Both the position numbers and the translations under genes were made by a program. Source: a bacterium (GTDB lineage Bacteria > UBA6262 > WVXT01). Taken from it: 15,414 nucleotides of DNA. Location of the stretch: NCBI GenBank assembly GCA_046759165.1, contig JBHIBS010000032.1, forward strand, positions 1 through 15,414, given 5' to 3'. The notes beneath the pieces are model-generated. The model was not told the origin of the DNA and made no database searches. It saw nothing but the letters and a program-made list of their open reading frames with translations. Below, one piece after another: positions 1 through 15,414 of the stretch. How positions within the stretch are numbered: the first letter of the stretch is position 1; the number at the start of each line of letters is the position of its first letter.

Positions 1-1307
1 GCCGAACCAGGTTCATTATCCCCGACTACAATTCTGGAGGCACCCATCGTTCCCACCACAGCCAGAATGAGGAAAATACTTACAACCCCCCATCTGGAAA
101 GGCGGTTTACACTCAAAGAGGATATTTTTCCCAGAATCCTGTTCAGCAAATTGAATCTTTCCTCTCGCTCAACCTCCTTTCTTTTAGGAGGGGAAACAAA
201 AGAAAGGACCGAAGGTATAAAGGCTACAGTAGTGAAGAAGATACTTAACACCCCGGCTCCTGTAGCCAGAGCCATACTTCTAATCATTGCCAGAGGAACT
301 ATAAGAAGAGAAAGAAAGCCCAGTCCATCGGTAAGCAGGGAAGTGCAGGCGGGAACGAAGAGAGACCGAAGTGTTTCCTGAGAGGCTTCTTTGCTTGAAA
401 GATGTCTCAATGCCTCTTCATAATATCTTTTTATGAATTGAACAGAGTGGCTTATCCCTAAAGCCAGTACCAGAAAGGGCGTAAGTATGGTGGTTGGACC
501 AAGCCTATATCCTGTGAGAGTAAGGATTCCTAATCCCCAAACAGTAGCCATGAGACTGGAAGCAAGCGGAAGGAGAACTCCTCTCTTGGACCTGAAAGCA
601 CTGTATAGAATTAAAATCATCACAATTAGTGTTCCCAGAAAAATTTTTCCCATTTTGGGAATGTAAAAATCAAGCCATCCTTCCAATATCGGTCTCCCAC
701 CAATATATATGTGATTATTGGAATCCTTCTCTTCCTCTATAATTTCTCGAACTTGGCCAAAGATTCTTCTCGAGGCTACATCCGATTCGAAATCAGCCTG
801 AATTAGCGTGCTTTTGAAATCTTTCGATACAATGGGTCCGTAGATCATAGGATTCCTGACAATAGCCATCCTCAGTTTTTCCATCTCTTCAGTCGACTTC
901 GGCGGATACCTCATAAGCCTTTCTGCTCCAAATCCCTCCGCGGTCGCTTTCACATTCTTGATTTTCCTTGCTGAAAGGGAAACAACTCTACCAGCGTTTA
1001 TTCCGTCGAGAAGGTACAATTTCTTTGTAATGCTATATACCTTATTGAGAGTCGAATGATTAAATATATCTCCTTCTTTTACCTCAACGGCTATAGAGAT
1101 TTGATTCAATCCACCGAAGATATGGGTCAGTTGTCTCTGAACTGCAAGGTAGGGATGTTTCTGGGGGGCAAAATCACCTAAATTGGTCTGAAAGGTTAAA
1201 TGTCTTAGTTCATACACAAATAAAATAGTCAAAGCCAGGGAAATAAGAATAAATACTACCCTGTGCCGAATGACAAATCTCGCAAACAACGTTGAAAAAT
1301 TGCTCAA
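1..1307 (-). CDS. MMPL family / RND-superfamily efflux transporter permease, N-terminal ~435 aa (runs off left edge)
   Basis: Manually translated at both ends, which share one frame. TTG start at 1307 after GGGAAGGG RBS: MSNFSTLFARFVIRHRVVFILISLALTILFVYELRHLTFQTNLGDFAPQKHPYLAVQRQLTHIFGGLNQISIAVEVKEGDIFN...; TM1 followed by a large periplasmic loop; at the window edge it reads ...MGASRIVVGDNEPGS, the start of the second repeat. Absent from the ORF track, presumably because there is no stop in the window. Confidence 0.88.
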   Translation of the reverse strand, partial: MSNFSTLFARFVIRHRVVFILISLALTILFVYELRHLTFQTNLGDFAPQKHPYLAVQRQLTHIFGGLNQISIAVEVKEGDIFNHSTLNKVYSITKKLYLLDGINAGRVVSLSARKIKNVKATAEGFGAERLMRYPPKSTEEMEKLRMAIVRNPMIYGPIVSKDFKSTLIQADFESDVASRRIFGQVREIIEEEKDSNNHIYIGGRPILEGWLDFYIPKMGKIFLGTLIVMILILYSAFRSKRGVLLPLASSLMATVWGLGILTLTGYRLGPTTILTPFLVLALGISHSVQFIKRYYEEALRHLSSKEASQETLRSLFVPACTSLLTDGLGFLSLLIVPLAMIRSMALATGAGVLSIFFTTVAFIPSVLSFVSPPKRKEVEREERFNLLNRILGKISSLSVNRLSRWGVVSIFLILAVVGTMGASRIVVGDNEPGS

Positions 1308-1327
1308 CCGTTCCCTTCCCACACTTA

Positions 1328-1846
1328 TTAAGCAAATTGTTTTATCAATCTCTCTGTGAATCTGATTTCGGATTTCATAATCTCCAGAGTATGCTCCGTA
1401 ATGGCAATCATATGGTATAGGGCTTTCTCTCTCTGAAGAGTCTTTTCTCTATTCTCCGCCCAGGCTTTGATTTTTCTCAACCCATTCAATCTGTTTTCAA
1501 GTCGCCTTTTAACTATTTTAGGACTCACATATTGGAGAAAGTAGAGTGAGAGGTCTATATTTAGGTAGGGTCTCTGGAGAATAAGAAAGTTCTTATTTAA
1601 CAATTTAGTAAACTCTTCTTTCCCTTTTTGAGTAACCCTGTAGACATACTTCTCAGGACGCCTCCCCGCCCTTCCCACTTTCTTCGAGACCATACCTTTC
1701 TCTTCTAACCTCTTCAAAGGATAGTAGACCGATTTGACACTTATACCCGTAAATTGGCTTACCACATTATCGATCTCTTTTTTTATTTCATAACCATGTT
1801 TCGGACCCCCTTGCAATAAACCCAAAAACATCAAATCTTCCATCAT
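1328..1846 (-). CDS. PadR family transcriptional regulator
   Basis: wHTH signature LGLLQGGPKHGYEIKK...SVYYPLKRLEEKGMV...GRRPEKYVYRVTQKGKEEF plus a C-terminal helical dimerisation region; GGAGGA RBS at 1847-1852; the second ATG (1843) may be the real start. Confidence 0.93.
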   Translation of the reverse strand: MMEDLMFLGLLQGGPKHGYEIKKEIDNVVSQFTGISVKSVYYPLKRLEEKGMVSKKVGRAGRRPEKYVYRVTQKGKEEFTKLLNKNFLILQRPYLNIDLSLYFLQYVSPKIVKRRLENRLNGLRKIKAWAENREKTLQREKALYHMIAITEHTLEIMKSEIRFTERLIKQFA

Positions 1847-1852
1847 TCCTCC

Positions 1853-1888
1853 ATATAGTGAAATTTGAATATTAGAATTTTTCTATAT
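1853..1888. promoter_or_regulatory. 36-bp imperfect palindrome, candidate PadR operator
   Basis: ATATAGTGAAATTTGAATATTAGAATTTTTCTATAT matches its reverse complement at 28/36 positions; it lies between the -10 box and the padR RBS. Confidence 0.65.
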
Positions 1889-1915
1889 CTTACCAATCAA
1901 TAATTGACTTGTCAA
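1887..1915 (-). promoter_or_regulatory. sigma70-type promoter for the padR-mmpL operon
   Basis: Minus strand TTGACA (1915-1910), 17-bp spacer, TAAGAT (1892-1887) with an extended TGn element (TGG). Confidence 0.75.
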
Positions 1916-1984
1916 GCTTTTTTTGCAAAATTCTTGCAAAAGGTTGGAATCGTTCGGAAGGGATTATGCACAGGTCAAAAAGAG

Positions 1985-2091
1985 AAAAAGGGGTCAGAGT
2001 CATTTTTTCTGCCTGCCTATCTAAGGTTGTACGGCAGTGAAGCTATTTTGAGAAAGGGCGGAACTGAAAAAAATCACTCTGACCCCTTTTT
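1985..2091. repeat. 24-bp inverted repeat pair (MITE-like element or long stem-loop) just downstream of the SprA-like gene
   Basis: AAAAAGGGGTCAGAGTCATTTTTT (1985-2008) and AAAAAATCACTCTGACCCCTTTTT (2068-2091) are reverse complements with 1 mismatch, 59 bp apart. Confidence 0.75.
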
Positions 2092-2098
2092 TACTTTT

Positions 2099-5000
2099 TT
2101 AGAACTTTATGGTGAGTGTTGTGTTGACGTCAACGGCAAAATAGTTATTCTGGGGTAAAGCTCGATTAACAAAAAAGGTCATCCCACTTCCCACAGTTAA
2201 CATCAAATTTGTGCCCACGTTAAAATCACTCGACAGTAAGGTAGAATATGTATCAGTGTTGTCCTTCTCCCAATTGAGCTCGCTTCTCTTAATTTCAGCA
2301 CTTAAACGACCCTTGACTTTCATTTCACCTGCTGTTCTGACTCGCTTTCCGATTATTGGAATCTTCCACATTTCGGGCAAACTTAAACGTGCTTCCACAT
2401 CAATACTGGATGTGTGGATCCGACTTTCTTTCGTCTTTTCCCCACCGGTCTCTCCCTCCTCTTTCTTATAACCATACTTGAAATTAAATCTCCAATCCTT
2501 CCACCAGGTGAAAGTAATTTGAGCAGAATACGCTCTACTAAATTCTTCTAAGCTAATCTGCCAGGAAGGGGCACTTTTTACTCTTTTCCGGTAACCATTG
2601 TAGGTTAACCAAAAATAGTAATCTTTGAATAGTTTAAATCTCAAATCCTCACTGAAGTTTCCCGTTCTGCCCAACGAGACATCTTTGGTATCCTCCTTGG
2701 TCAGGATGTACTTTGTCATCATTTCTACTTCCTGCATTGCCAAGCCAAGTAGAGGGAATTTTTCGAGCTCCTTCATTCTTATATCCAGATAGGGCCAGAT
2801 GCGTTTCTGGCTATCGAGACGAGTTGGACCCCGATGAGTCTGTGTGCGTGTATAGTCTATGTCGGTGGTTATAGTCTTGAAAGGATATAGATATCCTTTC
2901 AAATCGAGAAATTCCAAGGGCTTCCAATTACTTTCCATCCTGAAGGTATCGAGAATGGAAAAAGATTTCAATTCATCCTCAATTCCTTTCAGTCTTTTAT
3001 ACCCCATACCCTTACCCCTTAGCCACAACTTCCCATAGATAGGATAGTCCTCCCTTATCTTCTCATAGGTATCACCATCGTTCAATTCATAAGAGGAAGT
3101 GATATTCAAGGAAGCTACAGGTTTAAATTTGGGAAAGAGTGATTTGGGAACAATAGGTAGTCTGAGTTTTGCTGAGCTTGACCTAGTAAAGTTCTTCTCT
3201 TCAGGAATTGAGGTACTGGTAACGATTATGAAATTTTCAGTATTGGTTATTTTGTAATCTATGGAAGGTTTGAGCCATTCGAAAAATTGGAGAGTTGAAT
3301 TAAATCCCGCTGTCTGTGTGCCCGACCTGGGACGTCCAATCTTTCCATCCGCATGCGCTCTTTCCCTCACTTTTCTCAAGGAATAGGATGGTTCAATCGA
3401 TAACTTAGATAGTGGCCTGAAGGTTGCTCTACCCGACCAATCATTTGTGAATTCCCAGAAATTTTTCTCCGTAGGAGCAGTGCTTGTGAATTTTGTAAAT
3501 TTATCAATCTTTTTATACGAACCGCCTATATCGTGCGGAAGAAGAAAGAAGCGAATAGGGAGTTCATACTGGTATAGAGTAGCTGAATATGTATCCGAAT
3601 CTTCCCTCCTCCCCTCAGGTTGACTACGCTCAACAATGCTTTTAGTATACCTTGTCCCCAGCCTGGGCAATTTTGGCAACCTGAGTTCCGTACTGGCACT
3701 CCCTTGCTGGCTTACCACACGACCTTCATCCTGGACGCTCAAATCCGCAACCCTCACCACCGAAGGAGTAACTGTGGTGGTCCTGCTCCAGTTCATTGAG
3801 ACTGGCAGGTAACTAAGCCTATTAAAATTCGTATAAGCTGAGATTACCTCTCTATCCTGATTCTTACTGGGAACAGTAATCGTCTCAAAGTTCCTATCCA
3901 TATACCAGTACTTTCCGCCAAAAGTGAACCAGCCGGGAAGTTCACAATCTAATCCCAACCTACCTGCCCAACCCTCCTTTTTCCTCGCACCGGTCAGATG
4001 AATCTCATTAACCCAGATTTCCCCATCAGAAATATTACTTCCTGTGCCATTTACAATCATTAGTCTTATCTCTGCAATGTTGGTGAGAACGGGATTCCCC
4101 ACCCTCCTTATGGTTCCATCTGAAGTTTCCATTGTGTCTGCTCCGTACTTTCCGTCAATATCTTCTAAGTTGATGGTCAAAAGCTTCCAGCCCTGCCAGT
4201 TTACCGTTCTTTCAAACTGATAATAATCGCTGGGAGTTCCTAATCTCATTGTGAAGGTAGGATTCTTTGTCGGATAATCGGGATTCTTAATGAAGAACCT
4301 GATTCTCTTATATTTTGAGTAGTCCTCAGCCCTAGTAAATGTCCATTTCGTGTATCCTGTTGCACCATTAATTAGTGTGTACTTCAGCGAAAGTGCCTGT
4401 TCCACTTCCCGTTCCTCGACAGCTTTCTCACCATAAAGGTCTTCATAATCTTCGTTATCGAGTAAGCCGCGACCATAATCAATATCCTCCTCAGTATTCA
4501 CAGCACCGACCGAAAAATAATCATTGGGACCTGCACTCTGGACAACTCCCCTCTCCCATTTATTCCCCACCACGCCAATTGAAGTAATCTTTATACTTCC
4601 TGAAATACCTGTTCCCTTCAATGTTATCCTTATGTGCTTTATAGCCGTCCAGTTTGAGGCAGTGGCTGTAGTGATACCAAGGTCCCAACTCACTTTCCTC
4701 CAGCCAGACCAGTTTACAGTGGTAGATGTCGAATAAGAAAAGCCTGCCGCTTCTGGACCTACGCGGTCCCCATCCAAATCCTCAGTGTCAATTTTTCCAT
4801 TCTTATAGCCGATCTTTCCATCCCTAAGGTAAATTTCCTCATCATCACCGATCCATCCAGAAAAATCCCAACCGACGTCCTCGCCGACATTTAGAGTCCC
4901 ATCGCCATTAACATCCTCTGTGTCCAGCACCGTATCCCCATCAGCATCCTCCGCAATGCTTCCCAATGTAATCTCCAGAATTTCTCCCTTCCCATCGCCA

Positions 5001-7132
5001 TAAACATATAGTTCTAAACTCTCCTTCTGTGAGTAGTCGACTCCTCGAGTGGAAATGGGATAGACAATAGATGCTGTAGCATTTCCAATCAAATTGTAAT
5101 TAATCTTCAGGGCTTCCTGTTCTTCATCTTCACCCACATCGGCATTTGGCTTGAAATCCTTAATCCTAACATCCTCATTATCCCAGCTGATAGCTCCTTC
5201 TAAAGTGGGAACTGCTCCCGGGTTACTGGCTATCTGCCAAAGGTCTTTATCGGTCGGCATCCCATCAATTAACTTTACTCCTTCCATGCTATCAATTATT
5301 GCCTTTCCCCGGGTATTGGGATTATTGAGACTTCTGCCTAATTCACCAGAAATCTTTGTCTTGAAAGGGAAAAATGGCTGGGGCTCAAAAGAGAATTCTG
5401 AATTTGCATCCAGAATGAGTTTACTCCCCGGAGTCGCCCTCACGCCGGGAACGGTTGCCGGTTTAGCTGCACCGCTATAAAGGATTGTGGAACCTAAAAA
5501 GAACCTGTCAGTGGGCGCCCATTCTCCCCTTGCGCCCAATAGAGTCTCCTGAAAGAGCCCTGCAAAGGGCATATATTCATAGTTAATCTTAATTTCTGTC
5601 TCTTCATCGATCTCTTCTTCTCGAAAGAATGTAATAAAGCCAGAGTCGTAGTCAATGAAATAGTCTTCATCCTTTTTGAGTAAGCGCCCATTCAATGTAA
5701 TCTTCTCACTTCCCTCCACGATGTTCGGACGCAGGAAATATGTCTTCTGCCGATACTTATACTCCACATACATGATGTAATGGTGCTGGGGATTTGTCTT
5801 GTCGTAAATGTCAGAATATGGCGGGTCGAAAGGCGTGCTGTCCTTAAATTTCAATATCCCCTCATCATAATCCATCTCAATCAGATCGTAGACATTCCCA
5901 AAAGTAGTTACTTCGTTACGGTTCAAATCTAAAATCTTCACAATAAAGTCCCTGCCCTCAACTCCCTGGATGATTTTCTTTCTGCCCAAGTTGTAATAAT
6001 TCATCATTTCCTGGTTCAAGAGTTCGTCTTCGTCTTTCAGTATCTTGGGCAAGTTAGCATTCCCGGTCCGCAGCCAAGTACCATCAGACTTCTGATAATC
6101 TACAGCGATAACATAATTTTCATAAATAGTCTTCCTGAAAGTAATAATCCCTTTAATATAGTCTATTGTATAATCCTGTCCCGGAACTTGAAGATTAAAG
6201 TATCCGTAATATGTAGCGCTGGGGAGTAGGGGCTCGGTACTTCTTACCACCATCCAGTCGCCATTCTGATTATTTGTCCCATCCCTGTCATCAACATAGA
6301 CCAGTTCACTTCCGCTCTGAATGTTGTTATCCCATAACTCATAGTATTTTCGCCGTCGGTACGAGGTATCGTTAATATCCCTCTTCTCAAATGTGCTCTT
6401 TCCTTTGAATTTCTTCTCTTCAGGTATTCCCTTGGTCTGGGAGCCAATAGCCATGAATTTGAATTTCTTATACTGCGCATTGACTTTCCCTCCAAATACG
6501 CTCTTCTTATACGCAACGAATTCAGTTGCAGGAAGTTCCAAGGTAATATCCCCGAATGCTGCTTCCTGAACAATTTCACCAGGGTCCCCTTTATAAACCA
6601 CCGTAATATCCCTCTTATCCTCCACAGTATCATCATAATCCACATTAACTGTAATCTTTCTACCCACCTGTCCCTTAATCTTCACCTGGAGCTCCTGGTT
6701 CATATCAAACCCCTCAGTCACTCCAGGAGGAGTGCCAGTAGTTGTCCTCTTCTCCTCATCCTTATAGAATACAGCACCATACTTCATCGAAATCATTTTC
6801 CTTCCGGATATGCTCAACCTCGACTCAAACGGAAGAATTACACCAATCCCTTTGGGAGGAGGGGGGACGGGTTTCGCCTCTTCTGGTTTTACTTCTTCCA
6901 CCTTCTCAACTTCGCCCGGAGCTAAAAGCTCTTCTTCAACTATGAATATTCCCTTCTCCTTCTCTCTCCTCATTCTATTCCATTCTTCTTGACTATAGGA
7001 GATAGATTCCTTCTCCTTTACAAGGGTATCAAAATCTTCGATTGCACCACCCCTAACGTCCATAGAACTCACTGAAGCAAGCCCAATGGATGCAATCGAA
7101 GCTAATAGAAAAATCTTTCTCGAAAGTAACAT
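2099..7132 (-). CDS. SprA/Sov-like large outer-membrane protein (type IX secretion translocon family), 1677 aa
   Basis: Signal peptide; SprA-type N-terminal motifs FDMNQELQVKIKGQVGRKITVNVDYDD, YKGDPGEIVQEAAFGDITLELPATEF...VFGGKV and IVEGSEKITLNGRLLKKDEDYFIDYDSGFITF; GSIAED...LDTED and GEIWVNEI motifs; amphipathic beta-strand-rich C-terminal third ending in Phe (TLTIKF); RBS AAAGGAAGA. Confidence 0.8.
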   Translation of the reverse strand: MLLSRKIFLLASIASIGLASVSSMDVRGGAIEDFDTLVKEKESISYSQEEWNRMRREKEKGIFIVEEELLAPGEVEKVEEVKPEEAKPVPPPPKGIGVILPFESRLSISGRKMISMKYGAVFYKDEEKRTTTGTPPGVTEGFDMNQELQVKIKGQVGRKITVNVDYDDTVEDKRDITVVYKGDPGEIVQEAAFGDITLELPATEFVAYKKSVFGGKVNAQYKKFKFMAIGSQTKGIPEEKKFKGKSTFEKRDINDTSYRRRKYYELWDNNIQSGSELVYVDDRDGTNNQNGDWMVVRSTEPLLPSATYYGYFNLQVPGQDYTIDYIKGIITFRKTIYENYVIAVDYQKSDGTWLRTGNANLPKILKDEDELLNQEMMNYYNLGRKKIIQGVEGRDFIVKILDLNRNEVTTFGNVYDLIEMDYDEGILKFKDSTPFDPPYSDIYDKTNPQHHYIMYVEYKYRQKTYFLRPNIVEGSEKITLNGRLLKKDEDYFIDYDSGFITFFREEEIDEETEIKINYEYMPFAGLFQETLLGARGEWAPTDRFFLGSTILYSGAAKPATVPGVRATPGSKLILDANSEFSFEPQPFFPFKTKISGELGRSLNNPNTRGKAIIDSMEGVKLIDGMPTDKDLWQIASNPGAVPTLEGAISWDNEDVRIKDFKPNADVGEDEEQEALKINYNLIGNATASIVYPISTRGVDYSQKESLELYVYGDGKGEILEITLGSIAEDADGDTVLDTEDVNGDGTLNVGEDVGWDFSGWIGDDEEIYLRDGKIGYKNGKIDTEDLDGDRVGPEAAGFSYSTSTTVNWSGWRKVSWDLGITTATASNWTAIKHIRITLKGTGISGSIKITSIGVVGNKWERGVVQSAGPNDYFSVGAVNTEEDIDYGRGLLDNEDYEDLYGEKAVEEREVEQALSLKYTLINGATGYTKWTFTRAEDYSKYKRIRFFIKNPDYPTKNPTFTMRLGTPSDYYQFERTVNWQGWKLLTINLEDIDGKYGADTMETSDGTIRRVGNPVLTNIAEIRLMIVNGTGSNISDGEIWVNEIHLTGARKKEGWAGRLGLDCELPGWFTFGGKYWYMDRNFETITVPSKNQDREVISAYTNFNRLSYLPVSMNWSRTTTVTPSVVRVADLSVQDEGRVVSQQGSASTELRLPKLPRLGTRYTKSIVERSQPEGRREDSDTYSATLYQYELPIRFFLLPHDIGGSYKKIDKFTKFTSTAPTEKNFWEFTNDWSGRATFRPLSKLSIEPSYSLRKVRERAHADGKIGRPRSGTQTAGFNSTLQFFEWLKPSIDYKITNTENFIIVTSTSIPEEKNFTRSSSAKLRLPIVPKSLFPKFKPVASLNITSSYELNDGDTYEKIREDYPIYGKLWLRGKGMGYKRLKGIEDELKSFSILDTFRMESNWKPLEFLDLKGYLYPFKTITTDIDYTRTQTHRGPTRLDSQKRIWPYLDIRMKELEKFPLLGLAMQEVEMMTKYILTKEDTKDVSLGRTGNFSEDLRFKLFKDYYFWLTYNGYRKRVKSAPSWQISLEEFSRAYSAQITFTWWKDWRFNFKYGYKKEEGETGGEKTKESRIHTSSIDVEARLSLPEMWKIPIIGKRVRTAGEMKVKGRLSAEIKRSELNWEKDNTDTYSTLLSSDFNVGTNLMLTVGSGMTFFVNRALPQNNYFAVDVNTTLTIKF

Positions 7133-7173
7133 CTCTTCCTTTTAAATATTCATTATATGGGCAGAGCAACCAC

Positions 7174-7198
7174 CTAGGGGCGACCCTTGCGGTCGCCC
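7174..7198 (+). repeat. REP-like palindrome
   Basis: CTAG-GGGCGACC-CTTGC-GGTCGCCC, an 8-bp perfect stem; GCGGTCGCCCAA recurs at 11850-11861. Confidence 0.65.
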
Positions 7199-7217
7199 AA
7201 ACTCTGCGTCAATGTAG

Positions 7218-7270
7218 GGAGTGCAGGGGCTTGTCCCCGTAAAAATTCCGCCCATAAAGGGCTACACTAC
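7218..7270 (+). repeat. 53-bp REP/BIME-like element, family A copy 1
   Basis: GGAGTGCAGGGGCTTGTCCCCGTAAAAATTCCGCCCATAAAGGGCTACACTAC; near-identical to 13474-13526 and to the reverse complement of 9976-10028. Confidence 0.9.
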
Positions 7271-7303
7271 TCGCAACTTTTGGAGAAGAACCCCATCCTT
7301 ATT

Positions 7304-7328
7304 GTAGGGGTTCGATTCATCGAACCCG
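7304..7328 (+). repeat. GTAG-REP hairpin, family B copy 1
   Basis: GTAG-GGGTTCGAT-TC-ATCGAACCC-G; identical to 13443-13467, one mismatch to 15392-15414. Confidence 0.9.
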
Positions 7329-7401
7329 CAGGTCTGATAAACGCACCTTCCGCCACGAGAATTTTAGCATAATTCTAACCAATTTAATCCCACTTTACAA
7401 T

Positions 7402-7467
7402 AAAAAAACCGCTCCCCAGTCTTCTCCAAAAAAGTAACGCCAGCGTCCAAATCACTGGTTTGCGGTT
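7402..7467 (-). terminator. Candidate terminator / expression platform of the riboswitch
   Basis: Minus strand AACCGC-aaa-CCAGU...ACUGG-gga-GCGGUU followed by a U-run; the internal loop is long, so this is atypical. Confidence 0.5.
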
Positions 7468-7483
7468 AAATAGTTCTCCGCGC

Positions 7484-7571
7484 GTCTTCCTTCGGTAACC
7501 CAGCCCTCCGCAGTGCGGAGCTGTAGCTTTGCGTCCTCCGATTTCTCGGAGTTTGCCTTTTCGCAGAAGAC
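7484..7571 (-). ncRNA. Cyclic di-GMP-I (GEMM-I) riboswitch aptamer in the 5' leader of the SprA-like gene
   Basis: Minus strand GUCUUCU-GCGAAAA-GGCAAAC-UCCGA-GAAA-UCGGA-GGACGCAAAGC-UACAG-CUCCGCACUGCGGAG-GGCUGGGUUACCGAA-GGAAGAC: P1 GUCUUCU/GGAAGAC, GNRA-capped P2, and the conserved GGCAAAC, GACGCAAAGC and UUACCG motifs. Confidence 0.9.
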
Positions 7572-7606
7572 AAGTTGACCTTATAAATTATGTAATTTCC
7601 AAAATG

Positions 7607-7635
7607 ATTATATCACAGATTTCCCTTATTGTCAA
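7607..7635 (-). promoter_or_regulatory. Consensus sigma70 promoter driving the riboswitch/SprA-like transcript
   Basis: Minus strand TTGACA (7635-7630), 17-bp spacer, TATAAT (7612-7607) with extended TGn; predicted start ~7600, about 30 nt before riboswitch P1. Confidence 0.85.
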
Positions 7636-7665
7636 TCGCTTTTGGAGGGCTACAGAATTTTATAA

Positions 7666-7694
7666 TTGCCATAATCGATGAAATTATGTATAAT
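7666..7694 (+). promoter_or_regulatory. sigma70 promoter for lptFG
   Basis: TTGCCA (7666-7671), 17-bp spacer, TATAAT (7689-7694). Confidence 0.65.
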
Positions 7695-7746
7695 CATTTT
7701 GAAACATAAAGGCTTACTCAGAATTATTTTTTGGCTTGCCTTTAAA

Positions 7747-8829
7747 ATGAAAGTCCTACATCGCTATATTATTACTGAATTCATACCTCCCACCCTTCTC
7801 GCTCTTTTCGTATTTAGCTTTATCTTAACTATGGAAAGGATATTCGACTCAATAAACCTCCTGATTAGCAAGGGTGTGAGCTTTTCTACAGTCATTCAGC
7901 TTCTCGGATATGCATTACCTCCCATTCTGGTTTACACCATTCCCTTGGCAATCCTGGCGGGCACCCTTATCTGTTTTGGGAGACTCTCTTCCGACAATGA
8001 GATAACTGCAATCCAGGCCTCGGGTCTAAGCCTCTACACTATCTTTCTTCCTGTCATTATTGTGAGTCTCATTGTCAGTATATCTCTTGTCTCCTTCAAC
8101 CAGCAGATAGCACCCAGGGCGTATAATCAATTTCGTAGATTATATTACCAGATAATCCACAAGAATCCCGTACTTAAACTTGAAGAGCGCACTTTCCTTG
8201 ACATAAGGGATTACAGGCTTTATGTAGAAAAGATTAAGCATAAAAAGGGGAAACTTTCGGGCATAATTATGTATGAAATGAAAAAGGAAGGCTTTCCCAC
8301 ACTAATCACAGCCCAGCGGGGAAACATGATAAGCAATGAGCAACAAGTGGTTTTCAAGTTATTTGATGGAACCATTCAACAGAAGGATGAAGATGACCCG
8401 AACAAGTACAGCATAACCTATTTTAAGAATTACGATATTTCACTCGACCTTACCCAAACCCCACCCCCGAAGGCTAAACGAATCAGACAGATGGAAAAAT
8501 CTGAACTTTTACAGGAGATAAAAAGACTGAAGCGAGATAATGTCCCTACTTATTCATTAGAAATAGAATACCATCAGCGCAGGTCACTCGCTTTCGCTGC
8601 ATTTGTTTTCTGCTTAATCGGAATTCCCCTGGGAATAAGAGCACGCCAGAAGGGAAAATCGATTGGATTTGGCTTGAGCTTGCTCCTGTTTCTGTTATAC
8701 TGGTTTCTCCTGATGGAAGGGATTAGGCTGGGAGAGAGAGGAATCACTCCTCCACAGCTGGGTGTGTGGATACCAAATTTGGCCATAGGAATAACTGGGG
8801 CCTGGATGATTTACAGAACCACAAAGTGA
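7747..8829 (+). CDS. lptF: LPS export ABC transporter permease LptF
   Basis: MKVLHRYIITEFIPP start; GRLSSDNEITAIQASGLS motif; 3 TM + periplasmic domain + 3 TM with IGIPLG. Start moved to 7747 because ATG 7678 lies within the promoter. Confidence 0.88.
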   Translation: MKVLHRYIITEFIPPTLLALFVFSFILTMERIFDSINLLISKGVSFSTVIQLLGYALPPILVYTIPLAILAGTLICFGRLSSDNEITAIQASGLSLYTIFLPVIIVSLIVSISLVSFNQQIAPRAYNQFRRLYYQIIHKNPVLKLEERTFLDIRDYRLYVEKIKHKKGKLSGIIMYEMKKEGFPTLITAQRGNMISNEQQVVFKLFDGTIQQKDEDDPNKYSITYFKNYDISLDLTQTPPPKAKRIRQMEKSELLQEIKRLKRDNVPTYSLEIEYHQRRSLAFAAFVFCLIGIPLGIRARQKGKSIGFGLSLLLFLLYWFLLMEGIRLGERGITPPQLGVWIPNLAIGITGAWMIYRTTK

Positions 8830-8844
8830 TTGAATGCAACATTT

Positions 8845-8865
8845 GTAGTCATGGTTTCAACCGTG
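8845..8865 (+). repeat. Degenerate GTAG-REP hairpin between lptF and lptG
   Basis: GTAGT-CATGGTT-TC-AACCGTG. Confidence 0.45.
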
Positions 8866-8884
8866 CAAGAACAGGAATGTTCAA

Positions 8885-9970
8885 ATGCGTATTTTAACTC
8901 GTTACATATTAAATGAATTCTTGAAACCATTTCTCTTGGGGATAGTTGCTTTTGCCTCCCTACTCATAATTTCTGAATTATTCGTCCAGCTCGACAGATG
9001 GATCGACCTCAAGACTCCCCTTCTGGTCTGTGCAGAATATCTCCTCTGGCGAACACCTGAATGGCTGGTCCAGATATCTCCCGTGGCAGTTCTACTAGCC
9101 ACTCTTTTCTCACTGGGGGGGTTTGCTCGCCATAACGAACTTACAGCTATGAAAGCCTCTGGATTAAGCTTATACAGAATTCTACTTCCTCTATTACTTC
9201 TTTGCTTGTTCCTCGTTCTCGGGTCTCTCCTATTCAGTGAGGTGGTTGTGCCTTATGCCAATCAAAGGGTAGATTACATCTACAATGTGAAAGTGAAGCA
9301 TCGAAAAATCAGGGATTATCAAAAACAGGATAACCTTGTGATAGCAGGGGAGGAAGGACGGATGTACACCATCAAGTACCTTGATGGAGAAAAGAAATTA
9401 ATGGAAGAAGTATCGGTTGACCAATTTAACAAAGACTTTGCTATGGTAAATCAAATCTACGCCAAAAAAGCCATATGGAAAGGTGACTACTGGATATTTT
9501 ACGACGGAGTTTTCCGCCAGTTTGACCATAACGAAACAGGGACAATCAGAGAAGAGAAATTTAAGGAAAGGGTCTTCTATTTGCCAGAACGCTTAGACCA
9601 TTTTTGCCGTAAACAAAAGAAGCCTAATGAAATGAACTATTTTGAGTTGAGAGATTATATCGCAAAGCTGACCAAAAATGGGATTCCAGCAATTCGAGAA
9701 AAAGTGGCACTCTATTCAAAGGTATCCTTTCCCTTTTCCTCTCTCATAATTATGCTCGTTGGCATTCCCTTTGCCCTGCAGACTTCAAAAAGCGGGAAAG
9801 TGATGGGATTTGCTTTGAGCATATTTATCTGTTTCCTCTACTGGGGAATGTTCTCTGTAGGTAAAGCAATTGGAGAGAACCGCCTCCTGCCGCCTGTTCC
9901 AGCCGCCTGGTTTGCCAATATTATCTTCGGAATTTTAGGACTGGCCTTAATCTCAAAAATCCACAAATAA
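8885..9970 (+). CDS. lptG: LPS export ABC transporter permease LptG
   Basis: MRILTRYILNEF; ARHNELTAMKASGLS; KPNEMNYFELRDYI; KVSFPF...GIPFA; AAWFANIIF; tandem with lptF. Confidence 0.88.
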   Translation: MRILTRYILNEFLKPFLLGIVAFASLLIISELFVQLDRWIDLKTPLLVCAEYLLWRTPEWLVQISPVAVLLATLFSLGGFARHNELTAMKASGLSLYRILLPLLLLCLFLVLGSLLFSEVVVPYANQRVDYIYNVKVKHRKIRDYQKQDNLVIAGEEGRMYTIKYLDGEKKLMEEVSVDQFNKDFAMVNQIYAKKAIWKGDYWIFYDGVFRQFDHNETGTIREEKFKERVFYLPERLDHFCRKQKKPNEMNYFELRDYIAKLTKNGIPAIREKVALYSKVSFPFSSLIIMLVGIPFALQTSKSGKVMGFALSIFICFLYWGMFSVGKAIGENRLLPPVPAAWFANIIFGILGLALISKIHK

Positions 9971-9975
9971 TAAAA

Positions 9976-10028
9976 GTAGTGTAGCCCTTTATGGGCGTAG
10001 TTTTTACGGGGACAAGCCCCTACACTAC
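9976..10028 (-). repeat. 53-bp REP/BIME-like element, family A copy 2; possible bidirectional terminator
   Basis: Perfect terminal inverted repeat GTAGTGTAG...CTACACTAC; fills almost the whole gap between the convergent lptG and S8 protease stops. Confidence 0.9.
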
Positions 10029-11678
10029 CTATTTTATAACTGCAAGCTTCCCTGCTTTCCTATTGCCATCAGCATTAACCACATATATATAGATCCCCGA
10101 AGCTACCCTCTCCCCATAATCATTTCTCCCATCCCAATTGTATTTGTAAACATATCCATCATCATACCACTTATCCATATAGATACTGCTCCCTTCTACA
10201 TCTAAAACCATTTCTCCAGCTAAATTATAAATACCAATACTTTTATCCACTACAGCTCGCTTAGTGGTAAAATAGATAGTAGTATAATTTTCCTCTCTTG
10301 GTTTAAATGGATTGGGATAGTTCATTGTCATATGCACGATATTTCCTGCCACATAATAAGCAGTCAAGGCACTATAAGCATCTATCCTTCCCCATCCCGT
10401 CTCCTGGTCCCAACCAGAACTACCTATATCATCCGCGGTCTTCTCAATTATTCGCCTTACATCAGAAGGCGCCAATCCTCCTAAATGGGAGAGGATTAAA
10501 GCTGCCAGTCCAGAAACAAATGGTGTAGCCATGGATGTACCCCAACTAGGACCATAATTACTGTCCACCAACCCTGTACCCATTCGGACCGTACTCAAAA
10601 TATTAACTCCAGGTGCCACCACGTCGACCTGCGGTCCATAATTGCTAGAACCCCACCTCTCATCGCTCGGATTAGATGCACCAACCGCAATCACATTATC
10701 GTATGCTGCTGGGTAAGCAACGTAGGGTTTATTGTCGTTCCCAGAGGCAGCTACTAAAAGGCATCCTTTGTTATAGGCGTCGTCTATGGCTTGCCTTTCC
10801 AACTCATTAGGAGTGGGGGGATACCCAGTAGTGCCAAAACTCATGCTTATAATATGCGCACCCTTGGTAACAGCATAATCTATACCTTCCAATTCATCGT
10901 CCAATGTTCCCTCTCCATTGGCGTCGAGCACTTTCACCGCCATAATTTTAGATTTCCATGATACCCCGGCAATTCCTATACCGTTATTCGTAACCGCTGC
11001 TGCGATGCCAGCACAATGCGTGCCGTGACTTTGATTATGGTCATCATCAGGATCGTCATCCTCATTAACAAAATTCCATCCTTTATCATCATCTATGTAA
11101 CTATTGCCATCATCATCCTGACCATTACCAGGTATTTCTCCCTTGTTTATCCAAATATTGTCTTCCAGGTCCTCGTGGTCATAATCAACGCCAGTATCTA
11201 AAATAGCAATGACAATACTCCCTTTACCGGTCTCCGTGTCCCATGCCTCAGGTGCGTGAATTTGCGTAATTCCCCATTGCTGGCCGAAGTGGGGATCAGC
11301 GGTAAAAGCTTTTCTTATATAGTTTGGCACAGCAAATTCTACATTAGGGTCTTCTCTGTATTTTTTCAACATCTCATTAATAGTTTTGGAAGGTGGAACC
11401 TTCAGGAGATAAAGATTCTTAATTCTGAGTTTTTTCTTTATCTCAACACCGAACTTCTTATTAATTTTATCGATAATCTTTTTTTCAACCTCTCGCTTAA
11501 ATTTTACCAGGAATTCATCAGCTACTACCGATACTTTTCGATTAGTCTTAGGGTGGATAATAAATGCTTTTTTTATCTCTCTTGCCCAGAGGTGATTAGA
11601 GAAGAAAAAAATATTGAATATCAGGAAGGTAAATAATATTTTCTTTTTCATAAGCATGTTCTTGTTCGGTACGCGCAC
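10029..11678 (-). CDS. Secreted S8 (subtilisin-like) serine protease with C-terminal T9SS type A / FlgD-Ig-like domain
   Basis: Signal peptide MKKKILF...LWA (true start probably 11651 or 11657); propeptide (DEFLVKFK...DPNVEFAVPNY); triad ILDTGVD, SHGTHCAG, GTSMATP; C-terminus NYPNPF...IYNLAGEMV...WDGRNDYGERVASGIYIYVV...GKLAVIK. Confidence 0.93.
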   Translation of the reverse strand: MRVPNKNMLMKKKILFTFLIFNIFFFSNHLWAREIKKAFIIHPKTNRKVSVVADEFLVKFKREVEKKIIDKINKKFGVEIKKKLRIKNLYLLKVPPSKTINEMLKKYREDPNVEFAVPNYIRKAFTADPHFGQQWGITQIHAPEAWDTETGKGSIVIAILDTGVDYDHEDLEDNIWINKGEIPGNGQDDDGNSYIDDDKGWNFVNEDDDPDDDHNQSHGTHCAGIAAAVTNNGIGIAGVSWKSKIMAVKVLDANGEGTLDDELEGIDYAVTKGAHIISMSFGTTGYPPTPNELERQAIDDAYNKGCLLVAASGNDNKPYVAYPAAYDNVIAVGASNPSDERWGSSNYGPQVDVVAPGVNILSTVRMGTGLVDSNYGPSWGTSMATPFVSGLAALILSHLGGLAPSDVRRIIEKTADDIGSSGWDQETGWGRIDAYSALTAYYVAGNIVHMTMNYPNPFKPREENYTTIYFTTKRAVVDKSIGIYNLAGEMVLDVEGSSIYMDKWYDDGYVYKYNWDGRNDYGERVASGIYIYVVNADGNRKAGKLAVIK

Positions 11679-11814
11679 CCTTCTGGTTGCAAATTTAAAC
11701 GTCCCGATAAATCAGAGCGACTACCATCTTACTTTTGGTAGCCGCAAATTCTGGACTCCTTGCGAAAGCAAGGTTTTGGTTTTTCAACCTCCCTTTCGGG
11801 AGGACTTCAAGCAT

Positions 11815-11861
11815 GTAGGGGTACGTATAATTTACCCCGCCAAAGCAGGGCGGTCGCCCAA
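11815..11861 (+). repeat. Degenerate REP cluster downstream of the TraF/PorV-like gene
   Basis: GTAG-GGGTA...TACCCC (11815-11838) and GGGCGGTCGCCCAA (11848-11861), related to 7174-7200. Confidence 0.5.
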
Positions 11862-11865
11862 GGAA

Positions 11866-13416
11866 CTAGAAATTAAATGAGAGCCCAAGTGAGCCGATTA
11901 AAGCGGTGGGAAACTTCTGGCCCCCGGCAATACTTGTCCTTTCAGTGCTTACCGCACCAGCAAAATCTAACTGGAAATGAAAGAGATTTAAACCGAGTCC
12001 AGCAGTGAACATACTTCCGTAACTTTCAGATAAATTATCCATAAATCCGCCACGCAGCGCAAGGTTAAGCCAGGGCCTGTTGAGAAGATTCACCTCGGCT
12101 CCCAGGCTCAACATTCTGGAATGGTAGCCCGGGAGAACTGTCTTATTATTTGTCACGTCTAAATCTGCAGAAAGGGTTATGAAATTTAAAGGCCAGTAGG
12201 CTGCCCCAATCCTCACCTGTGGCTCTATAACGTACTTGTCCAAACCTGCTTCTTTCGCTTCTTTCGGCTGACTGAAAGAAGGATAGGTCAAGTTTCTTAC
12301 AACCATTCCAAATCTTGCCCCCCAACTCTCCCTCAAATCATAAAGCGCACCTATATCCGCTCCAATTGTGGTTGAAGTTTTACTATAATCTCTATAATCT
12401 TTATACAGACTCTCGGTGAGGTCTTCTTCCGAAAATACATCAAATTGAGCGAACCCCACAATTCCATACATAAACTTGATATTGCCTCCCACATAAAGGT
12501 TCTTTAACCAGGGTAGTTCCCGTGCATAGGTAACCGGAGCTTCAAAAAGCATTATCCCATTAAACCTGATATTTGTCTCATTACCACTGAACCCGCTACC
12601 TGTAATTGTCCCAAGCACGGCATTTCCGGCCACTTCGGCAATCGTACTGGCCACCGTGGCAATCTCGTCGTCAGAAAGACCCATTAGTGCTCCGGCAATT
12701 ACCAGTTCTTCGGCAATTTTTTGATTATCCCATGACGGGTCCGTGGGAGCTACACCCAAATCATCCAAAGAATTTCCTATACTATTAGCAATTGACTGTT
12801 GTGATGAAGTGAGGTCCCAAAGGTTCGTTCCGCCAGTTCCATCACCTGGGGTTCCATCCAAGTCAACATCTACACACAAAGCATCGAGTGCAGCTGTATC
12901 GACCCCTCCCAGTCCAATATGGACGAGGTCGAGGTCGGGGTCTGTTCCTAACTCAGTTATGTTAATCACTCCCATCCCTAAGTTGCGATAACGAATGTTG
13001 AACCCAGCGTTTATATCCAGAATTAACCCCAGCCCAGATTTGTTTAAATCATCCATTTCATTAATTGCCGAAGTGAATTCTTGTATCAGCTCGGAATCAA
13101 ATGGGGCACCTCCCTTCTGCATTTCCTGAATCTCACCTACTGTATCGGCTATGTCTCCCAGGTCATCCACTTCTTTAATTAGGCCTTCCGTGGTTTCCAT
13201 GCTAACTCCCAAAGGAATCTGGATGTCCAGCCCTTTCTGTAAAGCAAAGCCTGCTGGATTCCAGTACTGGGCAATTGAGTCCTCAGCAACTGCCACAAAT
13301 GCTCCTCCCATTCCCAATGGTCTTGTTCCCAAAATTTTAAATGAACTTGCCAGGCCAATCTGTCCTAAAAACGCCACCATTGAGACTGCTACTGCCAAAC
13401 TAATCGCTTTTCTCAT
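11866..13416 (-). CDS. TraF_2 / PorV-like (FadL-superfamily) outer-membrane beta-barrel protein
   Basis: Signal peptide; N-terminal plug motif GTRPLGMGGAFVAVAEDSIAQYWNPAG; barrel-strand C-terminal half (GADIGALY, FGMVVRNL, PQVRIGAAY, LSADLDV, LALRGG) ending in SFNF; RBS GAGGGGG. Confidence 0.8.
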   Translation of the reverse strand: MRKAISLAVAVSMVAFLGQIGLASSFKILGTRPLGMGGAFVAVAEDSIAQYWNPAGFALQKGLDIQIPLGVSMETTEGLIKEVDDLGDIADTVGEIQEMQKGGAPFDSELIQEFTSAINEMDDLNKSGLGLILDINAGFNIRYRNLGMGVINITELGTDPDLDLVHIGLGGVDTAALDALCVDVDLDGTPGDGTGGTNLWDLTSSQQSIANSIGNSLDDLGVAPTDPSWDNQKIAEELVIAGALMGLSDDEIATVASTIAEVAGNAVLGTITGSGFSGNETNIRFNGIMLFEAPVTYARELPWLKNLYVGGNIKFMYGIVGFAQFDVFSEEDLTESLYKDYRDYSKTSTTIGADIGALYDLRESWGARFGMVVRNLTYPSFSQPKEAKEAGLDKYVIEPQVRIGAAYWPLNFITLSADLDVTNNKTVLPGYHSRMLSLGAEVNLLNRPWLNLALRGGFMDNLSESYGSMFTAGLGLNLFHFQLDFAGAVSTERTSIAGGQKFPTALIGSLGLSFNF

Positions 13417-13442
13417 CCCGCTTCCCCCTCTTGTATTTTCTT

Positions 13443-13467
13443 GTAGGGGTTCGATTCATCGAACCCG
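13443..13467 (+). repeat. GTAG-REP hairpin, family B copy 2
   Basis: GTAGGGGTTCGATTCATCGAACCCG, identical to 7304-7328. Confidence 0.9.
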
Positions 13468-13473
13468 TCAAAG

Positions 13474-13526
13474 GTAGTGTGGGGGCTTGTCCCCGTAAAA
13501 ATTACGCCCATAAAGGGCTACACTAC
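13474..13526 (+). repeat. 53-bp REP/BIME-like element, family A copy 3
   Basis: GTAGTGTGGGGGCTTGTCCCCGTAAAAATTACGCCCATAAAGGGCTACACTAC. Confidence 0.9.
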
Positions 13527-13546
13527 CCGCAAGGACTCCAAAAATT

Positions 13547-13575
13547 ATATTATCACAGACTTGCAAATTTGTCAG
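13547..13575 (-). promoter_or_regulatory. Candidate sigma70 promoter for the TraF/PorV-like gene and S8 protease
   Basis: Minus strand CTGACA (13575-13570), 17-bp spacer, TAATAT (13552-13547) with extended TGn. Confidence 0.55.
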
Positions 13576-13593
13576 TAACTTTTTTCACAGATT

Positions 13594-15257
<1,664 letters not shown>

Positions 15258-15391
15258 TCTAAATCCCCTCTTCTTATCACCTCACAGGATATTCCAACCT
15301 ATCAATTCTTCCAAAGCAAAGTAAGGCCTGCGACCACCATTTTCGACAATATCCAAATTTAACCAGGGCAAAGAATGTAGCTATAATTATT

Positions 15392-15414
15392 GTAGGGGTT
15401 CGATTTATCGAACC
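15392..15414 (+). repeat. GTAG-REP hairpin, family B copy 3 (cut by window end)
   Basis: GTAGGGGTTCGATTTATCGAACC. Confidence 0.85.

Follow-up and report, generated by a model that had tools for sequence, protein, structure and literature searches.

An SprA-type translocon gene with a predicted c-di-GMP-I riboswitch, beside lptFG and a barrel-protease gene pair, in a putative type-IX-like locus outside the Bacteroidota

Genes and leader of the locus

The window (i.e., the whole 15,414-nt stretch of DNA analysed here) derives from a 1.9-Mb genome of 165 contigs that is 92% complete, and gene presence was compared across 12 species genomes of its phylum, its own included, with nine forming a same-family subset and three being more distant. 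It contains three genes resembling components of type IX secretion systems (T9SS), and open reading frames and HMM searches confirmed them where a preliminary description had placed them. The largest, on the reverse strand at 2099..7132, encodes a 1677-aa giant outer-membrane barrel of the SprA/Sov superfamily, with a signal peptide and a terminal F at its end. As had been claimed, it is shorter than the Flavobacterium SprA (about 2400 aa), and it fails the NCBIfam equivalog cut-off: TIGR04189 SprA matches at E 1.7e-48 and 164.8 bits, under the cut-off of 200. A Pfam search found no domain in the protein. Its family profile matched SprA among PDB entries (6h3i_A, E 4.4e-33), and hhalign aligned this profile with Bacteroidota SprA at a probability of 100% (E 3.8e-77) over 1254 columns, the final ~330 columns remaining unaligned. 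When a partial structure model (residues 483-1677, i.e., 1195 residues; pLDDT 83.6) was searched with Foldseek, ranks 1-4 were all SprA chains (E 1e-44 to 2e-34), followed by a match at 5e-7. In sequence and in fold the 1677-aa protein agrees with SprA, and it is a true SprA/Sov homologue.

Between this gene and the protease gene lie two LPS export permease genes on the forward strand: lptF (7678..8829; PF03739, 310 bits; TIGR04407, 238.9 bits, cut-off 230), which is divergent from the SprA-like gene, and lptG (8885..9970; PF03739, 298 bits; TIGR04408, 241.8 bits, cut-off 240). Conservation of this neighbourhood is a new observation: Divergent lptF/lptG adjoins the SprA-like gene in 41 of the 55 related loci with enough flank (both genes in 37), and the head-to-head arrangement is kept at merely ~30% SprA identity. 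The order AhcY-barrel-S8-lptG-lptF-SprA-PadR-MMPL recurs in one related locus (L022) and, as far as the contig end, in another (L023); barrel, S8 and SprA-like genes also share one contig in genomes G006, G008, G009 and G010.

The protease gene (reverse strand, 10332..11678; whole ORF 10029-11678, 549 aa) encodes an S8 serine protease with a signal peptide and an N-terminal prodomain (Peptidase_S8, 229 bits; Fervidolysin_NPro-like, 48 bits), whose catalytic Asp, His and Ser motifs appear in the translation as DTG, HGTH and GTSMATP. Orthologues of at least 59% identity are present in six of the nine same-family genomes. It ends in a C-terminal sorting-type domain (CTD; 10032..10331, reverse strand) near T9SS type A, scoring 20.9 bits with Por_Secre_tail (cut-off 23), 19.4 with FlgD_ig and 18.9 with CHU_C. 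The motifs YPNPF, WDGRN, GIYIY and KLAVIK, previously recognised as a sorting tail, all fall within the last 100 residues. A CTD HMM that we built and searched in the window's genome and in related loci matched 8 and 13 ORFs, respectively, at the extreme C-terminus in all 21 cases, and PNP, WDG, GxY and K-x4-K/R motifs are conserved in the alignment. Judged by these motifs and scores, the protease CTD is type-A-like.

The third gene, a same-strand neighbour of the protease gene as originally reported (11866..13416, 188 nt apart), encodes a PorV-like FadL-fold barrel of 516 aa and 14 strands, two loops of which hold a helical insert of ~150 aa (model pLDDT 88.1, pTM 0.81). It scores 85.5 bits with TraF_2 (cut-off 25) and 61.6 bits with PorV_fam, under the cut-off of 90; SprA, PorV_fam and Por_Secre_tail are the three family scores that lie under curated cut-offs. 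Among PDB sequences, the best match of its family profile is PorV (6h3i_F, E 3.7e-10). The HMM of its long subfamily, which comprises 1956 representative proteins at E <=0.001 (mostly ~500 aa), scores 585 bits on the window barrel and at most 72 bits on each of the genome's other barrels, making it the sole high-scoring member there. This 1.9-Mb genome has ~11 PorV-family barrel genes, mostly one per cargo gene, and their pairing with CTD genes, also new, is conserved: Seven of its eight CTD ORFs have such a gene at a distance of 552 nt or less (the eighth stops 103 nt from a contig end), and in related loci a barrel gene adjoins 10 of the 13 CTD ORFs.

The leader of the SprA-like gene, likewise on the reverse strand, contains a further new feature, a predicted c-di-GMP-I riboswitch with promoter and terminator. 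A sigma-70-type promoter (7607..7635; TTGACA-17-TATAAT, 12/12 matches, extended TG) is followed by a 77-nt aptamer of the GGC variant (7490..7566; RF03167) and, ~30 nt past it, by a terminator-like hairpin and T-run (7440..7458), which a consensus scan gave as a 6-pair stem with 4 GC pairs, then CGTTACTTTT, and which is likely the expression platform. The aptamer covers the full model (1-80) at E 5.7e-12 and 58.9 bits, 0.1 bit under the gathering score of 59; orthologous leader aptamers reach 64.5 bits (L022) and 63.2 bits (L024), and the riboswitch stands upstream of the SprA-like gene in eight of the nine same-family genomes. The same family occurs directly before a pair of CBM96-CTD cargo and PorV genes (G000:C6:49469-49542) and before barrel-FliG operons (G004, G007, G008, G010, G011). 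Its cyclic dinucleotide ligand is predicted from the Rfam family, and we infer the direction of control. Between the terminator and the start codon are three REP-like repeated hairpins (7174..7334), whose 20-mers, at up to 2 mismatches, have 13-30, 7-11 and 3-4 genome copies for the three stretches; the leader is ~200 nt shorter in L022 and L024.

Host lineage, motor and sortase

The short SprA type is present in all 12 phylum genomes, and its nearest homologues outside the phylum are in Elusimicrobiota MAGs, in agreement with the non-Bacteroidota host proposed earlier. HMM searches also agree that the window has no porKLMN genes, and they detected none of GldK, GldL, GldM and GldN in its whole genome. 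Across the phylum, the FGE-sulfatase (GldK) model, positive in three control genomes, matched 0 of the 12. The GldL, GldM and GldN searches are without a positive control, because these models were positive in none of 14 control genomes; GldN was found in 0 of the 12 genomes, and GldL was over cut-off in 0 of the 12, a relative giving a single weak match of 17 bits. GldM_1st, with no match in the window's genome, gave six weak matches (15.5-24.8 bits) in relatives, five of them interrupted by stop codons, including one that is at the cut-off only if joined across the stop. None of five Elusimicrobiota genomes (one a record titled as a chromosome) had GldM or GldL over cut-off, the one GldM match there being of 14.6 bits.

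In the window's genome, the PorU model matched CTD parts only, with no C25-type PorU, and the PorU catalytic domain was found in 0 of the 12 phylum genomes. PorZ was likewise not found in this genome, nor was A-LPS attachment machinery identified in it, so that the LPS anchoring hinted at earlier has neither PorU nor PorZ to support it. The pathway would then lack both the canonical GldKLMN/PorKLMN motor and the PorU sortase. It had been called divergent and possibly minimal: "Minimal" may be wrong, because PorV-like barrels of relatives are tied to FliG-MotAB operons and the whole set comes with c-di-GMP riboswitches.

A type-IX-like reading and its alternatives

We consider it probable, with moderate confidence, that the outer-membrane core of a pathway for type-IX-like secretion and surface display, in a non-Bacteroidota lineage, is encoded in the window. 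Sec would carry the S8 protease over the inner membrane, as its signal peptide suggests; its CTD would then be recognised at the 1677-aa protein, acting as a compacted SprA-type translocon, and the protease would exit with, or remain attached to, the PorV-like barrel whose gene lies directly upstream, with one carrier per cargo as in PorU-PorV, PorZ-PorQ and SprB-SprF of Bacteroidota. Translocation through the SprA-like pore, CTD-barrel binding and the energy source are what we infer in this scheme. The riboswitch (promoter, aptamer and terminator) would gate transcription of the translocon gene, and pathway assembly would therefore track the cellular c-di-GMP level. A re-wired form of type IX export seems to occur outside the lineages to which textbooks assign it, and our literature search found no description of such a riboswitch-controlled type-IX-like locus. 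The overall interpretation in the preliminary description is supported, since none of the contrary outcomes that it named (a protein unlike SprA, a Bacteroidota genome with a canonical T9SS, a barrel of no conserved linkage) was found.

It is possible, though unlikely, that the protease is not ordinary cargo and forms with the barrel a core processing complex, functionally analogous to PorU-PorV, in which the protease, surface-held by its own CTD and the barrel, would process the CTDs of other cargo by trimming or release. Such a role would suit a genome without C25-type PorU and with one high-scoring member of the long barrel subfamily, and the protease CTD, at 20.9 bits with the general model of type A, reaches 30.2 bits on the CTD region of PorU and 26.1 bits on that of PorZ. 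A CTD protease with an upstream TraF_2/PorV-like barrel also stands beside lptG and the SprA-like gene in distant lineages, with its class swapped between S8 and M6: Endomicrobiales-type loci (L032, L035, L042, L048, L090) have an M6 (InhA-like) protease with the same CTD instead of S8. However, the M6 protease of L090 has no adjacent barrel, searches of the three more distant phylum genomes gave no S8-barrel pair, and most Elusimicrobiota loci are without the pair, a CTD gene or long barrel lying beside lptG in just 8 or 9 of the 31 related loci with enough flank (a CTD ORF in 8). Moreover, secreted proteases are commonly ordinary T9SS cargo in Bacteroidota.

We regard as distinctly improbable a reading in which the barrel is a FadL-type hydrophobic importer and the CTD no more than an Ig-like (FlgD-type) module of the surface or for adhesion, with the protease exiting by another route and the adjacency having no bearing on mechanism. 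Foldseek matches of the barrel model (TbuX, TodX, FadL, PorV, BamG) are indeed headed by FadL-type importers, not PorV; the barrel is over the Pfam TraF_2 cut-off and under that of PorV_fam, and the CTD has its weak FlgD_ig match. The motif LGMGGAFVA...YWNPAG, which had been taken for a PorV-type plug, is present at barrel residues 34-56, but YWNPAG is common to the FadL superfamily: This hatch motif alone is no PorV marker, because NPA is superfamily-wide and the structure search places the barrel nearest to FadL hatch mutants (N33A, P34A, delta-NPA), TodX and TbuX. What argues against an importer is that among solved proteins the family profile is closest in sequence to PorV, that every CTD match is C-terminal, that all phylum genomes have an SprA homologue, and that CTD and barrel genes are neighbours far above chance for ~11 barrels in 1.9 Mb.

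There is also a slim chance that the SprA-like barrel is a partner of LptFG in outer-membrane/LPS biogenesis, e.g., as a lipid-linked polymer exporter, and not as a protein translocon. The widely kept head-to-head lptF-lptG arrangement would fit such a role, as would the Pfam LptD barrel model being over cut-off in 0 of the 12 genomes; but this model is insensitive, because it is silent in a Bacteroides control genome too, and the window's genome has an ORF of 706 aa with LptD_N at its N-terminus, probably a divergent LptD, with similar-sized frames in most relatives. In addition, both homology and fold relate the protein to a known protein translocon, and its gene has a riboswitch class in common with CTD cargo genes. 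Finally, it is very improbable that the system is a canonical T9SS and that its motor and sortase genes escaped detection: Assembly gaps and the models lacking a positive control could hide genes, but the absence recurs in all 12 phylum genomes and in the five Elusimicrobiota genomes, chromosome-titled record included, the FGE-sulfatase model worked in its controls, and the PorU model found CTD parts only.

Relation to known systems

The type-IX-like locus can be compared with the SprA-PorV type 9 translocon of Flavobacterium johnsoniae (PDB 6H3I, 6H3J, 8GL6, 8GL8; part of the account in Lauber et al. 2024, PMC10994853). Alike are the giant barrel, homologous over at least 1254 profile columns and of the same fold in the 1195 modelled residues, the FadL-fold partner barrel with PorV as closest solved sequence relative, and a cargo with a C-terminal beta-sandwich-type tag. 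The window differs in the length of the translocon protein (1677 vs about 2400 aa), in that GldKLMN were not detected and in its lineage, and its genome in having ~11 PorV-family barrels and a translocon gene under a predicted c-di-GMP riboswitch.

In the Porphyromonas gingivalis PorU-PorV and PorZ-PorQ attachment complexes, as part of PMC12365241 presents them, a CTD-bearing surface protein (here the protease) likewise has a dedicated PorV/PorQ-family barrel, and the CTD of the window's protease matches PorU and PorZ in their own CTD parts. PorU is a C25 cysteine peptidase, whereas the window encodes a serine S8 and Endomicrobiales-type loci an M6 metalloprotease; nor does the window's genome have PorZ or identified A-LPS attachment machinery. 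FadL, TodX and TbuX channels, the top Foldseek matches, share the 14-strand barrel and the N-terminal hatch with its NPA motif, but there is no sequence-level match at E <=0.01 (TodX, E 0.14), the window barrel has its helical loop insert of ~150 aa, and genes of its type adjoin CTD cargo genes, not catabolic genes.

Like c-di-GMP-I (GEMM-I) riboswitches (Rfam RF01051/RF03167), the leader combines a full-length aptamer match and a terminator-like hairpin before an envelope/surface gene; it differs in that an SprA-type translocon gene would be controlled. The excerpts of literature retrieved on type IX secretion with c-di-GMP riboswitches concern only Porphyromonas signalling and describe no such leader.

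Type B CTD cargo with PorP/SprF-like carriers, e.g., SprB-SprF (Liu et al. 2025, PMC12635249, in the part drawn on here), resembles the window pair in its one-carrier-per-cargo gene arrangement, but the window pair is nearer type A and PorV, and its genome has no GldK to which carriers could be disulfide-bonded. A pair on contig C7 of this genome is type B-like: Its CTD passes TIGR04131 (36.7 vs cut-off 35) and its barrel the Pfam PorP_SprF cut-off (25.9 vs 22.3). Work by Gorasia et al. from 2022 reportedly also treats type B CTDs and PorP/SprF-like carriers. Several barrels of the window's genome carry C-terminal TPR arms.

A compact SprA homologue outside the Bacteroidota

A preliminary description of this DNA had read it as a type IX secretion (T9SS)-like locus of a non-Bacteroidota lineage, with an SprA-like translocon, a PorV-like barrel and a protease bearing a C-terminal sorting-type domain (CTD) around lptFG; its coordinates and motifs all proved correct when checked against the open reading frames (ORFs) and their translations. 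That observation is confirmed, and the reading first placed on it is supported: on balance, the locus probably serves a type-IX-like pathway of outer-membrane secretion and display in which the pore is a compact one of SprA type, the protease has its own PorV-like barrel, a c-di-GMP riboswitch exerts control, and GldKLMN and PorU are lacking. Homology, fold, the pairing of genes, their synteny and the riboswitch itself are established here; transport, binding, the direction in which the switch acts and the energy source are inferences.

Profile comparison shows the 1677-aa protein encoded at 2099-7132 (-) to be homologous to Bacteroidota SprA for the greater part of its length. A profile of 26 short-type proteins retrieved F. 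johnsoniae SprA from the PDB (6h3i_A, E 4.4e-33), and its hhalign comparison with 16 Bacteroidota-type SprA proteins gave a probability of 100% (E 3.8e-77, 1254 columns), the final ~330 profile columns remaining unaligned to SprA. Family profiles were required for the PDB matches of both this protein and the 516-aa barrel; single-sequence phmmer against the PDB returned nothing useful for either. The AlphaFold2 model of residues 483-1677, built on a 50-row alignment (mean pLDDT 83.6), consists almost wholly of long beta strands, and the first four ranks of a Foldseek search of the PDB were SprA chains (8gl8_A, 8gl6_A, 6h3i_A and 6h3j_A; E 1e-44 to 2e-34; TM 0.55-0.60 normalised to the query), the next match having an E of 5e-7. 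This portion of the protein is thus predicted to adopt the giant beta-barrel fold of SprA, in a translocon ~700 residues shorter than the solved one.

With the NCBIfam model TIGR04189 the protein scores 164.8 bits in four stretches, under the curated equivalog cut-off of 200, and we place it in the SprA/Sov superfamily but outside that equivalog. A Pfam search of it gave no family at E 0.01 or better, SprA_N included, and a precomputed PF14349 match is present in some homologues with 82-83% identity. A word-based search returned 118 relatives. Record labels at 78-85% identity say no more than 'bacterium' or 'Clostridia bacterium'; at 29-41% the named ones come mostly from Elusimicrobiota, and at ~21-28% most are PF14349 proteins, several of them named SprA. 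Among the related loci, the closest are titled 'Clostridia bacterium' or 'bacterium', and the next tier (30-41% identity) belongs mostly to Elusimicrobiota and Endomicrobiales MAGs. The short SprA type occurs in all 12 species genomes of this small candidate phylum, and the complete homologues of the fetched loci end in F in 72 of 72 cases, a residue that the filter itself had required. In one of these genomes (G004), whose short-type gene is on contig C23, a separate SprA-type match (G004:C147:959-2764; 247 bits, above the NCBIfam cut-off; a 924-aa open frame) could represent either a contaminant contig or an additional copy of the canonical type.

Reviews and structural papers describe the T9SS as a system of the Bacteroidota or of the FCB superphylum (PMC10994853, PMC12398890, PMC9170169). 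In the present data a small candidate phylum, like genomes across the Elusimicrobiota, has a clear homologue of SprA, numerous PorV-family barrels and cargo tagged with CTDs, the canonical motor, ring and sortase being absent. The literature searched, supplements excepted, contained no account of SprA/PorV homologues in Elusimicrobiota, no description of a riboswitch on an SprA gene and none of a FliG-MotAB link to PorV-like barrels. New with the window are the riboswitch preceding the translocon gene, the linkage to lptFG and a swap of protease class. Should the pathway work, it would bear on which parts make up the ancient core of the T9SS, the candidates being translocon, carrier barrel and CTD.

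CTD-tagged cargo and its partner barrels

The S8 protease at 10029-11678 (-) is composed of a signal peptide, a fervidolysin-type prodomain, an S8 domain (PF00082, 229 bits, passed; the Asp, His and Ser motifs DTG, HGTH and GTSMATP are in the translation) and a C-terminal domain of 100 residues. This last domain scores 20.9 bits with the type A CTD model TIGR04183, just under the cut-off of 23, matches FlgD_ig (19.4) and CHU_C (18.9), each under its own cut-off, and, by HMM, also has matches to PorU and PorZ in their CTD parts. The proposal that it is a sorting tail gains support from its distribution. An HMM made from it found eight ORFs in the genome and 13 in related loci after iteration; all 21 matches lie at the extreme C-terminus, ending no more than five residues from the stop, on secreted proteins that are otherwise unrelated. 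The passengers include S8, CBM96/disaggregatase-like, FG-GAP and fn3 proteins and a 1582-aa beta-propeller protein, with M6 metalloproteases as further passengers in other lineages; the aligned domains share the motifs PNP, WDG, GxY and a terminal K-x4-K/R.

The 516-aa barrel at 11866-13416 (-) had been credited with a PorV-type plug. PorV is the best PDB sequence match of its family profile (75 rows; 6h3i_F, E 3.7e-10, followed by TodX at E 0.14), and the NPA hatch motif is a trait of the FadL superfamily at large. The protein passes Pfam TraF_2 (85.5 bits) and reaches 61.6 bits in two stretches with PorV_fam (NF033709), under the cut-off of 90; its subfamily, mostly of ~500 aa, is large: a threshold of E 0.001 admits 1956 representatives and one of 1e-30 admits 151. 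Its model (pLDDT 88.1, pTM 0.81) shows an N-terminal hatch, a barrel and a ~150-aa helical insert in two loops, which by FadL topology would be the first two extracellular ones. Foldseek ranked TbuX, TodX and FadL first, with BamG and PorV lower at TM 0.45-0.53 normalised to the target (0.51-0.53 for PorV 8gl6_F and 6h3i_F). In fold the protein belongs to the FadL superfamily, as a FadL-type 14-strand barrel related to solved PorV; the sequence profile and the gene context are the grounds for assigning it to PorV.

That context is a recurrent one. Seven of the eight CTD ORFs of the genome, on contigs C6, C51, C79, C14, C7 (two ORFs) and C32 (a contig that the window covers entirely), lie within 552 nt of a PorV-family barrel gene, and the eighth stops 103 nt short of a contig end; in related loci, an adjacent barrel accompanies 10 of the 13. 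One of the C7 pairs passes the type B CTD cut-off and adjoins a PorP/SprF-like barrel, and three of the cargo-paired barrels carry C-terminal TPR arms. PorV_fam has 13 matches in the genome, in ~11 genes, with four loci passing its cut-off (229, 211, 172 and 113 bits), and 12-27 matches per genome in five Elusimicrobiota genomes. Gene adjacency is what speaks both for a putative binding of the CTD by the barrel and for a putative docking of the barrel on SprA; a complex prediction of barrel residues 24-516 with the CTD scored 0.00 in two runs without controls and is evidence neither way. The compact translocon and the layout of one carrier per cargo would suit structural work.

Two of these loci have features of their own. 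The FadL-fold barrel at G000:C79:3394-4602 scores higher with BamG (NF053685, 89.6 bits; cut-off 250) than with PorV_fam (58.3 bits). The operon-like row at G000:C14:12249-22922 consists of the 1582-aa CTD protein, a 684-aa PorV-family barrel fused to TPR repeats, a 673-aa beta-propeller and OmpA_C protein, and a Cache-HAMP-GAF-GGDEF cyclase. The two domain kinds of the 673-aa protein are those of PorE.

Proposed riboswitch control and a possible source of energy

The translocon gene is preceded by a predicted c-di-GMP-I-GGC aptamer at 7490-7566 (-), which matches the full Rfam model (RF03167, clan CL00126) at 58.9 bits against a gathering threshold of 59 (E 5.7e-12); the orthologous leaders in the related loci L022 and L024 score 64.5 and 63.2 bits. 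Upstream of the aptamer is a sigma-70 promoter (7635-7607; 12/12, extended TG), and ~30 nt downstream a terminator-like hairpin with a T-run (7458-7440). After the terminator come three REP-like hairpin repeats (7174-7334, -), with 13-30, 7-11 and 3-4 genomic occurrences at no more than two mismatches; L022 and L024, whose leaders are ~200 nt shorter, lack them. No RNA runs are listed for positions 4000-13500 of the window, the sequencing runs containing this stretch being DNA metagenomes.

A riboswitch stands directly upstream of the SprA-like gene in eight of the nine genomes of the same family (the window's own, G000, with G004, G006, G007, G008, G009, G010 and G011), and in the ninth the contig begins at the SprA-like gene; none was seen before this gene in the three more distant genomes of the phylum or in the related locus L032. 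Matches to c-di-GMP-I are dense in G000 and G004-G011 (9-20 per genome of 1.3-2.0 Mb), some of them in tandem (G000:C60:4324-4409 and 4518-4630), and number 1-3 in each of the three more distant genomes. Others precede cargo or barrel genes: one at G000:C6:49469-49542 lies directly before a CBM96-CTD cargo and PorV pair, the giant CTD gene of C14 has a weak match (29 bits) upstream, and several lie before barrel-FliG operons of relatives (G010:C14, G011:C4, G008:C82, G004:C8 and G007:C55). A working pathway would bear on two questions: how an RNA switch on the translocon gene could couple the capacity for secretion directly to c-di-GMP, and where, in the absence of GldLM, the energy for pulling the carrier away could come from.

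With respect to the latter, FliG_C occurs in nine of the 12 phylum genomes and FlhA in none of the 12 (four control genomes positive). In all five fetched loci a PorV-family barrel ORF is directly upstream of a FliG-fusion ORF, with MotA-like and MotB-like ORFs downstream of the latter, and a giant CTD cargo is upstream of the barrel in three, the other two being cut by contig ends. No FliG was seen in the window's genome, in which contig C16 ends within the orthologous operon and retains MotA (104 bits) and MotB at its end. This association of barrel, FliG and MotAB is context and no proof of coupling. Because FliG_C is found without FlhA, barrel and FliG are adjacent, the riboswitch family is common to these operons and MotAB is retained on C16, one can entertain the tentative and rather unlikely reading that the translocon, the pairs of cargo and PorV-like barrel and the flagellum-free FliG-fusion/MotAB operons form one c-di-GMP-riboswitch regulon. 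It would encode a type-IX-like machine for surface secretion and display, driven by a flagellar-type stator and rotor in place of GldLM-GldKN, and the conserved protease-barrel pair next to the translocon would stand in for the PorU-PorV attachment complex.

The canonical components were sought in the window's genome (an assembly of 1.885 Mb in 165 contigs, 92% complete) and in its relatives. GldK, GldL, GldM and GldN had no match in the window's genome, and of PorU the CTD parts alone were matched there. The 12 phylum genomes contained no FGE-sulfatase domain (the GldK/PorK fold; three control genomes positive) and no GldN. Relatives gave one 17-bit GldL match and six GldM_1st matches of 15.5-24.8 bits, none of these six in the window's genome; five are interrupted by stops, and one of these five reaches the cut-off only if joined across the stop. 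Of five Elusimicrobiota genomes, one of which is a record titled as a chromosome, none had GldM or GldL over the cut-off, and one 14.6-bit GldM match was recorded. The GldL, GldM and GldN models were positive in none of 14 control genomes, which restricts the weight of their negatives. Nothing in this set indicates a translocon that works with a GldLM/PorLM motor and a GldKN/PorKN ring, and a canonical T9SS hidden by incompleteness is rejected because the absence recurs over 12 plus 5 genomes. These results agree with the proposal of a T9SS-like pathway outside the Bacteroidota.

The lptFG neighbourhood and flanking genes

The two genes that separate translocon from protease, lptF (7678-8829, +) and lptG (8885-9970, +), pass their respective models (TIGR04407, 238.9 bits against a cut-off of 230; TIGR04408, 241.8 bits against 240). 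Fifty-five related loci extend 2.6 kb or more upstream of the SprA-like gene; in 41 of them its immediate upstream neighbours are divergent lptF/lptG, both genes being present in 37 of these. The full gene order of the window recurs in L022, a second locus (L023) agrees up to its contig end, and the barrel, S8 and SprA-like genes are on one contig in G006, G008, G009 and G010; synteny across relatives, for which the preliminary description had called, is therefore borne out. Where lptFG is present and the sequence continues for 2 kb or more past it (31 loci), a CTD ORF converges on lptG in eight cases and a barrel of the window's type lies within 3.6 kb in nine.

In Endomicrobiales-type loci, the CTD ORF beside lptG encodes an M6 (InhA-like) metalloprotease with the same CTD, and a TraF_2-type barrel is upstream of it in four of the five loci examined. 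Position and architecture are thus kept and the protease class is swapped, which gives a basis to the rival reading that the protease is PorU-like. The reading that we prefer, a type-IX-like pathway with a PorV-like barrel dedicated to the protease, does without PorU.

The conserved neighbourhood also offers a testable link between the SprA-like pore and LPS export. That SprA replaces LptD, as might be thought from the LptD model PF04453 being over its cut-off in none of the 12 genomes, was set aside as unlikely, because a 706-aa ORF elsewhere in the genome has an LptD_N domain, by which it is probably a divergent LptD, and frames of similar size are found in most relatives.

The listed ATG of lptF (7678) falls within an 11-of-12 promoter-like site (7666-7694, +), the Pfam match of the product begins at residue 29, and the real start is probably further downstream. 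At the other end of the translocon gene are a PadR regulator (1328-1846, -), which may be part of the SprA-like transcript, and a fragment of an MMPL/HAE3 transporter (3-1322, -); this pair (3-1846) is kept after the SprA-like gene in L019, L021, L022 and L024 at 84-92% identity. Beyond the barrel, an MntA-type nucleotidyltransferase gene, the antitoxin type (14859-15257, -; 80 bits with NF047752, whose cut-off is 60), is situated upstream of the adenosylhomocysteinase gene ahcY (13594-14862, -) and overlaps its start by its last 4 nt; no HepT-type partner is present within the window, which stops 157 nt beyond. Adenosylhomocysteinase is also encoded near the lptFG/SprA-like locus in six Elusimicrobiota loci (L032, L040, L042, L048, L061 and L090), at 63-69% identity to the window's AhcY, and in L090 it is joined by an S-adenosylmethionine synthetase.
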